NCBI GenBank assembly: GCA_045122255.1 | Contig: JBGVHJ010000063.1 | Coordinates: forward strand, 25,610 to 89,609 | DNA from: Eubacteriales bacterium | Lineage (GTDB): Bacteria; Bacillota; Clostridia; Oscillospirales; CAG-272 | DNA: 64,000 bases | Direction: 5' to 3' | Part shown: piece after piece, positions 1 through 64,000 of the stretch | Layout of the letters: every line of letters begins with the position of its first letter | How positions within the stretch are numbered: the stretch's first letter is position 1 | Made by a program: the position numbers and the translations under genes | The notes under the pieces: generated by a model | Told to the model about the DNA's origin: nothing | Database searches by the model: none | Seen by the model: only the letters and a program-made list of their open reading frames with translations

Positions 1-417
1 AGCGAAAAAACGCCCACGGGACAGTATCTTGTATTTAAATACCGCCTTCCCGACGGATGCACCGATAACAACTGGATCGATTTCTTTACCAACACCACTA
101 CACCTAATGCGGCAAACAATTATTCGATTACTTACTCCAAAATGATCAAGGACGGCGAATGGCACGTGGTAGTTTTCGACCTTGCGAAATCAAAGCCCGG
201 CACCTTCATTGTGTCTGAGAACGGCGGATACTACGCACAGCACTTGAGAGTAGATATTTTTGGAGGAGCATTCCCCGAAAGCGTTTACATAGACGTAAAG
301 TTTATCGCATTCGATGACAGTCTTGACGAGATACTTGAGGCAAATAAGGATCTCGGAAGCATTTCTTACTACGACGGTGAATTTCATACGCTGAACACCG
401 ATGTCGTTTCGGATTAA
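1..417 (+). CDS. C-terminal fragment (5' end outside the window) of a large surface/secreted protein; paralog of part of the 56333-60721 lipoprotein
   Basis: Frame 1 is open from base 1 (SEKTPTGQYLVFKYRLPDG...) to TAA 415-417. TGQYLVFKYRLP...EWHVVVFDLAKSKPGTF...LRVDIFGGAF aligns by eye with TGKYLVIKYRVP...NWHVDVIDLTKTSLSTF...LRFDIFNKAF of the 1485-aa ORF. Confidence 0.7.
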   Translation, partial: SEKTPTGQYLVFKYRLPDGCTDNNWIDFFTNTTTPNAANNYSITYSKMIKDGEWHVVVFDLAKSKPGTFIVSENGGYYAQHLRVDIFGGAFPESVYIDVKFIAFDDSLDEILEANKDLGSISYYDGEFHTLNTDVVSD

Positions 418-440
418 TACAGAATAGCAAAATATATTTC

Positions 441-475
441 AAAAACTCCCCTGCCGTATGGCAGAGGAGTTTTTG
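441..475. terminator. Bidirectional rho-independent terminator between convergent genes
   Basis: AAAAACTCCCCTGCC-GTAT-GGCAGAGGAGTTTTT, with an A-run and a T-run on either side. Confidence 0.75.
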
Positions 476-494
476 TATATAAAAAACTATTAAA

Positions 495-1337
495 TTAAAT
501 ATACTCCATATAAATGACTTCTATATCAGTCGCAAAGAAAAAAGACTTAAATTCCACTGTGTTGGTTTCGGGAATGAACTGGCAAATAAAAAATGGATAC
601 AAGCCATTATTTGTTTCAATTCTATAGATCAAGTATATCTGATCTTTTCCATTCTCCTCAAAAACCAAAAATTTGTAATTGAAATAATCAAGACCTTTCA
701 GCGCTTCGCCGAAATCGCTATTAAGCAGCATTTCATTGTAAATACAGTATTTTGTGTTTTTATCGTTATTGATGATTTCAATAAAATCAGTGGAACGATT
801 GCAAAAATAATTCTTTTTTGTGTTTTTTTGATAATCAGAAAGCGATTTATTGTTACCCTCTGACACGGTTATATACTCTCCACTGATAATATCAAAAGAA
901 TCAATTATTCGCGATGATTCATCAAATGCGTTTTTTTCATAATGCTGCACATAAAACGTATTTTTATCTGCCGTTGCCCAAGGATGTGTTTTATATCCGC
1001 TTTTTTCAAAAATCAATTTTTTGTTATTTCCGTAATAATCACATTCATAGACACAAAAGGAAAAATCAAACGCTCCATTTTCTCTTGATGTTGAAAAATA
1101 CAGTTTGCCGTTTGCAAACAGATAACCGTTGTTTAAATCTTCATTTTCAATGATATTGTAAAGCTTTAAAGTATGGTCGGCAAAATAAAACTCTCGTCCA
1201 TCACAAATAGCAACTACATTATCATCCGGGGAATAGGCATCAAATCTTTGCTTTAATTCTTCCCCACTGGGACCGCAAGAAGCAAAGCTCAAAATCAAAA
1301 GCATCAAAAAAATAACCGACATTAATCGAAGTTTCAT
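495..1337 (-). CDS. Lipoprotein of unknown function
   Basis: The ORF track starts at GTG 1346, but the ATG at 1337 follows AGGGGTGG at SD distance. MKLRLMSVIFLMLLILSFASC is a signal peptide plus lipobox. No catalytic motif recognised. Confidence 0.6.
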   Translation of the reverse strand: MKLRLMSVIFLMLLILSFASCGPSGEELKQRFDAYSPDDNVVAICDGREFYFADHTLKLYNIIENEDLNNGYLFANGKLYFSTSRENGAFDFSFCVYECDYYGNNKKLIFEKSGYKTHPWATADKNTFYVQHYEKNAFDESSRIIDSFDIISGEYITVSEGNNKSLSDYQKNTKKNYFCNRSTDFIEIINNDKNTKYCIYNEMLLNSDFGEALKGLDYFNYKFLVFEENGKDQIYLIYRIETNNGLYPFFICQFIPETNTVEFKSFFFATDIEVIYMEYI

Positions 1338-1373
1338 TGTTTCCACCCCTAATTAATAGTTTCCTATATTTTA

Positions 1374-1402
1374 ATACTAACATAGAACTTCACTTTTGTC
1401 AA
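1374..1402 (-). promoter_or_regulatory. Candidate promoter of the 495-1337 lipoprotein gene
   Basis: On the minus strand: TTGACA (1402-1397), 17 nt, TAGTAT (1379-1374). Confidence 0.4.
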
Positions 1403-1460
1403 TAGGGGATCAAAATAAAATATAAGTTTACAAAATTTACAAAATTCAACCTACAAACTA

Positions 1461-1489
1461 TTTACAAATTATATTTTTTGTGGTATAAT
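1461..1489 (+). promoter_or_regulatory. Sigma-A-type promoter of the TerB/ATPase/helicase operon
   Basis: TTTACA (1461-1466), a 17-nt spacer, then TGgTATAAT (-10 at 1484-1489). Confidence 0.6.
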
Positions 1490-1527
1490 GATATATTACA
1501 AAAGTTCTTTAAAAAGGAGGGGTTGTT

Positions 1528-3285
1528 ATGTCAGAAAACGAAAAGAAAGACTTTGGTGGCGATGATTTTTGGAATCTTGACGAATACGCGAAGAAAAAAG
1601 CGCCCAAAACTCCTGTTAAGCAGTTTTCCAAAAGCGCAACCCAAGCGGTTGAAATTGGCGGTGTTGATAAAAACGGGGGCTCACCCGTAAGCTTTTCCGA
1701 CAGCAGGCTTTCAACAAAAGATTCAGACAGTACCATCACAAGGTTTATCCCTCCCCACAAGGATTCTGTATTTTCGAAAAAATACGTTCTATTTGAATAT
1801 GAGCCGCAAAATCCTCTTATAAAAAGCGTTAAGATCTGCGCCGACAGACCTGACGAAAAGCTTTTCCCCGAAACGAACCTTTTTATAAGAGAGCGTCGCG
1901 CCCTGCTTAACCGAAAAGCATCGGAATGCCCTCACGCTACCTATTATTCCTATTCTCCGCGCTACTCACAGATGAGCCGCGCCCAGCTTTCTTATTACCT
2001 ATGGTGGCGCGAAAATACAAGAAACGGCATATTCCTTAAGGCCGACGAATCCTATATTATTCTTTACGCCTATGAGCTTGCGGCAACGGGCGAAGGCGAG
2101 GACAAGCAAGCCGCGCTTGATATGCTTTGCGCCCTTCTGAAAAATTACACCGAAAAGGATATAAACGTGGTTTTCAGAATGATGATACGGGATATTATCT
2201 GCGACTTTTGTCTCATTCACGGTTTATCAGCTCCTTTGGAGCAGCTTTCGGGCGTGGGTCGGATACTGACGGCAAACGCGTTTTTGCCCGAATTTTTCAT
2301 CGATCTTTCCGAGAATAACCGTTCTCTCGCTATGGATCTCGGTCTTCCCGCGATTTCTATGTATGACTACAGAAAAAGCAAATTTTACACACCCGAGAAC
2401 AAGGAAATCTTCAAAAAAGCGATGAACGGTGCGCTTTCTGCAATGATCCGCGATGAAAACGCCTTCGGCGCGATCACATCTTTTACAAACGGAATGTACG
2501 GATGTGTGACGAGCGAGCGCAGGCCATTTGCGCGAATGATAAATATCGTCAATCGCTCAATTCGCTTTGAAATAACCTATTATCAGATCGCTAACATTCA
2601 ATCGGCTGTCACCGATGCTATGCGCTACTCGGAAAATAAGCTTCGCGAGCACATAGGCATCAAAAATAAGCTTCACATAATGGCGATAAATCCCGACATC
2701 AGATCGGCATTGGATGCATTTTTCAATGAAAACTATCCCCCCATGCCCGTGGTCGACAGACGGCGCAGAGATTCAAGGATCGCCGAAGAAGAGCCTCACG
2801 AATACGATAGGTTTTACGACGTTCCAAAAACCGAGCTTTCTCCCGAGCGCGCTCTCGAGATCGAAAGAGAGTCCTGGAGCACCACAAAGATACTGACCGA
2901 GGCTTTTGGAGACGAAGGTGAAGTAAAATTCGAAGAAAGCACAACGCTCAATGCTCCCGAGCTTATAATAGAACCGATATCCGAGCCCGTGTCCACGAAG
3001 GAATCGACCGTTGAAGAATCGTTTGAAGTCGCGGCTCAATCGCAGAGCGCAGGCGGTCTTTTTGAGAAGATAAAATCCGAGCTTGGAGAAATAGCCGAGC
3101 TTATTACATTGTGCAAATCCCCTTCACCGACCGAGCAACGTCGATTTGCCTCGGCACACGGTCTGACCCTTGATGAAATAGCAGACAGAATAAACGAATG
3201 TGCCGCTGACGTCTTCGGCGACATTATTCTTGAGGACGTAGGCTCAGCTTACGGAATCCTTGAAGATTATATTGACCAATTTTAA
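1528..3285 (+). CDS. TerB-N / TerB-C domain protein (SngA-like component of a Shango-type triad)
   Basis: 585 aa with no signal peptide or TM segment. The core ...HATYYSYSPRYSQMSRAQLSYYLWWRENTRNGIFLKADESYIILYAYELA... fits the TerB-N signature as I recall it. The tail ...LTLDEIADRINECAADVFGDIILED... fits TerB-C. SD AAAAGGAGGGG lies upstream of ATG 1528. Confidence 0.75.
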   Translation: MSENEKKDFGGDDFWNLDEYAKKKAPKTPVKQFSKSATQAVEIGGVDKNGGSPVSFSDSRLSTKDSDSTITRFIPPHKDSVFSKKYVLFEYEPQNPLIKSVKICADRPDEKLFPETNLFIRERRALLNRKASECPHATYYSYSPRYSQMSRAQLSYYLWWRENTRNGIFLKADESYIILYAYELAATGEGEDKQAALDMLCALLKNYTEKDINVVFRMMIRDIICDFCLIHGLSAPLEQLSGVGRILTANAFLPEFFIDLSENNRSLAMDLGLPAISMYDYRKSKFYTPENKEIFKKAMNGALSAMIRDENAFGAITSFTNGMYGCVTSERRPFARMINIVNRSIRFEITYYQIANIQSAVTDAMRYSENKLREHIGIKNKLHIMAINPDIRSALDAFFNENYPPMPVVDRRRRDSRIAEEEPHEYDRFYDVPKTELSPERALEIERESWSTTKILTEAFGDEGEVKFEESTTLNAPELIIEPISEPVSTKESTVEESFEVAAQSQSAGGLFEKIKSELGEIAELITLCKSPSPTEQRRFASAHGLTLDEIADRINECAADVFGDIILEDVGSAYGILEDYIDQF

Positions 3286-3299
3286 AGTTGGAGGATAAT

Positions 3300-4697
3300 A
3301 TGAACGAAAACATACAGAATAATATGCCTCAAGTGCCTCGCCGCATACTTTCTTCCCTGCTTTCAAGTATTTCCGCGGGAGTTGTGCCGAGAGCGGGCGC
3401 GCCTTATATTGCAATAGGCAGAAAAGATGAAATACAGGCATTTCTCTCCGACCTTGAGGAGATAAACGAGGGCGGCGGAGCTATGCGCTTCCTTATTGGT
3501 CGCTACGGAAGCGGTAAGAGCTTTCTTATTCAGCTTATCCGCGGCTACGCTCTTGAGCGTGATTTTCTCACCGCAGATTGCGACCTCTCTCCCGAGAGAA
3601 AGCTGAGCGGAAGCGGAAACAGCGCAATTGCGACCTACCGCGAGCTGATGAAAAATCTCGCGTCAAAATCCTCGCCCGACGGTGGTGCTCTCCCCAAGAT
3701 CATCTCCCGTTGGATAGGCAAGATACGCGGTGAGCTTATATCCGAGGACATTTCCCCCGACGATGAAAGATTCGAGCGCGAGCTTGGCAAAAGAATATAC
3801 GCGGAGCTTTCCGAGCTTGAATTTTTGGTAGGCGGCTTTGATTTTGCCCGCGTGATACTTGAATACTACAAGGCAAGCGTATCGGACGGAGAGGAATCTA
3901 CCGCCCGTATGAGCGCATGTCTGCGTTGGCTGAGAGGCGAATATTCCACCAAGACCGAGGCGAAGGCAGGACTGGGATTCTCGGTTTCGGTTATTATAAA
4001 CGACGACAACTGGTACGATTTTCTCAAGCTTTGGGCGGTATTGTCCAAGAAGATGGGATACCGCGGACTTGTGGTATTTATCGACGAGTGCGTAAATCTT
4101 TACAAGATCCCCCACCGCGTCAGCCGCGAGAACAACTACGAAAAGATACTCTCGATGTTCAACGACACCCTGCAGGGTCGAGCTCCCGGACTTGACATAA
4201 TCTTCGGCGGCACTCCTCAGTTCCTTGAGGACACAAGGCGCGGACTTTTCAGCTATGAGGCTCTCAGATCCCGTCTTTGCGACAGTAAATTTGCTCTTGA
4301 CGGCTTTAAAAACCTTATCGGCCCCGTTATTCGCCTGCGCCGTCTTACCGACGACGAGCTTTTCGCGCTTATTCAGCGCATAACGGTGCTTTATTCCCAA
4401 TTTTATCAGTGGGATTGCCGTGTGACTAACGAGGACAGACTGAAGTTTCTTAACATCTGCCTCTCTCGCGCGGGAGCTGACAGTATGATCACCCCCCGTG
4501 AAATGCTCCGCGACTATATGACGGTGCTCAATATTTTGATGCAGAATCCCGAAGCAAGCTTTGACGACGTTGTAGGCACTCACGTAACACTGAAGACCGC
4601 AAACGACGATCCCGACACTCTTCCCGAGGAAAACGAAAAGCCCTCAGAAGGCGCGGTAATAACAAAGAAATTCACCGCAAACGATATTGAATTTTAA
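3300..4697 (+). CDS. DUF2791 / BrxD-like P-loop ATPase (SngB-like)
   Basis: Walker A is GRYGSGKSF and Walker B is LVVFIDEC. Flanking strings AGVVPRAGAPYIAIGRKDEI and SSPDGGALPKIISRW are typical of the DUF2791 family as I recall it. ATG 3300 follows GGAGG (3289-3293) and is preferred over TTG 3288. It starts 14 nt after the upstream stop. Confidence 0.75.
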   Translation: MNENIQNNMPQVPRRILSSLLSSISAGVVPRAGAPYIAIGRKDEIQAFLSDLEEINEGGGAMRFLIGRYGSGKSFLIQLIRGYALERDFLTADCDLSPERKLSGSGNSAIATYRELMKNLASKSSPDGGALPKIISRWIGKIRGELISEDISPDDERFERELGKRIYAELSELEFLVGGFDFARVILEYYKASVSDGEESTARMSACLRWLRGEYSTKTEAKAGLGFSVSVIINDDNWYDFLKLWAVLSKKMGYRGLVVFIDECVNLYKIPHRVSRENNYEKILSMFNDTLQGRAPGLDIIFGGTPQFLEDTRRGLFSYEALRSRLCDSKFALDGFKNLIGPVIRLRRLTDDELFALIQRITVLYSQFYQWDCRVTNEDRLKFLNICLSRAGADSMITPREMLRDYMTVLNILMQNPEASFDDVVGTHVTLKTANDDPDTLPEENEKPSEGAVITKKFTANDIEF

Positions 4698-4745
4698 TTT
4701 ATGGCATCTACCACCCCAAGGTAGTGACAAACAAAGGAGGACGAA

Positions 4746-7091
4746 ATGACAGAGGCAGACAGAATATTTGAACGCTTTCCCGATTATATTCGAGAGTACA
4801 TCTATTCTCACTCATGGGAATCTCTGCGCGCCGTTCAAGTAGCGGCGGCAAAAACGATATTTGACACCGAAAACAATCTGCTACTCACCTCCTCCACAGC
4901 AAGCGGAAAGACCGAGGCGGCATTTTTCCCCATTCTTTCACTTCTTAACGAAGATCCGCCCGCCAGCGTTGGAGTGCTTTACATCGCCCCCTTGAAGAGC
5001 CTTATAAACGATCAGTTTGAGCGACTTGAAGAGGTTCTTGATATGACGGGAGTCAAGGTGACTCACTGGCACGGCGACGTTGCGGCATCTCACAAAAGGC
5101 GGCTTCTGGAAAAGCCAGAGGGAATATTGCAGATCACTCCCGAATCTCTCGAGGCTATGCTTATCAACCGTTCCAACGATATTCCGCGTCTTTTCGGAGA
5201 CCTCCGTTTCGTTGTAATTGACGAGATACACACACTGACAGGCACCGACCGAGGCAATCAGATAATCTGCCTGCTCTCGAGAATTGCCCATCTTATTGGA
5301 TATCATCCGCGCCGCATTGCCCTCTCCGCTACTATAGGAGACCCTACTCTCGCTGCCGAATGGCTGAATGCTGATACCGGAAGAGATATAGACGTGCCCG
5401 AATTGGCTCAGGAGAAGATTCGCTGGAGGCTGGGGCTTGAGCACTTCTATATCCAAAATCCCGAGGTTGAGGCATATAAGGAGCAGCAAAAAAAGGCTCA
5501 GATTACCGAGTCAAAGCCTGATAATGATGTGATTTTCGTTGAAAAGACCGCTGACGCTCCCGACAGTCAAAATTACACCGAAAATAGCGAGGCATATGAA
5601 AAGGTTGGCGGAAGCAAGCCTTATTACATCGATCCCGGCTACGAATACGCTTACGATTGTGTAAAAGATAAAAAATCCTTGGTCTTCTCCAATTCGCGAG
5701 AGGAGACAGAATACGTCTGCGCCACGCTCCGTCAGATAGCAAGGCTACGCGGTGACGAGGACTCGCACATTCTTATTCATCACGGCAATCTCTCGGCATC
5801 GCTTCGAGAGGAAGCCGAGATGAAAATGCGCGACGATGAGGAATTTGCCGTCACCTGTGCAACGGTCACTATGGAGCTTGGAATTGATATAGGTCAGCTT
5901 GAACGCGTTATGCAGGTCGAAGCTCCCAACAGCGTTTCAAGCTTTTTGCAGAGGCTGGGTCGCTCGGGCAGACGAAGCCAGACTCCCGAAATGATGATGG
6001 TATTCCGCGAGGAGGAGGCTCTCCCCAACACTCCTCTGCCGCAGCTTATTCCATGGGAGCTGCTTCGCGGTATCGCGATCATTCAGCTTTACATTGAGGA
6101 ACGCTTTATCGAGCCTCCCACGCGCAAAAAGATGCCCTTCAGTCTGATTTTCCATCAGACACTTTCAATGTTGGCTTCATCAGGTGAGCTTACTCCCGCG
6201 CGCCTTGCGCAAAGGGTGCTCTCTCTTCCTCCCTTCAGATTTGTAAGCCGCGAAGACTATAAAGCCCTTATAGTTTCGATGCTGAATAACGGCTTTATTG
6301 AGATGACCGAGGAAAAGGGGCTTATAGTCGGTCTTGTTGGCGAAAGACTCTTGAAGAGCTTCAAATTTTACGCGGTATTCAAGGATAGCGAGGATTTCAC
6401 GGTGCGTTGCGGCTCCGACGAGATCGGAACGATAACCACTCCCCCGCCCGTTGGCGACAGATTTGCTTTGGCAGGTCGCGTGTGGGAGGTGGAGGAGCTC
6501 GACATTACAAGAAAGCTGCTTTACGTTAAAAAGGTTGACGGCAAGATGGAGGTCTCGTGGCCCGGCGACTTCGGCGAGATACACACCAAAATTTTGCGCC
6601 GTATGAGGCGGATACTTGAGGAGGACACAGTTTATCCCTATCTCAAGGAAAACGCCTTAAAACGCTTAAATCAGGCTCGTGCGACCGCTCGAAACACCGG
6701 AATGCTTGAGCACTCTCTCGTTCATCTTGGCGGCTACTCCTGGTGTCTCTTCCCTTGGCTTGGAACACGCTCCTTCCGCACTCTGCGCAAGTACATAAAG
6801 AAAAATGCCGCGGCAAATAACCTGAGCGGCATAGAGTTTGAGGGCTGCTATTATATCACCTTCAAGATGGAAAAGGTATCGGATATACAGTTCATTTCCC
6901 GTCTGCTTGACGGAGTTGAGCGCGAGGGCATCGTGTGCGAGCACCTCGTCGAGAATAGCGAGATACCCGTGTTCGAAAAATATGATAACTATATTCCCCA
7001 CGACCTTCTTCGCAAGGCTTATGCCGCAGATAAGTTGCGAGCAGATGAAGCAGAAGCTCAGATACGAGCGATATTCGAAGAATTTGAATAA
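4746..7091 (+). CDS. Lhr-like SF2 DEXH-box helicase (SngC-like / BrxHI-like)
   Basis: 781 aa. Motif I is STASGKTEAA, II is VVIDEIH, III is SAT and VI is QRLGRSGRR. The long C-terminal region resembles the Lhr DEAD/H-associated region. SD is AAAGGAGG. Confidence 0.85.
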   Translation: MTEADRIFERFPDYIREYIYSHSWESLRAVQVAAAKTIFDTENNLLLTSSTASGKTEAAFFPILSLLNEDPPASVGVLYIAPLKSLINDQFERLEEVLDMTGVKVTHWHGDVAASHKRRLLEKPEGILQITPESLEAMLINRSNDIPRLFGDLRFVVIDEIHTLTGTDRGNQIICLLSRIAHLIGYHPRRIALSATIGDPTLAAEWLNADTGRDIDVPELAQEKIRWRLGLEHFYIQNPEVEAYKEQQKKAQITESKPDNDVIFVEKTADAPDSQNYTENSEAYEKVGGSKPYYIDPGYEYAYDCVKDKKSLVFSNSREETEYVCATLRQIARLRGDEDSHILIHHGNLSASLREEAEMKMRDDEEFAVTCATVTMELGIDIGQLERVMQVEAPNSVSSFLQRLGRSGRRSQTPEMMMVFREEEALPNTPLPQLIPWELLRGIAIIQLYIEERFIEPPTRKKMPFSLIFHQTLSMLASSGELTPARLAQRVLSLPPFRFVSREDYKALIVSMLNNGFIEMTEEKGLIVGLVGERLLKSFKFYAVFKDSEDFTVRCGSDEIGTITTPPPVGDRFALAGRVWEVEELDITRKLLYVKKVDGKMEVSWPGDFGEIHTKILRRMRRILEEDTVYPYLKENALKRLNQARATARNTGMLEHSLVHLGGYSWCLFPWLGTRSFRTLRKYIKKNAAANNLSGIEFEGCYYITFKMEKVSDIQFISRLLDGVEREGIVCEHLVENSEIPVFEKYDNYIPHDLLRKAYAADKLRADEAEAQIRAIFEEFE

Positions 7092-7100
7092 ATAATATAG

Positions 7101-7124
7101 TCCCCCGACAATACTGTCGGGGGA
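7101..7124. terminator. Hairpin terminator closing the TerB/ATPase/helicase operon (shared with the convergent LRR gene)
   Basis: TCCCCCGACA-ATAC-TGTCGGGGGA, a 10-bp perfect stem, 10 nt after the helicase stop and followed by TTATATTATT. Confidence 0.7.
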
Positions 7125-7129
7125 TTATA

Positions 7130-7876
7130 TTATTCTTCGGTAACGTAATTGTAAATTATCGTTGCATTTGTGAGATTTAAATTATAAGAACCAATACTTA
7201 TCGACGCCCACTCTTCTTCCGTACCAGTGTAATATACCGTTTTAAGACTTGAACAACCGTCGAACGCATATTTATCAATGCTTGTCACAGTATCGGGAAT
7301 AGTTATACTCTCAAGGCTTGAGCAAGTGTCGAACGCACAATAACCAATGCTTTCTACCCCCTTGGGAATAGTTATGCTCTCGAGGCTTGAGCACTTGTAG
7401 AACGTCATGTTACAAATACTTGTTACACCTTCAGGAATATTTATGCTCTTAAGATTTGAACATCCTGAAAACGCCTCAACACCAATACTTGTAACACACT
7501 CGGGGATACTTATGCTAGTAATACTTCTGCAAGCACTGAACGCATAATCACCAATACTTGTAACACTTTTTGGAATAGTAACACTCTTCAAATAATTAGC
7601 ACCAATAAATGCTGACTTGAGAATTTGCGTTACAGGCTTACCTTGGTAAGTCGACGGAATACTTATGTTGTCGAGATATGCTGTGTTTTTTCCACTAACA
7701 CCATAGCTTCCGTCGGGTAAGGAATAAAAATTCAAATTAAGATAGCTACCAATATCAGCAGCATTATCTTGCTCACTTTCATCGATTTGTTGTTCTTCTT
7801 CGCTATCACACGCCACGAATATGGGCAACACAAGGAAAAAAGCTAATAAGAGAACTAAAAGTTTTGTTTTTTTCAT
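7130..7876 (-). CDS. Lipoprotein with BspA-type leucine-rich repeats
   Basis: MKKTKLLVLLLAFFLVLPIFVAC is a signal peptide plus lipobox, and GGAGGA lies 7 nt upstream of ATG 7876. There are about 22-aa repeats of the form xSITIPxxVTSIGxxAFxxCSSL. Confidence 0.8.
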   Translation of the reverse strand: MKKTKLLVLLLAFFLVLPIFVACDSEEEQQIDESEQDNAADIGSYLNLNFYSLPDGSYGVSGKNTAYLDNISIPSTYQGKPVTQILKSAFIGANYLKSVTIPKSVTSIGDYAFSACRSITSISIPECVTSIGVEAFSGCSNLKSINIPEGVTSICNMTFYKCSSLESITIPKGVESIGYCAFDTCSSLESITIPDTVTSIDKYAFDGCSSLKTVYYTGTEEEWASISIGSYNLNLTNATIIYNYVTEE

Positions 7877-7928
7877 AGTCATTTCCTCCATAATAGTAAA
7901 ATGCATAATTTATACAATGTTCATAATG

Positions 7929-7957
7929 ATTATATCACACATTGATTTTTTTGTCAA
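7929..7957 (-). promoter_or_regulatory. Promoter of the LRR lipoprotein gene
   Basis: On the minus strand: TTGACA (7957-7952), 17 nt, TGaTATAAT (-10 at 7934-7929). Confidence 0.6.
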
Positions 7958-7984
7958 CATTAAAAAATTTTTCGTCATAAACAC

Positions 7985-8016
7985 AAAAGGGCACCGCAAT
8001 TTGCGGTGCCTTTTTT
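7985..8016 (-). terminator. Terminator hairpin downstream of rny
   Basis: GGCACCGCAA/TTGCGGTGCC palindrome, flanked by AAAA and TTTTTT. Confidence 0.65.
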
Positions 8017-8142
8017 GTGGGTTATCAAATATTTTTATCCGGCATTGCCGTGGTAATAAGCCTCTGTGTTCTATGTTAAAATATATGTGAATCCTTAACT
8101 GTAACTAAGGAACAAAGATTACAGAATTTTCTGTATATTTGA

Positions 8143-9732
8143 TTATTTCGCGTAGTCGACTGCGCGGCTCTCGCGAATGAGGTTGATCTTGATCTGTCCG
8201 GGATACTTGACTTCATTCTGGATCTTCTGCGCCATTTCACGGGCGATGACCTTCATGCCTGCGTCGTTGACCTCCTCGGGCTTGACCATAACTCTGATCT
8301 CACGTCCTGCCTGAATTGCGAATGCCTTGTCGATTCCTTCAAAGCTCTTTGCGATCTCTTCAAGCTTTTCAAGACGCTTGATGTAATTTTCCATATCCTC
8401 ACGTCTTGCACCGGGTCTTGCCGCGCTGATAGCGTCAGCAGCCTGAACAAGCACTGCGATAATGGTCTTGGGTTCAACGTCATTGTGGTGCGCCTCGATA
8501 GCGTGGACAACCTCGCGGCTTTCCTTGTACTTCTTAACGGCATTTACACCGATCTCAACGTGGGAGCCCTCAACGTCGTGGGGGAATGCTTTACCGATAT
8601 CGTGGAGCAGACCTGCGCGCTTCGCAAGATTACTGTCTACGCCAAGCTCGTCCGCCATGATACCTGCCAGGAACGCGACCTCAATAGAATGCTTGAGAAC
8701 GTTCTGACCGTAGCTGGTTCTGTACTTAAGTCTACCGAGCAATCTTACAAGCTCGGGGTTGATTCCGTGGATGCCGACCTCAAAGGTTGCTCTCTCTCCT
8801 GCCTGCTTGACAGAAACGTCAACCTCCTTCTGTGCCTTTTCAACCATTTCCTCAATTCTCGCGGGATGGATTCGTCCATCGGAGATAAGTCTCTCGAGAG
8901 CGATTCTCGCTACCTCACGTCTTACGGGATCGAAGCCCGACAGCGTGATGGTTTCGGGGGTATCGTCAATAATAAGCTCAACGCCTGTAAGCGTTTCGAT
9001 CTTCTGGATGTTACGTCCTTCACGTCCGATAATTCTTCCCTTCATTTCCTCGCTGGGCAGAGCCACACTGGAAACGGTAGCCTCGGATACGTGGTCGGAT
9101 GCATATCTCTGAATTGCCAAAGACAGAATGTTCTTTGCCTTTTCGTCTGCTTCTTCCTTGAACTGAGTCTCAAGCTCGTCGAGTCTCTGTGCAAGCTCAT
9201 GCTTTGCTTCGGACTCAACTCTTTCAATAAGCTCTTCCTTAGCTCTTTCGGACGAATAGCCCGAGATCTCCTCAAGCTTCTTGACCTGCTCGCCGATCAT
9301 TTCGTCAGCCTTTTCCTGCAGAAGCTCGTAATCCTTGATCTTCTTGTCAAGAACCTCGTTCTTCTTTTCAAGAGCCTCACTCTTCTTGTCAAGAGTTTCC
9401 TCTTTCTTGGTCAAGCGATTCTCGGTGCGTGTGATCTCGTTTCTTCTTTCCTTGATCTCACGGTCAAGCTCATTTCTCTGAGCCATAATAGTCTCTTTAG
9501 CTTCGATCAAAGACTCCTTCTTTGCAGATTCAGCATTTTTCTTTGCCTCTTCAAGAATCTTAACCGCCTCAGCCTCGGCAGAGCCGATCTTGGACTCGCC
9601 AACCTTTTTTCTGATAAGAATTCCAATCAGAATTCCCAGAGTGCCTGCTACAACAGTACAAATAACACCTACAAGGATCGGTATTCCGATCTGCAATACT
9701 TCATTAGGTATTATACTTAATGCTATTGGCAT
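8143..9732 (-). CDS. rny: Ribonuclease Y
   Basis: N-terminal TM segment plus coiled coil, a KH motif ([15 protein letters not shown]) and an HD domain (HSIEVA...LLHDIGK). Confidence 0.95.
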
Positions 9733-9857
9733 TTTCCCTTTACACCTCCTTTTCCTTTCTTTTTCTTTAAAGTCAATTTATTTTCGGTATATCAATAATA
9801 CTTGTAAAAAACCGAATACATACGGTATTCTAAATATATAATTATACACCATATTAT

Positions 9858-9886
9858 ATTATATATAAAAAAATGCGTTTTGTCAA
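9858..9886 (-). promoter_or_regulatory. rny promoter
   Basis: On the minus strand: TTGACA AAACGCATTTTTTTATA TATAAT. This gives a leader of about 120 nt. Confidence 0.65.
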
Positions 9887-9916
9887 TAGCTTTTTATATT
9901 GCCAATGACAAAACGC
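9875..9916 (-). terminator. Putative tldD-pmbA terminator whose descending arm contains the rny -35 box
   Basis: On the minus strand: GCGTTTTGTCA (9916-9906), a 20-nt loop, TGACAAAACGC (9885-9875), then ATTTTTTT. Confidence 0.5.
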
Positions 9917-9963
9917 AAAAAAATTCAATGTTTTTTAATAGAAATTTAAATTATTTCAAAGGA

Positions 9964-11292
9964 TTATTTACCTGCAACGCTCATTCCCTTTACGAGCACG
10001 TCGGGAGAGCCGAATACAACGAAGCCTGAAGGAATTCCCCACTTGACCTCATTGCCGAGAGAGTCTATATCCTTAAGAAGCTGGAAGAAGTTACCCGCGA
10101 TAGTAAATGACTTTACGGGGCCTGCCTTTTTGCCGTCCTTGATAAGGAAGCCTTCGCTCTCTACCGAGAAATCGCCGGTAATTGCGTTAGCACCCGCGTG
10201 AAGTCCCTTGACACCGGTTACGTAGATACCGTCTCCGACCTTTGCAAAGAGCTCTTCCTGAGTTTCATTTCCTGCGCAGATACCGAAGTTATAGGGCGCG
10301 ATATTGCCGCCGCGGCGACCGTTACCGGTTGTGGTCTTTCCGGTCTTGTATGCGGTTGTAAGGTCATAAAGCATAGTTTTAAGAACACCGTTCTCTACTA
10401 CGGTCTTCTTATAGGTCGCAACACCCTCATCGTCGAAGTGGGTCTGCACGGGGCATCCATCTCTCATAGGATCGTCGGTGATAGTAACTATATCAGCGGC
10501 GATCTTTTCGCCCTCCTTACCTGCAAGACGCGACATTCCGAGAAGCGCATTCTTTGCAGAGAAAGCCGAAGAGAACGCAGACAGAAGCGAGCGCATCTGC
10601 TTACCGTCGATAACTATGTCATACTTGCCGGTAGGGATCACGGAAGCGCCAATCTTGCTGAGCGCACCCTGAACGGATTTAGCGGGAAGATTATTAGCCG
10701 CCTCGCTATTGATATTCTCTGCGAACTCAAAGTTATCTCTTGCCTCGCCGTCCTTATTAACAACAGCCGCAACGTAGCATCCCGACATACCTACACGGTT
10801 GGAAAGCTCAAGACCGTGAGAGTTGTAAAGATAGATCTCGTTTCTGAAGGAAAGTGCGATAGACTGAGTACCGTCAACAACGGAGGGATCAGCGGCATAG
10901 GTTGCCTTCTGGAGCTCGAGAGCCTTGTTTTTAAGCTCTGCGGCATCAACGACCACGGGCTCGGGAGCGGTGGTCTTTGCATAGGATTCGGAGCCCTTGA
11001 AAATAAATACGGTATCGTTATTTTCGATAGCACCTGCATTTTCCTTAGCGCGAACTACGAGATCGGCTAGCTCGTCCTCGTTGAAATAGCTGCTGGAGGC
11101 ATATCCCATATGTCCGTCAACCAAGCAACGGAAATACACCTTTGCGCTCTCACCGGAGGAGAATGCGCTGACCTCGTCCTTGAGAGTTTCTGCGCTTATA
11201 TCCTCGCCCTTTGTATAGTAGATCTCATACTCAGCAACGCCGAACTTTTCGCAAGCGGCGGAGATTATTTCTTTAATTTCGGTAAAATTCAT
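9964..11292 (-). CDS. pmbA: TldE/PmbA-family metalloprotease subunit
   Basis: 442 aa with PmbA_TldD family features. It lies directly downstream of tldD with a 1-nt gap. Confidence 0.85.
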   Translation of the reverse strand: MNFTEIKEIISAACEKFGVAEYEIYYTKGEDISAETLKDEVSAFSSGESAKVYFRCLVDGHMGYASSSYFNEDELADLVVRAKENAGAIENNDTVFIFKGSESYAKTTAPEPVVVDAAELKNKALELQKATYAADPSVVDGTQSIALSFRNEIYLYNSHGLELSNRVGMSGCYVAAVVNKDGEARDNFEFAENINSEAANNLPAKSVQGALSKIGASVIPTGKYDIVIDGKQMRSLLSAFSSAFSAKNALLGMSRLAGKEGEKIAADIVTITDDPMRDGCPVQTHFDDEGVATYKKTVVENGVLKTMLYDLTTAYKTGKTTTGNGRRGGNIAPYNFGICAGNETQEELFAKVGDGIYVTGVKGLHAGANAITGDFSVESEGFLIKDGKKAGPVKSFTIAGNFFQLLKDIDSLGNEVKWGIPSGFVVFGSPDVLVKGMSVAGK

Positions 11293-11293
11293 A

Positions 11294-12679
11294 TCAGCGA
11301 CCTCCTACTGTGATCTTGGATACGCGGATCAAGGGCTGACCTACGTCGGTAGGCACGCTTCCGCTGGACGAACCGCACATTCCCTGCGCGGTATCAAGGT
11401 TCTGACCGACCATATCGATATCCATAAGGATCTGCGATCCGGTTCCAACGAGCGACGCGCCGCGAACGGGCTCGCAAATAACGCCGTTACGGACGATATA
11501 TCCCTCGCTGACACCGAAGTTGAATTCTCCGGTCAGAGGATTAACAGAACCGCCGCCCATGCTCTTCGCATAGAGACCGTACTCGATAGACTTGATAATA
11601 TCCTCATTCTTATCCTCACCGTTGGCGATAAAGGTGTTGGTCATACGGGAGGTGGGCTCGTACATAAAGCTTTCGCGACGTCCGTTACCTGTCATAGCCA
11701 TACCCATTCTGCGAGAGCCGAGACGGTCGATCATATAGCTCTTGAGGATACCGTTCTCGATAAGAACGTTTCTCTGTGTGGGAGTTCCCTCGTCGTCTAT
11801 GTTAACAGAGCCCCAAGCACCGGGAATAGTACCGTCGTCGATAGCGGTAACCTTTACGTTTGCTATCTGCTGACCCATCTTGCCGCACATCTGGCTTGTA
11901 CCGGTACCTACGCTGGTAGCCTCAAGGGAGTGACCGCAAGCCTCGTGGAATATAACGCCACCGAAGCCGTTCTCGATAGCGACGGTCATCTGACCTGCAG
12001 GACAGTAGTCGGCTCTGAGGTTAACGAGAGCCTGATCCGCAGCCTTGATACCAACGCTCTTGGGATCGATAAAATCGAACATTTCAAGACCCATTCCACG
12101 TCCGGGAGATGCGGAGCCCGACTGATTGTCACTACCGTCTGCCGAAAGAGCAACTGCGCTGACCGCAATTCTGGTTCTTACGTGTCTGTCACTTGTATAA
12201 AGTCCTTCGCTGTTTGCGACAAGGATGGTGTGGTCAACCGAAGCAAGATTACCCATTACCTGCTTGATCTTCTCGTCTCTCTCCTTAGCGGCAAAGCAAG
12301 CAGACTTGAGAATGTCGGTTCTGGTAGCAAGTGCCGTGCTTCCGGGAAGGATCTTTACGGGGTGGATATTGGGGAAAATGCGCTCGGTAAGGTTGATGCT
12401 GACCTGAGCCTTGCTTTCGCCAAGTGCATCTGCAACCGCTTTAGCGCAACGGATAAGTCCTGATCTTGAAAGGTCGGTAGTGGTGGCATAAACTGTTCTC
12501 GTACCGATAAATGCGCGGATACCAACGCCCGAGACCATGTCGTCGTTTACGGTATCGATCTTACCGTCGAGAAAACGAATGCCGTTGTTTCTCGTTTTTT
12601 CTGCGTAGACCTCTGCAAAATCCGCACCGGTAGACATTGCGGCTGCAAGAACGTCTTCAAGCAAAATTCTTGAAATCAT
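11294..12679 (-). CDS. tldD: TldD metalloprotease
   Basis: 461 aa with the HExxxH motif in IFHEACGHSLEA and a glycine-rich C-terminus. Confidence 0.9.
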   Translation of the reverse strand: MISRILLEDVLAAAMSTGADFAEVYAEKTRNNGIRFLDGKIDTVNDDMVSGVGIRAFIGTRTVYATTTDLSRSGLIRCAKAVADALGESKAQVSINLTERIFPNIHPVKILPGSTALATRTDILKSACFAAKERDEKIKQVMGNLASVDHTILVANSEGLYTSDRHVRTRIAVSAVALSADGSDNQSGSASPGRGMGLEMFDFIDPKSVGIKAADQALVNLRADYCPAGQMTVAIENGFGGVIFHEACGHSLEATSVGTGTSQMCGKMGQQIANVKVTAIDDGTIPGAWGSVNIDDEGTPTQRNVLIENGILKSYMIDRLGSRRMGMAMTGNGRRESFMYEPTSRMTNTFIANGEDKNEDIIKSIEYGLYAKSMGGGSVNPLTGEFNFGVSEGYIVRNGVICEPVRGASLVGTGSQILMDIDMVGQNLDTAQGMCGSSSGSVPTDVGQPLIRVSKITVGGR

Positions 12680-12706
12680 TTTTTCTCTCCTTCAGATTAT
12701 ATATGA

Positions 12707-13159
12707 TTAATTGTTTTCAACAGCAATAAGAAAATCTGCGCCCTCGTCAGCTTCTGCTTTGCGTATGCAATATTTTGCGTTGATCTTCTCACCCTCAAAG
12801 CTTACGTCACAGCACTGCTTGTACTTTCCGTTACCTACAAGAAGTCTGAATTTATCGTTTTCGTCCCATTCCCCGGTGAAAAGCTCAGAGCTGTTCTTCG
12901 TAAAGAGCACGAGCTTGCAGGCATCGTGACCGCCCTCAACGCTAGCTTTTACTCTTACAAAGGTAAGTCCCTTTGCAAATTTCGAAGAACCGTGAGTAAC
13001 CGTAACTACGTTATCACCATAGGGAGACGTAAAGATACACTCATTGAGATCGGACTTGATCTCCTTGACGATCTTGCGAACCACAAGTATTCCGGCAACT
13101 GTTGCTGCAGTTCCTAAAGCTGCGCCAATGATTATTCCAACGACTGTTTGCTTTTTCAT
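12707..13159 (-). CDS. Membrane-anchored hypothetical protein
   Basis: One N-terminal TM segment (VVGIIIGAALGTAATVAGILVV). SD GGAGA overlaps the stop of the upstream HAD gene. Confidence 0.5.
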   Translation of the reverse strand: MKKQTVVGIIIGAALGTAATVAGILVVRKIVKEIKSDLNECIFTSPYGDNVVTVTHGSSKFAKGLTFVRVKASVEGGHDACKLVLFTKNSSELFTGEWDENDKFRLLVGNGKYKQCCDVSFEGEKINAKYCIRKAEADEGADFLIAVENN

Positions 13160-13169
13160 AATGATTCTC

Positions 13170-13835
13170 CTATATTTTTATTTTATTTTCTTCGCGTATA
13201 AGGTCAATGACGTCAAAAAGGCTGTCAAACACCTTGTAGCACAACGGCTCTGCTTCCTCGCTCGGAGGATTGTGGTCGATGACCATCACGGGTCTCATAC
13301 CCGCTCTGTATCCTCCTATCATGTCAAAGGAGGAGTCACCTACTACAATGGTTTCCTCGGGAACTGCACCTATTCTTCTGGCAGCCTCAAGGAAAATATC
13401 GGGATGAGGCTTTCCGAATTTGACATCGTCGCCAAATACCGCTGCATCGACCCTTTCACTGAGCCCGAGTCTCTCAATATTCGGCTCGGCAATATCCTTT
13501 ACAGTAGACGTAGCAATAGCAGCTTTTATTCCATGCTCACGCAGATAATCCAAGAGCTCAATGCAACCACTCTTGAAGCTAATATCTCCACTAAGCATTG
13601 TTTTCACCATATCCATGCGCTCTGCCATAAAGCCTTCCGAATCAAGCTCATCGCCAAATGTCTCACTTAAAAACTTTATTGAAATAAGAACACTTTTACC
13701 CGCAATATTAGGATAATAGTTCTCGCGCATTCCCGAGAGACCCCATTTTTCTCCTACTGTATACCATGACTTATAGAAAAACGGCTCGGTATCTATAAGT
13801 GTTCCGTCTTTATCAAAAATCACGTATTTGATCAT
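13170..13835 (-). CDS. HAD-superfamily hydrolase (beta-phosphoglucomutase-like)
   Basis: Motif I is IFDKDGTLIDTE and the late motif is VVGDSSFD. Confidence 0.8.
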   Translation of the reverse strand: MIKYVIFDKDGTLIDTEPFFYKSWYTVGEKWGLSGMRENYYPNIAGKSVLISIKFLSETFGDELDSEGFMAERMDMVKTMLSGDISFKSGCIELLDYLREHGIKAAIATSTVKDIAEPNIERLGLSERVDAAVFGDDVKFGKPHPDIFLEAARRIGAVPEETIVVGDSSFDMIGGYRAGMRPVMVIDHNPPSEEAEPLCYKVFDSLFDVIDLIREENKIKI

Positions 13836-13838
13836 AGC

Positions 13839-14978
13839 TTAATCGGGATTTCTTTCTCCAAGTGCGATGTGATACTTCTGATAGAAGCTTTCGAAATAGC
13901 CTCCGTCAAGAGCTTCTCTGATTTTCTTTGTGAGATTATTGTAGAAATAGAGATTGTGCGCTACCGCAAGTCTCATTCCAAGGGATTCCTTCGCCTTGAT
14001 AAGGTGACGGATATAGGAACGGCTGTAGTTGCGGCATGCGGGACAGTTGCAGGACTCGGAGATCGGACGGGGATCCTTGGCATACTTTTCGTTGAGGAGG
14101 TTCATCTTGCCCTCCCAAGTGAAGAGATTACCGTGGCGCGCGTTTCTCGAGGGCATTACGCAATCGAAGAAATCAACTCCCATATGTACCGCCTCAAGAA
14201 TGTTGCAGGGTGTACCGACACCCATAAGGTATCTGGGCTTATCCTTGGGCATATGAGGCTCAACTACGTCGATTATGCGGTACATATCCTCGGTTGCCTC
14301 ACCAACGGCAAGACCGCCGATAGCATATCCCTCGCAATTGATCTCTGCAATTCTCTGCATATGCTCGATACGAAGATCCTCGTAAGTACCGCCCTGGTTG
14401 ATACCGAAAAGCATCTGATGCTGATTTATAGTATCGGGCAGCGAATTGAGTCTGTCCATCTCGGCGCGGCATCTTTCAAGCCATCTCGTGGTTCTGTCGA
14501 TAGACTGACGGACGTACTTATAGGGCGCGGGGTTTTCTATACACTCGTCGAACGCCATCGCAATGGTTGACGCGAGATTGGACTGAATCTGCATACTTTC
14601 CTCGGGACCCATAAAGATCTTCTTACCGTCGATGTGAGACTGGAATCTTACTCCCTCCTCGGTGATCTTACGAAGCTGAGCCAGGGAGAACACCTGAAAT
14701 CCGCCCGAGTCGGTGAGAATAGGCTTATTCCAGTTCATAAACTTGTGAAGACCTCCCATATCACGGATAAGTCCGTCACCGGGACGAATGTGAAGATGGT
14801 AGGTATTGGAGAGCTCGACCTGACAATCAAGCTCATCGTTAAGCTCGACGGTAGAGATACCGCCCTTGATCGCGGCACACGTGCCGACGTTCATAAATAC
14901 GGGGGTCTGAATATCCCCGTGAACGGTGTGAAGCACGCCTCTGCGCGCTCTGCCGTCCTGTGCTAAAAGTTCAAACAT
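13839..14978 (-). CDS. tgt: Queuine tRNA-ribosyltransferase
   Basis: GRARRGVLHTVHGDIQTPVFMNVGT, and the zinc site CNCPACRNYSRSYIRHL. Confidence 0.95.
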   Translation of the reverse strand: MFELLAQDGRARRGVLHTVHGDIQTPVFMNVGTCAAIKGGISTVELNDELDCQVELSNTYHLHIRPGDGLIRDMGGLHKFMNWNKPILTDSGGFQVFSLAQLRKITEEGVRFQSHIDGKKIFMGPEESMQIQSNLASTIAMAFDECIENPAPYKYVRQSIDRTTRWLERCRAEMDRLNSLPDTINQHQMLFGINQGGTYEDLRIEHMQRIAEINCEGYAIGGLAVGEATEDMYRIIDVVEPHMPKDKPRYLMGVGTPCNILEAVHMGVDFFDCVMPSRNARHGNLFTWEGKMNLLNEKYAKDPRPISESCNCPACRNYSRSYIRHLIKAKESLGMRLAVAHNLYFYNNLTKKIREALDGGYFESFYQKYHIALGERNPD

Positions 14979-15036
14979 AACTTTGCTCCTTCTTTTCCGC
15001 CGGCACAGACCAAAGTGCCGCGGGATTTTTTAAATT

Positions 15037-17115
15037 TTAAGTTCTTTCGAACTGTCTGTCAATATTTTTCTTGGATAATTCCATCGCTACGGGGCGTCCG
15101 TGAGGACAGAATGTAATGTCGGGTATCTCCATCAATTTTTCGACTACCCACTCGGCATGTCCCTTAGCGTATTCCCTTCCAGCTTTGATCGCCGCCTTGC
15201 AGGAAGCCTGATAAAGTGCCTTTTCGAAAATTATATTTCGGGTCAGATCGACCTTGCCGGTTCCGTTCTTGATCCTGTCTGCAACAACGGCAAACATATC
15301 GGCAACCGCGTCCTGCTCTATTCCAACGGGAAGTGCCGTGACAGACACGGTATTACGCGAGGTCGAAAACTCAAAGCCTACCGCCTCAAGCTCCTCTCTG
15401 TATTCCTGAATTGCCGAAACCTCGTCGGACATAAGCATTACGTCGATAGGAAGCATCAAAAGCTGCGAGGACACCTCATGGGATTGCATATTCTTCTTGA
15501 GCTGCTCGAAAATTATGCGCTCATGCGCCGCATGCTTGTCTATTATAAGCATCTTTTCTTCGACCTGAACGATTATATACGAGTTGAATACCTCTCCGAC
15601 TATGGTGTAATGGATCTTTTGAGGCTTTTCCTCGGCTACGGGCACTTCATTCGGCATATCAACCGTTTTTAGCTCTTCGGAATGCAGGCCTTGCATTTTC
15701 TCGGGCTTTGCTTCTTCGGTTTGCGCGCTGACCTCGGGCTCTTTCAAAGCACCGTTTCTTTCCGCAATCGGTGTTTCATAGCGAGGAGAAACGCGCGACG
15801 GATCATAATAATTTCTTACGTATTCATCCGCCGTGATCTTTTTGATCTCCTCGGCAGGCTTTTCGTCAGCTTTGAACTGCGACACGGTTGCCTCTGCAGG
15901 CTTAGGAGCGACCTTGGGCTGCTCGATCTCAGCAATAAATGCGGGTACCTTTTCGGTAGGCATAGGCGCAGCTTTAGCAGCTTCAACCGTTCTTGAAGGG
16001 CGATTTTCCTGCGAATCGATGGTTATCTGTCTCGCCTTCAGCGATTTTTCTCTCTCAACGGGAATAAACGCATCGGACATCCGCACTCCTGCGGGGGTCT
16101 TGGGCATTTCCATTTCGGGTCGGGCGGTATTTGCCTCAAGTGCTTGCTTTACCGCGTAATATATCGCCTCGAACACCGGCTTTTCATTTGAGAATTTTAC
16201 TTCGAGCTTGGCGGGATGCACGTTTACGTCTACACGGCCGGGATTCAGAGAAATAAACAGCACGCAAACCGGGAATTTTTCCGAGGGCATGTATGAAACG
16301 AATGCCTGCTCAATTGCGGCGCTTGCGGTTCTGCTCTTGACGAAACGCTTGTTTATGTAGAAGTTTTCATAGTTTCTGTTGCTCTTTACGTTATCCGAGC
16401 GACCGATATAGCCCTTGACCGAAATGCCATCAAATTCTCCGTTGACCTCTATAAGTCGGTTGGAAAAATCTCTTCCGAATACGGCATATATCGCGCTGTA
16501 CAGCTTTCCGTCGCCTGCGGTCTCAAGTCGTATCTGACCGTCGCAGATAAGTCTGAACGCGATCTCGGGGTGAGAGAGCGCGATCTTTTCCACGTTAGCA
16601 CATACCGCCGTGGTTTCGGTAACGTCTCTTTTCAAGAATTTTCTTCTTGCGGGAACGTTGGCGAAAAGGTCTTCAACGATTATCGTTGTACCGTTGGAGC
16701 ATCCACGCTCCTGCAGAGCGATCTCCTCACCGCAATCCACGATAAGCTCAGCACCGAGAGGCGCATCGTGAGTTTTAGAGATTATACGGAGCTTTGAGAC
16801 CGCGGATATTGCCGCCAGAGCCTCACCGCGGAAACCAAGCGTACAGATACCGTCAAGATCCTCCGCGCTTCTTATTTTGCTGGTGGCGTGTCTTTTAATA
16901 CAGAGAGGCAGATCCTCGGGATCCATACCGCATCCGTCGTCGGAAATACGCATAAAGGTAATTCCGCCGTTTTGTATCTCAACGGTAATATGTTTCGCAC
17001 CTGCGTCAATGGAGTTTTCTATCATCTCTTTGATAGCGGATGCCGGTCGGTCTACGACCTCACCTGCCGCAATAAGGTTTGCAACCTCAAATGAGAGTAT
17101 ATTGATATTTCCCAC
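15037..17115 (-). CDS. mutL: DNA mismatch repair protein MutL
   Basis: The GHKL N-terminus ANLIAAGEVVDRPASAIKEMIENSIDAGA. It lies downstream of mutS. Confidence 0.95.
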   Translation of the reverse strand: MGNINILSFEVANLIAAGEVVDRPASAIKEMIENSIDAGAKHITVEIQNGGITFMRISDDGCGMDPEDLPLCIKRHATSKIRSAEDLDGICTLGFRGEALAAISAVSKLRIISKTHDAPLGAELIVDCGEEIALQERGCSNGTTIIVEDLFANVPARRKFLKRDVTETTAVCANVEKIALSHPEIAFRLICDGQIRLETAGDGKLYSAIYAVFGRDFSNRLIEVNGEFDGISVKGYIGRSDNVKSNRNYENFYINKRFVKSRTASAAIEQAFVSYMPSEKFPVCVLFISLNPGRVDVNVHPAKLEVKFSNEKPVFEAIYYAVKQALEANTARPEMEMPKTPAGVRMSDAFIPVEREKSLKARQITIDSQENRPSRTVEAAKAAPMPTEKVPAFIAEIEQPKVAPKPAEATVSQFKADEKPAEEIKKITADEYVRNYYDPSRVSPRYETPIAERNGALKEPEVSAQTEEAKPEKMQGLHSEELKTVDMPNEVPVAEEKPQKIHYTIVGEVFNSYIIVQVEEKMLIIDKHAAHERIIFEQLKKNMQSHEVSSQLLMLPIDVMLMSDEVSAIQEYREELEAVGFEFSTSRNTVSVTALPVGIEQDAVADMFAVVADRIKNGTGKVDLTRNIIFEKALYQASCKAAIKAGREYAKGHAEWVVEKLMEIPDITFCPHGRPVAMELSKKNIDRQFERT

Positions 17116-17140
17116 GGGTTTTGCCTCCTTTCAAAATTCG

Positions 17141-19735
17141 TTAGTTCAAGCGTTTTTTGAGGTCGAAAAGGAAGGTCATACACTCATAAGGCGAGAGCGT
17201 ATTGATATCTACCTTTTTCAATTCCTCGATTATCTGATCGTTTATACAATCCTCAAAGGTGATAAGGCTTTCGTCCTTTGCCACCGTCTTTTCTTCTTTG
17301 TCCGTAAGCTTGATGTTCTTCGCGCTCTCCTCAACCGTAGCGAGGATCTCTTTAGCGCGCTTGATGACCTCATTGGGCAATCCCGCAAGCTTGGCAACCT
17401 CGATTCCGTAGCTATCATCGGTAGAGCCGCGAACGATCTTACGGAGGAAGGTAATACTGTCACCGCGCTTCTTTGCGGCGATATTGTAGTTGACGATGCC
17501 GTCAAACTCCTTCTCCATGCTTGTAAGCTCATGGTAGTGTGTCGCAAAGAGAGTCTTTGCACCGATCCGTCTGCCTGCCGTGTATTCAACGATGGCACGG
17601 GCAATGCTCATTCCGTCAAAGGTGGACGTGCCGCGACCGACCTCGTCATATATAATAAGCGAGCGCCTTGTAGCATTCTTCAGTATATATGCCACCTCAT
17701 TCATCTCAAGCATAAAAGTGGACTGACCCGATGCAAGATCATCGGAGGCACCGACTCTTGTGAATATCTTATCCACGATTCCTACGGTAGCCTCTGCCGC
17801 CGGCACGAATGAGCCCATTTGCGCCATAAGCACGATAAGCGCGACCTGTCGCATATAGGTGGATTTACCCGCCATATTGGGACCTGTGATAAGCAGGAGT
17901 CGGTCTGTGGTCATATTGAGCATGGTATCGTTAGGCACGAAATAGGAGTCCTTTACGAACTGCTCGACCACGGGATGTCTTCCGTCTCGCACGTCGATCT
18001 CGTCGTTCGACGTGATCTCGGGGCGGACGTATCTGTTTTTAGCCGCAACGGTTGCCAAGCTGTAGTAAACGTCGGTCTCGGCAAGCAGCGCCGCGGTCTT
18101 CTGAATTCTCGTACTGTTATCGGCAACGGTTGCTCTTATATCGCAGAAAAGCTCGTATTCAAGCGAGCAGAGCTTATCGGAGGCTCCAAGCACCTTGGCT
18201 TCCATTTCCTTGAGCTCCTCGGTTATGTATCTCTCGCAATTTGCGAGAGTCTGCTTTCTGATATATCTGTCGGGAACCAGCTCATATTGGCTTCTCGTGA
18301 CCTCTATATAGAATCCGAAGACCTTATTATATCCCACCTTCAGATTCTTGATTCCCGTATCCTCGCGCTCTCTTTCGGCGATCTGCTCGCGCCATTCGTC
18401 GCCGTGCTCTACTATTGAGCGGAACTCGTCTACGCGCGCATCAAATCCGTCCTTTATCATTCCGCCCTCGCGGACAGAGAACGGCGGCTCTTCCTTGATG
18501 GATCTGGAGATCAGATCGCAGATATCCTCAAGGGTATCAAGCTCGCGGTATATTCTCTGCATCTCATCACTTGTGCAACCCGAAAGCAGAGTCTTCAGCT
18601 CGGGCAATATGGCTACGGTGCTTGCAACCGCGCGAAGATCCTTCGCGTTTGCGCTTCCGTAAACTATCTTGGTTATAAGTCTTTCAAGGTCGAGAACATT
18701 GTCAAGAAGCTCGCTTATCTGCTCGCGGAGCATAAAGTTATTATAAAGCTCCTCAACGGCATTCTGTCTTTTAACGATCGCAGAAGGTGTGATCAAGGGA
18801 TGCTCGACCCATTTGCGCAAAAGTCTTGCGCCAAGAGACGAGCGGGTCTTGTCAAGAACCCAGAGAAGAGTTCCCTTCTTTTCCTTCGATCTCATAGACT
18901 CGGTAAGCTCAAGGTTTCGTCTTGTATTAACGTCCATTTCAAGGTATTGACCGTCAGAATAGACGTTGAGCTTATTGATATATCCTATATCCTTCTTCTG
19001 GGTGTCGCGGATATAGTCGAGCATAGCACCAACGGCGCAGACCATCGCCCTGTCGCTCATATCGTCCTCGCGCAGAGTCGCATCAAACTGAGCCTTTACT
19101 CTTTCCGCGCAAGGGTCAAGCTCGAAGCGGAAGGGCTGATTATCGTTGAGCATAGCGCCAAGTCTTGACTTGATAAATTCGGCGATATCCTTGAACTTGG
19201 ATGCACCGAGATTGGAAATTACCTCAGCGGGCGAATACGTGCCCAGCTCGTTGAGAAGTCTCGCATCCATATTCGTGCCCGAGAAGCTGGTAGCGTATAT
19301 TTCTGCGGTTGAAACGTCGCAGAAGCAAACGCCGTATTCAAATTCGCCGAGATAAAGGGCGCAGAGGTAATTATTCTTCTTGTCGGACAGGAGACTCGAC
19401 TCAATGACCGTACCGGGAGTAATAACTCTTATAACGTCTCTCTTGACTATTCCCTTCGCCTGAGAAGGGTCCTCCATCTGCTCGCAGATGGCGATCTTAA
19501 ATCCCTGCTCGATAAGGCGACCTATATAGGTGTCCACCGCGTGGAAGGGCACGCCGCACATCGGCGCTCTCTCGGCTTCTCCGCAATCTCTTCCCGTCAA
19601 AGTCAGCTCAAGTGCTCTTGACGCGACTATTGCATCGTCAAAAAACATCTCGTAAAAGTCACCGAGACGGTAGAAAAGCAGATAATCCTTGTATTTCTCT
19701 TTTATCTCAAAATATTGCTCCATCATTGGAGTCAT
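17141..19735 (-). CDS. mutS: DNA mismatch repair protein MutS
   Basis: TPMMEQYFEIKEKYKDYLLFYRLGDFYEMFFDDA, and Walker A GPNMAGKST. Confidence 0.95.
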   Translation of the reverse strand: MTPMMEQYFEIKEKYKDYLLFYRLGDFYEMFFDDAIVASRALELTLTGRDCGEAERAPMCGVPFHAVDTYIGRLIEQGFKIAICEQMEDPSQAKGIVKRDVIRVITPGTVIESSLLSDKKNNYLCALYLGEFEYGVCFCDVSTAEIYATSFSGTNMDARLLNELGTYSPAEVISNLGASKFKDIAEFIKSRLGAMLNDNQPFRFELDPCAERVKAQFDATLREDDMSDRAMVCAVGAMLDYIRDTQKKDIGYINKLNVYSDGQYLEMDVNTRRNLELTESMRSKEKKGTLLWVLDKTRSSLGARLLRKWVEHPLITPSAIVKRQNAVEELYNNFMLREQISELLDNVLDLERLITKIVYGSANAKDLRAVASTVAILPELKTLLSGCTSDEMQRIYRELDTLEDICDLISRSIKEEPPFSVREGGMIKDGFDARVDEFRSIVEHGDEWREQIAEREREDTGIKNLKVGYNKVFGFYIEVTRSQYELVPDRYIRKQTLANCERYITEELKEMEAKVLGASDKLCSLEYELFCDIRATVADNSTRIQKTAALLAETDVYYSLATVAAKNRYVRPEITSNDEIDVRDGRHPVVEQFVKDSYFVPNDTMLNMTTDRLLLITGPNMAGKSTYMRQVALIVLMAQMGSFVPAAEATVGIVDKIFTRVGASDDLASGQSTFMLEMNEVAYILKNATRRSLIIYDEVGRGTSTFDGMSIARAIVEYTAGRRIGAKTLFATHYHELTSMEKEFDGIVNYNIAAKKRGDSITFLRKIVRGSTDDSYGIEVAKLAGLPNEVIKRAKEILATVEESAKNIKLTDKEEKTVAKDESLITFEDCINDQIIEELKKVDINTLSPYECMTFLFDLKKRLN

Positions 19736-19768
19736 AGCGGTTTCCTCGCTTTTTTATTTTTTAATAAC

Positions 19769-19880
19769 CTACGGCTTTGCCGTAGATTTCACGCTCTCTT
19801 AGAGAGCATTTCACGTTGCAAAGCAACATTTCACATTTTGCGAAGCAAAATATTTCACCGCAAAAGCCACGGGCTTTTGC
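19769..19880 (-). repeat. Array of 5 perfect hairpins separated by 4 copies of GTGAAAT (minus-strand reading) between ricA and mutS
   Basis: Plus strand: ctacggc-ttt-gccgtag ATTTCAC gctctc-tta-gagagc ATTTCAC gttgc-aaa-gcaac ATTTCAC attttgc-gaa-gcaaaat ATTTCAC (c)gcaaaagcc-acg-ggcttttgc. Confidence 0.9.
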
Positions 19881-20261
19881 TTAGTGGCAGCCGCCGCAGG
19901 TGGAGCAATCGTGCGTGCAAGGCGTCTTACCCGTTGCATTGAACATAATGGTATTGTTCACGGTCTCCATAAGCTCGTTTACCGCGGTCTGCGCTTCTTC
20001 AAGCTCCATAAAAATGGGATCAGTGGTGATCTCGGCATAGATCTCATCGATCCTGTCCTGAATTCTGGTCAGCGCATCGGTATCGATGTCCGCGCTGTCG
20101 CCCATAGCGGTAAGCGCCTGCTGCTGAATGCCGTATTCCATCATAAGGTTATTTATCTTTTCGCTCTTTTCGTAGGCTTCCTTTGCCGCCTCCATGCGGA
20201 TCATTCTTTCGTCGGCCTTGATCGCCTTTCCAAGCTCTGCTGCAAGTGAATAAATGCTCAT
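19881..20261 (-). CDS. ricA: YlbF/YmcA-family protein (RicA-like) with a C-terminal 4-Cys tail
   Basis: 126 aa and helical. Its position between miaB (ymcB) and mutS matches B. subtilis ymcB-ymcA synteny. It ends in PCTHDCSTCGGCH. Confidence 0.7.
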   Translation of the reverse strand: MSIYSLAAELGKAIKADERMIRMEAAKEAYEKSEKINNLMMEYGIQQQALTAMGDSADIDTDALTRIQDRIDEIYAEITTDPIFMELEEAQTAVNELMETVNNTIMFNATGKTPCTHDCSTCGGCH

Positions 20262-20285
20262 TTTATATTTCCTCTTTTTCTTATT

Positions 20286-21719
20286 TTAAATTTTGTCACC
20301 GTAGAGCGCAAAGGTCTCGGCGCGTGTGATTTTAATGTTTATAAATTGTCCAACGTCGCTCTCGTCGCCGTCAAAGAGAACTATTTTATTGCCCTCGGTT
20401 CGACCCGAATAAACGTTTTCGTTGTTTTTGCTCTTGCCGTCGCAAAGCACCTTCAGCGTCTGACCCTCAAGAGGCTTGTTTTTCTCAAGCGCGATCTCGT
20501 TCTGAGTTTCAAGCAGACGGTTCATTCTCTCGCCCTTGATAGCGTCGGGTATCTGGCAATCCATCGCCGCGGCGGGGGTGTCCTTTCTGGGCGAATAGAT
20601 GAAGGAATAGGTCATATCGAATCTCACGGTGCGAAGCATTTCAAGGGTCGCCTCAAAATCAGAATCGGTCTCTCCGGGGAAGCCGACGATGATATCCGAG
20701 GATATTGTTACGTCGGGCACTCTCTCGCGGAGATAAGTGACGGTTGCGAGATATTTTTCTCTGTCGTAGTGGCGGTTCATCGCCTTGAGGATCGTATCAC
20801 TTCCCGACTGCATGGGCAGGTGGAACTGGTGAGCCACGTGCTTTGACTCTGCAATCACGTCGACGAGCTTTCTTGACGCGTCCTTCGGGTGGCTGGTCAT
20901 AAAGCGGATGAAATAGTCGCCCTCGATCTTGTCGATATCGCGGAGCAGGTCGGCAAAATCATAGACCTCACCGTCATCACTCTTGGCATCCTTACCGTAG
21001 CTGTTTACGTTCTGACCCAAAAGGGTTATATCCTTATAACCGCTCTCCACAAGCTCGCGCACCTCGGCGATAATATCCTCGGGGCGGCGGCTTCTCTCAC
21101 GACCTCTGACGTAAGGCACGATGCAGTAGGTGCAGAAGTTGTTGCAGCCGTACATTATCGACACCCATGCGCGGTAGGTGCTCTCGCGGTGGATCGGCAA
21201 CCCCTCGGCAACAAGGTATTCCTTTTCCTCGGGGCAATAAAGCCTTTTTCCCTTTTGAAGCTTGGTAAATATCAGCTCGGGCAAACGGTGGAGCGAGGAC
21301 GTACCAAGCACGAAATCAACGTAGGGGTAGCTATGCTTGATAGTTTCTTTTCGATGCTCCTGGGTCACCATGCAACCGCAAACACCGATAAGCATATCGG
21401 GCTTTGCCGCCTTCAGGTGCTTGTACTGACCAACGATAGAAAGCGCCTTTTGCTCGGCATGCTCTCTGACGGCGCAGGTGTTGACCATGATCAGATCCGC
21501 TTCCTCGGGGGTATAACAAATTTCATAGCCCATGGAGCGGCACATTCCGGCGATCTTCTCGCTGTCGGCTTCATTCTGCTGACAACCGAAGGTCTGAACG
21601 AATGCCTTTAACTGCTCTCCGCGCTCCTCGGCTTTGGCGAGAGATATCTCTCTCACACGGTCACGAAATATATTTTGCGCCTCCATCTCGGCATCGGGTA
21701 AAATTCTGTATTCTCTCAT
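20286..21719 (-). CDS. miaB: tRNA-i6A37 methylthiotransferase MiaB
   Basis: The UPF0004 N-terminus FVQTFGCQQNEADSE, the radical-SAM motif CNNFCTYCIVP and a TRAM C-terminus. Confidence 0.93.
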   Translation of the reverse strand: MREYRILPDAEMEAQNIFRDRVREISLAKAEERGEQLKAFVQTFGCQQNEADSEKIAGMCRSMGYEICYTPEEADLIMVNTCAVREHAEQKALSIVGQYKHLKAAKPDMLIGVCGCMVTQEHRKETIKHSYPYVDFVLGTSSLHRLPELIFTKLQKGKRLYCPEEKEYLVAEGLPIHRESTYRAWVSIMYGCNNFCTYCIVPYVRGRERSRRPEDIIAEVRELVESGYKDITLLGQNVNSYGKDAKSDDGEVYDFADLLRDIDKIEGDYFIRFMTSHPKDASRKLVDVIAESKHVAHQFHLPMQSGSDTILKAMNRHYDREKYLATVTYLRERVPDVTISSDIIVGFPGETDSDFEATLEMLRTVRFDMTYSFIYSPRKDTPAAAMDCQIPDAIKGERMNRLLETQNEIALEKNKPLEGQTLKVLCDGKSKNNENVYSGRTEGNKIVLFDGDESDVGQFINIKITRAETFALYGDKI

Positions 21720-21759
21720 ATATTCTCTCTCAAATAGGCATAATTATAGATAATACATT

Positions 21760-21788
21760 ATTATATAATAAAAATGCGAAAATGTCAA
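21760..21788 (-). promoter_or_regulatory. miaB promoter
   Basis: On the minus strand: TTGACA TTTTCGCATTTTTATTA TATAAT. Confidence 0.6.
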
Positions 21789-21861
21789 GGGTTTACGGGT
21801 GATTTGTTGTTATTTCGTGTAGAAACATGCGAAAACTTTGCAATAACCTGACTGATTACTC

Positions 21862-21890
21862 TTGACAAAATCTTGTAAATGATTTATAAT
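21862..21890 (+). promoter_or_regulatory. Promoter of the 129-aa DUF2019-like gene
   Basis: TTGACA (21862-21867), 17 nt, TATAAT (21885-21890). Confidence 0.6.
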
Positions 21891-21943
21891 TATGGTAAAT
21901 ATTATCTATTAAACATTCGAAATATTAATGGGAGGAATGCGCT

Positions 21944-22333
21944 GTGTTATCAAATGAAGTCAAATACGAAAAACTGTTGCAGAAATTCATAAGCGGCGTA
22001 GAGTGTACCGTCAATGTTGATTATACTGACAAAATATCGGTTAAGAAAAACAACAAAGGTGTAGACCAGTACAGAAAAGCCGCTAAACAGATTAACGAGC
22101 AGTTCCCTGATCAAAAAGATAACTTTGCAAGCCTTTTAAATCATCCTACAAACAAAGTCAAAGTTGCTTGCGCCGTGTGTATGATAGAGCTTATGGATTA
22201 CACTGAAAACTGGCGCAATCAAGCATTGGAGGTAATTAAAGCCGATTATCCTTCAAGACCACGATTTGAAAAAGCTATGATTAACATTTGGCTACAGAAT
22301 CATGGATTTGATGAAATAGAGAAAATATTTTGA
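21944..22333 (+). CDS. Small helical protein, DUF2019-like (HEAT-like) by recollection
   Basis: GTG start 6-7 nt after GGGAGG, with its own TTGACA-17-TATAAT promoter. LLNHPTNKVKVACAVCMIELMDY resembles the HEAT-like core of DUF2019. Confidence 0.45.
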   Translation: MLSNEVKYEKLLQKFISGVECTVNVDYTDKISVKKNNKGVDQYRKAAKQINEQFPDQKDNFASLLNHPTNKVKVACAVCMIELMDYTENWRNQALEVIKADYPSRPRFEKAMINIWLQNHGFDEIEKIF

Positions 22334-22353
22334 TTTTGCAGTTCACAAAAATT

Positions 22354-22388
22354 AAAAGCCCGATAGATTTTGCGTCTATCGGGTTTTT
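22354..22388. terminator. Bidirectional terminator between convergent small genes
   Basis: AAAAGCCCGATAGA-TTTTGCG-TCTATCGGGTTTTT. Confidence 0.8.
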
Positions 22389-22389
22389 A

Positions 22390-22791
22390 TTATTTCATTG
22401 TTTCAGCTAATTTTATTCCTGAAATTCCGTCAAAGGTCATAACGATCAATAGAGATTCAGCATTTTGGCAATTAAGCTCACAAAGCATTTTCCTAAGCCT
22501 ATATGAAGGAATATCTATGGTATTACCCTGCCACATACACAAAACGTACTTGATTTCCGTATCATCGGCGGCTTTCAAGCTTTCAATCAAAGCCATTTCA
22601 TCCGAAATATCTTTGGCTATCGTATCCTTGATCACCCTGCCGTATTCGTTTCCCTTCGCGGATAACAACACGACAGCCTGAGTATTCTGACCTTTTTCGG
22701 CGTCGTTTAACAATTCCGTAGCGGTTTTCTTCATTTTTTCAAACAGACATAGATCTACCGCTATTGGACTTTTAAGCTCAAAAAGTGACAC
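22390..22791 (-). CDS. Hypothetical protein
   Basis: The track ORF begins at TTG 22824. GTG 22791 follows AAAGGAGAG and is preferred. AVVLLSAKGNEYG is weakly reminiscent of a cytidine-deaminase-like fold, but there are no zinc ligands. Confidence 0.4.
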   Translation of the reverse strand: MSLFELKSPIAVDLCLFEKMKKTATELLNDAEKGQNTQAVVLLSAKGNEYGRVIKDTIAKDISDEMALIESLKAADDTEIKYVLCMWQGNTIDIPSYRLRKMLCELNCQNAESLLIVMTFDGISGIKLAETMK

Positions 22792-22883
22792 AGTAACTCT
22801 CCTTTTATTTTTCTCTTCTCGCAATACTTGCGAATGTCCGAGAAATCACTCGGGGCAATTCATAATTATTAGTAAGTGTGTAT

Positions 22884-23339
22884 TTACTTTAGCAAAAAAC
22901 CCAAAACAAGGAAAATTATTGCTATAAAAGCAAAAATAATACCGTATGCCAAATATATTTCCTTTCCCAAGCCTAGTCCTTGTGATTCACGCACATAGAA
23001 AATTCTTGGAAAAGCCTTAATATATGTAACGCTGACATGCAGGGGCGATTGTCTCTGTGTTTTTTCATAAAACTTCATTTTGAAGTAATAACTTTTCTTT
23101 GGTGTTTGATATACGTAGTGGCATTTGGTCATATCAACCTTTTTGTGATATCCACCGTATATTCCTCCATATTGCTTAATTACTACGTCTTTATATCTTT
23201 TCGATCGGGTTTGATTTGCCGTTACTCTTACAGTCAACTTTGGAAACGCAACAAAAACTACAAAAATCCCAATTAAGATAAGACTCGGTATCAGGAAAAC
23301 GCCTCCGATACTTATAATAACAATTTGATTTGCATCCAT
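22884..23339 (-). CDS. Two-TM membrane protein (DUF3592-like topology)
   Basis: N- and C-terminal TM helices flank a beta-rich soluble segment of about 90 aa. Confidence 0.45.
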   Translation of the reverse strand: MDANQIVIISIGGVFLIPSLILIGIFVVFVAFPKLTVRVTANQTRSKRYKDVVIKQYGGIYGGYHKKVDMTKCHYVYQTPKKSYYFKMKFYEKTQRQSPLHVSVTYIKAFPRIFYVRESQGLGLGKEIYLAYGIIFAFIAIIFLVLGFLLK

Positions 23340-23342
23340 TGA

Positions 23343-24200
23343 TCATTTCTCCCCTCTGGCGATACTTGCCGCGGTGAGGGTGTTTTTAAGAAGCATAGTT
23401 ATTGTCATAGGACCGACACCACCGGGAACGGGGGTGATATAGGATGCCTTGGGCTCGACCTCGGCAAAGCATACGTCGCCGCAGAGCTTTCCGTCGGGCT
23501 TGCGATTGATACCAACGTCAACCACAACGGCACCCTCCTTGACCATATCTCCCGTGACAAATTCGGGCTTACCGATAGATGCCACCAGAATATCAGCCTC
23601 ACGGCAGATCTCTTTAAGATTCTGAGTTCTGCTATGGCAGACAGTCACGGTGCCGTTTGCGTGAAGCAGCAGCATCGCCATAGGCTTACCAACAATATTG
23701 GAGCGACCTATAACCACGCACTTTTTGCCGCTCACGTCGATTCCGCTCTTTTCGAGCAATACCATAACACCCGCAGGGGTGCAAGGCAGCAGATCATGGT
23801 TGCCTATCATAATCTTACCAACGTTATAGGGGTGGAATGCGTCAACGTCCTTTTCGGGGCGAATTTTCAGAAGCACCTCAGTCTCGTTGAGATGCTTGGG
23901 AAGAGGCAGCTGAACAAGAATTCCGTGGATCTTTTCGTCGTTGTTGAGTCTTTCAACAAGGGCGATAAGCTCCTCCTGTGTTGTGCTTTCGGGCAGCTCG
24001 TAGCTCTCGGAATAAAATCCGACCTCCTCGCATCCCTTTTTCTTATTTCTTACGTAAACCTGCGAAGCAGGGTCATTTCCGACGATTATAACCGCCAATC
24101 CGGGAGCAGAATCGTATTTTTTCTTGAATTCAGCTACCTCCCCGGCGATCTCTTCTCTTACCTGCTTTGAGATAACCTTTCCGTCAATTATCCTTGCCAT
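23343..24200 (-). CDS. folD: Methylenetetrahydrofolate dehydrogenase / methenyl-THF cyclohydrolase
   Basis: MARIIDGKVISKQVREEI... is a typical FolD N-terminus (ATG at 24200). The 40 Arg-rich codons upstream in the track ORF are an out-of-frame readthrough of the lgt tail. Confidence 0.92.
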   Translation of the reverse strand: MARIIDGKVISKQVREEIAGEVAEFKKKYDSAPGLAVIIVGNDPASQVYVRNKKKGCEEVGFYSESYELPESTTQEELIALVERLNNDEKIHGILVQLPLPKHLNETEVLLKIRPEKDVDAFHPYNVGKIMIGNHDLLPCTPAGVMVLLEKSGIDVSGKKCVVIGRSNIVGKPMAMLLLHANGTVTVCHSRTQNLKEICREADILVASIGKPEFVTGDMVKEGAVVVDVGINRKPDGKLCGDVCFAEVEPKASYITPVPGGVGPMTITMLLKNTLTAASIARGEK

Positions 24201-25293
24201 CTTCGCTCTCCTCGTCCAAATTCTCGGTCTTCTCCTCTGCCGCAACGCTTTCCTTCTCATTCGCGTTCTTGTCTGCGTTCTTATCTGCCTTCTTTTCGAA
24301 GAAAACGGGGTGCATATCAAGGCTGGGCTTGACGTAGAGATCCATACCGTTCAGCATTGCGCCGCCGGCGTAAAGCTTCTTCTTGGAATAGATAAATCCT
24401 GCGATGAGCGCCGCGCCAAATATAACGAAGCAAAGGATTCCCACAAGCTGGGAAACTCTTATAGCGGTGCCGGGAATGTAGAGGCTATCGGTTCTCAGTG
24501 ACTCGATGAAGAATCTGCCAAATCCGTACCAAGCGAGATACATGCAGGCTACCTGACCGTTGAATTTTTTCTTTTTGTAGAAGATATTTATCAGAATAAA
24601 TCCGGTCAGATTCCAGAGGGATTCATAAAGGAAGGTGGGGTGAACGTCGACCATTTCAGCAACAGGAAAATGACCGAGGGCTTCTTTAAGAACCTTATCG
24701 GTCTGGGTGTTGGTAGAGCAAAGGCTCATACGGAAAAGAGAAAGAGGATGTCCGCTTTCAACAAGTCCGCCGTAGGCTTCGCCGTTCATAAAGTTGCCCC
24801 AACGGCCCATAGATTGCGCTATCATAACCGCGGGTGCCGCCATATCGAGAAGCTTCAGGGTGTTGACCTTTTTGATTATCGTAACCACCACTATCGTGCC
24901 CGCTCCGGCAATAATACCGCCGTATATGCCAAGTCCGCCGCTTCTGAGATCAACGATCTTCTTAACCGTTTCAATAAAATTATCCGTAAAGAAATCTCCC
25001 GGCTTTGAGAAAACGAAATAAAGTCTTGCGCCAACGATGCCGATAACCACCGTCCATATTGCTATGTCGATAAGATCGTCAAATTTAACGCCCTCGTATT
25101 TGCCTCTGAAGGTTACGTATAAAAATGCAATGATGATACCGCAGGTAATGATAAGACCGTACCAGTATACCGGAAAGCTTGCGATCTTTATACCGAATAC
25201 GCCTAAAATGTCGGCAACGTCAAAGGCTACGTTACCAAGCTCAAATTCTCCTATTCCCAATCCGGGAAAAGCTACTTTTGAAATGTGTTCCAT
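24184..25293 (-). CDS. lgt: Prolipoprotein diacylglyceryl transferase with a charged C-terminal tail
   Basis: YWYGLIITCGIIIAF and GRWGNFMNGEAYG. There is an extra K/E/D/N-rich tail of about 45 aa. The 3' end overlaps the folD start by 17 nt. Confidence 0.9.
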   Translation of the reverse strand: MEHISKVAFPGLGIGEFELGNVAFDVADILGVFGIKIASFPVYWYGLIITCGIIIAFLYVTFRGKYEGVKFDDLIDIAIWTVVIGIVGARLYFVFSKPGDFFTDNFIETVKKIVDLRSGGLGIYGGIIAGAGTIVVVTIIKKVNTLKLLDMAAPAVMIAQSMGRWGNFMNGEAYGGLVESGHPLSLFRMSLCSTNTQTDKVLKEALGHFPVAEMVDVHPTFLYESLWNLTGFILINIFYKKKKFNGQVACMYLAWYGFGRFFIESLRTDSLYIPGTAIRVSQLVGILCFVIFGAALIAGFIYSKKKLYAGGAMLNGMDLYVKPSLDMHPVFFEKKADKNADKNANEKESVAAEEKTENLDEESEDGKDN

Positions 25294-25311
25294 AATTATC
25301 TCCCAAAATTA

Positions 25312-26592
25312 TTATTCGGGCTTGACGGTTGAAAGCACGAAATATTCGTCCTTGAAAGCCGTGTCAAGCAATTCATTAACGTACTCAAAGGTGATACTGT
25401 CAATAATGTCGGGGTATTCGAAAACGTCGATATTATCGTAAGCGTATCCCGTCAGCGCAAAGGCAATATCCTCGGTGGAATCAAAATCGGATATGTATGA
25501 CGCGTAAACGCATTTCTTCTCGCGCTCAAAATCCGACCTCTCAATTCCGTTTTCACGGCACTTGGCGATATGCGCCTTTATCTTTTCAAGAAGCGCCTCG
25601 GGATCGTCGCTCTCGCCCGAGATCATAACGTAAGCAGAGGCGGCACTTGCCGAATATCCGCTGTCAAAGCCCGGTGAAAGCATTCCCGACTCAAGCATTT
25701 CGAGGTAGAATTCTCCCGCCTCGGAAAGCATTACGTGCAGAAGCATATTCATTCCCGCGGTTTTTCTGTATCTCTCAAATGCCGATTCGGGGATAGCGCA
25801 ATCCTTAACACCGATGCAGAAAAGAGGCTTACCTACGGGCATCTTTCTTTCTACGTAGCTTTTTTTCACCTGCGCGGGCTCGTTGAAGCCAACAAAGCGA
25901 GACTTGAATTCTCTCTTTTCCTTGCCGATCTCGCGGTCAACCGCTTCAAGCACCTTTTCGGGGGTTACGTTACCGCTGATGGCAAGCACCATATTGCCGG
26001 GGGTGTAGAAATCCTTACAACAACGGTAAAGCACCTCGGGAGTGATCCTTGAGATCGATTCCTCACTACCGCAGATCTCATTCTTGACGGGATTTTCAAA
26101 ATACATCGCGTCAAGCATATTCATATAGCAGCGGTCGTACGGATCGTCGATGCATCCGCGGATTTCCTCCGCGATAATGCCGATCTCCTTTTTCACCGTT
26201 TGCTTTGTGAAATAGGGGTGAGTTACGAAATACAGAAGGTGAGACAGTGCCTCGTCCACATTATCGGTTGCCGAAAAAAGATACGCGGTGCGCTCGTTGG
26301 AGGTGTAGGCATTGTCGTATGCGCCGAGAGACGAAAATACGTCGTCCGCATTACTTCCGTCCTCGTTCTCAAAAAGCTTGTGTTCAAGGAAATGTGCGCA
26401 GCCTTGGGGCAATACGACTTTTTCGCCGTCAAGGCTATATTCAATGGCATTGCCGCCGAAATTGACCGAGAAAACTCCGTACGTCGTAGAAAGATTTTTC
26501 GGGAAAACGTATACGGTCAATCCGCTGTCGTGGTCTATTTTAAAATAATGCTCGCCAAGAAGAGCCGAATCGAATCGCTTTATCTCACTCAT
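25312..26592 (-). CDS. M16-family zinc peptidase (catalytic subunit)
   Basis: The inverted zinc motif HxxEH occurs in CAHFLEHKLF. ATG 26592 follows GAGGAGGAAG. The start overlaps the upstream stop (ATGAGTGA). Confidence 0.85.
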   Translation of the reverse strand: MSEIKRFDSALLGEHYFKIDHDSGLTVYVFPKNLSTTYGVFSVNFGGNAIEYSLDGEKVVLPQGCAHFLEHKLFENEDGSNADDVFSSLGAYDNAYTSNERTAYLFSATDNVDEALSHLLYFVTHPYFTKQTVKKEIGIIAEEIRGCIDDPYDRCYMNMLDAMYFENPVKNEICGSEESISRITPEVLYRCCKDFYTPGNMVLAISGNVTPEKVLEAVDREIGKEKREFKSRFVGFNEPAQVKKSYVERKMPVGKPLFCIGVKDCAIPESAFERYRKTAGMNMLLHVMLSEAGEFYLEMLESGMLSPGFDSGYSASAASAYVMISGESDDPEALLEKIKAHIAKCRENGIERSDFEREKKCVYASYISDFDSTEDIAFALTGYAYDNIDVFEYPDIIDSITFEYVNELLDTAFKDEYFVLSTVKPE

Positions 26593-27898
26593 CGTATTCT
26601 TCCTCCTCTTCTCCGTTTCCGCAAAGGAAATACACAGTGTCAAATCTTACCTTCCTTGCTGCGGCAATTATCTCTTCCCTTGTGACGCTTCTGATCTTTT
26701 CGGACACCTCATCGGGAGTCTCGCTGACACCTGCAAGATATCTTCTGAAATTGAAGGCTTCTATCGCCGAGGGACTGTCTGAGATCTGCAAAATTCCCGA
26801 GATGACCGTCTTTTTCGCGGTGTTCATCTCATCGTCGGAAAATCTTCCCTCCTGCATCTCGATAAGCTGTTTTTCTATTTCAGCATAAGTCTTTTCGCGA
26901 TTTTCTCGCTTTATTCCGCAGGCTATCATCAAGGTACCGGTAGCCGAGCCGTAGGAGGAATAGCAATAGTAACAAAGGCTCTGCTTTTCTCTTACGTTCA
27001 TAAAGAGCTTTGCCACCGACGAGCCGCCGAATATCTCGTTAAAAAGGCTCATCGCGTAGTATTCGCGGTCACTCATGATAACTCCGCAGGTAAGTCCGAT
27101 ATTGAGTCGGCACTGGGAGACGTTCATACTCTCCTCATAGGTGCGGATCTCACGATCATTATCTCTTTCGAATGCCTTTTCACTTCCGAAAAGCTTAACG
27201 TCACCGCGACCGATCTCAGCAAAGCGCGAGCTGACAAGCTCCACCGTCTCGCTTATGTCGTCGTTGCCTATATAGTAGCATTCGACTATGGAATTTTTAA
27301 GGAAATAATCGAGATTTTCACTGACCTCGGCAAGGGTTATCTTTTCGATCTTTTCGACGGTTCCCTCTATGGATATTCCCGCCTTTTCGCCTTTAAACAT
27401 AAGGGCTTTGCACTTTTCGGCGGCATAAGCCTTCTGATCGTTTATCTTGGCTCTCACGGCATCGATGGCGATCTTCTTTTCACTTTCGAAATTGCTTTTC
27501 GAAAGATATCCGTCACCGTCCTTGAGCGGGGCAAAAAGTATCTCGAGGATGACCTCACAAACGCTCTTTACGATGCTTTCGGTGTCGCCCGAAAATCTGT
27601 ATCTGTCGCCGAGTATCTCGCAGGAGATCCTGAAAACGTGACGCTCGCCCACGGTGGTGGCGCGCCAGGTGACGGTAGCTCCGTAGAGCTCGTCCAACCG
27701 CTTATTGATCGCTACGACGGAGGGATATTTTTCACATCCTCGCATCATAGTCGCAAGCATCAGCTTGGTTCTCGGCGATCTTTCTGCATCGGCAGGCAGT
27801 ATGAAATTAAAGGACAGACGCGACATTTTAAAGCGGTCTGTTGCCGACGTATGGAACCTGATGGCGGCATCGGCTCTTTCAATGGTTTTTTCTATCAT
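26585..27898 (-). CDS. M16-family peptidase homolog lacking HxxEH (non-catalytic partner)
   Basis: 437 aa with M16 family features but no HxxEH. It is translationally coupled to the catalytic paralog. Confidence 0.75.
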   Translation of the reverse strand: MIEKTIERADAAIRFHTSATDRFKMSRLSFNFILPADAERSPRTKLMLATMMRGCEKYPSVVAINKRLDELYGATVTWRATTVGERHVFRISCEILGDRYRFSGDTESIVKSVCEVILEILFAPLKDGDGYLSKSNFESEKKIAIDAVRAKINDQKAYAAEKCKALMFKGEKAGISIEGTVEKIEKITLAEVSENLDYFLKNSIVECYYIGNDDISETVELVSSRFAEIGRGDVKLFGSEKAFERDNDREIRTYEESMNVSQCRLNIGLTCGVIMSDREYYAMSLFNEIFGGSSVAKLFMNVREKQSLCYYCYSSYGSATGTLMIACGIKRENREKTYAEIEKQLIEMQEGRFSDDEMNTAKKTVISGILQISDSPSAIEAFNFRRYLAGVSETPDEVSEKIRSVTREEIIAAARKVRFDTVYFLCGNGEEEEEYDE

Positions 27899-27996
27899 TA
27901 TTGACCTTTAATTGCCAAATGCGGCAAATAAAATCCTTTCAAAGCATATCTATAATTATTTTACACTATTTATATTAATTTTTCAAGTGGTATTTA

Positions 27997-28030
27997 TAAA
28001 AAAAGCGGAGGAGAAATAAAATTCTCCTCC
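27997..28030 (-). terminator. mrp terminator
   Basis: On the minus strand: GGAGGAGAA-TTTTAT-TTCTCCTCC followed by GCTTTTTTT. Confidence 0.75.
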
Positions 28031-28037
28031 AAAAAGC

Positions 28038-28874
28038 TTATTTATTGCACTTTTCAACCAATTTTTCAGCCGCATTTTCAAGATAATCGCAGCTTATTCT
28101 CTCCACTGCACCGCAATCGATAAACGCGGCAACCTCGGGATCGATCGGAACTCTTGCCAGAATATCATAGCCGAACTCCTCTGCGATCTCACCGATATGG
28201 CTCTCACCGAAGATCTTTATCTCCTTGCCGCAATCGGGGCACTTGATATAGCTCATATTCTCAACCAGACCGAGAACCGGAACGTTCATCATATCCGCCA
28301 TATTAGCCGCCTTCTTAACGATCATAGCAACCAGATCCTGAGGGCTGGAAACGATAACGCAGCCGTCGATGGGAAGGCTCTGGAATACGGTAAGCGGAAC
28401 GTCGCCCGTGCCGGGAGGGCAATCGATAAGAAGATAATCGAGGTCTCCCCATGCCGCATCTGTCCAGAACTGACGGACGGTACCCGAAATGATAGAGCCT
28501 CTCCACACAACGGGGTGGCTTTCATCGTCGAGCATAAGGTTTACCGAAAGGATCTTGATACCCGTTGCGGTTTCGGGAGGGATCATATTTCCCTCTCCGT
28601 CTCCCTCAACGTCTGCATTCATTCCGAAAGCCTTGGGTATAGAGGGACCGGTAATATCAGCATCGAGGATACCTACTCTGTATCCCTTTCTGCTGAGGTG
28701 AACGGCAAGCATAGAGGTAACGAGAGATTTACCTACGCCACCCTTTCCGCTCATAACCGCGATTATATGACCAACGTTACTTTTTTTGTTAGGCTCGTCC
28801 TTGGGGATACCGCCATTCTTAGAAGGGCAATTCAATCCACAGGTGGAGCAATCATGTGTGCATCCTTCTGCCAT
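28038..28874 (-). CDS. mrp: Mrp/NBP35 (ApbC) family Fe-S cluster carrier ATPase
   Basis: Deviant Walker A SGKGGVGKS, an N-terminal CTHDCSTCGLNC motif, and a CPDCG pair near the C-terminus. Confidence 0.9.
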   Translation of the reverse strand: MAEGCTHDCSTCGLNCPSKNGGIPKDEPNKKSNVGHIIAVMSGKGGVGKSLVTSMLAVHLSRKGYRVGILDADITGPSIPKAFGMNADVEGDGEGNMIPPETATGIKILSVNLMLDDESHPVVWRGSIISGTVRQFWTDAAWGDLDYLLIDCPPGTGDVPLTVFQSLPIDGCVIVSSPQDLVAMIVKKAANMADMMNVPVLGLVENMSYIKCPDCGKEIKIFGESHIGEIAEEFGYDILARVPIDPEVAAFIDCGAVERISCDYLENAAEKLVEKCNK

Positions 28875-28973
28875 TTTCTACCTCCAAATGTATATAAAGA
28901 TATTTTTTACCAAACGATATTATACAACATTATTTGCCAAAAAGCAATAGTTATTTCGAAAAAAGAAAAAAAT

Positions 28974-29005
28974 AAAAAGGAATCCCGCGGGAATTCCTTT
29001 TTATT
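28974..29005 (-). terminator. rpmF terminator
   Basis: AAAAAGGAATCCCGCGGGAATTCCTTTTT palindrome with flanking A and T runs. Confidence 0.75.
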
Positions 29006-29021
29006 TTTGCTTTTGTGTCAA

Positions 29022-29213
29022 TTAAGCCTCTTTTACGTTGAGAACCTTCTTGCCGTTGTAGTAGCCGCAAACCTTGCATACGCAGTGGGGCTTGAGCATT
29101 TCGGAGCAAGCGGGGTTGGAGCACTTAACAAGTCCGGGCATAGTGAGCTTGGAGTTGTTGCTTCTTCTCTTATCTCTGCGTGCTTTAGACACTTTTCTCT
29201 TCGGTACTGCCAT
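29022..29213 (-). CDS. rpmF: 50S ribosomal protein L32
   Basis: MAVPKRKVSKARRDKRRS... with a CxxC...CxxC zinc ribbon. Confidence 0.95.
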   Translation of the reverse strand: MAVPKRKVSKARRDKRRSNNSKLTMPGLVKCSNPACSEMLKPHCVCKVCGYYNGKKVLNVKEA

Positions 29214-29286
29214 TGTGAAACCTCCTCTCGGTCATGCTTTTCGCATTTCCGAATATAAATAAATTATTTTTTACTGTGTTAAGCGT

Positions 29287-29805
29287 TTATTTGTCTTCTT
29301 CCTTGTTAAGAAGCTGCGCCAGAACCGCAAGACGGGGATCGATCTCCTTTTTGGGGCAACCGCAATCGCCACCCTTCAGAGATTTTCCGCACTTGGGGCA
29401 AAGACCCGGGCAATCCTCGGAGCAAAGTATCTTACGGGGGAAATCAAGAAGGAGCGCTTCTGCAAGCTGCTCGTCGATATCGAGCTGACCGTTTTCAACG
29501 ATCACGTACTCATCGACGTTGTCCTCTATCTGTTCCTCGGTAAGGGTACCCTCATCGGCTACCACTCTTTCGAAATCAAGAACGAACTCACCCAAAACGG
29601 TATCAAGGCATCTGTCGCACTCGGTCTCATACGCAAGATGAGCCTGCGCCTTCAGCTGCATATATCCCGCGCTGTTGGTAATTTCACCTTCAACGAGAGC
29701 ATCGTCCTGAAATCTCACTCTGTCCATAGGAATGGGCTCGAGCTTGTATTCAAAGGTTATTCGGTTCTTCTCACCTCTGAGAAGAGGCCCTACGTCCAAT
29801 TTCAT
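29287..29805 (-). CDS. yceD: YceD/DUF177 family protein
   Basis: ATG 29805 follows AAGGGTGG and lies downstream of the predicted TSS. The C-terminus is CSEDCPGLCPKCGKSLKGGDCGC. It sits upstream of rpmF, as in many bacteria. Confidence 0.85.
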   Translation of the reverse strand: MKLDVGPLLRGEKNRITFEYKLEPIPMDRVRFQDDALVEGEITNSAGYMQLKAQAHLAYETECDRCLDTVLGEFVLDFERVVADEGTLTEEQIEDNVDEYVIVENGQLDIDEQLAEALLLDFPRKILCSEDCPGLCPKCGKSLKGGDCGCPKKEIDPRLAVLAQLLNKEEDK

Positions 29806-29848
29806 ACAAAAACCACCCTTCATCAAGACATAAAACGCGACTTTAATT

Positions 29849-29877
29849 ATTATACATAACAAAATGCGTTTTGTCAA
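29849..29877 (-). promoter_or_regulatory. yceD-rpmF promoter
   Basis: On the minus strand: TTGACA AAACGCATTTTGTTATG TATAAT. Confidence 0.65.
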
Positions 29878-29967
29878 GAGTTTTTTTTATTTTTTGTGGG
29901 GATTTTTTAGATTTTTTGAAATTGCTGTAAATCAGCCTTCAATCTCAATATATAAAGCATCTTTTAC

Positions 29968-29996
29968 TTGACATTAACGTAATTAAGTGTTATACT
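29968..29996 (+). promoter_or_regulatory. Promoter upstream of repeat-element copy 1 and tmcAL
   Basis: TTGACA (29968-29973), 17 nt, TGtTATACT (-10 at 29991-29996). Confidence 0.55.
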
Positions 29997-30033
29997 GTTA
30001 ATGGTCAAATTTTGATTTGCCGTAAAGATATAA

Positions 30034-30221
30034 AGTGATATTGTTGCTTCGCAACAGTGGTATTTCCCTTGCGGGAAGTGATATTGTTCAGCTTTGCTGA
30101 ACAGTGATATTCTATTCGCCACTTTAACTTGCGTAGCAAATACCACTCGGTGTAAGCCGAATATCACTGCGAAGCAATACCACTCGCCGCAGGCGAATAG
30201 AACTGCGCACCTTCGGTGCGC
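30034..30221. repeat. Composite motif-hairpin element, copy 1: 4 x AGTGRTATT (forward), then 5 x AATAYCACT-like (reverse), each separated by a perfect mini-hairpin
   Basis: Read directly from the sequence. The unit list is in the findings. Confidence 0.9.
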
Positions 30222-30237
30222 CAGAAAGGAGAGCAAT

Positions 30238-31446
30238 ATGAAAACCGTTGGCATCGTATGCGAATACAACCCTTTTCACACGGGGCATGCGCGGCAGATA
30301 GATATTCTGCGCAAGAGTGGCGCCGAGGTGATAATATGCGCTATGAGCGGCAATTTTTCAGAGCGCGGAGAGCTTACAGTTGCAGACAAATACACTCGCG
30401 CAGAGGCGGCTGTAAGATGCGGCGCGGATATAGTAGTTGAGCTTCCCTTTCCCTATTCTTCGCTTTCGGCAGAAGGATTCTGCTCTGCGGGCGTCCACAT
30501 TCTCTCGTCTCTTGGTTGCGATACTCTTTCATTTGGAAGCGAGAGCGCAGACGTGGCGCTTCTTCGTCGCGCGGCTGATATAGCTTCCTCTCCCGAATTC
30601 GTCTCGGATTATGCCGAGATCTGCAAAAATCAAGGCTCGGCAAGGGCTTATTTCGACCTGCTTTCCGAAAAGCTTGGCGAGGATGCAAGGCTTCTTTCAA
30701 ACGATATTTTGGGCATATCCTACGTTGCCGCCATCAAGCATCAAGGCTCCGTGATGGAGATATTCCCCATAAGTCGCGAGGGAGCGGCTTATAAGGAAAC
30801 CGAGCTCGGCGGCCCTTATCCCAGCGCGACCGCCATCAGAAAGGCGACCAATGAATCGCAGAAGGGCTTTTTCGCTATCAGCTGTGACAATATCCCCACC
30901 CCTGCCCTCGAAGCCTTGAAAAGGGCTCAAAATGACGGTCTCGCGCCGGTATTTACCGACAGTATCGGATCGGATATCCTCAGCTTTTTCAAGCTTATGT
31001 CACCCGACGAGATAATTTCTCGCGCTACTAAAAGATCGGGCGGCGGAGATTCGGTCTGCTGCGACGGATGCGGTATTGTAGAAAGAATATGCAACAGTGC
31101 AAAAGCATCAAAAGATCTCGGCGAAATGCTGAAGGCATCATACAATTCAAGATATCCCGATGCAAGGATCAACCGCGTAATTCTCTTCTCCATGCTTGGC
31201 GTATCGGATGCTTTTGAAAAATCGCTACCCGAATACACCCAGCTTTTAGGAGCAAGCGACGCGGGACGAAAATACCTCTCGAATATCCGCAAGTCTTCCG
31301 CTTTCCCCATAGTCACAAAGCCTGCCGACGCTCCCGAAGCAACGGCAACGGGTATCCTCCATCTTTCCGACTCACTTTACGCATCCGCTATGCCAAAGGA
31401 CGTAAATTTCGATTATTTTCTCAAAAAACACCCATATATGGGCTGA
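30238..31446 (+). CDS. tmcAL: tRNA(Met) cytidine acetate ligase (YlbM/TmcAL family nucleotidyltransferase)
   Basis: MKTVGIVCEYNPFHTGHARQI matches the YlbM N-terminus, and SD AAAGGAGAG lies at 30225-30233. The 48 codons upstream in the track ORF merely translate the repeat array. Confidence 0.85.
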   Translation: MKTVGIVCEYNPFHTGHARQIDILRKSGAEVIICAMSGNFSERGELTVADKYTRAEAAVRCGADIVVELPFPYSSLSAEGFCSAGVHILSSLGCDTLSFGSESADVALLRRAADIASSPEFVSDYAEICKNQGSARAYFDLLSEKLGEDARLLSNDILGISYVAAIKHQGSVMEIFPISREGAAYKETELGGPYPSATAIRKATNESQKGFFAISCDNIPTPALEALKRAQNDGLAPVFTDSIGSDILSFFKLMSPDEIISRATKRSGGGDSVCCDGCGIVERICNSAKASKDLGEMLKASYNSRYPDARINRVILFSMLGVSDAFEKSLPEYTQLLGASDAGRKYLSNIRKSSAFPIVTKPADAPEATATGILHLSDSLYASAMPKDVNFDYFLKKHPYMG

Positions 31447-31482
31447 AATTGTAAATTATAAGAAAACTTTAACAATTTACTG

Positions 31483-31511
31483 TTGACTTATACTTTTTTA
31501 TATGATATAAT
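31483..31511 (+). promoter_or_regulatory. Promoter of the 97-aa ORF
   Basis: TTGACT, 17 nt, TGaTATAAT. Confidence 0.6.
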
Positions 31512-31576
31512 TTGTTATTGAATAATTTGCAAAAAACCACAGAAAGGATTTCGAGCAATCGAAAAGGTGATATATA

Positions 31577-31870
31577 ATGGCTGAAACTCGCAATATGGTC
31601 AAGGGCGATATCATTTATTACAAGAACAAGCCCCTGGTTCGTGAAAAAGATACTATATGCTACGGTGACTTCACCGAAAAGTGCGTTCTTATATTTGAGA
31701 TCATGTCTTACGTGGAAGAAGAAGGAGCAAAGGTGCCCGGCAAGATCTTCATTCAGGTGATCGACTCCGAAAGCGGAAAGATTCTCAAGCAGGCTGATAA
31801 GGAAGGTATGTTTGAGGCATTTAACTACGGTATTTTCTGGTACGAAAAGTTCCTTACCGAAAACAACTGA
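31577..31870 (+). CDS. Small hypothetical protein (97 aa)
   Basis: It has a strong promoter (31483-31511), SD AAGGTGAT and a downstream terminator. No motif recognised. Confidence 0.5.
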   Translation: MAETRNMVKGDIIYYKNKPLVREKDTICYGDFTEKCVLIFEIMSYVEEEGAKVPGKIFIQVIDSESGKILKQADKEGMFEAFNYGIFWYEKFLTENN

Positions 31871-31892
31871 TCGGCAAGCTTATCGAAAATAC

Positions 31893-31925
31893 AAAAAGGC
31901 AAGCGCGGCTTGCCTTTTTTGTTTT
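31893..31925. terminator. Bidirectional terminator
   Basis: AAAAAGGCAAGC-GCG-GCTTGCCTTTTTT. Confidence 0.8.
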
Positions 31926-31951
31926 TTATTGGATCAAAGTATATTTTTTAA

Positions 31952-32455
31952 TCAACAATTTTCAATTGAATAATATATGCACCTATGCTCTTTACCTCTG
32001 TATTCGATCACGTCGGATCTATTCATCAGCTTCATACCGCACTTCTGCATCACGCGTTTGCTTGCAATATTTTCTTCAAACGCGCCGCATATGACCTTGG
32101 AAAATCCCTTTTCAAAGAGATACCCGATAGCTCCCTTCATCGCCTCGGTGCAATATCCTTTATTTTGATATTCAGGGGAGATGACGTAGCCCATTTCCAC
32201 GCAGCCATCCACGATCTCGGTATCGTTCATAAAACCGATAAGCTCATCGCCAAGGCTTATCGCTCCAACGTATCGGTCATCAGCATTAGACAGTCGGGCA
32301 AATGCAGAAAAAAGCTTCTCCGCCGCTTCCACATTCTCAAAATCGGGGATCATATAGGTCTTTTTAATGCTTTCATCGTAAAGCATTTCAAGCATTTTTT
32401 CTTTGTCGGCGTCACAAAACGGACGGACGCTCAGTCTTTCGGTTTTGAATTGCAT
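31952..32455 (-). CDS. GNAT-family N-acetyltransferase
   Basis: 167 aa, RimJ/RimL-like, with ...YQNKGYCTEAMKGAIGYLF... as the acetyl-CoA binding region. Confidence 0.8.
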   Translation of the reverse strand: MQFKTERLSVRPFCDADKEKMLEMLYDESIKKTYMIPDFENVEAAEKLFSAFARLSNADDRYVGAISLGDELIGFMNDTEIVDGCVEMGYVISPEYQNKGYCTEAMKGAIGYLFEKGFSKVICGAFEENIASKRVMQKCGMKLMNRSDVIEYRGKEHRCIYYSIENC

Positions 32456-32457
32456 AA

Positions 32458-33315
32458 TTATTTTTTTACAAGCTCCACTAAAACTATTTCTCTTGGGTTA
32501 TTGAAGCGAATCGGAAAACTGCTGTTACCAACGCCGCGGCTCACTATCATCACGCTTCCCTCTCGCTCATACATTCCGCCGTCGTATTCGGGGAAAAGGC
32601 CGTAGCTTGGGGCATAGAGACCGCCGAGGAACGGAATTTGAAACTGACCGCCGTGTAGGTGTCCGCTGAGCACAAGATCAAAGCCGCAGGTGGCATACTG
32701 ATAAAAATCGCGGGGGCGGTGAGCCAAAAGCACCGAAAATGCGGTTTTATCGCCCTTTAAGGCTATAAGATCGTCATTTGAAGGCTGATAACCGAAATTC
32801 TGATCTCCAACACCGGCAATGGTTATGTATTCTCCGTTTTTTTCAAATAAAACGGCATTATTTTCAAGCACCGTGACACCTGCCGCCGTCAGCTTATCGC
32901 AAAAATCGGCATAGTCGTCCTGCGACAAAACCGACTCGTGATTTCCGCTGACGTAATAGGTCGGCGCGATCAACGCGGCTTTTTCTGCAAACTCTACCGC
33001 AACCGAAATATCGGTTCGGGTTCGGTCGATAAGGTCGCCTGTTATGACGATAATATCGGGATCCGTTTTTTTCAGTTTTGCAATAAGACGAGAATTGCCA
33101 TCCCCAAGCTCATCGTTATGCAGATCCGATACCTGCGCTATGCGAAATCCATCGAAGGCATCGGGAAGCTTTTCGCTCTCTATTCGGTATTCGCTGACAG
33201 TTACCGCAAAATTGCCCCATAGCATCCAAGCGGTGAAGACAATGGCGGCAAATAATAACACGGCAAATGCCAAAGAAATTGTTATCGCTAATATCCTTAC
33301 TGTTTTTTTATTCAT
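32458..33315 (-). CDS. Membrane-anchored metallophosphoesterase
   Basis: An N-terminal TM segment, then DLHND, GDLIDR, GNHE and SGHLHGGQ motifs. Confidence 0.85.
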   Translation of the reverse strand: MNKKTVRILAITISLAFAVLLFAAIVFTAWMLWGNFAVTVSEYRIESEKLPDAFDGFRIAQVSDLHNDELGDGNSRLIAKLKKTDPDIIVITGDLIDRTRTDISVAVEFAEKAALIAPTYYVSGNHESVLSQDDYADFCDKLTAAGVTVLENNAVLFEKNGEYITIAGVGDQNFGYQPSNDDLIALKGDKTAFSVLLAHRPRDFYQYATCGFDLVLSGHLHGGQFQIPFLGGLYAPSYGLFPEYDGGMYEREGSVMIVSRGVGNSSFPIRFNNPREIVLVELVKK

Positions 33316-33321
33316 TTCAAA

Positions 33322-34308
33322 TTAAATCATATCATTCCCAACGGGAGTATAGAAAAGCTCCGAAAACTCTGCGGCGGTCTTGGACTTAGGAAGCGCCCAC
33401 ATGACCTTAGCGACAACTGTTTCGGTAGTCATATCGTATGCCTCGGGGAGCTCATATTTCTGCTTGATGCGAAGTCCGACCTGGTAAACTCCCATATCGC
33501 TTCCCTCGTGAGGAACCTGAGTAGTTATAACTATTCTGACTCCCTTTTCAATAAGCCTTTCGATCTTCTCCACGAACTCGTCGTTGTCATAGTAAGGCAA
33601 ACCGCCCACACCGAAGCTCTCGATTATGACCGCGTGATATCTGTCGGCGATAAAGTCAAAAATATCTGCGCTCATACCCGGGATAAGCTTGACAACGATG
33701 ACCGAGGGGTCGATCTCGTCACAGAAAACAGGCTCTCCCGTGATGTTTTCACGGATATAATACTTAACCGAGCCGCGGATAAAGCCGATCTCGGGATAAT
33801 CTATGCTGGAGAAGGCATTGAAGCTCTTTGTCCTCGTCTTTCTCGCTCTGGTAGCGGCAATTATCTTATCGCCAAAAACGATATGTACACCGCAGGCAGA
33901 ATCGTCGGAGGCATACATAAACGCGTCGGTGAGGTTTTCTCTCGCATCGGTATCGCGCTTCTCTATCGGTATCTGCGCGCCCGTCAGCACGATAGGCTTT
34001 CGGCTGTTCTGTATAAGATAGTGCAGCATTGCCGCAGCATATGCCATAGTATCGGTTCCGTGAGTTATAACGAATCCGTCGTATTCGTCGTATACCTTGC
34101 GGATATATCTCGCCACCTCGAGCCAATACTCGGGGCGCATATTGGTGCTGTCAAGATTGTAAAGCTGAACGGTGGAAACGTGGCAGATGCTTCTGACCTC
34201 GGGAACGTGCGAGAGCAGCTGCTCCGATGCCAGGGCGGGCACAAGACCGTTTTCACTTTCTGCGGAGGCGATAGTGCCTCCCGTTGTAATTAAAAGAATG
34301 TGCTTCAT
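33322..34308 (-). CDS. ansA: Type I L-asparaginase
   Basis: ILLITTGGTIAS with the catalytic Thr motif, and HGTDTM. Confidence 0.9.
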   Translation of the reverse strand: MKHILLITTGGTIASAESENGLVPALASEQLLSHVPEVRSICHVSTVQLYNLDSTNMRPEYWLEVARYIRKVYDEYDGFVITHGTDTMAYAAAMLHYLIQNSRKPIVLTGAQIPIEKRDTDARENLTDAFMYASDDSACGVHIVFGDKIIAATRARKTRTKSFNAFSSIDYPEIGFIRGSVKYYIRENITGEPVFCDEIDPSVIVVKLIPGMSADIFDFIADRYHAVIIESFGVGGLPYYDNDEFVEKIERLIEKGVRIVITTQVPHEGSDMGVYQVGLRIKQKYELPEAYDMTTETVVAKVMWALPKSKTAAEFSELFYTPVGNDMI

Positions 34309-34316
34309 AAATTACC

Positions 34317-34820
34317 TTATTTTTCAAAATTTATTCTGATTATTTTTCTTGCAGGAAAGAACTCTCCAAGCTCAATTCCAACGATTTTAGCGCAAATCGG
34401 TTCTCTTATCTCGGGTAAAAGTGCCTTCGCCCTTCTCACCTCATCCTCATTGCCGCAAAATACCGTTGCATGAGGAACCCACTCAAATCCGTTTGCATAA
34501 TCGCATTCAAAGCTTTTGCGCAACTCAAGCAGCTCCTCGGGCACTGTGGGCTCAAGGAAAAGCACTCTGTCCGAAAATGTTTTATAGGCGACGAGCTGAA
34601 CGTCAAAGCTATGAGAATCTGCCGCGACGCGCTTGATCTTCTCTACTACTTCATCCACCGCATCCGTGGGATAGCTTCCCAGCGTCAGATGAAACGGTAT
34701 GCCCATGGTTTGCGTTCCTTCGCCTACCCTTTCAATGAGCGTCGCCTGCATTTTTGCAAGCAATTTTTGTGTTTCATCATCAAAGACCGCCATAACGGTC
34801 AAGAATTTTTTGTTTTCCAT
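34317..34820 (-). CDS. 2H-phosphoesterase / 2'-5' RNA ligase (LigT-like) family protein
   Basis: Two HxT/S motifs: FHLTLG and PHATVF. Confidence 0.7.
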   Translation of the reverse strand: MENKKFLTVMAVFDDETQKLLAKMQATLIERVGEGTQTMGIPFHLTLGSYPTDAVDEVVEKIKRVAADSHSFDVQLVAYKTFSDRVLFLEPTVPEELLELRKSFECDYANGFEWVPHATVFCGNEDEVRRAKALLPEIREPICAKIVGIELGEFFPARKIIRINFEK

Positions 34821-34839
34821 TTAGTTTACCTGATGTTAT

Positions 34840-35006
34840 GTAAGTCGAGTCGCTTTTGAGGAGCAACGCGGCAAAGTGCAAAATTTCCAATGACTTGACC
34901 GACGAAATTTTGTGCGAGGCAAGGCGCACCGGAAAAAGCAAGACGAAGGCTTACTTACGTAAGTCGAGTCGCTTTTGAGGAGCAACGCGGCATCGCGCAA
35001 AATTTC
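34840..35006. repeat. Direct repeat: identical 34-mers at 34840-34873 and 34959-34992, each followed 4 nt later by GCAAAATTTC
   Basis: GTAAGTCGAGTCGCTTTTGAGGAGCAACGCGGCA occurs twice with a 119-nt period. GCAAAATTTC is at 34878-34887 and 34997-35006. An inverted partner GAAATTTTG is at 34904-34912. Confidence 0.9.
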
Positions 35007-35011
35007 TAAGG

Positions 35012-35728
35012 TCAAATGCCGAAGCCGCCGTCTACGCCTATCACCTGTGCAGTTATGAACGATGCCTTTTCACTTGCAAGGAAGTATACGAGCTCGGCAA
35101 CCTCAGAGGGGTCTCCGATTCGGTAAAGAGGCGTCTCCTCGCAAAGCTCCGCCATGGTATCGTCGTCATAGCAAGCGTTCATATCGGTATCGATAACGCC
35201 GGGTTCGACGCAATTGACTCTTATTCCCGACCGCCCAAGCTCCTTGGCAAGAGAGAGAGTAAGACCGCGAAGCCCTGCCTTGCTTGCCGAGTATGCCGAC
35301 TCGCAGGACGCGCCGCATCTGCCCCAGACCGAGCCTATATTGATTATAGATCCGCTCTGCTGTCTTACCATATCCGCCGTTGCCGAGCGGCTCATATAAA
35401 AGGCGCTTGAAAGGTTGGTGTTCATCACCTTCATCCAGTGCTCGTTTGTCATATCGGTTATCAGCTCGCTTTCGCTGATGCCCGCGTTGTTGATAAGTAC
35501 GTCAACTCCGCCGAGATAGCCTACCGCTTGCTCATAAGCCCAAGCCGCCTCCTCGGGGTCGGAAATATCTGCTTTTATGGGGAATGCTCCCGTTTCGTCG
35601 GCACATTCCTCTGCCGCCTCGTCATTGAAACGGTATATAAACGCAACCGCATAGCCGTTCTCGGCAAAAAGCTCAACGCATGCGCGACCGATGCCGCGCG
35701 AGCCGCCTGTAACTATTACTTTTTTCAT
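35012..35728 (-). CDS. SDR-family oxidoreductase (FabG-like)
   Basis: TGGSRGIG cofactor motif and YSASK catalytic motif. Confidence 0.85.
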   Translation of the reverse strand: MKKVIVTGGSRGIGRACVELFAENGYAVAFIYRFNDEAAEECADETGAFPIKADISDPEEAAWAYEQAVGYLGGVDVLINNAGISESELITDMTNEHWMKVMNTNLSSAFYMSRSATADMVRQQSGSIINIGSVWGRCGASCESAYSASKAGLRGLTLSLAKELGRSGIRVNCVEPGVIDTDMNACYDDDTMAELCEETPLYRIGDPSEVAELVYFLASEKASFITAQVIGVDGGFGI

Positions 35729-35753
35729 AAATACATCCTTATATTTTTTTGAA

Positions 35754-37502
35754 TTATTCTTCGATTACCGATTTTCTTGATAAAATTGAGCTTATGATCT
35801 CGGGCGGGAATTTGAACTTTCTTTCATAGGTCAAAAGACCGTTTTTCTCCTGCTCCACGTCGGTGAGCTGAGTATAGCAATACGCGAAAATGTCTTTGTT
35901 ATCAAGGAGAACGTCGGTAAGCCCCTTGAGACGCTCCAAGAACTCCTCTTCGGTCTTCACGCTTACACCGTAGCCCCAAGCCTTGGTATCCTCTCCGACT
36001 ACCCACTTGATTCCGCCGTACTCGCTGACGAACACGGGCCTTCTTGTATCGTACCAGATACGGTCAGGAGTTTTTCTTTTTATCTGACAGTTAACGATTC
36101 CCTCGCCGATGCGAGAATAATTGTCTCTGAATTTTTCGGGGTCCTGCTCGTAGTCGTGAACGTCGTGAACGTCGCTTCGGCAGGGGTAAGATCCGCTATT
36201 GGTCACGATGGGACGGGTGGGATCGATGGCTCTCGTCACTTCAAATATCATATTGATAAAATCGTTGCTCTGTCTTCTGCCCTCCTTATCCCAGGTCTCG
36301 TTAAAGGGACACCAACCGATGATCGAGGGGTGCGACATATCTCTCTTGACCTCCTCGATCCACTCGGGCAGGAAATGGTAGATGCTCATAGGATCGGTAT
36401 GGTCGAGTCCCCAGTTGCCCGTCTCGTCGAAGACCATATAACCGAGTCTGTCGGCATGATATAGGAATCGGGGCTCAAATACCTTCTGATGAAGTCTCGC
36501 GCCGTTAAATCCAAGCTTCATTGAAGCCTCTATATCAAATATCAACGCCTCGTCTGAGGGCGCGGTATAGATTCCGTCGGGATAGAAGCCCTGATCGAGC
36601 ACAAAGCGACCGAAAACGCGTCTGCCGTTTACGTAAAGTCCTTCTTTCGTAAGTCTCACGTTGCGGAGACCGAAATAGCCCTTCAGGGTATCCTTGATCT
36701 CTCCGTCCTTGACCAACTCAAACACTACGTCATAAAGGTTGCCCTGACCTAAGTCCCAAAGGTGCTCCTCCGAGAGCTTTATCGCAAGAGTGCTTCTTCG
36801 GTCAAGAATTTTCGTCTCGCCAAATCCCACCTCTCTGCCGTCGAAATAAACGGTCGCCTTGAGTATGGCTCCAAGAGCCTGCTCGGTGCTTTCCGCAGAC
36901 AAAATGACTGTGGTATTTGCAACGTCAGCTATCGCCTCGTATCTCTCGATATGCGCGGCATCCACCGCCTCAAGCCATACCGTCTGCCAGATACCCGTGG
37001 TTCTGGTATACATGCAGCCGAAGGATTTCACAGCGGGGCTCTGCTTTCCGCTGACCTGACGAGGTGAGCGTGTGTCGTCCTCGGCATAAACGGTGATATA
37101 GTTACCTTCCTTTTTCAATTCAGGGGTAATATCAAAGCAGAAGGGTGTGTAACCGCCCCTGTGAGTACCGACTCCCCTTCCGTTAACAAAAACCTGAGTT
37201 TTATAATCACAGGCGCCGATATGGAGCAATATTCTCTTGCCCTGCCAAGCCTCGGGGATCTCAATATCACGTCTGTACCACACCGCATTCATAAAATCGG
37301 TATGCGCAACGCCTGAAAGTCGGCTTTCGGGGCAGTAAGGCACGGTTATCTTGCCGTCAAGGCTATCTCTTGTCGCGTAATGCTTTTCAATGCCAACCAA
37401 GACGTTATCTATTTCAAAATCCCACTCACCGTTAAGGCTTATCCAATTTTCTCTCATCGCATCGGGACGTGGATGCTCGAGTCTCAAATTAACATTCTCC
37501 AT
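35754..37502 (-). CDS. Glycoside hydrolase family 2 enzyme (beta-galactosidase/glucuronidase-like)
   Basis: WCPFNETW (acid/base region) and VFVSEYGG (nucleophile region), with a sugar-binding N-terminus. No signal peptide. Confidence 0.8.
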   Translation of the reverse strand: MENVNLRLEHPRPDAMRENWISLNGEWDFEIDNVLVGIEKHYATRDSLDGKITVPYCPESRLSGVAHTDFMNAVWYRRDIEIPEAWQGKRILLHIGACDYKTQVFVNGRGVGTHRGGYTPFCFDITPELKKEGNYITVYAEDDTRSPRQVSGKQSPAVKSFGCMYTRTTGIWQTVWLEAVDAAHIERYEAIADVANTTVILSAESTEQALGAILKATVYFDGREVGFGETKILDRRSTLAIKLSEEHLWDLGQGNLYDVVFELVKDGEIKDTLKGYFGLRNVRLTKEGLYVNGRRVFGRFVLDQGFYPDGIYTAPSDEALIFDIEASMKLGFNGARLHQKVFEPRFLYHADRLGYMVFDETGNWGLDHTDPMSIYHFLPEWIEEVKRDMSHPSIIGWCPFNETWDKEGRRQSNDFINMIFEVTRAIDPTRPIVTNSGSYPCRSDVHDVHDYEQDPEKFRDNYSRIGEGIVNCQIKRKTPDRIWYDTRRPVFVSEYGGIKWVVGEDTKAWGYGVSVKTEEEFLERLKGLTDVLLDNKDIFAYCYTQLTDVEQEKNGLLTYERKFKFPPEIISSILSRKSVIEE

Positions 37503-37613
37503 AAAATCCGCCTTTCTGCGCTCAAGCGCTCTGAGTTAATTAAATTATAACATATTAATATATAAAATACAATATTTTTTTCACTTTATTGCGATATTTT
37601 TTCTTCAAAGCTC

Positions 37614-37642
37614 TTGCAAAAAGGTAAAATTTGTTGTATAAT
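37614..37642 (+). promoter_or_regulatory. rhaA promoter candidate
   Basis: TTGCAA (37614-37619), 17 nt, TATAAT (37637-37642). Confidence 0.5.
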
Positions 37643-37713
37643 ATAATTTGGTATACGATGTATGCCCCTAAAAAGCAAAAAAATTAAAAGTACATAATAC
37701 ACAGGAGGTCATT

Positions 37714-38964
37714 ATGGCAAACGCAAGATACGAGTCCGCTAAGGAAATCTACGCAAGATACGGCATTGATACCGAAGCGGCTATCGCAAAGCTTTCCGAC
37801 GTTCGCATTTGTATGCACTGCTGGCAGGCAGACGACGTAAGAGGTTTCGAGGGTACTGGTACTCTCTCCGGCGGTATTCAGACTACCGGTAACTACCCCG
37901 GCGGCGCTCGCAACCCCGACGAGGTTTTCGCAGACCTTGACAAGGCTCTCTCCCTCATTCCCGGAACCCACAAGATCAACGTTCACGCTAACTACGCTAT
38001 CGCTGAGGATGGCGAGGTTATCGACCGTGACACCATTGAGCCCCGTCACTTCAAGAGATGGGTAGAGTTCGCAAAGGCTCATAACTGCGGTCTCGATTTC
38101 AACCCCACCTTCTTCTCTCACCCCAAGGCAGGCGGTCTTACCCTTTCCAGCCCCGACGATGAGATCAGAGCTTTCTGGGTAAAGCACGGTATCGCTTGTA
38201 TCCGCATCTCCGAGTACTTCGCTCGTGAGACCGGTTATCCCTGCGTAATGAACATCTGGACCGGCGACGGTACAAAGGATATCCCCGGCGACAGAATGGG
38301 TCCCCGTCAGAGATATGCTGACTCCATCGACCAGATCATCGGCTGCGGCTACGACAAGAGCTTGGTTTACGTAACCGTTGAGTCCAAGGTATTCGGTATC
38401 GGTGTTGAGGCTTACACCGTAGGTAGTGCTGAGTTCTCTCTCGCATACGCTATGACCAGAGGTATCACTCCTCTTATGGATAACGGTCACTATCATCCTA
38501 CCGAGGTAGTTTCCGATAAGATCCCCGCGCTTCTCGTCTTCTCCGACAAGATCGCGCTTCACATCACCCGTCCTATCCGTTGGGACTCCGACCACGTTGT
38601 TGCATACGACGATGAGACCCGCGAGATGATGAAGGAGGTCGTTCGTTGCGACGCTCTTGACAGAGTATTCCTCGCAACCGACTACTTCGACGCTTCTATC
38701 AACCGTGTAGCGGCTCTCGTTATCGGTATGAGAAACGTTCAGAAGGCTCTTCTTAACGCTCTTCTTACTCCCAATGCTGAGATCAAGGGCTATCAGGACA
38801 AGGGCGACTTCACCAAGATGCTAATGCTCCAGGAAGAGATCAAGACCCTTCCCATGGGCGACGTATGGAACGAATTCTGCGAAAGAAACGGCGTTTGCGG
38901 CTGCTCTTGCTGGTTCAAGGAGATCGAAAAGTACGAGGCTGAGGTTCTCTCCAAGAGAGTTTAA
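37714..38964 (+). CDS. rhaA: L-rhamnose isomerase
   Basis: 416 aa. The N-terminus ...ICMHCWQADDVRGFE... and overall length are typical of RhaA. Confidence 0.9.
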   Translation: MANARYESAKEIYARYGIDTEAAIAKLSDVRICMHCWQADDVRGFEGTGTLSGGIQTTGNYPGGARNPDEVFADLDKALSLIPGTHKINVHANYAIAEDGEVIDRDTIEPRHFKRWVEFAKAHNCGLDFNPTFFSHPKAGGLTLSSPDDEIRAFWVKHGIACIRISEYFARETGYPCVMNIWTGDGTKDIPGDRMGPRQRYADSIDQIIGCGYDKSLVYVTVESKVFGIGVEAYTVGSAEFSLAYAMTRGITPLMDNGHYHPTEVVSDKIPALLVFSDKIALHITRPIRWDSDHVVAYDDETREMMKEVVRCDALDRVFLATDYFDASINRVAALVIGMRNVQKALLNALLTPNAEIKGYQDKGDFTKMLMLQEEIKTLPMGDVWNEFCERNGVCGCSCWFKEIEKYEAEVLSKRV

Positions 38965-38977
38965 TTCTGAATCACCC

Positions 38978-39028
38978 AAAAAATCGGCTGCCGATGCCCA
39001 ACTTCTCATAAGGAAGTTGGGCAGTTTT
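38978..39028. terminator. rhaA terminator region (two adjacent hairpins, usable from either strand)
   Basis: ATCGG-CTG-CCGAT (38983-38995) is preceded by A6. GCCCAACTTC-TCATAAG-GAAGTTGGGC (38996-39022) is followed by AGTTTTA. Confidence 0.7.
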
Positions 39029-39193
39029 ATTCGCCTGCGGCGAGTTCTATTGCTTCGCAGTGATATTCGTCTTGCGACGAGTGGTATTCGCTACGCGAGT
39101 TTAGGAGGCGAATAAAATATCACTAAAGCCGTAGGCTTTAATATCACTGTTGCGTAAGCGGCAATATCACTCCGACGAAGTCGGAATATAACT
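39027..39193. repeat. Composite motif-hairpin element, copy 2 (opposite orientation to copy 1)
   Basis: cgcc-tgc-ggcg AGTTCTATT gc-ttc-gc AGTGATATT cgtc-ttgc-gacg AGTGGTATT cgc-tac-gcg AGTTTAGGA GGCGAATAA AATATCACT aaagcc-gta-ggcttt AATATCACT gttgcgtaagcggc(aa) (AA)TATCACT ccgac-gaa-gtcgg AATATAACT. Confidence 0.9.
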
Positions 39194-39221
39194 TGACTAA
39201 TTGTCGATTTTGATGTATAAT
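39193..39221 (+). promoter_or_regulatory. Promoter of the four-helix-bundle gene; the -35 abuts the last repeat unit
   Basis: TTGACT (39193-39198), 17 nt, TATAAT (39216-39221). Confidence 0.55.
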
Positions 39222-39239
39222 ATTTGCAGAGGTGATGTT

Positions 39240-39596
39240 ATGTCAAACAGCGTTATGAGAGATAAAGCAAAGGATTTTGCAAAGAATATTGTCTTCCTCT
39301 GCCGTAATATGAAGGCAGAGCATAAAGAAACGGTGCTTATAAATCAACTGCTGCGTTCAGGCACTTCCATTGGTGCGAACATTCACGAAGCACAATATGC
39401 ACAAGGTACAAAAGACTTTATATCTAAACTTGAAATTGCTCAGAAGGAATGCTATGAAACAGAATATTGGCTTGAGCTTTTATTTGAAACCGGTTGTATT
39501 GAAGAATGTATTTACAAGTCTATTCAGAACGATTGCGGAGCAATTCGCAGAATGTTGATTGCTTCCTTGAACACAATTAAATCAAAACAAGAATAG
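39240..39596 (+). CDS. Four-helix-bundle protein (23S rRNA intervening-sequence protein / Avd-like family)
   Basis: MSNSVMRDKAKDFAKNIVFLCRNM...LLRSGTSIGANIHEAQ...YWLELL is the family signature as I recall it. ATG 39240 follows AGAGGTGAT. Confidence 0.75.
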   Translation: MSNSVMRDKAKDFAKNIVFLCRNMKAEHKETVLINQLLRSGTSIGANIHEAQYAQGTKDFISKLEIAQKECYETEYWLELLFETGCIEECIYKSIQNDCGAIRRMLIASLNTIKSKQE

Positions 39597-39683
39597 GGGT
39601 ATGGGCTCTGCCCGAACCTTTGTAATACAAAGGCGAAACTGGCGATAAATATGAAATACTACGAATTGGCGGGATAGTTATTT

Positions 39684-40142
39684 ATGTGTATGATTTGTGA
39701 TAGAATCAAAATGATCAAGCAAGGGACGAACCCTTGGTTTGTCAAGGAATTAGAAACCGGATACGTTGTCATTGGAGATAATCAACATTTTAATGGCTAT
39801 ACATTATTCCTTTGCAAAGAACACAAGACAGAACTCTTTCAATTAGACTATTCTTCAAAAATGAAATTTCTGGAAGAAATGTCCGTTGTTGCCGAAGCCG
39901 TAGCAAAAGCGTTCAACGCTGAGAAAATGAACTATGAGTTATTAGGTAATGGCGATACCCATCTGCATTGGCATTTGTTTCCCAGAGTAAGCGGAGATTT
40001 AGAAGGCTACGGAAACAACGGGAAGGGACCTGTGTGGTGGTATCCAATGGAAAAAATGTACAGTTCGGAGAATCGTCCTGATAAAGAAAGGTTGAATGCC
40101 TTGAAGAGAAATTTGGCAGAAGAATTGGAAAAACTTTTATGA
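39684..40142 (+). CDS. HIT-family (histidine triad) protein
   Basis: The histidine triad is GDTHLHWHLFPR. Confidence 0.8.
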   Translation: MCMICDRIKMIKQGTNPWFVKELETGYVVIGDNQHFNGYTLFLCKEHKTELFQLDYSSKMKFLEEMSVVAEAVAKAFNAEKMNYELLGNGDTHLHWHLFPRVSGDLEGYGNNGKGPVWWYPMEKMYSSENRPDKERLNALKRNLAEELEKLL

Positions 40143-40155
40143 TTATAAATAAACG

Positions 40156-40185
40156 CCCCGACAGATCTTTTGAAATCTGTCGGGG
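40156..40185. terminator. Terminator between the convergent HIT gene and membrane-protein gene
   Basis: CCCCGACAGAT-CTTTTGAA-ATCTGTCGGGG, an 11-bp stem. Confidence 0.7.
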
Positions 40186-40288
40186 TTATCTATTTGTTTC
40201 TGCAGATCAAATTTAAGTCTTATGAGCAAACTTCCTTATGAGAACCAGCATATGACGCCGATTTTTTATATTATAAGGTAGCTTTCGG

Positions 40289-40921
40289 CTATATGCCGAG
40301 AGCTTTTTTCGCTATCTCCGCCAATGGCTCGTACATTTCGATAAATAATGCCCAAAACGGAGCCACATACACCAATGATACCGCAACGTCGATGAGTATT
40401 CCTTTGACCGAGGGCTTTCTGAATCTCAAAAAGATATAGAGCCCTATCAGACACAAAAATACCACGAAGCAGATCACTCCGAAAATAAAGCTTGCGGGAT
40501 GCCTTATGGGATGATTCTTCGGATGATCGAGAAAATAGCAGGTGGCAAACCACATGACGCATGACAGTCCGAGGCCCACGACCGCCGAAATAACGATCGA
40601 CGTGACCGAGCTCTCTACCGTACAGTGCTTCGAGAAGAATCGGTTAAATACCGTTGCTAATATACCGGTCAAGGTAATCAGAATTCCGAATCTGAAAAGC
40701 TGTCCCACCGTATACTCAAGCCTTCTCGTAAGATATTCCGCGGTGGGTCCGCTCGCTCCACCGATTATGCCGACAGATGTGTCCTGCTCGGCAAATCTCA
40801 GCGCCACAACAGCAACAATCGATATGCTTGCAGCAATTATTGCCAATCCCAAAAGGATCACGAGAGCTGAATAGACGATCCACGAGATCCTTCTTGCCGT
40901 CATTCTTTTTTCTTTTTCCAT
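40289..40921 (-). CDS. Multi-pass membrane protein, unknown function
   Basis: About 6 predicted TM helices. Its start ATG shares one base with the stop of the upstream flavodiiron gene (TAATG). Confidence 0.55.
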   Translation of the reverse strand: MEKEKRMTARRISWIVYSALVILLGLAIIAASISIVAVVALRFAEQDTSVGIIGGASGPTAEYLTRRLEYTVGQLFRFGILITLTGILATVFNRFFSKHCTVESSVTSIVISAVVGLGLSCVMWFATCYFLDHPKNHPIRHPASFIFGVICFVVFLCLIGLYIFLRFRKPSVKGILIDVAVSLVYVAPFWALFIEMYEPLAEIAKKALGI

Positions 40922-42711
40922 TAAACTATCTCCTCAAAATCTGCCGCGCCATGCTTGCAGAGGGGACAGATGAAATCCTCCGGAAGCTGATCTCCCTCGT
41001 AAACGTATCCGCAGATCTTGCAGACGTAGCCCTTCTTACCCTCGGTTTCGGGCTGAGGCTTGACGTTTGCGTGATAGTAGGAATACGTCATAGTCTCCTT
41101 ATCGGAAATGACTCTCGCCTCGGTAACCGAGCAGATGAACATTCCGTGAGTATCGAGATCGACGTACTGTTCAACCTTCAGCGACATAAAGGAATTGATA
41201 TATCTCTGGAGGAAGGGCAGACCGTTATCGGAATGCATAGCCTCGAAATCGGCGAACTTATCGACGTTTCTTCCGCTCTGGAATCCGAATCTCTCAAATA
41301 TCGAGAAGGGGGCTTCAACGGTGAGACAGTTGATATTCATAATACCCGTCTGCTTGATAACGTGGTGAGAATAATTAGCCTTATTTATTGTAACCGCGAT
41401 TCTGTTAGGAGAGCTTGTTACCTGAGTAACGGTGTTTACTATAAGACCGTTATCCTTTTTACCGTCGTTTGAGGTCACTACGTAGAGTCCGTAGCCGATC
41501 TTGAAAAGTGCGGTAAGATCGTTCTTGTTTGCTGTGGAATCCTGCTGAGCGAGATAGTCACGGCAGAGCTCCTCGGCAAGAGCATCCAGTTGAGCCGCAC
41601 TTTCCTCGTTCAGCGCGGAAAGGATCTTTACGGTAGACTCGGTATAGGTAAGATTCTTGCTCTTTTCGAGCATTCCCTTCATGACCTTGGTCGCCATAGG
41701 CGCCCAGCTTCCGTTTTCGATAAATGCAACGGTTCTGTTGCTGAAATTACGCTCGGTGAGATGGTTGATGAATTCACGCATAAACGGGAATATCTCAGCG
41801 TTATAGGTAGTAGTGGCAAGGACTATCTTACTGTAACGGAAAGCATCCTCGACAGCCTCTGCCATATCGCATCTTGCGAGATCGTTGACAACGACCTTTG
41901 GGCATCCGTTAGCCTTCAGCTTTTCGGCAAGCTGAAGCACCGCCTTTCGGGTATTTCCGTAAACCGAGGTGTAGGCGATAACTATTCCCTCTTCCTCGGG
42001 CTGATAGCTTGACCAGGTGTTGTAAAGTCCGATATAATAGCCGAGATTTTCGCTCAGCACGGGACCGTGGAGGGGACAGATGGTCTGAATGTCAAGTCCC
42101 GCCGCCTTTTTAAGCAGAGCCTGAACCTGCGCGCCGTACTTACCTACGATGCCGATATAATATCTTCTTGCCTCGCAAGCCCACTCGTCCTCTACGTCAA
42201 GAGCGCCGAATTTACCAAAGCCGTCAGCCGAGAAAAGCACCTTATCACAGCTGTCGTAGGTCACGATGACCTCGGGCCAGTGAACCATGGGAGCGGTCAC
42301 AAAGGTAAGATTGTGCTTACCGAGACAAAGGGTGTCTCCCTCGCCCACAACTATCTGTCTGTCGGAAAAGTCCTTGCCGAAGAAATTCTTCATCATATTG
42401 AATGCCTTCTGCGAGGAAACGATCTTAACGTCGGGATAGGTATTAATAAAGTTGACTATATTGGCGCTATGGTCGGGCTCCATGTGCTGAATGATGAGAT
42501 AATCGGGCTTTCTTTCTCCGAGAGTATTCTGAATATTATCCAACCACTCGTGGGTAAAGCTTGCGTCGACCGTATCCATGATCGCGATCTTTTCATCGAT
42601 TATGGCGTATGAATTATAAGAAATTCCGTCGGGAACGATATACTGTCCCTCGAAAAGATCGATCTTGTGATCGTTAACTCCAATATATTTAATGTCATTT
42701 GTTATAAGCAT
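40921..42711 (-). CDS. Four-domain flavodiiron protein (diiron MBL-like + flavodoxin-like + flavin-reductase-like + rubredoxin)
   Basis: Diiron ligands HMEPDH, a flavodoxin-like middle region, a flavin-reductase-like segment and a C-terminal rubredoxin (CKICGYVY...CPLCKHG). Confidence 0.85.
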   Translation of the reverse strand: MLITNDIKYIGVNDHKIDLFEGQYIVPDGISYNSYAIIDEKIAIMDTVDASFTHEWLDNIQNTLGERKPDYLIIQHMEPDHSANIVNFINTYPDVKIVSSQKAFNMMKNFFGKDFSDRQIVVGEGDTLCLGKHNLTFVTAPMVHWPEVIVTYDSCDKVLFSADGFGKFGALDVEDEWACEARRYYIGIVGKYGAQVQALLKKAAGLDIQTICPLHGPVLSENLGYYIGLYNTWSSYQPEEEGIVIAYTSVYGNTRKAVLQLAEKLKANGCPKVVVNDLARCDMAEAVEDAFRYSKIVLATTTYNAEIFPFMREFINHLTERNFSNRTVAFIENGSWAPMATKVMKGMLEKSKNLTYTESTVKILSALNEESAAQLDALAEELCRDYLAQQDSTANKNDLTALFKIGYGLYVVTSNDGKKDNGLIVNTVTQVTSSPNRIAVTINKANYSHHVIKQTGIMNINCLTVEAPFSIFERFGFQSGRNVDKFADFEAMHSDNGLPFLQRYINSFMSLKVEQYVDLDTHGMFICSVTEARVISDKETMTYSYYHANVKPQPETEGKKGYVCKICGYVYEGDQLPEDFICPLCKHGAADFEEIV

Positions 42712-42777
42712 TTTAGTCTCCTGTCTTTTATGTCTTTACTTTTTATTATATCTATTTTATTATTACATAAATTAAAA

Positions 42778-43425
42778 TTACATCCAGAAAATTACACCTG
42801 CACCGTTTACGACATATGTATCAAACAGATAGATAAGCGCCTCAAACACTTCTTGTATGATCGTATCGCCAAACATCGCTACAACACCTGCGAGCAGGGT
42901 AAGTATCGGCATGAGCGCGGGAGAAAGAACAACTAACAGTTCCGCCACAAAGGAAACGATAAACGCGAATATAAAGCTTACCACAAATATTACAACGTCA
43001 AGTACAAAGGAGAACAAAGACAGTACTGCGAGTCCGACTATAAGGAGCACCGAAACTACCAAAGCAAAGCAAGAGAAAAGCATTGCAAGCTTTCTTTGTG
43101 AGCTGATATTGCCCTTCTTTTTTGCGATCGACGCGAGAACAATACCAACAATTGCCAAAGCGGTTATCGGTATGCAGGTGATCATATGTACGAAGGGCGC
43201 TATGCTGGACAAGCCTATCACAATGTCGATAATGAAAGACATGATAAGGGTGCCGACAAGTCCAAGCACACTGATCGCCGCAAAGGACAGCGAAACAATA
43301 CCCAATATCAGAGATACCAGGGAAAGAACCTTACCGGGGGTTTTTTCTTTTTCATTCAGGGTCACCTCTGCTACTATCTCAACGTTTTCGGTAGCAACGT
43401 TTTCGTTTGTGTTTTCCATTTTCAT
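42778..43425 (-). CDS. Multi-pass membrane protein, unknown function
   Basis: The start is uncertain: GTG 43446, ATG 43425 or ATG 43419. The protein is hydrophobic and repetitive, with helices rich in I, V and L. Confidence 0.45.
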   Translation of the reverse strand: MKMENTNENVATENVEIVAEVTLNEKEKTPGKVLSLVSLILGIVSLSFAAISVLGLVGTLIMSFIIDIVIGLSSIAPFVHMITCIPITALAIVGIVLASIAKKKGNISSQRKLAMLFSCFALVVSVLLIVGLAVLSLFSFVLDVVIFVVSFIFAFIVSFVAELLVVLSPALMPILTLLAGVVAMFGDTIIQEVFEALIYLFDTYVVNGAGVIFWM

Positions 43426-43467
43426 TTTCCTTTCTGTTCTCTTCACGGCAAAGAAGCCATTGAATAA

Positions 43468-44136
43468 TTATATTCTTTTAACGATATCGCTATCGTCTTT
43501 GAATATCGAGTTTTTGGGCACTACTCCTCTTACCGAGGAAAGTGGGTAAACGGAAGAATTTTTGCCTATGACCGTTCCGGGATTCAGAACCGAGCCACAG
43601 CCTATCTCAACGAAGTCGCCGAGCATCGCGCCCACCTTTTTTCTTCCGGTCTCTATCTTCTCTCCGTCGCGGCTCTTGATAACTACAAGGGTCTTGTCGC
43701 TCTTGACGTTACTGGTGACAGATCCCGCGCCCATGTGAGATTTATATCCGAGAATGCTATCGCCTACGTAATTGTAGTGCGGCACCTGCACGTTATCGAA
43801 GAGTATGCAATTTTTCAGCTCCGTAGAATTTCCCACAACGCAATTCTCACCCACAAGAGCACTTCCGCGAATGAATGCACAATGGCGCACCTCGGTATTG
43901 TGTCCGATAATGCAGGGACCCGAGATGCTTGCGGTAGGAGATACGGTTGCCGTCTTTGACACCCATATATCCTCGCCGATTTTATCGTAGAGCGAGCTGT
44001 CGAGGGCATTTCCAAGGCTGATTATAAGCTCCTTGATGCCACCGAGAGCCTCCCACGGGTACGTATAACCCGAAAGATATTTGGCTGCAAGGGTATGGCT
44101 TAAGTCGTAAAGATTTGCAATTTTAGCTGATTCCAT
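43468..44136 (-). CDS. Left-handed beta-helix (hexapeptide-repeat) protein, GlmU C-terminal-like
   Basis: Repeated [LIV]-G-x-x-x-x hexapeptides throughout (IGHNTEV..., VGENCVV..., IGCGSVL...). Confidence 0.6.
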   Translation of the reverse strand: MESAKIANLYDLSHTLAAKYLSGYTYPWEALGGIKELIISLGNALDSSLYDKIGEDIWVSKTATVSPTASISGPCIIGHNTEVRHCAFIRGSALVGENCVVGNSTELKNCILFDNVQVPHYNYVGDSILGYKSHMGAGSVTSNVKSDKTLVVIKSRDGEKIETGRKKVGAMLGDFVEIGCGSVLNPGTVIGKNSSVYPLSSVRGVVPKNSIFKDDSDIVKRI

Positions 44137-44160
44137 ATAATCTCCAAAATAAAATATCTG

Positions 44161-46551
44161 TTATTTCAGCTCAACGATAGTAACGCCGCCGTCACCCTCG
44201 CCGAACTGACCTATGCGGAAGCCGGATATACGCTTATCACCCTTAAGGAACTTCCAAAGCGCGGTTTTGAGCGCTCCCGTTCCCTTTCCGTGGATAAGTC
44301 GCACACTTCTTACGTTTGCAAGGGTCGCCTCGTCGAAATATTTGTCAACGGCAAGCCAAGCCTCGTCGCCCGTCATACCGCGCAGGTCGATCTCGTCCTT
44401 AAAGGTGGTCGTTCTCGTCACCGAATAGGTGGACGCCTTAACCTTCTTTTCACCGCTGATGACCTTGGGCTCGTTCTCCTTCAGGCGAAGGTTCTTGATA
44501 TTGACTCTCGTTTGCAGAATGCCCGCCTGAACTCTTACGTTGCCCGACTTATCGGGGTCTTCAAGCAGCGTCGCATCGCTACCGAGAGTTACGATAGTGA
44601 CTTCATCGCCCTTTTTCAGCTTTCTCGGGAGAACGTAGTTTTCGTCAGCCTTAGGCTTCTCAACAGGATCGAATTTATCGGAATTCTCTCTCCAGTGGTC
44701 GCGTACCGCCTTTCTTGCCCTATCAAGCTCGCTGCCGAGATTTTCGGACTCACGAGCCTTGCGCACCTTATCCATCTGCTCCATAATGAAGTCGCTGGAT
44801 GCCTTTGCGCTTGTAACCATGGTTACCGCCTTTTGTCTCGCCTTTTCAAGCTCCTTTTCGCTCTCGGCAAGCCTTGCCTTGATGGTCTTCTCCGATTCAA
44901 GCTTGAATCTCTCGTAGTCGGCTCGCATCTGCTCGGTCTCCTCGCGCGCCTTCTCCATCTCTATTCGGCTATGCTCAAGCTGACCGATTATATCCTCGAA
45001 TTTTCTGTTATCGGTGCTGATGTAGTTTTCCGCGCTGTCGATTATCTCGCGAGGCAAGCCAAGCTTCTCGGAAATAGCAAAAGCATTGGACTTTCCGGGC
45101 GTACCGATTATCAGCTTATAGGTAGGCTTAAGAGTCTCAACGTCGAACTCGCAGGACGCGTTGCAAACTCCGTCGGTATCAAGCGCGTATGCCTTAAGCT
45201 CGGCATAATGGGTGGTCGCCGCGCACATAGCACCCTTGCTTCTCACAAAATCGATTATAGACACCGCAAGTGCCGCACCCTCAACGGGGTCAGTACCCAC
45301 GCCAAGCTCATCGAAAAGCACCAGCGAGCGGGAATTCACGTTGCCCATAAAGGACACGATATTGACCATATGCGACGAGAAGGTGGAAAGCGATTGCTCA
45401 ATACTCTGCTCGTCGCCGATGTCAACAAGAATATTGTCACAAACCGTGATAACGCTGCCCTCGTCGGCAGGAATATGAAGTCCCGATTGCGCCATAAGGA
45501 CGAAGAGACCAAGCGTCTTCAGCGTTACCGTCTTTCCTCCGGTATTGGGACCGGTAATTATCATAGTATCGTAGCCATCGCCAAGTCGTACGTTTATCGG
45601 CACTACTCTATCCTTATCGATCAAGGGATGTCGCGCTCTTTTAAGCTCGATCACACGCTCCTCGGTCACCGCGGGCGCGCTTCCGTTCACAGCGTAAGAC
45701 ATCTGCGCGCAGGCGAAAGCAAATGCAAGCTCGGTTATATTTCTGTAATTGAGCCAAATTGAATTGGAGCTTTCGGAAACAAGAGCCGAGAGAGCCGCAA
45801 GTATCTTATCGATCTCGTGCTGCTCCTTGGACTCAAGCACGCGAAGCTCGTTGTTGGCTTCCACCACCGCCACCGGCTCTACAAATATAGTCGCACCCGA
45901 GGACGAGGTGTCGTGGATAAGTCCCTTGACCTCATTTTTGCATTCTGCCTTGACGGGAATAACGTAACGTCCGTTTCTTGTGGTTACTATATTCTCCTGC
46001 AGATATTTTGCGTGGCTTCCGCCCTGAACGTATTTCTGGAGCGTTTCTTTAATTTTGTTATTGGTGATCCTGATCTGTCGGCGAATATTCGCAAGAGTAT
46101 CCGAGGCTTCGTCGGCAATAAGCTCCTCCGAGATGATCGAGCGGCTTATCCTCTCCTCCAACGTTCTGTTGGGGAGGAGACGGTCAAATATCTCGTCAAG
46201 CACGGTATCGAAAAGATGATTGCCGTGACAGTAATCGTAAAGCATTCTTGCGGTCCTCAGCACAGATGCGATGGCAAGCAGCTCGCCGGGCGACAGTGTC
46301 GCCCCCTTATCTGCTCTCTCGCAGGACTCCGAAACGTCCTTTACCATGCCGAAGGAAGGCATTCCCTTAGCATCGCAAAGCCTTTTTGCGTCGGTAGTTC
46401 TTCTCTGCCGCTTCAGCACCGTCTCGGCGTCGTCCGCAGGCATAAGCATCCTTGCCGCCGTTTTGGAGCCCTCGGTAGGCGCAAAGCTTGCCAGCATTTC
46501 GCAGATCTTATCAAATTCAAGTGAACGTAATGTTTTTTCGTTAAAGCTCAT
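44161..46551 (-). CDS. mutS2: Endonuclease MutS2 (Smr domain)
   Basis: Walker A GPNTGGKT, a coiled-coil middle region and a C-terminal Smr domain (IDLRGMTGDEA...LIHGKGTGALK). Confidence 0.93.
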   Translation of the reverse strand: MSFNEKTLRSLEFDKICEMLASFAPTEGSKTAARMLMPADDAETVLKRQRRTTDAKRLCDAKGMPSFGMVKDVSESCERADKGATLSPGELLAIASVLRTARMLYDYCHGNHLFDTVLDEIFDRLLPNRTLEERISRSIISEELIADEASDTLANIRRQIRITNNKIKETLQKYVQGGSHAKYLQENIVTTRNGRYVIPVKAECKNEVKGLIHDTSSSGATIFVEPVAVVEANNELRVLESKEQHEIDKILAALSALVSESSNSIWLNYRNITELAFAFACAQMSYAVNGSAPAVTEERVIELKRARHPLIDKDRVVPINVRLGDGYDTMIITGPNTGGKTVTLKTLGLFVLMAQSGLHIPADEGSVITVCDNILVDIGDEQSIEQSLSTFSSHMVNIVSFMGNVNSRSLVLFDELGVGTDPVEGAALAVSIIDFVRSKGAMCAATTHYAELKAYALDTDGVCNASCEFDVETLKPTYKLIIGTPGKSNAFAISEKLGLPREIIDSAENYISTDNRKFEDIIGQLEHSRIEMEKAREETEQMRADYERFKLESEKTIKARLAESEKELEKARQKAVTMVTSAKASSDFIMEQMDKVRKARESENLGSELDRARKAVRDHWRENSDKFDPVEKPKADENYVLPRKLKKGDEVTIVTLGSDATLLEDPDKSGNVRVQAGILQTRVNIKNLRLKENEPKVISGEKKVKASTYSVTRTTTFKDEIDLRGMTGDEAWLAVDKYFDEATLANVRSVRLIHGKGTGALKTALWKFLKGDKRISGFRIGQFGEGDGGVTIVELK

Positions 46552-46571
46552 TTTTTCAACCGTTAAATAAT

Positions 46572-48452
46572 TCAGTCAGTGTTAAGTTCTCTTATTTTCC
46601 TTGCAATAGCTTCAAAGTCAAGCTTCGAAGCGGAAAGATAGCTCTCTCCCTCGCGTCTCACAACGAAGGGATCGTCACAGCCCATGACCGCATATCGGAT
46701 ACCGTCAAGCCTTCCTCGCTCTCTAAGCTTTTCGGAAAGCAGCATACCGAAGCCACCTGCCTTGATCTCTTCCTCGACAAATATTATGCTCTCGGGCGAT
46801 ATCTCATTAATGACGCCTTCAATCTCATCGGCAAGACTGTCATAGGGGGCAATATATTCGCAAAGCACGATCCCAACGCCGTCACCAATAAGCTTTTTAG
46901 CCTTCAGGCATTCGGCGGCAATTTTGCCGTGCGTTATAATTATATTCTTTGGCAAGTCGCTCGGTGAAAAATCACGTCTTATGCCAACATTTTCGATTTT
47001 TTCTCCGCAGTAGAAGGCTTTGACTATGTCATCGCGCTCACCGCCGCTGGGGTATCTTATTATTGCCGTAGACTTCTCGTCCAATGCTTCACGAAGAGAA
47101 GCTTCCAGACCCTTATAGGTCACGGGGGCATATATTTTTACGTTTGGAAGCTGAGATGCAAAGGCAACGTCGAAAATTCCGTGGTGCGTTGCTCCGTCGG
47201 AATTGTTGAATCCTGCTCTGTCAACGCAGAATACCGCCGGAAGCCTTTGAAGCGCCACATCGTGTATCAGCTGGTCGTAGCCTCTCTGCAAGAACGAGGA
47301 ATATACCGCGAAAACAGGCTTATATCCGCTTGCAGAAAGACCTGCGGCAAAGGTGACCGCGTGCTCCTCCGCTATACCGACATCGAAAAATCTTTCGGGA
47401 TATTTTGCGGCAAAGCCGTCAAGACCCGTGCCTGAGCTCATAGCCGCCGTTATCGCGCATATCTTTTCGTCATTTTCGGCAAGGGCGCATATTGCTTTGC
47501 CGAACTCCGCAGAAAAATTCGTCTCGGTTTTTGCCTTGGCGGCAGGTCGCACTCCGTGATATATATCGGGAAAATTCTCGGCTTTTTCGTATCCCTTTCC
47601 CTTTTTTGTCTTCAGATGGACGAGAACGCTCTCGCCAGCCTTCTTGGCGGCATCAAGCAGAGCCTCTACGTCATCGTAATTATTTCCGTCGGCAGGTCCA
47701 AGATAATAAAGCCCCATATCCTCAAAATAATTACTGCCGTAGAGCTTATTCTTAAAGGATTTTTTGGCATCCCTTATCTTTCTGAAGAGCCAATCTCCCA
47801 CAAGAGGGAGCTTTTTGATAAAGGAAACGGTTGCGCGCTTCGCCTTGAAATAGCTTCTCTTCTTTCGGATCTTTGCCATGCTTTTTGCAAATCTTCCGAT
47901 ATTCTTGGAGATAGACATCTCATTCTCATTGAGAATTATAATAAGCTTCAGGTCTCTTGAGCAGTTATTAAGGGCTTCGTGTATCATTCCGCCCGTAAAT
48001 GCTCCGTCGCCAAGCACCACAACTGTATAGGCATCCGATCCCGAAAGCTTATCGGCTCGCGCAAATCCAAGAGCCGCCGACAAAGACGTTGAGCTGTGTC
48101 CCGCGCCAAAGCAATCGTATTCGCTTTCGTCGCGGTTCGTAAAGCCCGTTATACCTCCCGCCTGCCTCAGCGTATCAAATCTTTCGTATCTCCCGGTCAG
48201 AAGCTTGTGTGTATAGCTCTGGTGTCCCACGTCAAAAATAACGTGATCGTGAGGGCAATCGAAAACCTTGTGTATCGCCACGGAAAGCTCTACCGCGCCA
48301 AGATTCGATGCCATATGTCCGCCGTTCTTCTCAGTAGTCTCGATAATGCACTGTCTTATCTCGTCGCAGAGAGAATGCATCTCCTCCGCTTTAAGGTCTT
48401 TTATGTCCTTCGGAGAGCTTACTCTGCCAAGATAATTGTATTCATTTTTCAC
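46572..48452 (-). CDS. dxs: 1-deoxy-D-xylulose-5-phosphate synthase
   Basis: GGHMASNLGAVELSVAIHKVF and the TPP-binding GDGAFTGGM. Confidence 0.93.
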   Translation of the reverse strand: MKNEYNYLGRVSSPKDIKDLKAEEMHSLCDEIRQCIIETTEKNGGHMASNLGAVELSVAIHKVFDCPHDHVIFDVGHQSYTHKLLTGRYERFDTLRQAGGITGFTNRDESEYDCFGAGHSSTSLSAALGFARADKLSGSDAYTVVVLGDGAFTGGMIHEALNNCSRDLKLIIILNENEMSISKNIGRFAKSMAKIRKKRSYFKAKRATVSFIKKLPLVGDWLFRKIRDAKKSFKNKLYGSNYFEDMGLYYLGPADGNNYDDVEALLDAAKKAGESVLVHLKTKKGKGYEKAENFPDIYHGVRPAAKAKTETNFSAEFGKAICALAENDEKICAITAAMSSGTGLDGFAAKYPERFFDVGIAEEHAVTFAAGLSASGYKPVFAVYSSFLQRGYDQLIHDVALQRLPAVFCVDRAGFNNSDGATHHGIFDVAFASQLPNVKIYAPVTYKGLEASLREALDEKSTAIIRYPSGGERDDIVKAFYCGEKIENVGIRRDFSPSDLPKNIIITHGKIAAECLKAKKLIGDGVGIVLCEYIAPYDSLADEIEGVINEISPESIIFVEEEIKAGGFGMLLSEKLRERGRLDGIRYAVMGCDDPFVVRREGESYLSASKLDFEAIARKIRELNTD

Positions 48453-48565
48453 AAGGCTAGCCTCCCCATAATAAAGTATATTATAATTATGCTATTATAT
48501 TTTATCACTTTTACGTCTCTTTGTAAAGAGCTTTTTGAAAATAATTGCCTTTTATATCGAAATAT

Positions 48566-48600
48566 GAAAAAGCATAAAGAAAAAGGGCGCGTATGCGCCC
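48566..48600 (-). terminator. Terminator of the small lipoprotein gene
   Basis: On the minus strand: GGGCGC-ATAC-GCGCCC followed by TTTTTCTTTATGCTTTTT. Confidence 0.7.
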
Positions 48601-48618
48601 TGAATCTTTAAGTATATA

Positions 48619-48996
48619 TTACTTCTTGTAGTACTTAGCGCCACCGATCTCGATGTAATCGCCGCCGTTATCGTTGCCTGCGTTGTAGCTCTTTTTACCA
48701 ACAAGAAGAAGTCTAATTGCTCCGTACTCCATATCAAGCCAGCTTTCAGCCTCGGGAAGCTCGATTTCGATAGTAGGATTGCCCTCTTCGTCCTCGCCCA
48801 TCTCGAATGTACCTTCAACGGTAGTCTTCTTGGAGTCGCCGTAGCTAAGCTCAAGCTTATCGCCGGAGAACTTAAGAGTTACATTTCCGCTTTCGCTTAC
48901 GTAGGTTCCGCTGGGAGCGTTGGAGCAGGATACGAGTGCCATGCACATCATAATTGCTACGAGAGAGATTGCTACTACTTTGATTGCTGTTTTCAT
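48619..48996 (-). CDS. Small lipoprotein, unknown function
   Basis: MKTAIKVVAISLVAIMMCMALVSCS is a signal peptide plus lipobox. It has its own promoter and terminator. Confidence 0.6.
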   Translation of the reverse strand: MKTAIKVVAISLVAIMMCMALVSCSNAPSGTYVSESGNVTLKFSGDKLELSYGDSKKTTVEGTFEMGEDEEGNPTIEIELPEAESWLDMEYGAIRLLLVGKKSYNAGNDNGGDYIEIGGAKYYKK

Positions 48997-49047
48997 AGTT
49001 GATGTTTCCTTTCTTAAACTGTTTTGCGATTTTTGTCTCGCACACTA

Positions 49048-49076
49048 ATTATATAACTATTCAAAAGTTTTGTCAA
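49048..49076 (-). promoter_or_regulatory. Promoter of the small lipoprotein gene
   Basis: On the minus strand: TTGACA (49076-49071), 17 nt, TATAAT (49053-49048). Confidence 0.6.
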
Positions 49077-49103
49077 TAGCTTTTGCTAAAAATAGACAAA
49101 TAA

Positions 49104-50705
49104 TTATTTTCCCGACTCTGTCTTTCCTCTTTTGTTCTTGATCTGCAGGATTATTTCAATCACAAAAAATGAGGCAACACCCGCGGCACAGACATAAACG
49201 ATAGAATTGCCGATCAAGGAATAAAGGGTTCTTTCGCTACGCATTTGAACATCGGAGACAACGTATCCCTTTTCAAGCGCCTCGGCTTCCTCGATAACGT
49301 TGCCCAAAGGATCGACCACCGAGGTAATTCCGGTGTTACCCGAGCTTACAACGTATCTTCCGCTCTCGATAGCGCGAAGCTTGGCGTGAGAATTATGCAT
49401 ATAGAGCGCCAGAGAATCCTTGAACCACGAATAGTTGGTCGAAAGCACGATGATCTCTGCCCCGTTATTGACCGCGCCGAGGGCGATAGTCTCGTAAGCC
49501 GAGTCGAAGCAGATTCCGCAGCCCACCTTACCGTATTCGCCGTTGATAACCACGTAATCCTCTCCTCGCTTAAGGTCGCTGTCAAGCATATTGATGTCCG
49601 CAAGCGGCGGGAATATTCTGACGAACAGGTCTCTCATAGGTACAAATTCACCGAAGGGCACAAGATTTATCTTGCTGTATACGTCCTCACTGAATTCACC
49701 CTTGGAGCTTATTTCGTAAAGCGAATTGTATTTCATTCCGCTTTCTTCGTCTGCGGTGAACGCGGAAATGAGAATAGTTACGTCATTTTCAATTGCTATC
49801 TCTCTGACGGCATCTCCGATATGCTCGCTTACAGAAAGATCGTAAGGCAGTGCGGTCTCGGGCCAGACGACGACCTCAGCACCCTCTGCCACGGCTTGCT
49901 CGGTAAGATCACGATAGGTTTCGAGAATATACTGGTATCCTCCGCTCCACTTTTCGGTGGATGAAATATTTCCCTGCGCCGCCGCCATCTTCACCGTGCG
50001 TCCGTTTTCCTTGTAGGTAGCGGTCACGGCAAGACCGAGAGCAAGATTCAGCGCGAATATTGCCAAGGGCACGGCAAGAGCGATCCTTCTTAATCCGACC
50101 TTAAGTATTGCCATAGCCAAGAAGAAGTTGAATGCAACGATAATAAATGAAACAAAGTATGGTCCGAAAAGCGAAGCGCTTCTGATAAGCAGAGAGAAGC
50201 TGACCTGACCGAGAGCAAGCTTACCCCAAGGCAAGCCCCACCAGCCAATAGTCTGCCACCATTCCGCGACCACCCATATTCCCGCCATTAAGACGGGCAT
50301 GAGATACGGAACTCTCTTTAAAAGCCTTGTTCTTGCCGCCGCGGTGAAGACTAAGAATCCCAATGCGCTGAAAAGCGATTGGAAGAATGCTATACCAAAG
50401 CAAGCAAGGAAGACTATCACAAGAGACAGCTCATTGGAAAGCCCCGCAAAATCCATAGGATACATATAGAAGAACCAATGATATATCACGGGATAATAGC
50501 CCATATAGAATATCATTCCGAAGCAATATGCCTTAAATAGCTTCGGCTTCTCTTCCCGTGAAAGCCATATCAGCACCATTGCCATGGGTATCAGTGACAC
50601 CCATTGAAAAAATCCCAATTGAGGAAGCAGCTGAGGCAATGCCGCAAGAATTCCGCTTCCGAGAAGCATGACAGGCATCTTCAGTCTTGTAAAAAACTTG
50701 TTCAT
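49104..50705 (-). CDS. lnt: Apolipoprotein N-acyltransferase
   Basis: An N-terminal polytopic membrane domain plus a CN-hydrolase domain with VVWPETA (Glu), NLVPFGE (Lys region) and CGICFDSAYE (Cys). Confidence 0.8.
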   Translation of the reverse strand: MNKFFTRLKMPVMLLGSGILAALPQLLPQLGFFQWVSLIPMAMVLIWLSREEKPKLFKAYCFGMIFYMGYYPVIYHWFFYMYPMDFAGLSNELSLVIVFLACFGIAFFQSLFSALGFLVFTAAARTRLLKRVPYLMPVLMAGIWVVAEWWQTIGWWGLPWGKLALGQVSFSLLIRSASLFGPYFVSFIIVAFNFFLAMAILKVGLRRIALAVPLAIFALNLALGLAVTATYKENGRTVKMAAAQGNISSTEKWSGGYQYILETYRDLTEQAVAEGAEVVVWPETALPYDLSVSEHIGDAVREIAIENDVTILISAFTADEESGMKYNSLYEISSKGEFSEDVYSKINLVPFGEFVPMRDLFVRIFPPLADINMLDSDLKRGEDYVVINGEYGKVGCGICFDSAYETIALGAVNNGAEIIVLSTNYSWFKDSLALYMHNSHAKLRAIESGRYVVSSGNTGITSVVDPLGNVIEEAEALEKGYVVSDVQMRSERTLYSLIGNSIVYVCAAGVASFFVIEIILQIKNKRGKTESGK

Positions 50706-50720
50706 TTTTAAAACCCTTAT

Positions 50721-51722
50721 TTAACGCTTTTCGCGTATTATTTTGATTATCTTCTCGCAGGCTCCCGAATATTCCTCGACGAACCAAATATCGGTAGGAT
50801 CAAGCGCCACCTGCTTTCCCGAAAGATAACCGAGGTATCCCCCGTCCTTGCCGAAATCAAAGATCAGACGGTATGAATAGAGGGCTTGGTACTTGTATCC
50901 GCGCACTCTGTCGTCGCGATTGATTCCGTACTTGCCGTCGCCGAGAAGCGGATGACCGATATGCGCCATGTGGGCGCGTATCTGGTGCGTTCTTCCCGTC
51001 ACAAGCTCGACCTCAACGAGAGAGCTGTCGCGGTGAGAGGCGAGAACCTTATATTTCGTAATGATATTCTTGTAGCCGTCCTTCGGCTTATCGGATATAG
51101 TGACGAGATTATCCGCGCTGTTCTTTTTCAAATATCCCGTCAAGGTATCGGCAGGCTTCTGAGGCTTGCCGTGAACGGCGCAAAGATAGAATTTTCTTAT
51201 CTCGTCGTTCTTTATCTTCTCGTTCATAACGCGCAGAGCCTCGGCATTCTTTGCCGCAATGACGATGCCGCCGGTATTGCGGTCGATACGGTTACAGAGC
51301 GCGGGAGCAAAGGACTGCTCGGCTTCGGGGTCATACTCGCCCTTCTGATAAAGATACGCCTTGATGTGCATTATCAGCGTATTGTCCTTGGCACCGTCGT
51401 CCTCGTGGACAAGCACTCCGGGACGCTTGTTGCAAAGAATGATATTTTCATCCTCGTAAACAATATCAAGCTTGGGAGTGATACGCGCCAGCGCGCCGTC
51501 ATCCTTCTCGGGAGAATCGAAAAATTCGTCTCTTATAAAGAGCTGGATCTCGTCGCCCTCAAGCAGTATCTGCTTCTGCTCGCACCTCTTGCGATTGACC
51601 TTGATTTTCTTTGTTCTTATATACTTGTACATAAGCGATGCGGGAAGACCCTTAATGGCTTTCGTAAGAAATTTGTCGAGTCTCTGCCCCGCATCATTTT
51701 TGTTTATCTTTAATATTTGCAT
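50721..51722 (-). CDS. RluA-family pseudouridine synthase with N-terminal S4 domain
   Basis: An S4-like N-terminus, the catalytic motif CNRIDRNTGG, and HQIRAHMAHIGHPLLGD. Confidence 0.88.
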   Translation of the reverse strand: MQILKINKNDAGQRLDKFLTKAIKGLPASLMYKYIRTKKIKVNRKRCEQKQILLEGDEIQLFIRDEFFDSPEKDDGALARITPKLDIVYEDENIILCNKRPGVLVHEDDGAKDNTLIMHIKAYLYQKGEYDPEAEQSFAPALCNRIDRNTGGIVIAAKNAEALRVMNEKIKNDEIRKFYLCAVHGKPQKPADTLTGYLKKNSADNLVTISDKPKDGYKNIITKYKVLASHRDSSLVEVELVTGRTHQIRAHMAHIGHPLLGDGKYGINRDDRVRGYKYQALYSYRLIFDFGKDGGYLGYLSGKQVALDPTDIWFVEEYSGACEKIIKIIREKR

Positions 51723-51895
51723 ATTTTTTCCTCATACTTTTCTTGGAAAGAAAAGTATGCAAAAGAACTTCCATAAATTAGTTTTAGTTGTAGCCGAAAA
51801 ACTCTTTAAACCGGTTTAAAATAAATATCCGGGATACAGTATAAGCGAATTAATTGAAAGTTTCTTTGTCTTCTTTCTTTTCCAAAGAAAGAAGG

Positions 51896-52525
51896 TTAAA
51901 GTGTTCCGAAAATTCTGTCGCCTGCGTCGCCGAGACCGGGAACTATGTAAGCGTGATCGTTCAGCTTTTCGTCGAGCGCGGCGGTGAAGATATCAACGTC
52001 GGGGTGGTCAGCCTGAACCTTTGCAACACCCTCGGGAGCGGCAACGAGGCACATAAACTTGATGTGAGTGCAGCCTGCCTCCTTGAGCTTGGTCAAAGCG
52101 TCGCTTGCAGAGCCACCGGTTGCCAGCATAGGGTCAACGAGGATAACGATTCTCTGATCGATATCGGATGGCAGCTTGCAGTAATAGGTCACGGGCTCGT
52201 GAGTTTCGGGATCGCGGTAAAGACCGATATGACCGACCTTTGCAACGGGAACCAGGTCAAGAAGTCCGTCTACCATACCGACACCTGCGCGGAGGATCGG
52301 AACGATGGCAAGCTTTTTGCCCGAGATCTTGTATGCGGTAGTCTTCTGTATGGGAGTCTCTATTGTGATCTCCTCGAGAGGAAGATCGCGGGTGATCTCG
52401 TAGCCCATAAGCATAGCGATCTCGTTTAAGAGCTCGCGGAAATCCTTGGAGCCTGTCTTTTTATTTCTCATAATAGAGAGCTTGTGCTGAATAAGAGGAT
52501 GATCGATAACGTGAAGTGTACTCAT
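51896..52525 (-). CDS. upp: Uracil phosphoribosyltransferase
   Basis: 209 aa. [13 protein letters not shown] is the PRPP motif and [12 protein letters not shown] is at the C-terminus. Confidence 0.95.
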
Positions 52526-52569
52526 AGCAATATTTCCTTTCCGTCTTGCAGATTTTATATACTTTAATA

Positions 52570-52598
52570 ATTATACATCAATTTTCGCGCTTTTTCAA
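52570..52598 (-). promoter_or_regulatory. upp promoter candidate
   Basis: On the minus strand: TTGAAA (52598-52593), 17 nt, TATAAT (52575-52570). Confidence 0.5.
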
Positions 52599-52652
52599 GG
52601 CTTTTTTATATTTTATTCAAATTTTTATTTTAAATAAAATTCCGACTTTCTA

Positions 52653-52681
52653 TTGACTTTGCCTCCCTGCGGTTGTATAAT
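52653..52681 (+). promoter_or_regulatory. Promoter of the two-esterase operon
   Basis: TTGACT (52653-52658), 17 nt, TATAAT (52676-52681). Confidence 0.55.
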
Positions 52682-52721
52682 TTCCTTATAACCCTATCCC
52701 TTTGAAAGCGAGGACATAAAA

Positions 52722-54206
52722 ATGGATGAACACAAGGTAGCGCTTCCCACCAAGGACACGCTTGAAAACGACGAAAGCAAGGATACCTCTTGGGTCTGCC
52801 CCGAATTCAAGCTTTCGGGTCTTTTCTCCTCTCACATGGTGCTTCAGCGCGAAAAGCCTATTAAAATATGGGGATTTTCAACCCACGTCGGCTCTCGCGT
52901 CGCTGGCTGCTTTATGGGCGAGACCGTAACGGCAACTATCGGCGAGGACAACCGCTTTGAGCTCCGTTTCTCCCCCCGTCCCGAGTGCTCGGAGCCTCAG
53001 GTCATGGTGATCTCCGACGAATTCGGTCACGTGGTCACTCTTGAAGATATTCTTGTAGGCGACGTCTGGATAATAGGCGGACAGTCAAACGCTGAGCTGC
53101 ATTTAGCTCCCTGCTTCTCGCTGACCCCCAGCGTTGAATTTGACGAAAACGATAATTTCCGTCTCTTCTATCAGCACGGCTGGAGCGGTATGGCTCTGGG
53201 CAAGGAGGATAAGAGCAGTCAGAGAGACATTATAAATCCCGAGTGGTCTTGGCAGAAGCCCGATCAGAAAAACTCAATGAGCTTTTCGGCTATCGGCTGG
53301 TATTTCGCCAAGGAGATAACCAAGCACATCGGCACTCCCATCGGTCTCGTTATGATGGCTGCGGGCGGCGTTTGTCTGCGCGAGCTTATGCCCACGTCTC
53401 TTGCCAACTCTCTCGGCTACGAAAAGGGCGCCAACACGAGAATAGGCGGCGCTTACGATACGCTTATCAATCCCATAATTCCCCTCTCCTTCAAGGCTCA
53501 GATCTTCTTCCAGGGTGAGAGCGAGGGCTGCTGGTTCTCCTGCGCCAACAAGTACGACACCGATCTTCAGGCTTATTTTGCCGACGAAAGAGCGCGTTTC
53601 GGTCAGCACTTCCCGATCTACAACGTTCAGCTTTCGGAATACGGCGAAAACTGTAAAAAATACTTCCCCGCCCTTGACATCGTTCGTGTAAAGCAGTTCG
53701 ATGCACTGAAACTAATTGAGGATATCACTCTCACCGTCGATATGGACCTCGGTATCGTGGAGGGTCACGATTGGGCGCATTCTCCCCGTAAGCTGGAGCT
53801 TGCAGAGCGACTTGCAAGGCTTGCCCTCGCCAAGGAATACGGCGTAGGCTTGGTGGTAGACGCGGTATCTCCCCGTCCCATTGGCGCGACTCTTTCGGAG
53901 GATGGCAAGCATATACATATCGATTTTACCGATCTCGGAACAGGTCTTATCGCCAAGGGACAGGACCCCAAAAACAGCGTAGGACTTGCCGTCAGCGGAT
54001 TCTCGGTTGGATATTACAACGGTAGTGAGAACAGAAGAAAGCCTGCAGAGGCTACTATCACCTCTCGCGGTCAGGTAACCGTAACTGTTCCCGAGGGCGC
54101 TGACACAAGCTTTGTAAATTACTGCTTTGACATTAACGTAGAGCCTGAGCTTTACAACGGTAACAATCTGCCCTGTCCTGCTTTTTCGATTAAGGTTTCA
54201 AAATAA
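52722..54206 (+). CDS. Sialate O-acetylesterase-like (SASA/DUF303) carbohydrate esterase, cytoplasmic
   Basis: SSHMVLQREKPIKIWG and the GGQSNA serine motif. No signal peptide. Confidence 0.75.
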   Translation: MDEHKVALPTKDTLENDESKDTSWVCPEFKLSGLFSSHMVLQREKPIKIWGFSTHVGSRVAGCFMGETVTATIGEDNRFELRFSPRPECSEPQVMVISDEFGHVVTLEDILVGDVWIIGGQSNAELHLAPCFSLTPSVEFDENDNFRLFYQHGWSGMALGKEDKSSQRDIINPEWSWQKPDQKNSMSFSAIGWYFAKEITKHIGTPIGLVMMAAGGVCLRELMPTSLANSLGYEKGANTRIGGAYDTLINPIIPLSFKAQIFFQGESEGCWFSCANKYDTDLQAYFADERARFGQHFPIYNVQLSEYGENCKKYFPALDIVRVKQFDALKLIEDITLTVDMDLGIVEGHDWAHSPRKLELAERLARLALAKEYGVGLVVDAVSPRPIGATLSEDGKHIHIDFTDLGTGLIAKGQDPKNSVGLAVSGFSVGYYNGSENRRKPAEATITSRGQVTVTVPEGADTSFVNYCFDINVEPELYNGNNLPCPAFSIKVSK

Positions 54207-54221
54207 ATTGGGAGGTTCATT

Positions 54222-55241
54222 ATGATAGAAATAAACGGTGATCTTTGTCACAAAAATATTACGAAAAATCTTAAGCCGTCGCTCTCTTATGATAAGAACA
54301 AGAGCTTTGAGGAGCAAAAAGCGGCTATCGACGCGAAGCTGCGCGAGCTTCTGGGTCTCGATCTTATCGAGGCAAACGCATGCGAGCCCGATCTCACTAT
54401 TGAAGAAGATATTATGATGGACGGCTATCGCCGCATCCGTTTCGTCTTTTTCAGCGAGCCCGAGACTCCGGTTCCCTGCTATCTGCTCATCCCCGATACG
54501 GGCAAGGAAAAATACCCCGTAGCCATTACGCTGCAAGGACATTCCACCGGCTTCCACAACTCTATCGGCGTGCCGAAATACGATCGCGACAAGGACTATC
54601 AGCCGAGAGGCGCGTTTGGTCTCCAGGCGGTTGAAAACGGCTTTATTGCCCTTTGTATCGAGCAGAGAGCAATGGGCGAGCGTCGCCCTCCCGATCCTGC
54701 AGACAGAGCACACAATTGCTGTTTTCAGGCTCACAATGCCTTAATGCTTGGCAGAACTACAATTGGCGAGCGCGTTCACGACATAAGCCGCGCTATCGAC
54801 CTGCTCTCAAATTTTGAGCAATGCGATCTTGACAAAATCCTTATTACGGGCAACTCGGGCGGCGGTACGGCTTCTTATTATGCCGCCTGCATCGACGAGC
54901 GCATAAAGATCAGCGTTCCAAGCTGTGCATTCTGCCCTTACGACGACTCGATCATGGCTATGCTTCACTGCGGATGCAACTACATCCCCTCTGCGCGTCG
55001 CTATTTCGAGATGCAGGACTTAGCTTGCCTTATCGCACCTCGAAAGCTTGCTATCGTTGCCGGAAATCTCGACCCTATCTTCCCCATCGACGGAGTCAAG
55101 CGCGGATTTGAGACCGTCAATGAGGTCTATGCCGCAGCAGGCGTTCCCGAAAACGCAAGCCTCAGCGTTACCCCCAAGGAGCATTGGTGGTGCGAGGATA
55201 TCGTCTGGCCATTGATCAAGGAAATTTCGGGCTGGAATTAA
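54222..55241 (+). CDS. Alpha/beta-hydrolase esterase (acetyl-esterase-like)
   Basis: Nucleophile elbow GNSGGG. It starts 15 nt downstream of the SASA-like gene (SD GGGAGG). Confidence 0.7.
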   Translation: MIEINGDLCHKNITKNLKPSLSYDKNKSFEEQKAAIDAKLRELLGLDLIEANACEPDLTIEEDIMMDGYRRIRFVFFSEPETPVPCYLLIPDTGKEKYPVAITLQGHSTGFHNSIGVPKYDRDKDYQPRGAFGLQAVENGFIALCIEQRAMGERRPPDPADRAHNCCFQAHNALMLGRTTIGERVHDISRAIDLLSNFEQCDLDKILITGNSGGGTASYYAACIDERIKISVPSCAFCPYDDSIMAMLHCGCNYIPSARRYFEMQDLACLIAPRKLAIVAGNLDPIFPIDGVKRGFETVNEVYAAAGVPENASLSVTPKEHWWCEDIVWPLIKEISGWN

Positions 55242-55254
55242 AGCATTAACTCAT

Positions 55255-55296
55255 ACAAAAAACGCATCTGAATTTTCACTCAGATGCGTTTTTTTC
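55255..55296. terminator. Bidirectional terminator between the esterase operon and the dockerin/LRR gene
   Basis: AAAAAACGCATCTGA-ATTTTCAC-TCAGATGCGTTTTTTT. Confidence 0.8.
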
Positions 55297-55307
55297 ATAT
55301 TTTTTGA

Positions 55308-56300
55308 TCATTCACGAATCCAATTTTGTCCGTTATAATCATTAACAAGAAGATCAGCTGCCGTGGTTGGGTTCTTCAAAGAAGATGCAGAAATATTCTT
55401 CTTTCCTCCACTGCCCGGAACAACTGAAGGATAGTACCAGCCATTGGGATTTTCAAAGGCTGCACTGACGATTCCCGAGTTTCTGAATGCATAATTATCA
55501 ATCTTTGAAACGTTTTCAGGGATAGTTATGCTTGTAAGCTTGAGACAGTAGTCAAAAGCATACGCTCCGATTGACTTAAGTTGGCTGTTTTCTCCGAAGC
55601 TAACACTTGTGAGCTGCATACATGCCTGAAAAGCCTTTTGATTGATTATTGTAACCGTTTCAGGGATATATACGGACCTTATACCTGTATTGTAAAATGC
55701 AGATGCGCTTATTTTGGTGACCGGATAACCATTATACTCTTTGGCTATAACGATTTGTGTGTCGTTGCCCTCATATCCACTCACATAGGCAATACCGTCA
55801 TCGGAATTGACTCCATATTTTACCCCATCCGTCGCCTTTAAGTCAGGCTCACAAACGGTGCAATATCCGTCACTACTCTTTGTATGCTCATCGTGAACCG
55901 AGCTTTCTCCGCAAACCGAGCAAACCTGCCAATGCCCATCCAGGTCGCGCTCATATTTTTCCTCCCAGATATGGCTCGGCTGAGCTTCCTCTGTCTCCAT
56001 TTCGGATTCATCGTCCATATTGGCGATATATTCTCTTAAAAGGATACAGTCGCTAAGATCTATCTTCCCGTTGCCGTTCATATCGGCACTGTCATTAATT
56101 TCCACCGAAGACTCTCCCGTACTGTAATTAAGATTCGCGAGATATTGTCGGATCAAAACAACGTCTCTGCTGTCTACCGATCCGTTTCCGTCCGAGTCTC
56201 CCATCAATACAGCGTCATTTTCTGCGGAAATCAGAAGTATAAGCGATAAACATGCCAACAACAGTGAAAAGATCAATGTGAATATTTTTGTTTTTTTCAT
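55308..56300 (-). CDS. Secreted protein: N-proximal type-I dockerin + Cys-rich segment + BspA-type LRRs
   Basis: Signal peptide MKKTKIFTLIFSLLLACLSLILLISA. Duplicated dockerin Ca-binding segments: DSDGNGSVDSRDVVLIRQYL and DMNGNGKIDLSDCILLREYI. CSVCGE...CTVCE, then LRR_5-like repeats. Confidence 0.8.
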   Translation of the reverse strand: MKKTKIFTLIFSLLLACLSLILLISAENDAVLMGDSDGNGSVDSRDVVLIRQYLANLNYSTGESSVEINDSADMNGNGKIDLSDCILLREYIANMDDESEMETEEAQPSHIWEEKYERDLDGHWQVCSVCGESSVHDEHTKSSDGYCTVCEPDLKATDGVKYGVNSDDGIAYVSGYEGNDTQIVIAKEYNGYPVTKISASAFYNTGIRSVYIPETVTIINQKAFQACMQLTSVSFGENSQLKSIGAYAFDYCLKLTSITIPENVSKIDNYAFRNSGIVSAAFENPNGWYYPSVVPGSGGKKNISASSLKNPTTAADLLVNDYNGQNWIRE

Positions 56301-56332
56301 AATGTTAATTCCTAAAATAGTGATTTGATTGA

Positions 56333-59300
56333 TTATTTTGCAAATGTAACTCCGCTGAAGCAATAGAGCACGATAATCTTGCCCTCATTGCTATCGGATA
56401 CCGCGCAAACGTAGATAGTGAGCGGCTCGGCGGAATCCTTATATTCGGTAAGATCGATTATAAGTCCCAGCGCCTGGAAATCTCCGTTCTTCTTTGCAAG
56501 CTCACTGTCGGCAAACAGAGAGCCGGTCTTTTCCTGACCTACGCTCAGCATCACGTCGTGAGCATCCTTGAAGCCGCCGCCGCAATCGTGCCAGGTGGCG
56601 CCTCGGTCAGCGGTCCAGACGTACTTCGCGACACCGCCCTCTATTACGTTCCATCCGCTTACGGTTACAGTGTTATCTTCCTTAGCGGCGATAGAATAGA
56701 AAGTAACAAATCCAGCCAAATTACTGGGTGCCTTAACGTTTGCACTGCCGTTTACGGCGTCGGTCTGTCCACCGAACAAGGGGGTGAATTCGGTGTATAC
56801 GGAATCCTTTACGAACAAAGTATCAAGGGTGGCTTCACCGGTAGAAGTATCGATCGCGGTAGCCTTTCCGTTCTCATAGAGAGAGATCGTCTCAAAGTTC
56901 TCTTTTTCAAGCTCGCAGATATTCATAATATCGGTATCAATACCAACGTATGCAATATCGATATGAGTATCTCCGTCTTCAAACGCCTTGTTGAATATAT
57001 CAAAACGAAGCAGCTTAGCGCAATATTCTCCTTCGTCATTAGGAAGGAAGGTCGACAGGCTGGTCTTGGTGAGATCGATCACGTCAACGTGCCAATTACC
57101 GTCATCAACAGGATAGTGCATAAAGGAATTTGCATCCTCTGCTCTCGTTGCCGTTGTGCTTCCCCAGATCTGGAAATTGCCAACCGGTTCTTTATTGGTC
57201 GTGGGAACTCTGTATTTGATAACCAGATATTTACCGGTCACAACGTCGTCCTTGGTTGAGAACAGATTGGAGTAGGACTCGTTAACGGTATTATCCAGCT
57301 TGACGTAAACGCTTGTATACGCGCCGTCCTCTGCGCTTTCATTAACTACGGGTTCGCCGTACATATGGGGAGTATTGTTGATTATATCACGAAGCTCTTC
57401 AGCATCGAAGTATACCGAAAGATGATCCTCGCGCTCGGGCTCGGCAGGCTCGGCAGGCCATCTTGTGAAATCATCGGATGCCGTAATTCTGAACCTTCTG
57501 GGTGCGCCATCGTGCATAGTGGTAACGAAGGAATAGGAATAGGTTCCGTCCTCGTCGTAATATACCTGATAGCCGTCGTAGTAATGGTAGATTCCGTTCT
57601 TGTCGGGATTCTCTGAGGAAGAGAGAACGTATTCGACCCATTCACCGTTAACGTACTCCTCTACCTTGGGCGCGGTAAGCTTGTCGAAGCCGTATACTCT
57701 TACGGCAACGTTATTTTCACCGCCCGAGAGGGTAAACTCAGCGCGCTTTCCGTCCTTACTTCTTATCTTAGGAAGGAATGCGCTTCCTATGATCTCGTCG
57801 GTCTCGCTCGTCGCCTTGAGAGGATCAAGACAGGTATTGGCTCTCACGTCGCGAACGTTCTTATCCATATAAAGAGAACCGTCGGGGAGGACCATATCGT
57901 ATTCGTAGTTCTTGGGCGATGCCTCGAGGTCGATGATTCCGTCCTCATACTGATGAGATCCCCAGGGCATTACTATAGCGTTGATGGTGATCTTATCGCC
58001 CGCCTTGAATGCGACAGTACCCGATTCGTTAAGGGTAAGTGTAACATGATCCATGGAATTTCTGATAAGGAAGCCGTAGTCCTTCTTCTCTCCTCCAACG
58101 ATAAACTCGGAGGTGTGGATCAAGAACGCTAAGTTCGCATATCCCTCGGCAAAATCGCTCTCTCTGTTCCAATCGGGCATCATAAAGAACGAGAAATAGG
58201 GACTTTCGTCACCAAGAACGTATTCGGGGGCGGCATTGGGATCACTGTTTGCGTCCACAATTACGCACTCGTTGTTCTCGTTGAGATAGCCAAGCTTCTT
58301 GTAGCTACCCTTATGATCGTTGTCGGTAACGTCGTAGAACTTGAAATTATCTTTAAAGGAATCAATGGTAAGATCCTCAAGGAACTCATATTCCATCGTA
58401 TAATAGCTTCTGTTCTCGTCTACCTGAGGCATCTCCATATGAGTGTACGTAACCTTGATCTTTCCGTCGTCGGAAAGGTTCTCCCAAACGAGCTCGGCAT
58501 AGGTAGGGCCGTAGGAGGTGATATAGTTAGTTACGCTTTCGGTATAATAAGTACCGCCGCTCATATCGGTATATCCAAGCCAGGTGTGCGAGCCGCTACT
58601 GTTATGCTGAGGCTGCGCGACCCAGAAGGGCGCCGACATACTTCTGAAATCGGGGAGTGTGTTCATGCTACCCTTGTTTACACCCGCCATATCGTACCAA
58701 GGAAGAATACAGTTCGTCTCGGTAACACCCGTTGAAAGATGATAATAAGGACAGTGGAAGGGTATCTGGGAAATCTGCTTCAAGGGATATTTACCCCAGC
58801 TCTGATATAGGTTTATTACGGTGTATTCCTGCTTTTTATTCTCCTCAAGAGGCAGATAGAATATTGCCTCGGAGAAGGTGGGGTCGGTGATATTAAAGAG
58901 ATTTCTCTCTCCACCGGGCTCGGAGAAATTCTTTATGACCTCGATCGGCACCGGAAGCAGCATCATATTACTATCCATAAGAGTCGCGCACTCAAGGGTG
59001 CTTCCCGAGGTAGTGGTCATTACGTAGATGCTTCTGTCAATATCGGAGCGGATCGAGAAATTGACCTTATAATTCTTGTTGGGATTGTTGTATGAGGTGG
59101 TAAATCCGCTGGGAGCATCGATAGCAAACGCGTAAATGCCTCGGATAGCATCGTAGCCCAGGAATTTTCCTCCGTCAGAGCCTGAATCCGAGACGCTGAC
59201 TCTCTTTGAATCAAGAGGATTTCTCTCAAAATAGGTCTCCTGAAGGAATTCGGTGAAATCGTGGTTTTCGTCGGTATAAACTCTTTGACCGAGATAGAAA

Positions 59301-60721
59301 TCGTTACCGTTGTTGCTGATTCCGTCAGCAAGCTTGTAGTTGCCGTTCTCGTCTCTTTCTTCGGTATTGATAGAAGGAATGATAACTCCGCTCTCACCGT
59401 TAGCTACAGGTGTTCTCGTCTGCTCTATAACGTAAACGCCGTCTTTAAGCTCTACCTTTATTTTTCCCGCCACATCGTCCACGGGAAGGATAAAGCCGAA
59501 AATTCCCGCAGCTTTAACGTCAAAGCCTACCGCGACTACGCTGTCCCAAGCAAAGCCTGCGTTAAGAGAATCGTAGCTTGTGCCGTCGTCGGTAACGATA
59601 ATAAGCTTCGAAACGGTATTAGCCTCGATCTCGGTGAGCATACCTACCTCGACGATATTTTCGGTCTTCTCGGTAACCGCGAACTGGATAGCGTGGTGCA
59701 TCTTATCGGAGTATACGTGGAAATGACGGTTGACGTAGAGATCCGAGGGTACTACGTCGATATCGGTCTTTCCGAGAGTCATGCTCTCAACGGCAAATCC
59801 GCCTCCCGCGCTTCCGTTGGGGTCAAAGCGCAATCCTCTGAGAGTGCCTTCAAAGCCGGGGATATTATAAAGCGGAATAAAATAGTCGTGATATTCACCG
59901 TCATTCATCAGCGCAACACGGACACTGGACAGCTCGTTGTGCGACACGGAATCGGTTTTGATAAAGAGCTGAATAGAATCGGTATTGCCAAGCGCCTTGG
60001 CTCTGAAAACGAGGGTGTTGTAATTCGCGGCAACGTAATCAAAATCGGTTTCAAAATGAACTCTTGGGTCAGTCGCACCGGAATTGATCACGTACGACAT
60101 ATTTCCTGAGTCTCTGCCTCGGGTAACGTCATAACCGTTGGTAAACTGCTTTCTCGGGTCGATCTTGGTAGAATTGTGAAGCTCAAGCTCCTTGGGAACA
60201 AAATTCTGGAACTCGAACATACCCTGATAATAGTAGTAACCGAAGCGGTAGATGTTAGCTTCTGCGCTGCGGTTCGACTGGGAGGCATAATACGTATCGT
60301 AGGAATCGCCGTTCGAAATACGTACGAAAACGTCCATAGTATTTTGAATATATGCGGCGCCATTGTTATTCTTTATGGATTCAACCAGCTGGTCGGACAT
60401 GCTTGAGCGCGCGTAATTAAGTATCATCTCTTGATTTTGGATGCTTAAATGGGTACGGCTACCGTCTGTAAAGAATGCCTGAATACCGTTGGCAAGCTTA
60501 TTCGCCGCCTGAATAAGACCGATATGCTCGCTGGGCTCTACTGGATCCTTTTCGGGTTTCTCACCTGAGCTCTCCTCGTCTCCGCCGGGAGTAGTCTGAC
60601 TACTCTCCTCCTCCGTGTCGGAGGATTCGATTTCGCCACCCGTCGTACAGGAGGCAAGCACGCCTGCCATCATCGCCAAAACGAGAATAACAGACAAAAA
60701 GTTGATCAATGCTCTTTTCAT
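56333..60721 (-). CDS. Giant (about 1460 aa) lipoprotein of unknown function
   Basis: ATG 60721 follows GAAAGGA. MKRALINFLSVILVLAMMAGVLASC is a signal peptide plus lipobox, followed by an S/E/T-rich linker. No catalytic motif recognised. Its distal region is paralogous to the 1-417 fragment. Confidence 0.75.
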   Translation of the reverse strand: MKRALINFLSVILVLAMMAGVLASCTTGGEIESSDTEEESSQTTPGGDEESSGEKPEKDPVEPSEHIGLIQAANKLANGIQAFFTDGSRTHLSIQNQEMILNYARSSMSDQLVESIKNNNGAAYIQNTMDVFVRISNGDSYDTYYASQSNRSAEANIYRFGYYYYQGMFEFQNFVPKELELHNSTKIDPRKQFTNGYDVTRGRDSGNMSYVINSGATDPRVHFETDFDYVAANYNTLVFRAKALGNTDSIQLFIKTDSVSHNELSSVRVALMNDGEYHDYFIPLYNIPGFEGTLRGLRFDPNGSAGGGFAVESMTLGKTDIDVVPSDLYVNRHFHVYSDKMHHAIQFAVTEKTENIVEVGMLTEIEANTVSKLIIVTDDGTSYDSLNAGFAWDSVVAVGFDVKAAGIFGFILPVDDVAGKIKVELKDGVYVIEQTRTPVANGESGVIIPSINTEERDENGNYKLADGISNNGNDFYLGQRVYTDENHDFTEFLQETYFERNPLDSKRVSVSDSGSDGGKFLGYDAIRGIYAFAIDAPSGFTTSYNNPNKNYKVNFSIRSDIDRSIYVMTTTSGSTLECATLMDSNMMLLPVPIEVIKNFSEPGGERNLFNITDPTFSEAIFYLPLEENKKQEYTVINLYQSWGKYPLKQISQIPFHCPYYHLSTGVTETNCILPWYDMAGVNKGSMNTLPDFRSMSAPFWVAQPQHNSSGSHTWLGYTDMSGGTYYTESVTNYITSYGPTYAELVWENLSDDGKIKVTYTHMEMPQVDENRSYYTMEYEFLEDLTIDSFKDNFKFYDVTDNDHKGSYKKLGYLNENNECVIVDANSDPNAAPEYVLGDESPYFSFFMMPDWNRESDFAEGYANLAFLIHTSEFIVGGEKKDYGFLIRNSMDHVTLTLNESGTVAFKAGDKITINAIVMPWGSHQYEDGIIDLEASPKNYEYDMVLPDGSLYMDKNVRDVRANTCLDPLKATSETDEIIGSAFLPKIRSKDGKRAEFTLSGGENNVAVRVYGFDKLTAPKVEEYVNGEWVEYVLSSSENPDKNGIYHYYDGYQVYYDEDGTYSYSFVTTMHDGAPRRFRITASDDFTRWPAEPAEPEREDHLSVYFDAEELRDIINNTPHMYGEPVVNESAEDGAYTSVYVKLDNTVNESYSNLFSTKDDVVTGKYLVIKYRVPTTNKEPVGNFQIWGSTTATRAEDANSFMHYPVDDGNWHVDVIDLTKTSLSTFLPNDEGEYCAKLLRFDIFNKAFEDGDTHIDIAYVGIDTDIMNICELEKENFETISLYENGKATAIDTSTGEATLDTLFVKDSVYTEFTPLFGGQTDAVNGSANVKAPSNLAGFVTFYSIAAKEDNTVTVSGWNVIEGGVAKYVWTADRGATWHDCGGGFKDAHDVMLSVGQEKTGSLFADSELAKKNGDFQALGLIIDLTEYKDSAEPLTIYVCAVSDSNEGKIIVLYCFSGVTFAK

Positions 60722-60955
60722 AACATTTTCCTTTCTTAAAGCTTTCTTCAAAAATATAGTTTTCCTATCATCAAAATTCAAAATATACACACGAAATCAT
60801 AATTACACAATATTATTATATTGTATAGTCGGGTGCAAAATATTAACAAACTGCAAAATAACGGTTAAATTCTGATTTTATTATAGCATTTTCTTTACTA
60901 TTATGCTATAATATTTATACTTTAAAGTATCACAAATCTATTTTCAGAGGTTAAT

Positions 60956-61837
60956 ATGACCGATTTTTACAAGGAGAGCAAGCAACCGCTTCTCGAACAG
61001 TACGGTATCGAATTTTTCTCACAAAAAAAGGACAGCACGGGAGTTATGGCGAGAGCGCATATACATCCTGCGATCGAATTTATATATATAACACGCGGAG
61101 TTTTCGAGTTTGGCGTTGACAGCGAGCAATTCTGCGCAATGGCGGGTGATCTCGTGCTCTTCAGAGCAAATGCAGTTCACACTACAAGATACGTAGGCGA
61201 AGGAGAGGGTGAATACTTCGTTTTGAAGATCAATCCCACTCTGCTTTTCAATATCTTTTCGGAAAATGATACCTCAAGCTGCGTCCTCCCCTTTATTCAT
61301 AAAAACGTCGGGGACATTTCTCATTTCCCCGCTGATTCTCTCAGTGAAGATGCAAAAAGTATCCTTTCCGCAATGATCCGGGAGTATGAGCGTGCAGACG
61401 GTTATTTCTATACCGTTGAAAGATCCTATGCAGGTACCTTGCTCGTATCTCTTCTCAGAGATTCCGTAAGACCGCATTCTGCAATCGACGAAGGTGAGAT
61501 CAGTGAAAAAAGTGTCGCCCTGATATACGAAAGCGTCAAATATATAAATGAGAATTACGCGTCGGATATCACACCCTCCGAGTGCGCCGCAAGCATTCAT
61601 CTGAGCTACAGCTATTTTGCAAAGCTTTTCCGCGCGGTCATGGGAAAGACATTCAAGGAATATCTCACGGGTGTTCGCCTTGCCAAGGCGAACAATGCCC
61701 TGCTTTCCACATCCTTCCCTATAACCGACGTTGCCGCCGCAAGCGGATACAGCAATCTCTCATATTTTATTTCCGAATATCGCAGGGTCTACGGCAGGAC
61801 TCCGAGAGATACAAGAAAGGAGCTTAGCGCAAAATGA
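60956..61837 (+). CDS. AraC-family transcriptional regulator (cupin + HTH)
   Basis: An N-terminal cupin-like sensor and C-terminal AraC HTH strings (YFAKLFRAVMGKTFKEYL, YSNLSYFISEYRRVYGRTP). It is divergent from the giant lipoprotein gene. Confidence 0.88.
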   Translation: MTDFYKESKQPLLEQYGIEFFSQKKDSTGVMARAHIHPAIEFIYITRGVFEFGVDSEQFCAMAGDLVLFRANAVHTTRYVGEGEGEYFVLKINPTLLFNIFSENDTSSCVLPFIHKNVGDISHFPADSLSEDAKSILSAMIREYERADGYFYTVERSYAGTLLVSLLRDSVRPHSAIDEGEISEKSVALIYESVKYINENYASDITPSECAASIHLSYSYFAKLFRAVMGKTFKEYLTGVRLAKANNALLSTSFPITDVAAASGYSNLSYFISEYRRVYGRTPRDTRKELSAK

Positions 61838-63171
61838 CAAAAGCACGTTTATCAGATAAAAAGATCACGGTCGGCATTCTGACCCTTGGCTGCAAGGTAA
61901 ATCAGTACGAAAGCGAGTCAATTGCCGAAGCCCTTACCGACAAAGGCTTTGAAATAAAGTCGCACACCGACAGGTGCGACGCATATATAATCAACACCTG
62001 CACCGTCACCGCTGAATCGGACAGAAAGGCAAGGCAGATGATACGCCGAATGATCGGCAAAAATCCCGAAGCCTATATTCTCGTCACGGGCTGCTATTCT
62101 CAGGTTTCTCCCGAGGAGGTCGCAGGGATAGAGGGCGTGGACTACATATGCGGAAGCTCCAATAAGATGAGCGTGGTTGAAAAGCTTATTTTCCTTGCGG
62201 AATGCGGCAAGAAAAATGAAAGTGCAGAGGTCTCTGTGCCCGAGCTTGATAAATCGGGCTTTGAGCAGATGTCGATACGTCGCTTTGACCGCACACGCGC
62301 TTACGTCAAGATCGAGGACGGCTGTGAATCCAAATGTGCCTATTGCACCATTCCCGCATCCCGAGGTCCTATCCGCTCAAAGCCCTTCGCGGATGTGATC
62401 GACGAGGTAAAGACCTTGACGGACAACGGAGTGCGCGAGGTGGTGCTTACCGGTATCGAGACCGGTTCTTACGGCAGAGACCTGCCCGAAAAGGAGAGCT
62501 TTGCCTCTCTTCTTTGCGCCATCGATAGAATAGAGGGCATTGGCAGAGTGCGCACGGGTTCACTTGACCCTACGGTCATAAAGCCCGAATTCGCCAAGGC
62601 TATCGCGCCCTTGAAATCTCTCTGCCCCCATTTCCATCTCTCGCTTCAAAGCGGAAGCAGCCGTATTCTCGCGCTGATGAAGCGCAAATACAATGCAGAT
62701 CAAGCTCTTGCGTCCATTGAGAGATTGCGCGAGGCAATGCCCGGTGTAAAGCTGACTACCGATATTATCGTTGGCTTCCCCGGCGAGACCGAGGAGGATT
62801 TCCGCGCAAGCTGTGATTTTGCAAGACGTACGGAATTCTTGATGATCCACGTCTTCCCGTACTCCAAGCGTCGCGGTACCGTAGCGGCGGAGATGAAGGA
62901 TCAGATCCCCGAGGCAGTCAAGCACGAAAGAGTCAGGATCCTCAGCGAGATAAGCCGCGAGATACGCGCAGAAATACTTAATAAAAAGATCGCTGAGGGC
63001 AAAACGGTCGACGTGCTGTTCGAATCCTCGCGCGACGGCTACGCTTACGGTCACACCGACGATTTTATTGAGGTCAAAGTCAAAACGGCTAAAAAATTAC
63101 ACGGACTCTTCCGCTCGGTAGCGCTTATTTCTCACGACGGCGACGTTTGCGAGGGTAAAATCATCGAATAA
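61834..63171 (+). CDS. mtaB: tRNA t6A37 methylthiotransferase MtaB
   Basis: The UPF0004 N-terminus TLGCKVNQYESE, the radical-SAM motif CESKCAYCTIP and a TRAM-like C-terminus. It overlaps the araC-like stop by 4 nt. Confidence 0.85.
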   Translation: MTKARLSDKKITVGILTLGCKVNQYESESIAEALTDKGFEIKSHTDRCDAYIINTCTVTAESDRKARQMIRRMIGKNPEAYILVTGCYSQVSPEEVAGIEGVDYICGSSNKMSVVEKLIFLAECGKKNESAEVSVPELDKSGFEQMSIRRFDRTRAYVKIEDGCESKCAYCTIPASRGPIRSKPFADVIDEVKTLTDNGVREVVLTGIETGSYGRDLPEKESFASLLCAIDRIEGIGRVRTGSLDPTVIKPEFAKAIAPLKSLCPHFHLSLQSGSSRILALMKRKYNADQALASIERLREAMPGVKLTTDIIVGFPGETEEDFRASCDFARRTEFLMIHVFPYSKRRGTVAAEMKDQIPEAVKHERVRILSEISREIRAEILNKKIAEGKTVDVLFESSRDGYAYGHTDDFIEVKVKTAKKLHGLFRSVALISHDGDVCEGKIIE

Positions 63172-63275
63172 AACGGTGAATTTGAGAGAAAAACGGCAAA
63201 AAACAATGATTTAAGAGAGTTTTTTCATAATAAATAAAAAAATCAAAAAAATTTGAAATTATTTTCAAAAAACTA

Positions 63276-63304
63276 TTGCATTTTGAAAAAAAGTATGGTA
63301 TAAT
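63276..63304 (+). promoter_or_regulatory. rpmB promoter
   Basis: TTGCAT (63276-63281), 17 nt, TGgTATAAT (-10 at 63299-63304). Confidence 0.6.
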
Positions 63305-63372
63305 ATCAAAGTTGCAAAATGTTTAAAATTTTGATTATCAATAGATGCAAGTATTGCAAGGAGGAAATTAAC

Positions 63373-63558
63373 ATGGCAAAGTGCAGTGTTTGTGGAAAAG
63401 GCGTTGTTTTCGGTCAGAACGTTTCTCACTCTAACCGTAAGACCAACAGAACCTGGAAGCCCAATATCCGTAAGGTAAAGGCAATTGTTGACGGTACCCC
63501 TAAGACCGTTGCTGTTTGCTCCCGTTGCCTTCGTTCCGGCAAGGTTAACCGCGCTTAA
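63373..63558 (+). CDS. rpmB: 50S ribosomal protein L28
   Basis: MAKCSVCGKGVVFGQNVSHSNRKTNRTWKPNI..., with SD AAGGAGG upstream of ATG 63373. The track ORF start at 63319 is an upstream in-frame artefact. Confidence 0.93.
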   Translation: MAKCSVCGKGVVFGQNVSHSNRKTNRTWKPNIRKVKAIVDGTPKTVAVCSRCLRSGKVNRA

Positions 63559-63589
63559 TTTCGGTTAATAAGGTTCATAATCACAGATA

Positions 63590-63616
63590 GGGTGCGCGTG
63601 CGCACCCTTTTGCTTT
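63590..63616 (+). terminator. rpmB terminator
   Basis: GGGTGCG-CGTG-CGCACCC followed by TTTTGCTTTT. Confidence 0.8.
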
Positions 63617-63628
63617 TCGGAGATCTAT

Positions 63629-64000
63629 ATGTACGCCGTTACAGATGAAAGAATTGGCGAGTCTTCCCTTACCCGTCTTATAAACGAAGGATTTTCGCCC
63701 ATACTTATGCCCCCCGCGACCTATCTTCAGCCCGCCGTATCAGCTCACACCGACATGCTGATTTTTATTGGCTTTGATAGGCTTTTTTGTCATAGGCGCT
63801 ACTTTGAAAGCAACAGAGAGCTTATTGATAAGCTCTGCCGTATCTCCGGCAAGGCTTTGGCGCTTTCCGACGAGCCTACCGGCGAAAAATACCCACTTGA
63901 CGTTCTGTTCAACGCGTGTATTGTGGGAAATAGGCTTATCTGCAACCCAAAAACCGTTTCAAGACTCATACTTGATGCCGCAGCCGAGCAGGGCTTCGAA
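63629..64000 (+). CDS. Hypothetical protein, 3' end outside the window
   Basis: ATG 63629 lies 6 nt after GGAG. The frame stays open for 124 codons to the window edge (MYAVTDERIGESSLTRLINEGFSPILMPPATYLQPAVSAHTDMLIF...). It is absent from the ORF track because no stop is reached. Confidence 0.6.
   Translation, partial: MYAVTDERIGESSLTRLINEGFSPILMPPATYLQPAVSAHTDMLIFIGFDRLFCHRRYFESNRELIDKLCRISGKALALSDEPTGEKYPLDVLFNACIVGNRLICNPKTVSRLILDAAAEQGFE

Follow-up and report, generated by a model that had tools for sequence, protein, structure and literature searches.

The spacer between the RicA-like gene and mutS in this Clostridia genome is filled by five hairpins held apart by four copies of one heptamer, GTGAAAT, and the question it raises is whether such an array was shaped to regulate the two genes that flank it or belongs to a repeat family with a history of its own. 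By Pfam, the gene order runs MiaB-like, Com_YlbF, array, MutS, MutL, which is the miaB-ymcA...mutS-mutL order also known from B. subtilis. The window, by which I mean the whole 64-kb stretch of DNA that was analysed, also holds an RNase Y gene, so that the first-pass annotation was right to place both RNase Y and a RicA-like subunit of its complex here.

A hairpin array in the ricA-mutS spacer

Read on the minus strand from the RicA-like gene towards mutS, and with RNase Y placed last, the features are as follows.

19881..20261, minus strand: YlbF/YmcA-family, RicA-like gene (Pfam Com_YlbF, E=1e-16; RicA/RicF family)
19883-19881, minus strand: TAA stop of the RicA-like gene, directly after which the array begins
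19880-19860, minus strand: H1, 9 bp, perfect, gcaaaagcc-cgt-ggcttttgc, then a single g before linker 1 (sequence and folding)
19858-19852, minus strand: linker 1, GTGAAAT (exact motif match)
19851-19835, minus strand: H2, 7 bp, attttgc-ttc-gcaaaat, containing GCTTCGC, which is GCGAAGC on the plus strand (sequence and folding)
19834-19828, minus strand: linker 2, GTGAAAT (exact motif match)
19827-19815, minus strand: H3, 5 bp, gttgc-ttt-gcaac (sequence and folding)
19814-19808, minus strand: linker 3, GTGAAAT (exact motif match)
19807-19793, minus strand: H4, 6 bp, gctctc-taa-gagagc (sequence and folding)
19792-19786, minus strand: linker 4, GTGAAAT (exact motif match)
19785-19769, minus strand: H5, 7 bp, ctacggc-aaa-gccgtag (sequence and folding)
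19768-19736, minus strand: 33 nt, gttattaaaaaataaaaaagcGAGGAAAccgct, with a degenerate final linker GTTATTA, an A-rich tract and the mutS Shine-Dalgarno GAGGAAA
17141..19735, minus strand: mutS, 864-aa ORF with its ATG at 19735 (Pfam MutS domains I-V)
8143-9732, minus strand: RNase Y gene

The first-pass annotation had described five perfect hairpins with stems of 5-9 bp and 3-nt loops together with four exact GTGAAAT copies, and the minus-strand reading confirms this, as it does the period of 20-24 nt (the linkers recur at 24, 20 and 22 nt), the GCTTCGC core in H2 and the 33-nt gap to the mutS start. GTGAAAT is found 12 times in the window, counting both strands, against 10.5 copies expected by chance, and four of the 12 are those of this array, on one strand and within a span of 73 nt. 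Folding recovers all five hairpins: the minus-strand RNA reaches -54.6 kcal/mol (z = -6.5) and the plus-strand DNA a z of -8.1, with none of 200 shuffles as good in either case, and each stem can be lengthened on the GUGAAAU strand by a conserved A-U and a U·G pair. H1 looks like the end hairpins, terminator-like and bearing A- and T-runs, that stand ahead of many related arrays (comparable end hairpins are found at L080, L100, L019, L058 and L016), and a hairpin identical to H2 is present in the arrays of L005 and L083; a second copy of the exact ricA-mutS array in a different context was looked for and none was found.

A simple scan of the minus strand from 19736 to 19883 returned neither a promoter-like nor a terminator-like site, and on the mRNA strand none of H1 to H5 is followed by a U-tract, the GUGAAAU linkers taking that place instead. 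The array therefore probably lies inside a ricA-mutS co-transcript, as had been proposed, and because its orientation is a non-terminating one and the mRNA strand is free of promoter-like and terminator-like sites, mutS and mutL are most likely expressed by read-through from ricA, which agrees with relatives having a spacer of only ~45 nt. GC skew makes the minus strand the leading one throughout the window, and the GTGAAAT strand at ricA-mutS is therefore also the lagging-strand template.

Whether the array is a fixed part of this operon can be judged from other genomes. Seven metagenomic ricA orthologues with 71-92% amino-acid identity were compared, and since the contig of one (L122) ends before the spacer, six were usable; the array is absent from the orthologous spacer of all six (L121 and L123-L127). 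In three of them the spacer is 43-48 nt long, and in the other three it consists of unrelated sequence that still shares the SD-proximal ...aaaagcgaggaaaccgctATG. The sequence at 19736-19768 is common to these array-less relatives and thus lies outside the insert, and the ancestral spacer was probably ~45 nt. Closer to home, an exact-protein look-up returned the identical RicA protein on two contigs, L128 and L129. The first is 100% identical to the window and bears the array, the sole other contig to do so among those compared; the second has no array, with nucleotide identities of 95.0% over miaB-ricA and 91.4% over the 5' end of mutS. Similarity between L129 and the window is lost at 19875 and picked up again at 19767, exactly where the array has its edges, and the L129 spacer holds a 170-nt imperfect, MITE-like inverted repeat instead. 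Because a different inverted-repeat insert sits at the same place, the spacer is an insertion hot spot. This evidence on presence and absence comprises one near-conspecific contig and six more distant ones, and the expectation that orthologous spacers would keep hairpins with the same linker did not survive it, given that L129 and the six relatives are all without the array.

Gut-1 and its two-armed, mobile relatives

The array is no new kind of element, but a motif already catalogued in Rfam as Gut-1, with its function unexplained. RF01706 (Gut-1 RNA) matches 19781-19860 on the minus strand with 63.8 bits against a gathering threshold of 50 bits, over model positions 1-77 of 77 and with E = 2e-10 for the whole window, and this is the only gathering-threshold Rfam match that the window contains. 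The Gut-1 consensus, UGAAAU-hairpin-GUGAAAU-hairpin-GUGAAAU-hairpin-GUGAAAU, is the architecture of the ricA-mutS array, with H2-H4 and the four exact GTGAAAT copies filling the published plan and H1 and H5 as extra hairpins. At a permissive threshold, five arms in the window match the model (63.8, 45.4, 44.8, 44.1 and 36.5 bits), making three loci with five arms in 64 kb. A family link between the array and the two AGTGATATT loci had been suggested, and this is borne out by Gut-1 matches in all arms (just below threshold at those two loci) and by the common architecture; the single-base difference noted between GTGAAAT and the GTGATAT core of the 9-mer (30035-30167 and 39060-39170) is likewise confirmed.

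Gut-1 was described from 43 human-gut metagenome sequences as a probable non-coding RNA (RNA = Y, cis-regulatory = n), and the sole comment made on it was that it is in no sequenced organism (Weinberg et al., 2010, Genome Biol 11:R31). Rfam gives its type as 'Gene; sRNA'. My search for literature on Gut-1 later than 2010 found none, and a search on GUGAAAU or GTGAAAT together with hairpins or repeats found nothing relevant. The likeness extends beyond the three consecutive hairpins flanked and separated by (G)UGAAAU, since the published sequences also came from gut-associated, Clostridia-like sources; however, Gut-1 as published was seen in metagenome reads only and put down as a probable stand-alone non-coding RNA, whereas the ricA-mutS copy has five hairpins, sits in an operon and is strain-specific.

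A pattern scan with one genome per species returned at least 120 loci, with at least 87 array occurrences passing the hairpin filter, and the hosts are nearly all gut or rumen Clostridia MAGs (Acutalibacteraceae, Oscillospiraceae, Ruminococcaceae), with a few Akkermansia and one Bacteroidaceae among the matches listed. One-armed arrays often begin with a terminator-like hairpin, often within ~35 nt of an upstream stop codon, and often end in GTKRRGG plus a further hairpin and an A/U-rich tract. Two-armed arrays consist of a GTGAAAT arm followed by an inverted ATTTCAC arm, with a covarying 10-12-bp helix (GAAATAAATCC...GGATTTATTTC and variants) around one arm; they directly follow a terminator T-run and extend as far as the -35 box of the promoter beyond, and the strongest Rfam Gut-1 matches (75-88 bits) are arms of such elements located just after a tRNA gene and its terminator. 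All-against-all clustering of the 739 ORFs within 2.5 kb of arrays showed unrelated housekeeping genes as neighbours, a PF05635 gene as the sole recurrent specific partner, and no transposase, integrase or cas gene among them. A CRISPR array, in which identical repeats of about 23-50 nt alternate with unique spacers that are not palindromic, usually near cas genes, can also be set aside: here the constant unit measures no more than 7 nt, every variable unit is a perfect palindrome (13-21 nt), and the flanks at this locus are miaB, ricA, mutS and mutL. A phage origin was rejected as well, only 10 of the 120 listed pattern matches in viral contigs being real hairpin arrays. The hairpins differ between copies, so the spread of the family is not recent copy-and-paste, and perfect stems kept for long with the same 7-mer across phyla imply selection for some function.

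The two-armed relatives within the window, all on the plus strand, are as follows.

30034..30221, plus strand: two-armed array copy, with AGTGRTATT left-arm and AATAYCACT right-arm linkers (Gut-1 45.4 and 44.1 bits)
38994..40249, plus strand: mobile element with a two-armed array at 39022-39194 (alignment, Pfam, Gut-1)
39240-39596, plus strand: PF05635 four-helix-bundle gene, 118 aa, inside the mobile element
39684-40142, plus strand: HIT-domain gene, inside the mobile element

The copy at 30034..30221 is bordered on one side by a promoter-like site, on the other by a HIGH_NTase1 (PF05636) gene, and has a closing helix, CTATTCGCC...GGCGAATAG, and the end hairpin gcgcacc-ttc-ggtgcgc. The element at 38994..40249 reads, in order, end hairpin with T-run, two-armed array, promoter (its -35 box abutting the last linker of the array), PF05635 gene, HIT-domain gene, terminator and right end, and it carries a 16-nt terminal inverted repeat, TTCTCATAAGGAAGTT, at 39003 and 40229. 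Its mobility is evident from the company it keeps: the 118-aa PF05635 protein is 100% identical on at least 78 contigs with varied neighbourhoods, and the module of ~0.66-1.26 kb recurs at 94-98% identity in at least five gene contexts, starting sharply at 38994 and either ending at ~40249, in the form with the HIT gene, or diverging after 39649, where another cargo gene follows. In the window, the element splits a host terminator, aaaaaatcggc...gccgatttttt, and host terminator halves (A-run/stem...stem/T-run) flank each of the modules compared (window, L131, L132, L133 and L138); a 90%-identical variant, L270, is fixed in another species with the same split-terminator arrangement. Since complementary terminator halves stand just outside the module, the element sits in the loop of a host terminator hairpin. 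What sets one copy apart from another is mostly the gain or loss of entire linker-hairpin units. In the search for an empty site, exact-protein look-ups with RhaA, with the YceD-like protein and with the HIGH_NTase1 protein gave no match, and look-up of the 210-aa neighbour returned only the same allele. An arrangement in which the two arms pair into one long rod was dropped, as the variant linkers AGTGGTATT, AATACCACT and AATAGAACT are not at complementary positions in the two two-armed loci of the window and in L270.

The protein partner brings to mind the intervening sequences (IVSs) of 23S rRNA, which are selfish elements in the loops of rRNA helices, some of them encoding a PF05635-family protein; the X. 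campestris member of this S23p/PF05635 family is a homopentameric toroid, and in Coxiella the IVS has GACAGAT heptamer repeats, variable in number, upstream of its ORF (PMC4990558). The closest solved structure to the PF05635 protein of the window is 2RLD, with five chains. The two-armed relatives thus resemble the IVSs of Leptospira and Coxiella in adjoining a PF05635 gene, in sitting in the apical loop of a hairpin and in having heptamers upstream of the ORF; however, classical IVSs are located in rRNA helices 25 and 45, from which RNase III cuts them out, whereas the targets here are intrinsic terminators. I found no paper linking PF05635 to hairpin arrays. The ricA-mutS array itself differs further: no PF05635 gene and no second arm stand beside it, no transposase or other mobility enzyme is linked to it, and split-hairpin flanks are absent at 19769-19880, where the ricA stop and the A-rich mutS leader are not complementary.

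Stems, loops and strand

On which strand, or strands, the structure is maintained can be asked of 84 non-redundant related arrays, from which stem and loop statistics were taken. In their stems, Watson-Crick pairs number 1253, as against 1 G·T, 7 A·C or C·A and 2 mismatches of other kinds, and 208 of the 218 hairpins are perfect; as 170 of 194 hairpin sequences are distinct and the linker alone is conserved, pairing has been preserved by frequent compensatory change, wobble intermediates being nearly absent on either strand. Terminator-like hairpins in the same loci, an imperfect control taken under a comparable one-mismatch rule, have 6.2% non-Watson-Crick positions, and with 38 G·T and 39 A·C among them they show only the unusual perfection of the array stems, not strandedness. 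The closing pair is almost always 5'-C...G-3', and triloops on the GTGAAAT strand are TNC in 71 of 108 cases versus GNA in 4, with TNNC tetraloops occurring as well, which means that the ATTTCAC strand presents C(GNA)G and C(GNNA)G (GNRA accounts for only half of the tetraloops). Because this bias tracks linker orientation in both arms, two-armed elements are mirror-symmetric. Across the family, the distance between linkers is broad at 18-29 nt; it follows the length of the stems and shows no helical phasing.

C(GNA)G and C(GNNA)G are the classic hyperstable loops of DNA mini-hairpins, and the family resembles d(GCGAAGC) and d(C-GNA-G) in that its ATTTCAC-strand loops are mostly GAA, GCA and GTA closed by C-G (those same 71 of 108) or else GNNA; H2 of the ricA-mutS array is literally GCGAAGC on the plus strand. 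The difference is that d(GCGAAGC) is a thermodynamic motif and no genetic system, and at ricA-mutS the favoured loop type occurs only in H2, the other plus-strand loops being acg, aaa, tta and ttt. Taken together, the Watson-Crick-only stems, the loop bias, the mirror symmetry and the broad spacing would be better explained by a constraint that acts on both strands of the DNA, in a cruciform or in either strand when single-stranded, than by an RNA fold on one strand. Contrary to such a DNA-level reading, one-armed arrays have a moderate bias in orientation, with the upstream gene on the GTGAAAT strand 20 times and on the opposite strand 7 times, and there is the A-U plus U·G stem extension on the GUGAAAU strand. 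The 20 versus 7 bias could alternatively come from counter-selection, since the opposite orientation puts AUUU after each hairpin, and an orientation effect could be linked to replication as well as to transcription.

Weighing the explanations

Starting from what is established here, namely the family membership, the strain-level presence and absence, the mobility of the two-armed relative and the near-exclusive Watson-Crick pairing of the stems, I lean, with modest confidence, towards reading the ricA-mutS array as a strain-specific solo arm of the Gut-1 hairpin-array repeat family that is co-transcribed passively with ricA and mutS and whose effects on the mRNA are incidental and REP-like. 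Gut-1 would then be a dispersed intergenic repeat whose complete two-armed forms belong to small mobile elements, which would carry a gene for a four-helix-bundle (23S-rRNA-IVS / S23p / Avd-like) protein and have the hairpin loops of intrinsic terminators as their integration sites, and in this lineage the ricA-mutS spacer would have been replaced by a one-armed array. Because the mRNA reads hairpin-GUGAAAU without a U-tract, the array would not terminate transcription and would simply be carried in the ricA-mutS-mutL transcript. The selected structure may reside at the DNA level, where both strands can pair as a cruciform or as single-stranded hairpins, and the conserved linkers may be recognition sites of a multimeric protein, for which the pentameric four-helix-bundle protein is a candidate.

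The closest known parallel is the REP/BIME family of Enterobacteria and Pseudomonas, which likewise comprises clustered short extragenic palindromes, direct or inverted, scattered among housekeeping genes, frequently inside operons or a short way past a stop codon, in many extragenic copies per genome (compare the three loci and five arms per 64 kb here) and variable between strains. REPs block 3' exonucleases and affect the expression of the upstream gene. By this analogy, it is plausible that the five stable hairpins act as a barrier to 3'-to-5' exonucleases and as boundaries of processing between ricA and mutS, and that H1, abutting the stop codon, slows the termination of RicA translation; no such mRNA effect is conserved, however, and therefore none would be a designed regulator of mismatch repair. 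The parallel has its limits, for a REP is one palindrome sequence with varying linkers, whereas here a constant linker of 7-9 nt separates palindromes that differ (the 170 distinct of 194), and a tblastn search with a Y1_Tnp protein found no RAYT/Y1 (HUH) transposase homologue in the window.

What, then, of readings in which the array acts as RNA? The first-pass annotation favoured a processing, stability or attenuation element dedicated to ricA and mutSL, and in its most developed form the GUGAAAU linkers would be entry sites for RNase Y and its Y-complex, with the hairpins protecting the ends and RicA being uncoupled from MutS and MutL. RNase Y prefers G/AU-rich single strands next to structure, and the very stable fold within a probable co-transcript, the sense-strand bias of one-armed arrays (20 versus 7), the many arrays starting at most 35 nt from an upstream stop codon and the RNase Y and RicA-like genes in the window all speak for it. 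The dedicated role is nevertheless not supported by conservation, the array being absent from L129, with its identical RicA, and from the six other relatives, and arrays of the same type have unrelated genes as neighbours, follow tRNA genes and the terminators of these, and occur within a mobile element; add to this that G·U pairs are almost lacking and that UNC triloops on the GUGAAAU strand are unlike stable RNA hairpin loops, and I consider it unlikely. Attenuation in the narrower sense, a partial intrinsic terminator decoupling ricA from mutSL, could point to five G+C-containing hairpins in one spacer and to the short A- and T-runs of H1, but every hairpin is followed by GUGAAAU rather than a U-tract, the scan found no minus-strand terminator-like site in the array, and the more terminator-like orientation, hairpin-then-AUUUCAC, is the rarer one inside transcription units, so that this part of the earlier proposal is not supported and I would regard it as highly improbable. 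The view of Rfam and of Weinberg et al. (2010), a stand-alone structured RNA, for example a sponge on which an oligomeric RNA-binding protein would find four or five GUGAAAU sites, has in its favour those authors' classification, the strong covariation of the stems and copies such as the tandem pair at L006, which lies between a promoter-like sequence and a terminator. Yet it is quite improbable at a locus where the scan shows no promoter after ricA and no terminator before mutS, and in a family whose two-armed copies leave no room for a promoter of their own between terminator T-run and -35 box, with mirror-symmetric arms and Watson-Crick-only stems that a one-strand RNA would not lead one to expect.

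A protein bound to duplex DNA is the remaining alternative, with GTGAAAT contacted cooperatively as in an iteron, operator or centromere, perhaps controlling a mutS promoter. In two-armed copies, direct and inverted heptamers do abut the -35 box of the promoter of the four-helix-bundle gene, and contiguous TATTCAC heptads adjoin the L034 array, and the ATCAC core is similar to the heptads bound by the omega repressor of pSM19035. Nonetheless, a spacing of 18-29 bp dictated by stem length and without helical phasing speaks against such binding, perfect palindromic spacers with biased loops would go unexplained, and no promoter-like site adjoins the ricA-mutS copy, which makes this very unlikely in my judgement. 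Further ideas that were dropped are helical phasing, GUGA start/stop coupling of the heptamers, an anticodon-loop mimic, type III antitoxin repeats and attC core sites: the periods of 22, 20 and 24 nt are not in frame, the family range is a broad 18-29, and the other defining features of such systems are absent.

To return to the solo-arm reading, it does little to change our picture of the locus itself: in this strain, expression of mutS and mutL would read through a passenger repeat, and the proper annotation is "Gut-1 repeat", not "regulatory element". It is of use for Gut-1, which has been without function or host since 2010 and can now be placed in genomes of cultivable-type Clostridia, where it is polymorphic between strains, where its stems behave as DNA palindromes rather than RNA helices, and where its two-armed form is tied to a mobile unit with a 23S-IVS-type protein gene and a terminator hairpin loop as target. 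The more interesting result, although peripheral to ricA-mutS, is this link between the arrays and an element that carries an IVS protein and targets terminator loops. It invites a bolder and still doubtful proposal, namely that Gut-1-type arrays are the cis-acting module of undescribed small mobile elements that encode a pentameric four-helix-bundle protein and insert in the apical loops of hairpins, terminators here and rRNA helices in the classical IVSs, with the arrays folding as DNA, in single-stranded hairpins or cruciforms, to unite four or five heptamer linkers into a platform for the pentamer, and with the ricA-mutS array as a solo-arm footprint. If true, this would give one common explanation for a 16-year-old orphan Rfam motif and the decades-old puzzle of the IVSs.

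Organization and spread of the PF05635 element

The stretch at 38994-40249 is a small mobile element built around a gene of the PF05635 (23S-rRNA-IVS-type) family and a two-armed array, in which one linker-hairpin arm is followed by a second in inverted orientation, and its parts are arranged in the order listed here.

End hairpin
Two-armed hairpin array, 39022-39194, linkers AGTGATATT/AATATCACT
Promoter
PF05635 four-helix-bundle gene, 39240-39596, 118 aa
HIT-domain gene
Terminator
Right end

A terminal inverted repeat of 16 nt lies at 39003 and 40229, the module recurs elsewhere at 94-98% identity, and the identical 118-aa protein is carried on at least 78 contigs with differing gene contexts. 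In every context compared, the module splits a host intrinsic terminator and leaves one half on each side; the literature searched gave no description of this. The 118-aa protein has more than 8000 matches among database proteins, of which the best 120 all reach 89% identity or more and sit on contigs mostly shorter than 2 kb, which is the pattern expected for a repeated element that fragments assemblies. Two copies (L134, 2253-2726, and L139) carry, in place of the right end, sequence that includes gcccctataaggggc-type hairpins together with a Y1_Tnp (IS200/IS605-like) gene, probably through a secondary IS insertion; the window yielded no homologue.

Plus-strand GC skew is negative across the whole window (-0.01 to -0.08 over 1-64000), and the minus strand is therefore the leading strand; the genes of the element run head-on to replication, and the miaB-ricA-mutS-mutL genes are co-oriented with it.

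Hairpin arrays in other settings

A second two-armed array, at 30034-30221, is paralogous to that of the element: both contain gcgaagc and cgcc-gca-ggcg as hairpins and are closed by the helix YTATTCGCC/GGCGAATAR. No PF05635 gene accompanies this second array; a promoter-like TTGACA...TATACT lies on one side of it, and on the other a HIGH_NTase1 (PF05636) gene starts at 30238. Two-armed GTGAAAT elements also occur 30-40 nt downstream of tRNA genes (L007, L016, L030, L055, L062 and L098), directly after a bidirectional terminator-like hairpin, and their arms give the top scores for the Rfam family Gut-1 (75-88 bits). In an Akkermansia MAG (L004, about 5830-6160) a two-armed array with a different linker pair, GTTATATC / GATATAAC, precedes a PF05635 gene; the architecture is thus shared between phyla that differ in the linker.

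Many one-armed arrays (L005, L006, L014, L034, L048, L072, L076, L087, L096, L105 and L111) are closed by a conserved 3' module, comprising a last, SD-like linker GTKRRGG (GTTAAGG, GTTGAGG or GTGAAGG), a further hairpin and a AAAUUUAA-rich tract; at L034, a downstream CCTCAAC matches GTTGAGG and is followed by four contiguous TATTCAC heptads. Near-identical arrays at L063, L066, L067 and L078 (one MAG, JAZTZP01), as well as at L105 and L110, occupy several contig ends of one assembly, and each follows a palindromic operator-like sequence, tagtttatc-tgc-gataaactataat, that overlaps a TATAAT box, which points to promoter-leader units present in multiple copies and causing assemblies to break.

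The ricA-mutS spacer in array-less relatives

The ricA-mutS spacer carries a one-armed array in the window, and at the position orthologous to 19736-19880 a locus encoding an identical RicA protein (L129, 1118-1287) lacks it and holds a different insert, as do the array-less L123 and L125. This insert is an imperfect inverted repeat of roughly 170-190 nt with the ends cagaac...gttctg and looks MITE-like. The spacer measures just 43-48 nt in three other relatives, and the ricA-mutS spacer is an insertion hot spot.

Follow-up and report, generated by a model that had tools for sequence, protein, structure and literature searches.

The dense array of short hairpins that precedes tmcAL in the genome of an Eubacteriales bacterium (CAG-272) raises a simple question: was this structure made for tmcAL, or did it arrive there from elsewhere? 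The window, that is, the whole stretch of DNA analysed here, comprises 64,000 nt of contig JBGVHJ010000063.1 (positions 25,610-89,609). A first-pass annotation had described nine copies of a 9-mer and eight perfect stems at 30034-30221, and re-reading of the sequence found them exactly so: AGTGRTATT or its complement is matched exactly by seven of the nine 9-mers and in degenerate form by the other two (at 30121 and 30196), and the stems, of 2-7 bp, are perfect in all eight cases. When the suggested enrichment of the motif was checked within the window, the exact 9-mer appeared well above chance (13 occurrences against 0.81 expected, a 16-fold excess, with a maximum of 4 in 100 shuffles), and two clusters hold 12 of the 13. 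Folding z-scores of the array ranged from -5.2 to -6.6 on either strand. As also anticipated, no coding sequence explains the repeats: tmcAL starts at 30238 and encodes 402 aa, the same length as its homologues, so that neither an N-terminal extension of the ORF nor the 101-aa antisense ORF is needed. Our analysis shows that the − strand at ~30009-30221 carries an ORF-less copy of a mosaic, multicopy element of gut Clostridia with a Gut-1 core (Table 1).

Table 1. Position and composition of the family loci and their surroundings in the window
Feature	Position	Strand	Particulars
Canonical single-arm Gut-1 copy	19781-19860	−	GUGAAAU linkers; between a small gene and mutS; 63.8 bits
Promoter-like site	29968-29996	+	TTGACA-17-TATACT with upstream TG; scan, 11/12 matches; context, outside the element
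Flank segment past the last linker	30009-30033	−	Reads CGGCAAATCAAAATTT on the − strand; common to L029 and L085
A arm	30034-30111	−	Four linkers (AATAYCACT on the − strand), three perfect hairpins; Gut-1 match on the + strand, 45.4 bits
First half of the array, as read	from 30034	+	AGTGATATT 30034; gttgc-ttc-gcaac; AGTGGTATT 30056; tccc-ttgc-ggga; AGTGATATT 30077; gttcagc-ttt-gctgaac; AGTGATATT 30103; ctattcgcc
Second half, start	from 30121	+	ACTTTAACT 30121; tgc-gta-gca; AATACCACT 30139; cgg-tgtaag-ccg; AATATCACT 30160; gc-gaa-gc
Second half, end	from 30176	+	AATACCACT 30176; cgcc-gca-ggcg; AATAGAACT 30196; gcgcacc-ttc-ggtgcgc 30205-30221
Helix P1	30109-30120 with 30192-30203		11 Watson-Crick pairs (30110-30120 / 30192-30202) plus a terminal G.T on the − strand
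B arm (Gut-1 motif proper)	30121-30204	−	Linkers AGTTCTATT, AGTGGTATT, AGTGATATT, AGTGGTATT, then degenerate AGTTAAAGT
T hairpin	30205-30221	−	gcgcacc-gaa-ggtgcgc; terminator-like on the − strand only, AGTTCTATT after it
Split rhaA terminator	38978-38988 and 40257-40267	+	Left half AAAAAATCGGC, right half GCCGATTTTTT; 1256-bp unit between the arms
Full-length unit of the same family	38994-40249	+	1256 bp; 9 kb from the tmcAL copy
T hairpin of the 1256-bp unit	38996-39022	+	
16-bp terminal inverted repeats of the 1256-bp unit	39003-39018 and 40229-40244		TTCTCATAAGGAAGTT vs AACTTCCTTATGAGAA; also in L032
B arm, centre and A arm of the 1256-bp unit	39023-39097, 39098-39115 and 39116-39193	+	
Promoter of the 1256-bp unit	39193-39221	+	
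PF05635 four-helix-bundle (4HB) gene	39240-39596	+	
Conserved segment in the 1256-bp unit	39597-39650	+	
HIT-domain gene	39684-40142	+	

The array as a Gut-1 composite

The first-pass annotation could not match the array to a described family, but in fact both of its halves match the Rfam family Gut-1 (RF01706), just below threshold and on opposite strands. The covariance-model scores were 45.4 bits for 30033-30115 (+) and 44.1 bits for 30205-30135 (−), with E ~1e-5 for the whole window; the gathering cut-off of 50 bits, missed by both arms at tmcAL, is passed by the single-arm copy close to mutS. Together with a second inverted pair at 39022-39194 (locus 2), the window holds three loci of the family in 64 kb. 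The linker of the tmcAL copy, (A)GUGRUAU(U), is one base off the Gut-1 consensus GUGAAAU and, as in Gut-1, three hairpins with covarying stems lie between conserved linkers, the covariation being seen across 69-96 elements. The likeness extends to the three or four variable hairpins, to a conserved GUGAAAU or GUGAUAU(U) linker and to an occurrence only in gut Clostridia and gut metagenomes. Moreover, the B arm at tmcAL is ~85% identical to seed members of the GUGAUAUU type, and in two seed rows (BAAZ01000095.1 and BAAZ01025322.1) the linkers are of the form GUGAUAUU, the hairpin upstream is shared, and both the centre GGCGAAUAU and AAUAUCAC repeats occur.

Gut-1 has stood since 2010 as a motif of unknown function reported from human gut sequences (Weinberg et al. 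2010, PMC2864571). Rfam classes it as sRNA, its authors having scored it 'RNA? = Y' on covariation grounds, and rows of the published seed already contain a terminator-like hairpin upstream, a GGCGAAUA centre and AAUAUCAC repeats within the flank that the model leaves out (PMC2864571). The Rfam model, however, spans one arm only, whereas the composite described here has two. Weinberg et al. 2010, the single paper found to mention Gut-1, describes neither a mirror-image second arm nor a closing helix P1, and no multicopy or mobile behaviour, terminator insertion or linkage to PF05635.

Architecture and covariation of the family

At least 119 related loci were found, each with three consecutive exact linkers (~0.15 expected by our own estimate), and MAGs of gut Clostridia account for 115 of them, with several loci per MAG among the matches listed. 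The shared architecture has first hairpin T, which resembles a terminator; next comes a Gut-1 arm, closed by helix P1 (12 bp, covarying), and then a mirror-image arm. In both arms, the repeat unit is the 9-nt linker AATATCACT followed by a perfect Watson-Crick mini-hairpin capped C(GNA/GNRA)G, and the caps lie in each arm on the strand that reads AATATCACT. Linker clusters always run '+..+ then -..-', never reversed, and the 69 composites have a modal form of 4+4 linkers. A repeat family with a conserved short linker and variable stems, as first suspected at tmcAL, was thus recovered both across elements and at two more loci of the window.

The stems vary from unit to unit and from copy to copy, the 69 elements having 20-59 distinct spacers at each hairpin position. 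Their basal three pairs are paired in 96-100% of cases, compared with 58-67% when the arms are shuffled, with 3-5 pair types at each position. Stem pairs amount to 1506 Watson-Crick, 16 G.T and 12 A.C, that is, ~98-99% strict Watson-Crick, and since G.T pairs are about as frequent as A.C ones, the stems show no tolerance to wobbles; by arm, the G.T to A.C ratio is 13:7 in A and 3:5 in B. The polarity of the loops read on the same strand is almost absolute, with 102 G..A against 1 T..C in the A arm and 77 T..C against 0 G..A in the B arm. Helix P1 is present at ≥10.5/12 in 63 of the 69 elements, its variable position covaries (A-T, C-G, T-A) and in one element (L058) the whole arm is swapped. 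Linker variants co-occur as complements between the two arms (z 5.4, 0/2000 shuffles).

At tmcAL, the hairpin-less spacer ctattcgcc supplies one strand of the long-range helix P1 (11 bp in this copy); the second strand shares positions with the B1 linker and with the 3' arm of the first B hairpin. A-arm loops on the − strand are GAA, GCAA and AAA, the family type being G..A (GNA/GNRA), and the B-arm hairpins on this strand read cgcc-tgc-ggcg, gc-ttc-gc, cgg-cttaca-ccg and tgc-tac-gca; in alignment, this B arm is ~85% identical to that of locus 2. The T hairpin is followed on the sense strand of tmcAL by cagaaaggag, with no T-run. Alignment with L029 and L085 shows that both share this T hairpin, with compensatory changes, and that homology runs from it to ~30009-30033 and is lost beyond.

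Some other readings of the array were discarded. A 'ladder' of A-arm and B-arm linkers pairing in register was rejected as a specific fold because complementarity is ~8.5/9 in every register and such pairing would cross helix P1. A central divergent promoter did not hold either: the sequences read have a TA[N]AAT hexamer with no usable -35 or TG extension. The 9-mer is not known to match DnaA boxes, CRP or Rex half-sites or lambda Int arm sites in register, and these readings were dropped.

The tmcAL copy is an insertion

Five tmcAL orthologues (72-77% identity; L120-L125) lack the array, and in the two with a readable promoter (L120 and L122, both carrying TTGACA-17-TATAAT) the distance from the -10 hexamer to the ATG is 26-38 nt. 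Comparison with these loci therefore shows the tmcAL copy to be an insertion of ~213 nt, placed after the promoter of the gene and ahead of its Shine-Dalgarno sequence. The TTGACA-17-TGtTATACT promoter proposed for the gene was recovered by our scan, and this site is probably the promoter of tmcAL, now parted from it by the insertion; tmcAL would in this way gain a structured leader of ~240 nt. As a functional assignment, however, 'tmcAL leader' had to be abandoned, since the array is missing from the orthologous loci of relatives, which is where the first-pass annotation had looked for a refutation of an element specific to tmcAL. The subfamily of the tmcAL copy is moreover present at an unrelated locus (L029/L085).

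In comparison with the usual placement of the family behind genes, the tmcAL copy shows a minority orientation, antisense to tmcAL. This would be the sole orientation tolerable at this place, because in the opposite one the T hairpin and the U-rich linker after it would stop transcripts short of tmcAL. Neither a terminal inverted repeat nor flanking terminator arms were detected at this copy, and its route of insertion is consequently proposed by analogy. The array is a stray copy of a mobile element, and no regulator made for tmcAL. For this locus the result is a deflationary one: the array is an accidental insertion and therefore should not be annotated as a regulator of tmcAL.

A mobile unit that probably lands within terminator hairpins

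The full-length unit of 1256 bp in the same window splits the rhaA terminator, one arm lying on either side of it; in orthologous rhaA loci the terminator at this position is intact. The unit is flanked by locus-specific sequence, with an A-tract arm at one end and, at the other, an arm followed by a T-tract. It is found again in six or more contexts whose flanks are unrelated, at 95-100% identity over promoter-4HB, HIT and 3' flank, the array being 83-100% and the DCS 84-89% identical. An identical 4HB protein occurs on at least 76 contigs, in comparison with a single contig for an identical tmcAL protein. Moreover, terminator-like inverted repeats enclose 17 of 55 elements, compared with 8% for controls. 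To judge by all these copies, the Gut-1 composite family is mobile. Since its copies bring terminators and outward promoters with them, the family probably alters the transcription units of abundant gut bacteria and interrupts the assembly of metagenomes.

No clear or consistent target-site duplication was seen at the junctions of the 1256-bp unit, and no transposase or recombinase was identified in it, the PF05635 and HIT genes being its only ORFs; we know of no DNA-breaking activity for either protein. The only Y1 transposase genes seen, those of L285 and L128, resemble IS200-type insertions inside the unit and are not flanked by arrays; with the Y1 protein of L285 as query, tblastn gave no match in the window. 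When flanking ORFs were clustered in search of a recurrent transposase neighbour, only the PF05635 gene recurred. Our literature search returned no account of comparable elements that insert into terminator loops.

In the B-to-A frame, the left-hand gene is co-directional in 38 cases against 10, whatever the local GC skew, and across loci orientation agrees better with the neighbouring gene (79%) than with the skew (62%). An orientation set by replication was rejected: the two composites of the window are oppositely oriented although GC skew is uniformly negative. A defence system found no backing in PADLOC, negative for both the PF05635 and HIT proteins. A phage origin was also set aside: of 75 matches in viral contigs, nearly all fall in coding sequence with regular tandem repeats, spaced by 9, 12, 15 or 18 nt, and only ~1-3 resemble Gut-1.

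Folded DNA or sense-strand RNA

The explanation that we hold with moderate confidence is that the array is an ORF-less copy, that it was inserted at tmcAL, and that its family is a DNA mobile element of terminator hairpins selected as folded DNA. Such an element would land inside or directly after intrinsic-terminator hairpins, its gene-bearing form carrying the PF05635 and HIT genes and its short copies lacking them. Selection would act on folded DNA strands, either as extruded hairpins or as single-stranded DNA, rather than on one sense RNA, and the linkers would serve as recognition sites for a protein. Folded DNA as the object of selection is suggested by the dyad symmetry of the arrays, by stems that keep strictly to Watson-Crick pairs, with no more G.T than would match the rarity of A.C, and by linkers that remain reverse complements of each other between the two arms while they change. 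The first-pass annotation had offered both a structured RNA module and a repeat family recognised as ssDNA; the second option fits the evidence better, and a plain RNA less so.

A structured RNA of the sense strand, as Gut-1 was first proposed to be, is possible but on balance doubtful. Read-through or 3'-UTR sequence of the upstream gene would fold into T, P1 and the arrays, with the linkers binding a protein (as a sponge or assembly platform) or the hairpins blocking exonucleases and stabilising or insulating transcripts, and DNA mobility would merely be how the RNA gene spreads. The protein sponge raised by the first-pass annotation has so far gained no support. Besides the Rfam class sRNA and the authors' 'RNA? 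= Y', what leans towards such an RNA is the polarity relative to the upstream gene (38/48, independent of GC skew), the 7 G.T to 1 A.C mismatches of P1 on the usually-sense strand, and the presence on that strand of GNRA tetraloops (GCAA, GUAA, GAAA) and tandem G.A pairs in the A arm, one hairpin variant having tandem G.A/A.G. RNAfold of locus 2 also gives T, P1 and local hairpins (z -5.8). However, the arrays come after the T hairpin, which is followed by a U-rich linker or by a true T-run, and no promoter separates the two. With 16 G.T and 12 A.C among 1506 Watson-Crick pairs, the stems do not tolerate wobbles. Moreover, B-arm loops on the sense strand are UNC/UNNC, the exact complements of the stable caps, 2-bp stems like gc-uuc-gc are not credible as RNA hairpins, and the sense transcript of tmcAL carries the opposite strand. 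Altogether, the sequence statistics on Gut-1 as an RNA of one sense strand appear equivocal or leaning against it.

A narrower proposal, compatible with a folded-DNA mobile element and in our opinion rather unlikely in this specific form, is that the PF05635 4HB protein encoded by the element, possibly with HIT, has the arrays as its nucleic-acid partner, in a small selfish unit akin to the ORF-bearing intervening sequences of 23S rRNA. The copy with the gene would be autonomous and ORF-less copies, such as that at tmcAL, its derivatives. The association is close in metagenomic data, where the element lies directly upstream in 64 of 68 4HB homologues (≥74% identity) and in 28-29 of 31 distinct upstream flanks. 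In the protein search for PF05635 homologues, the matches listed were close ones, of ≥89% identity. In the genome set, the gene occurs in 8/69 elements, always at the A end, co-oriented and in at least six contexts, and L049 looks like an ORF-deletion derivative in which the segment downstream of the ORF was kept. The closest solved structure, 2RLD, has five chains, and the arms have 4-5 linkers each; PF05635 also resembles the DGR accessory protein Avd (PMC10053308). Nevertheless, most elements lack the gene, its product has no PADLOC match and in most copies it is driven by its own promoter downstream of the arrays. The 4HB protein is neutral (pI 6.7), unlike Avd, which is basic. Neither is any activity known for the family, and S23p is reported to be probably not made in vivo in the paper on the Coxiella IVS (PMC4990558).

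A still more daring formulation, which we judge unlikely, would make Gut-1, instead of a small RNA standing on its own, the cis-acting core of undescribed small mobile elements of gut Clostridia that insert at the apexes of intrinsic-terminator hairpins without a canonical transposase, the autonomous form encoding only a PF05635 protein (with or without HIT) that recognises the arrays as folded ssDNA. If true, this would give the long-orphan '23S rRNA intervening-sequence protein' family a definite nucleic acid to bind and a part in mobility.

It is quite improbable that the array works as a double-stranded operator or iteron, with a protein reading 9-bp sites, four per orientation, to control a promoter at the A end. 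The last A linker does overlap the outward -35 in many copies, with TTGACT-17-TATAAT before the 4HB gene and TTGCAC-17-TATACT before unrelated small genes, and linker variants shift in parallel in both arms. The sites, however, are not helically phased, because their spacing varies from 16 to 26 bp; an operator gives no reason for spacers that are perfect covarying palindromes with strand-specific caps, and copies of the tmcAL type lack an adjacent promoter on the A side. Finally, a dedicated cis-regulatory leader of tmcAL (riboswitch, protein-binding attenuator or mRNA stability element) is hardly credible: the array would indeed be in the mRNA, between a good promoter-like site and the Shine-Dalgarno, but it is missing at five orthologous loci, is antisense relative to the usual orientation of the family, and has relatives at unrelated loci of the window and in >100 other genomes.

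Beyond tmcAL, Gut-1 is found in many gut Clostridia MAGs as one half of a dyad-symmetric composite, which behaves as mobile DNA landing in terminator hairpins and travels with a PF05635 gene. This turns an orphan motif into a testable system, with questions on a linker-binding protein, on DNA or RNA as its substrate and on movement without a known transposase. It also carries a warning, as covariation alone can take structured mobile DNA for an RNA gene.

Relation to known repeats and mobile elements

REP, BIME and REPIN sequences are short extragenic palindromes, multicopy and usually found after the 3' ends of genes as inverted doublets, which are thought to act as folded single-stranded DNA with each half on the opposite strand. 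Gut-1 composites are likewise extragenic, multicopy, inverted doublets, and always convergent. In REPs, however, it is the sequence of the palindrome that is conserved, whereas Gut-1 composites keep the 9-nt linker and vary the stems, and no RAYT-like gene flanked by arrays was found in the window or around the Y1 genes of L285 and L128.

Insertion at or in a stem-loop is shared with hairpin-targeting IS110/IS1111 elements such as ISPpu9 and ISPpu10, which enter REPs (PMC12288879, bioRxiv 10.64898/2026.03.19.712850), and insertion into or beside a stem-loop instead of plain sequence with IS1397 and group IIC introns (terminators or attC). All these elements encode a DEDD/DDE transposase or a reverse transcriptase, in contrast with the Gut-1 unit of 0.2-1.3 kb, which has neither and carries four-helix-bundle and HIT genes only, or no gene. 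Another parallel is the Coxiella IVS, a selfish insertion of 0.4-0.7 kb, bounded by inverted repeats and located in a stem-loop, with a PF05635 four-helix-bundle protein as sole ORF (PMC4990558). The IVS, however, resides in helices 25 or 45 of 23S rRNA and is excised from the RNA by RNase III, whereas the Gut-1 unit occupies intergenic terminators and has hairpin-linker arrays; the likeness is one of ORF and layout.

Two families of RNA arrays were considered and rejected. A type III toxin-antitoxin (ToxIN-like) array does not fit units that differ in sequence, with no toxin gene and a blank PADLOC result for the adjacent proteins. In a CsrB/RsmZ-type sponge the conserved part is the loop GGA, and here it is the linker between hairpins, the loops being variable GNA/GNRA or their complements. 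Pneumococcal BOX elements are modular intergenic mosaics with a few module types in variable number, some copies of which supply terminators or promoters (PMC3049150). They have no sequence relation to Gut-1, and their modules are conserved in sequence and not in structure only. With TIR elements and MITEs, the 1256-bp unit shares terminal inverted repeats, copies of high identity in unrelated flanks and empty orthologous sites.

A composite Gut-1 element ahead of tmcAL

The layout of 9-mers and mini-hairpins that the first-pass annotation gave ahead of tmcAL agrees exactly with the window sequence, and its promoter-like site at 29968-29996 was found again by scan. It was also right that no coding sequence explains the repeats, since tmcAL encodes 402 aa from 30238, a length as in its homologues. 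The 64-kb window has 13 copies of the exact 9-mer, or linker, where 0.81 would be expected and shuffled sequence reached at most 4; 12 of the copies are grouped in two clusters, and the array region folds far better than shuffled sequence on both strands (z -5.2 to -6.6). The gap between two minus-strand genes contains a lone exact AGTGGTATT at 27986-27994, with a terminator-like hairpin (gcggaggagaa...ttctcctcc) shortly downstream of it; this copy may be a remnant or a chance occurrence.

What did not stand was the claim that the array fits no described family, as both halves match Gut-1 (Rfam RF01706), each under its gathering score of 50 bits (see table). A canonical copy above this threshold, with GUGAAAU linkers and a single arm, lies upstream of mutS. 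This copy sits between mutS and a 126-aa gene, in an apparent miaB-...-mutS gene string, oriented as the genes are and with a 9-bp hairpin ahead of it. The window also holds a second inverted Gut-1 pair, here called locus 2. The 2010 publication of Gut-1 (PMC2864571) presented it as a candidate non-coding RNA from human-gut metagenomes only and gave no further description. The published seed alignment already includes GUGAUAUU-type members, which show the same upstream hairpin (labelled terminator in the alignment), the same GGCGAAUAU centre and, in the unmodelled flank, AAUAUCAC repeats. Together with the Rfam matches, these features identify the tmcAL-side arm as Gut-1 on the minus strand (B arm), and the other as an undescribed mirror image (A arm). 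The array is real and belongs to this known, uncharacterised family, in a composite form not described before.

Coordinates of the features discussed; L-numbers are comparison loci from other genomes, metagenomes or viral contigs
Feature	Position or locus	Remarks
AGTGRTATT 9-mers	30034, 30056, 30077, 30103	three perfect hairpins in between
Reverse-complement-type 9-mers	30121, 30139, 30160, 30176, 30196	perfect hairpin after each; 30121 and 30196 degenerate
Final hairpin	30205-30221	ends 16 nt ahead of tmcAL ATG (30238)
Helix P1, tmcAL copy	30109-30120 with 30192-30203	
Gut-1 matches, tmcAL copy	30033-30115 (+); 30205-30135 (-)	45.4 bits; 44.1 bits
Canonical Gut-1 copy	19781-19860 (-)	63.8 bits
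Gut-1 pair, locus 2	39022-39092 (+); 39194-39112 (-)	
Full unit	38994-40249	1256 bp; Gut-1 composite, PF05635 gene, HIT-domain gene
Terminal inverted repeat of unit	39003-39018 and 40229-40244	16 bp
IS200-type Y1 (PF01797) genes	L285 2553-3026; L128 1267-1680	
Elements after tRNA genes	L006, L008, L017, L020, L027, L028, L031, L064, L065, L091, L115	T/B side always nearest tRNA
Conserved cassette, ~55 nt	L008, L017, L027, L083 (two copies)	right of A arm; TTGCAC/TTGCGT-17-TATACT/TATAAT, GGCGGTGA, ATG
57-nt segment beside ORF-less elements	L049 5605-5705; L024; L054, L071, L032	inverted in L054, L071 and L032

Architecture and distribution of the family

A scan for three consecutive exact linkers, with one genome per species, gave at least 119 stretches against some 0.15 expected by chance (our estimate), and 115 of the 119 listed came from MAGs of gut or rumen Clostridia (Acutalibacteraceae, Oscillospiraceae, Christensenellaceae, Faecousia and others). 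Among the matches listed, plus copies of the linker always precede minus copies, never the reverse, and 69 composite elements were found, most commonly with 4+4 linkers. The element is polar, running from B to A on the minus strand for the tmcAL copy and on the plus strand for locus 2. From the left, it comprises a GC-rich hairpin (T), AGTTNTATT cgcc-loop-ggcg AGTKRTATT gc-ttc-gc AGTGATATT cggc-loop-gccg AGTGRTATT cgc-ttc-gcg, followed by AGTTTnnr-GGCGAATAN' and by AATATCACT hairpin AATATCACT hairpin AATATCACT hairpin AATATCACT. A 12-nt stretch, GTTNTATTCGCC, spanning linker 1 and the 5' arm of hairpin 1, is complementary to the central GGCGAATAN'AAT about 92 nt away, and this long-range helix (P1) scores at least 10.5 out of 12 in 63 of the 69 elements. 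Its free position N/N' is A-T, C-G or T-A, and in L058 the whole arm is replaced on both sides. The hairpin stems also covary, with three to five pair types at each basal position, the three basal pairs being formed in 96-100% of cases compared with 58-67% (maximum 75%) after random exchange of arms between elements; B hairpins one and two are nearly invariant.

The 9-mer triplet was also found in 75 viral contigs (L206-L280, many of them giant-virus MAGs), nearly all as evenly spaced tandem repeats (9, 12, 15 or 18 nt between units) that are presumably coding and bear no relation to Gut-1.

Insertion at the tmcAL locus

The array had been placed in a predicted tmcAL leader, a reading that the orthologous loci contradict. 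Four TmcAL proteins with 72-77% identity, from five distinct loci (L120-L125, L121 duplicating L120), were compared, and the array is absent from all five. In the two loci with a complete upstream region and a readable promoter, L120 and L122, the -10 hexamer of a TTGACA-17-TATAAT promoter lies only 26-38 nt from the ATG; the equivalent promoter of the window is 241 nt upstream and the element occupies the gap. Members of this subfamily are also found in L029 and L085, where the neighbouring genes are quite different. They have in common with the tmcAL copy the T hairpin, of sequence gcgcRccgaaggYgcgc, as well as the arms and some 35 nt past the last linker; outside this stretch, homology to the window ends on both sides. 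The absence from orthologues and the recurrence between unrelated genes delimit an insertion of about 213 nt (~30009-30221), and the array at this locus is, on comparative grounds, an incidental insertion. Hairpin T is terminator-like on the minus strand, whereas on the tmcAL sense strand it is followed by cagaaaggag and is not terminator-like, so only the present orientation would be tolerable between promoter and gene. Neither terminal repeats nor split-terminator flanks were found for this copy. On the minus strand, downstream of the element, a perfect (12/12) TTGACA-17-TATAAT promoter-like site (29877-29849) points toward the YceD/DUF177-L32 genes, and the sites on each side place the element between two divergent promoters.

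A 1256-bp unit between the arms of terminators

Behind the composite at locus 2 lie a promoter and a gene (39240-39596) for a 118-aa four-helix-bundle (4HB) protein, PF05635/TIGR02436. An identical 4HB protein is encoded in at least 76 contigs, compared with one for the identical TmcAL protein. In ten of these contigs homology to the window begins at hairpin T, and in seven it runs through the 4HB gene, across a conserved segment of 57 nt and through a HIT-domain gene (PF01230), extending some 107 nt past the latter in six and ending there in L288. Promoter-4HB, HIT gene and 3' flank are 95-100% identical, the array 83-100% and the 57-nt segment 84-89%. The sequences outside the unit, upstream and downstream, are unrelated among contigs, giving at least six other contexts (L281-L290).

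In every context the unit has a locus-specific A-tract plus arm on its left and the complementary arm plus T-tract on its right (AAAAAATGACCTGCC ... GGCAGGTCATTTTTT in L282, AAAAAATCGGC ... GCCGATTTTTT in the window), so that a bidirectional terminator of the host has one arm on each side of it; in the window this terminator is that of rhaA. Orthologues of RhaA (93% and 90% identity) keep an intact terminator exactly at the position of the unit, with the next gene 45-82 nt off. Short ORF-less elements are likewise nested, within inverted repeats of 17 (L071), 16 (L094), 14 (L054) and 13 nt (L015 and L106). With a terminator-like filter, 17 of 55 elements were nested, against 8% of mismatched controls, and a further 9 directly follow a complete terminator. 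By these comparisons the family behaves as mobile DNA with terminators as its landing sites. The best-supported mechanism is that of a structured-DNA mobile element which would target terminator hairpins and have the arrays of linkers and hairpins as its cis-acting core. No target duplication was found at element junctions, and no transposase or recombinase of the element was identified at the loci analysed. The only HUH enzyme seen near the family is an IS200-type Y1 transposase, encoded in L285 and L128 directly after the HIT stop codon, within the unit; its gene has its own small hairpins, is not array-flanked and is probably an independent IS.

Selection on DNA or on RNA

An unbiased parse of 96 elements returned 1506 Watson-Crick pairs, 16 G.T and 12 A.C (G.T:A.C 13:7 in the A arm and 3:5 in the B arm), so that the stems are strict Watson-Crick palindromes. 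RNA families usually tolerate wobble pairs, a tolerance that these stems do not show. On one and the same strand, A-arm loops are G..A in 102 cases (GAA, GCA, GTA, GCAA, GTAA, GAAA) and T..C in 1, and B-arm loops T..C in 77 and G..A in none, with a C-G loop-closing pair almost without exception. Such polar, mirror-imaged loops define a unit of AATATCACT + stem + C(GNA/GNRA)G cap, in opposite orientation on either side of the centre. C(GNA)G caps make exceptionally stable DNA mini-hairpins, a point that the first-pass annotation also made, and one of these hairpins, the 2-bp GCGAAGC, occupies one B position in most elements; to our knowledge, a 2-bp hairpin is not credible in RNA. Linker variants co-occur as complements within elements (z 5.4, 0/2000 shuffles), namely AATATAACT with AGTTATATT, AATACCACT with AGTGGTATT, and AATAACACT with AGTGTTATT; no register-specific pairing was found between A-arm and B-arm linkers. 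Jointly, the stem, loop and linker features are a better fit to selection on DNA, with both strands and dyad symmetry, than to selection on a single sense RNA.

A role as sense-strand RNA, which the wobble-free stems, the mirrored loops and the 2-bp hairpin make rather unlikely, is nevertheless kept as a serious rival, because P1 mismatches on the usually-sense strand are 7 G.T to 1 A.C, tandem G.A/A.G pairs are present on this strand in one variant A hairpin, and the element is polar relative to genes. Immediately to the left of hairpin T, the neighbouring gene points the same way as the element in 38 cases and the other way in 10, regardless of local GC skew. Of the 78 composite elements, 11 have a tRNA gene, of several different kinds, no more than 120 nt upstream. 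Further elements lie behind groEL, tsf and other genes that are probably highly expressed.

Associated genes and module exchange

In a proposal compatible with a mobile DNA element, the arrays could be the nucleic-acid partner of the PF05635 protein, perhaps with the HIT protein, a somewhat more doubtful idea that accords with an element directly upstream of 64 of 68 metagenomic 4HB homologues (28-29 of 31 distinct upstream flanks) and less with the neutral pI of the protein (6.7). Among the matches listed, 8 of the 69 genome elements carry a 4HB gene at their A end, and these represent at least six contexts. The nearest solved structure of the protein is 2RLD, a five-chain entry, and PADLOC returned no match for the 4HB or the HIT protein. 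In the metagenome loci L138 and L152 the B arm is present twice, flanking the centre, A arm and 4HB gene, and it looks as if B-type arrays had taken up this block, by insertion or by recombination between them.

Modules recombine among copies of the element. One subfamily is closed by a long AGAAAAGAGAGAG hairpin, and another has an outward promoter-plus-RBS cassette ahead of unrelated small genes, mostly for membrane proteins or lipoproteins, to which the element thus appears to donate promoter and RBS. The 57-nt segment after the 4HB stop codon (TAGGGGTATGGGC...TTTGTAATACAAAGGCGAAACTGGCGATAAA) also occurs beside ORF-less copies in either orientation; in L049 it starts 44 nt past the A arm, as if the 4HB ORF had been deleted.

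Follow-up and report, generated by a model that had tools for sequence, protein, structure and literature searches.

The REP/BIME elements of enterobacteria lie scattered outside genes as mosaics of palindromic units, with short conserved linkers between the units. Their palindromes are conserved, their linkers are of a few types, and they are found behind the 3' ends of transcription units, with convergent or tandem genes on either side, and also in inverted arrangements. The BOX, RUP, bcr1 and Correia repeats of Firmicutes and Neisseria are modular MITE-like intergenic repeats of ~100–200 bp with strong predicted folds, which are present in large numbers of nearly identical copies, each with terminal inverted repeats and target duplications, are sometimes co-transcribed with their neighbours and can supply promoters or terminators. 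Gut-1 was published in 2010 by Weinberg et al. from 'human gut, no sequenced organism', with no function given (PMC2864571), and is typed in Rfam as 'Gene; sRNA' (RF01706). A literature search found Gut-1 or RF01706 mentioned by the 2010 paper alone, and the family has stood in Rfam since then as a one-sentence orphan.

We analyzed a 64,000-nucleotide stretch of a Eubacteriales genome (contig JBGVHJ010000063.1; hereafter the window), in which an earlier sequence-only reading had pointed to an 89-nt segment shared by two copies of an element. Our analysis showed that this segment, 30112–30200, is domain B of a bipartite member of Gut-1 (RF01706) and the better-conserved half of it; the element belongs to a known orphan family and has a previously undescribed extended architecture. 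The whole element, intergenic and ~190 bases in size, spans 30034–30221 on the plus strand (locus 1) and 39193–38996 on the minus strand (locus 2), with a two-part dyad of ~170 nt at each locus (Table 1). It is built of short hairpins strung between invariant 9-base linkers: half A comprises four AGTGRTATT linkers and three hairpins and is directly followed by the centre NTATTCGCC, half B comprises AATAYMACT linkers, complementary to those of half A, together with four small hairpins, and the flanking hairpin P5 comes after half B. Written in RNA letters, domain A consists of three variable hairpins between AGUGAUAUU linkers, then the centre NUAUUCGCC, and domain B of four small hairpins between AAUAYMACU linkers, C-G closed and looped for the most part by GNA or GNRA; domain B is closed by pairing of the centre with GGCGAAUAN at the 3' end. 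The AGTGRTATT motif occurs 13 times in the window against 0.81 expected, a count reached in 0/100 shuffles, and 12 of the 13 occurrences fall within the two loci.

Table 1. Features of the two loci and of their surroundings, in positions of the window.
Feature	Position	Strand	Make-up and remarks
Canonical single Gut-1	19781..19860	-	four GTGAAAT linkers, three hairpins; Rfam 63.8 bits
Promoter-like TTGACA-17-TATACT with TG	29968..29996	+	11/12 matches; reads into locus 1
Locus 1 half A	30034..30111	+	linkers M1-M4 = AGTGATATT, AGTGGTATT, AGTGATATT, AGTGATATT
Locus 1 half-A linker starts	30034, 30056, 30077, 30103	+	
Locus 1 half-A hairpins			gttgc-ttc-gcaac, tccc-ttgc-ggga, gttcagc-ttt-gctgaac
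Locus 1 centre C (CTATTCGCC)	30112..30120	+	5' strand of long-range helix H; partner 30192-30200
Locus 1 half B interior	30121..30191	+	degenerate linker ACTTTAACT; tgc-gta-gca; AATACCACT; cggt-gtaa-gccg; AATATCACT; mini-hairpin GCGAAGC; AATACCACT; CGCC-GCA (5' arm and loop of last hairpin)
Locus 1 last-hairpin 3' arm GGCG and linker R4 (AATAGAACT)	30192..30204	+	
Helix H 3' strand GGCGAATAG	30192-30200	+	GGCG alternatively pairs locally with CGCC 30185-30188
Locus 1 P5 (gcgcacc-ttc-ggtgcgc)	30205..30221	+	abuts R4; then RBS, ATG 30238
Locus 2 half A	39116..39193	-	AGTTATATT, then AGTGATATT x3
Locus 2 half-A linker starts	39193, 39171, 39148, 39124	-	
Locus 2 half-A hairpins			ccgac-ttc-gtcgg, gccgcttacgcaac, aaagcc-tac-ggcttt
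Locus 2 centre and half B	39023..39115	-	TTATTCGCC, TCCTAAACT, cgc-gta-gcg, AATACCACT, cgtc-gcaa-gacg, AATATCACT, GCGAAGC, AATAGAACT, cgcc-gca-ggcg, AATAAAACT
Locus 2 helix H		-	TTATTCGCC:GGCGAATAA
Locus 2 P5 (gcccaacttcc-ttat-gagaagttgggc), then small hairpin ATCGGCAGCCGAT and T6	38977..39022	-	
Divergent overlapping promoter-like sites at locus 2 half-A end	39193..39246		
TTGACT-17-TATAAT	39193-39221	+	drives 23S_rRNA_IVP-family gene (ATG 39243); -35 abuts last linker
TTGACA-18-TATTAT	39246-39217	-	reads into locus 2 element

An ungapped comparison of 30112–30200 (+) with the reverse complement of 39027–39115 gave 76/89 identical positions, as the sequence-only reading had counted, and its observation that the stem differences are paired also stands: seven of the 13 differences lie in predicted pairs, every one of which is kept and none broken. 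Segment positions 1 (C/T) and 89 (G/A) switch together as a compensatory change in the 9-bp helix H, the first hairpin changes from TGC/GCA to CGC/GCG, again in a compensatory manner, and the second shows both a compensatory G-C to T-A change and a T.G to C-G change, along with the loop change from GTAA to GCAA that had been described earlier. The remaining differences comprise three in ACTTTAACT/TCCTAAACT and two in AATACCACT/AATAGAACT. The blocks CTATTCGCC and GGCGAATAG, which bound the segment, had not been recognized as a pair, yet they are the two strands of helix H. Folding the 89-nt segments gave z = -2.9 to -3.2, with the closing helix present in the minimum-free-energy fold. As to the other half, each locus keeps the four linkers while all the stems differ, as had been claimed, and the first half-A hairpin is at both loci 13 nt long with a TTC loop (gttgcttcgcaac versus ccgacttcgtcgg). 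The half-A hairpins of the two window loci are only 40% identical, and half A of locus 2 shares 88% identity with a copy (L172) from a different species; hence, the two loci are old paralogues and not recent duplicates that differ by drift only.

We then compared 70 homologous copies from gut and rumen Clostridia, with the structure statistics computed on 68 of them. The seven hairpins are almost entirely Watson-Crick paired across the 70, with 14 to 54 distinct sequences per hairpin slot, which bears out the proposal that selection acts on pairing rather than on stem sequence; with more copies the hairpins covary, and the stem differences are not random, unpaired ones. The named structure has 93.6% of its cells paired compared to 81.5% in shuffles (0/500), and it scores 0.278 for covariation, compared to 0.078 in shuffles (0/500) and no more than 0.035 with slid partners. 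The centre pairs with GGCGAATAN at the 3' end, the first pair being A-U in 27, U-A in 20, C-G in 18 and other in 3 of the 68 copies, and helix H has 9/9 pairs in 54 of the 70. The GUGAAAU-type relatives keep helix H with other sequences (GAAATAAATCC:GGATTTATTTC, AAATCCACCC:GGGTGGATTT), and in them the 3' part of its 5' strand is also the 5' arm of the first local hairpin. Since helix H competes with the last local hairpin (CGCC-loop-GGCG), two alternative folds arise. A further pair spans each hairpin, joining the last base of a linker with the first of the next (T-A 411, G-C 5, A-T 1). The P5 position is filled by a hairpin in 63/70 homologues, and the block ACTTTAACT is a degenerate linker that retains the AACT end in 62/70 copies.

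The split into a conserved and a variable half, which the sequence-only reading had thought unusual, is real: mean pairwise identity across the family is 0.57 for the half-A hairpins compared to 0.72 for the half-B non-linker positions. It is, however, a family-wide property with plain causes, namely that the half-B hairpins are tiny (2–4 bp) and that the 3' arm of one of them is also part of the long-range helix. The half-A linkers themselves are 97–100% conserved, the middle base excepted. We rejected pairing of half-A with half-B linkers as a conserved fold, which would yield a rod of four-way junctions, because half-B linker variants are uncompensated in half A: position 4 of M2 faces position 6 of R3 as G:C in 39 copies and as G:A in 31, and for most registers the mean complementarity stays as it was when linker partners are permuted between loci. 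Such pairing is also topologically exclusive with the covarying helix H, though the folding program uses parts of it. Likewise, loop-loop kissing between half-A and half-B hairpins was discarded, with 31 complementary loop pairs found against 36 expected.

The family assignment rests on matches of all four halves to the Rfam model, with the two halves of each locus matching on opposite strands. Half A of locus 1 scores 45.4 bits on the plus strand (E = 8e-8) and its half B interior together with 30192–30205 scores 44.1 bits on the minus strand, while half A of locus 2 scores 36.5 bits on the minus strand and its half B 44.8 bits on the plus strand. All four (E = 8e-8 to 1e-5) lie below the Rfam gathering score of 50 bits, and the small shortfall stems from the AGUGAUAUU linker standing in place of GUGAAAU; the reverse complement of half B in one homologue (L237) reaches 50.8 bits and so exceeds that score. 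Alignment to the model consensus recovers the Gut-1 architecture of four GUGAWAU-type linkers and three covarying hairpins. Moreover, two seed rows of Weinberg 2010, BAAZ01000095.1 and BAAZ01025322.1, are of the same subtype, with the AAUAUCAC array in the unmodelled flank; they read ..UUAUAUUCGCC..GGCGAG(C/U)GAUAUUG..GGCGAAUAUAAUAUCAC.. The window's canonical single Gut-1 lies between a YlbF/YmcA-family gene (Pfam) and mutS, co-oriented with both. We collected 120 genome loci, nearly all from gut or rumen Clostridia MAGs (Acutalibacteraceae, Oscillospiraceae, Eubacteriales, Ruminococcus), in agreement with the gut-Firmicutes habitat of Gut-1; the strands of their linkers run ++++---- in 24 of them, +++---- in 22 and ++++--- in 13, and the reverse order never occurs. 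The conserved ~190-nt leader of subfamily C matched no family when scanned against Rfam.

The genomic placement of the element shows a clear polarity. Its B end faces a gene 3' end in 45/57 cases, often ~50 nt off, its A end faces a gene 5' end in 37/55, and promoter-like sites cluster at the A end alone. Fourteen of the 70 copies have the 3' end of a tRNA gene 31–39 nt away, on the B side every time, and nine different tRNA genes are involved. Copies of subfamily C are flanked by two terminator-like hairpins, too tightly for a promoter of their own, whereas in subgroup A the element sits between a strong terminator and a promoter, as part of a conserved terminator-element-promoter-SD unit ahead of different genes. 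Single GUGAAAU-type copies start right behind a stop codon and finish with a hairpin and then a T-run. At locus 1 the promoter-like site reads on into a HIGH_NTase1/TmcAL-family gene (ATG 30238), and no minus-strand promoter was found within 800 nt beyond the other side; an exact look-up of the TmcAL-family protein for sister strains gave no match. At locus 2, P5 on the plus strand followed by GTTTTATT is terminator-like for rhaA (which ends at 38964), the P5 region being terminator-like on both strands. The -10 boxes of the two divergent sites at this locus mirror each other, and thus only one of the sites may be real; more generally, an inward -10 box at the A end is mirrored by an outward one at equal distance, so simple promoter scans cannot decide between them. 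The neighbouring genes are diverse and of the housekeeping kind, the 23S_rRNA_IVP gene alone recurring (6 loci), divergent from the element. No recurrent partner protein, transposase or RAYT was found among 780 ORFs at the 120 loci of up to 8 kb, and the search of 178 viral loci returned a single true dyad (L042). PLSDB gave no match, one partial match came from an unannotated 'Bacteriophage sp.' record, and a two-linker pattern search of viral contigs returned noise only. We set aside a mobile-element reading, there being no transposase or recurrent protein at the 120 loci and no phage or plasmid association.

Signals bearing on which strand folds, and whether as RNA or DNA, conflict. G.U pairs are as rare as A.C pairs, ~1% each of roughly 2000 stem pairs, in the hairpins and P5 alike, so the folding strand cannot be assigned from them. 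Several signals point to the plus (A-to-B) strand: the locus 1 promoter, the terminator-like sites that follow P5 (36/61 versus 14/61), the GNA/GNRA loops of half B (68%) and the 12 G.U versus 6 A.C pairs in half B. Others point to the opposite strand, that of the Rfam orientation: the 13 G.U versus 4 A.C pairs in helix H, a lower folding energy in 47/70 copies and an orientation shared with the flanking genes (27 versus 6). Hairpin hB2 reads GCGAAGC or GCGTAGC in 54–56 of the 70 copies, C-GNA-G triloops are four times commoner than GNRA tetraloops in half B (152 versus 38), and half-A loops are often complements of half-B loops. GCGNAGC and GCGNNAGC are the 'mini-hairpin DNA' motifs of Hirao, far stabler as DNA than as RNA, which serve at priming sites of ssDNA phages and plasmids and at N4 promoters; the 2-bp hairpin GCGAAGC/GCGTAGC is weak as RNA and extraordinarily stable as DNA (PMC13037366). 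Of the earlier proposal of a 'folded RNA or ssDNA', selection for pairing holds, and the conflicting strand signals do not narrow the choice between the two.

We favour, with a probability of about 0.4, the reading that this bipartite Gut-1 member most likely works as a cis-acting folded single strand at transcription-unit borders, in which case RNA would be the active form, one strand the active one and the function exerted in cis. Its transcript would be a leader (locus 1, plus strand) or a 3' extension, or would arise through read-through from one side or the other, and the hairpin array with fixed linkers might serve as a stability, processing or insulation module bound by some factor; no such partner factor was identified. 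The placement of locus 1 between a strong plus-strand promoter and the start codon of the tmcAL-family gene argues for transcription, as does that of the window's canonical Gut-1 between two co-oriented genes. Against RNA acting in cis stand the equal rarity of G.U and A.C, which is unusual for an RNA that folds from one strand, and the weakness of GCGAAGC/GCGTAGC as RNA; a purely structural cis role would also leave the strict conservation of the 9-mers and the exact complementarity between the halves unexplained. The same locus 1 arrangement, taken with the two mutually exclusive pairings of helix H and the local hairpin, could suggest a riboswitch-like or attenuator leader specific to the tmcAL-family gene 3' of it. 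We consider this very improbable, as the diversity of contexts largely refutes it: the neighbours are unrelated in the 70 homologues, the downstream gene is convergent in 45/57 cases, P5 does not occlude the RBS, and no tmcAL-family gene comes after L157 and L222, which are closely related to locus 1. Two inverted copies 9 kb apart with 85% identity over 89 nt might also suggest that a recent duplicate has drifted at random or that palindromes came to stand together by chance. This is already refuted by the 40% identity of half A between copies that each have closer relatives in other species, by at least 120 homologous loci in other genomes, by covariation far above the shuffled and slid controls, and by the motif excess reported above.

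Two further alternatives deserve more weight. It is possible, if somewhat doubtful, that the element acts at the DNA level as a repeated extragenic element, a functional analogue of REP/BIME, whose hairpins form in ssDNA of both strands (on the lagging-strand template or through supercoil-driven extrusion) and which, placed behind terminators and ahead of promoters, offers a site for protein binding or a topological site, or is a non-autonomous mobile repeat. Both strands appear constrained, given the ~1% of G.U and of A.C, half B carries C-GNA-G triloops and GCGNAGC mini-hairpin motifs, and the element lies outside the primary transcription units, as it does in subgroup A and subfamily C. Genomes hold several copies, including a near-identical pair with different flanks (L148) and tandem copies (L153), hairpin modules recur in different slots, and the subgroup A unit precedes different genes. 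However, stems of 2–6 bp are too short for extrusion on their own, same-genome copies are mostly divergent, unlike those of active MITEs, with no terminal duplication seen, and the 120 loci yielded no transposase, RAYT or recurrent protein. The pairing of linkers across hairpins (UAUU:AGUG) also needs a G.U of RNA type in both linker classes, and the opposite orientations of the window copies, 9 kb apart, imply no strict polarity with replication. An independent trans-acting sRNA, as the Rfam label has it, would use its repeated single-stranded linkers as a multivalent platform and so titrate an RNA-binding protein in the manner of CsrB/RsmZ, with the complementary second half as a built-in competitor; we regard this as unlikely. 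The minus strand of locus 2 is bracketed by a promoter-like site and a hairpin with T6, a promoter-like site of at least 10/12 matches points into half A in 10/61 homologues and into half B in none, strong terminators directly follow R4 in subgroup A, and the half-A linkers show the high conservation given above. Yet, inward promoters of the locus 2 type mirror the outward promoter of the neighbour, whose start codon their -35 overlaps, and subfamily C and subgroup A have neither room nor signal for a promoter of their own. Relative to its two neighbours the element runs antisense in 27 cases, against 6 in which it is sense, its many dispersed copies have differing hairpins, and no candidate binding protein was found.

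A bolder reading, which we hold to be improbable as a whole though worth stating, is that Gut-1 elements are not sRNA genes but widespread two-part dyad boundary modules of gut Clostridia that must fold on both strands. Transcription or strand exposure from either side would then meet the same order of units, the AGUGAUAUU-type first, and the module would toggle between the closed domain (helix H) and the local hairpin; some lineages would carry a portable terminator-element-promoter-SD unit ahead of different genes. The linkers, in which a G and then an AU-rich stretch stand a few bases ahead of a helix, could be where an endoribonuclease, e.g., RNase Y, enters, or, alternatively, the C-GNA-G mini-hairpins could be ssDNA recognition sites. 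If true, the element would represent a novel type of intergenic insulator or processing cassette in bacteria.

Whichever reading holds, Gut-1 is now seen to be widespread in gut and rumen Clostridia genomes, and many of its members are half of a larger element with a complementary array, a covarying helix set against a local hairpin, and an integral P5. These elements are found in the spaces that separate transcription units, oriented with a fixed polarity and adjacent to terminators, promoters and the ends of tRNA operons, and the usual strand signal of RNA, G.U tolerance, is missing from them. A cis-RNA boundary module, a DNA-level element and a free sRNA are testable alternatives for an abundant, conserved element of major gut commensals, and our analysis provides better annotation models for it; even if it were an ordinary REP-like repeat of Clostridia, knowing this would help annotation and keep such loci from being read as riboswitches or sRNA genes.

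Compared with known systems, the element is like REP/BIME in being a dispersed mosaic of palindromic units and linkers, in its extragenic position at the ends of transcription units and in its inverted arrangements, and differs in that here the linkers are invariant while the palindromes vary with their pairing kept, and in the phylum of the host. Instead of conserved palindromes we found 48–54 distinct sequences per half-A slot in 70 copies, with hairpins that differ between the window copies and between most copies within one MAG, and no RAYT-like or Y1 transposase gene was seen in the ORFs surveyed. The MITE-like repeats are similar in size, modular make-up and predicted folding, but here most same-genome copies have all their hairpins different, and target duplications were not seen; near-identical pairs are rare (L148, L153), and the identity of the former stops, by eye, exactly at R4. 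With the DNA mini-hairpins it shares the GCGAAGC/GCGTAGC of hB2 and the C-G closed GNA or GNNA loops of the other half-B hairpins (e.g., CGGCGTAAGCCG), a resemblance by sequence alone, and those motifs are not reported from chromosomal arrays. Like CsrB/RsmZ-type RNAs, it displays a repeated short conserved motif on a series of variable hairpins; it differs from them in having no GGA motif and in a second half that carries the complement of the motif. The closest relative is Gut-1 itself (RF01706), whose seed alignment holds the GUGAUAUU subtype of the window elements and with which they share GUGAWAU-type linkers, a first hairpin of UCGCC..GGCGA, occurrence in Clostridia of the human and animal gut and a site after terminators. 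The published model covers only ~77 nt, the reverse complement of half B; to these the present architecture adds the complementary second array, the long-range helix, P5 and the 9:1 pair across hairpins.

The two copies of the element in the window each form a bipartite array of hairpins with invariant linkers, in which a covarying long-range helix (H) competes with a local hairpin. Set against each other without gaps, 30112-30200 and the reverse complement of 39027-39115 (the 89-nt segments aligned by the sequence-only reading) reproduced its count of 76 identical positions of 89 and the substitutions it took to be compensatory: TGC/GCA is replaced by CGC/GCG in one hairpin, and in the next a G-C pair becomes T-A and a T.G pair C-G, with pairing kept. 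Predicted pairs hold 7 of the 13 differences, and pairing is kept at all 7. The changes at the segment ends (C to T at the first base, G to A at the last), which that reading had left unlinked, form one pair, the outermost of the 9-bp helix H (CTATTCGCC:GGCGAATAG at locus 1, TTATTCGCC:GGCGAATAA at locus 2). The segment folds with a z-score of about -3, its closing helix being included in the minimum-free-energy structure, and for AGTGRTATT the window has 13 occurrences where 0.81 would be expected, 12 of the 13 inside the two loci. The observation is thus real and above chance level. In a profile search, these were the only two dyads (half A plus half B) in the 64 kb.

Features of the window, and parts of the element in A-to-B order
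Feature	Position	Strand	Description
Canonical Gut-1	19781-19860	minus	63.8 bits; four GTGAAAT linkers
YlbF/YmcA-family gene	19882-20150	minus	
Promoter-like site	29968-29996	A-to-B	strong
Locus 1	30034-30221	plus	
8.8-kb block enclosed by the mutually inverted dyads	30205-39022		tmcAL-family gene; six minus-strand genes including glycoside hydrolase and asparaginase; rhaA
Locus 2	39193-38996	minus	
23S_rRNA_IVP-family gene	39243-39596	plus	four-helix-bundle
Half A		A-to-B	four AGTGRTATT linkers (M1-M4), three hairpins between
Centre C			NTATTCGCC; after half A
Degenerate linker			ends in AACT; after centre C
Half B			four small hairpins (hB0-hB3), complementary linkers AATAYMACT (R1-R3) between
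Last linker R4			AATANAACT
Flanking hairpin P5			abuts R4

The division into a conserved and a stem-hypervariable half holds, but as a family trait and not a peculiarity of these copies: mean pairwise identity across the family is 0.57 for half-A hairpins and 0.72 for half-B non-linker sequence, the two loci themselves standing at 40% and 81%. Half B is better conserved because its stems measure just 2-4 bp, with one sharing a strand with H and another fixed as a heptamer (GCGAAGC or GCGTAGC). In half A, locus 2 shares 88% identity with L172, a homologous locus from another species. The two window loci are therefore not recent duplicates but ancient paralogues belonging to separate subfamilies (centre CTATT versus TTATT).

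A search of species-representative genomes with three AGTGRTATT linkers returned at least 120 loci, the hosts of the matches listed being nearly all gut or rumen Clostridia MAGs. Among these matches, linker strand patterns included ++++---- (24), +++---- (22) and ++++--- (13), the reverse order never occurred, and 70 complete dyads could be parsed. Their hairpins are almost wholly Watson-Crick, with 48, 54 and 53 distinct sequences in the half-A slots and 23, 41, 14 and 28 in hB0, hB1, hB2 and hB3. In a 68-sequence alignment, the named structure was paired at 93.6% versus 81.5% in shuffles (0/500), and the covariation score was 0.278 against 0.078 for shuffles and at most 0.035 for slid partners, bearing out the earlier proposal that selection acts on pairing. 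Near-identical copies within one contig are rare: the identity between two copies in L148 (2277-2449 and 4995-5145) breaks off precisely at the last linker, their flanks being different, L153 contains a tandemly duplicated pair 413 nt apart, and seed rows of the 2010 alignment from BAAZ01000130.1 are four copies on one contig at 240-nt spacing. Viral contigs, plasmids and phage records are practically devoid of the element. A half-B match (80% identity over 102 nt) lies at 5074-5174 of MT835815.1, a human-faecal 'Bacteriophage sp.' record of 17 kb without annotation, and a full dyad at ~1290-1490 of a 4.2-kb IMG/VR contig (L042); both may be misassigned bacterial fragments.

Across each hairpin, the last base of one linker pairs with the first of the next (T-A 411, G-C 5, A-T 1), and, with G.U pairs counted, the linker is palindromic, its middle base being the sole freely variable position. 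All nine H pairs form in 54 of the 70 copies, the first pair being A-U in 27, U-A in 20, C-G in 18 and unpaired in 3 sequences of the 68-sequence alignment. Pairing is likewise maintained (97.8%) in the local hairpin CGCC-loop-GGCG, the rival of H for the GGCG strand. In a metagenome scan, the GTGAAAT type likewise occurred in two-part form, with H of wholly different sequences (GAAATAAATCC:GGATTTATTTC and AAATCCACCC:GGGTGGATTT); in both cases the end of the H 5' strand is also the 5' arm of the first local hairpin. Therefore, both alternative pairings are conserved over three sequence versions, the strongest structural result. The half-A and half-B linkers are exactly complementary and their hairpins adjoin them without spacer, which makes it attractive to pair the two sets within a single molecule into a rod of perfect four-way junctions; we rejected this pairing, since half-B variants are uncompensated in half A, permutation controls show equal complementarity, and H and such a rod exclude each other. 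Kissing loops between the two halves found no support either.

An Rfam scan of the two loci at the gathering score (50) gave no match, while an E-value scan placed Gut-1 (RF01706) on half A of the A-to-B strand at 45.4 and 36.5 bits and on half B of the opposite strand at 44.1 and 44.8 bits. The Gut-1 seed alignment already has rows of exactly the window subtype, in which the modelled motif is the reverse complement of half B, directly after a predicted terminator or tRNA, and a AAUAUCAC array (the reverse complement of half A) lies in the unmodelled flank. Accordingly, the window element belongs, below threshold, to an already known orphan family and is not new in kind; the published model spans only half of the element. 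Gut-1 is one of 104 motifs of Weinberg et al. 2010 (PMC2864571), whose entire description is that it is confined to human-gut metagenomes; our literature search found no mention beyond that paper. What is new is the extended two-part architecture, the conserved switch-like helix pair, the boundary placement and the lack of a strand signal.

The element lies between transcription units with a fixed polarity. Its B end points toward a gene 3' end in 45/57 cases, often ~50 nt off with P5 between, and its A end toward a gene 5' end in 37/55. Sites resembling promoters gather at the A end, facing either way, and hardly occur at the B end. For 14 of the 70 dyads, a tRNA 3' end is located at a distance of 31-39 nt, always on the B side (nine different tRNA genes; L128, L131, L139, L143, L146, L153, L154, L156, L159, L179, L197, L199, L228), with a conserved GAAAAA..TTTTTC bidirectional terminator hairpin between; L220 and L133 carry a putative T-arm-like 'gaactggtc' remnant at the B end without a tRNA. 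No transposase was found among neighbouring genes, and the only recurrent neighbour is the 23S_rRNA_IVP-family gene (6 loci, including the window; seen at L125, L126, L166, L168, L172 and L232), which is divergent from half A, its -35 (TTGACT) overlapping the final base of the last linker. The canonical Gut-1 copy of the window lies between the YlbF/YmcA-family gene and mutS, co-oriented with both, and opens with a hairpin directly after the stop codon; no promoter for mutS was found. YlbF and YmcA are part of the RNase Y 'Y-complex' in B. subtilis, and this adjacency may be coincidence.

In subgroup A, a conserved unit runs from bidirectional terminator through dyad and -35/-10 promoter to a AGGCGGTGA Shine-Dalgarno, ending 53-55 nt from M1 at the start codon (ATG) of small, unrelated genes, as if all four travelled together. 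The promoter (TTGCNN-17-TGcTATAMT) and this unusual Shine-Dalgarno directly follow the element on the opposite strand (L131, L143, L154, L146 (-), and two copies in L220); the genes behind them (117, 187, 118, 94 and 184 aa) encode membrane proteins or lipoproteins. Subfamily C (L141-L237) shares, in differing contexts, a conserved region of ~190 nt, upstream of M1 beside half A (..gtccttatcggagaa..gggcatagccc..gcatttgttaaacaaatgc..long hairpin cagaagagagag/ctctctcttctg) without an Rfam match; the hairpin looks like a bidirectional terminator because an A-run and a T-run flank it.

As to the active strand, and whether RNA or DNA acts, signals point both ways. The A-to-B strand is favoured by the strong promoter-like site before locus 1, which reads through it into the TmcAL-family gene while no minus-strand promoter was found within 800 nt on its other side, by terminator-like sites (after P5 in 36/61 homologues, at the other end in 14/61), by half-B loops (68% GNA or GNRA, C-G closed) and by the first non-Watson-Crick pairs of half B (G.U 12, A.C 6). 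Rfam's orientation is favoured by H (G.U 13, A.C 4 on that strand), by lower folding energy in 47/70 copies and by flanking genes (co-oriented 27, opposed 6). P5 gives G.U 9 and A.C 11, and overall both are equally rare (~1% each of ~2000 stem pairs); folding seems to be required of both strands. Rfam's orientation is also favoured by single GUGAAAU-type copies, which when read that way open directly behind a stop codon and close with a hairpin and a T-run. Four from metagenomes (L300, L305, L348, L376) open there with GCGCGC-TTAC-GCGCGC and, after the last hairpin, continue with GTGAGCGCG.. and a terminator, a layout that again follows the principle of a distally repeated arm of the first hairpin.

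We favour, with a probability of about 0.4, a cis-acting folded single strand, most likely RNA, that would function as a module for stability, processing or insulation. Its likely origins would be a leader transcript (locus 1), a 3' extension, or read-through coming from one flank or the other; AGUGAUAUU-type units coming first on both strands, together with the both-strand constraint, would fit a device working for transcription arriving from either direction. A DNA-level element of the REP/BIME kind is less probable, though a serious competitor: half-B hairpins match, as a resemblance only, the mini-hairpins GCGNAGC and GCGNNAGC, whose stability as DNA far exceeds that as RNA (PMC13037366). 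Somewhat less plausible again is a free sRNA that titrates a protein; subfamily C copies, set between P5 and the long terminator-like hairpin, have no space for a promoter of their own.

A leader specific to tmcAL is very improbable. Across the family, the neighbours are diverse housekeeping genes. Duplication with drift, or chance, is barely conceivable beside the divergence of the half-A hairpins and the covariation.

Our results overturn no expectations; for an element abundant in gut commensals, they turn a 16-year-old one-line Rfam entry into sharply testable alternatives. RNase Y offers a tentative lead from published work. The B. subtilis consensus of this enzyme is weak (PMC11780869), which counts against the likeness; by analogy, the linker, with a G and then AU-rich sequence a few bases before a helix, resembles the reported sites of an enzyme that cuts preferentially after G (PMC4608709), at positions set by a downstream helix (PMC5449607).
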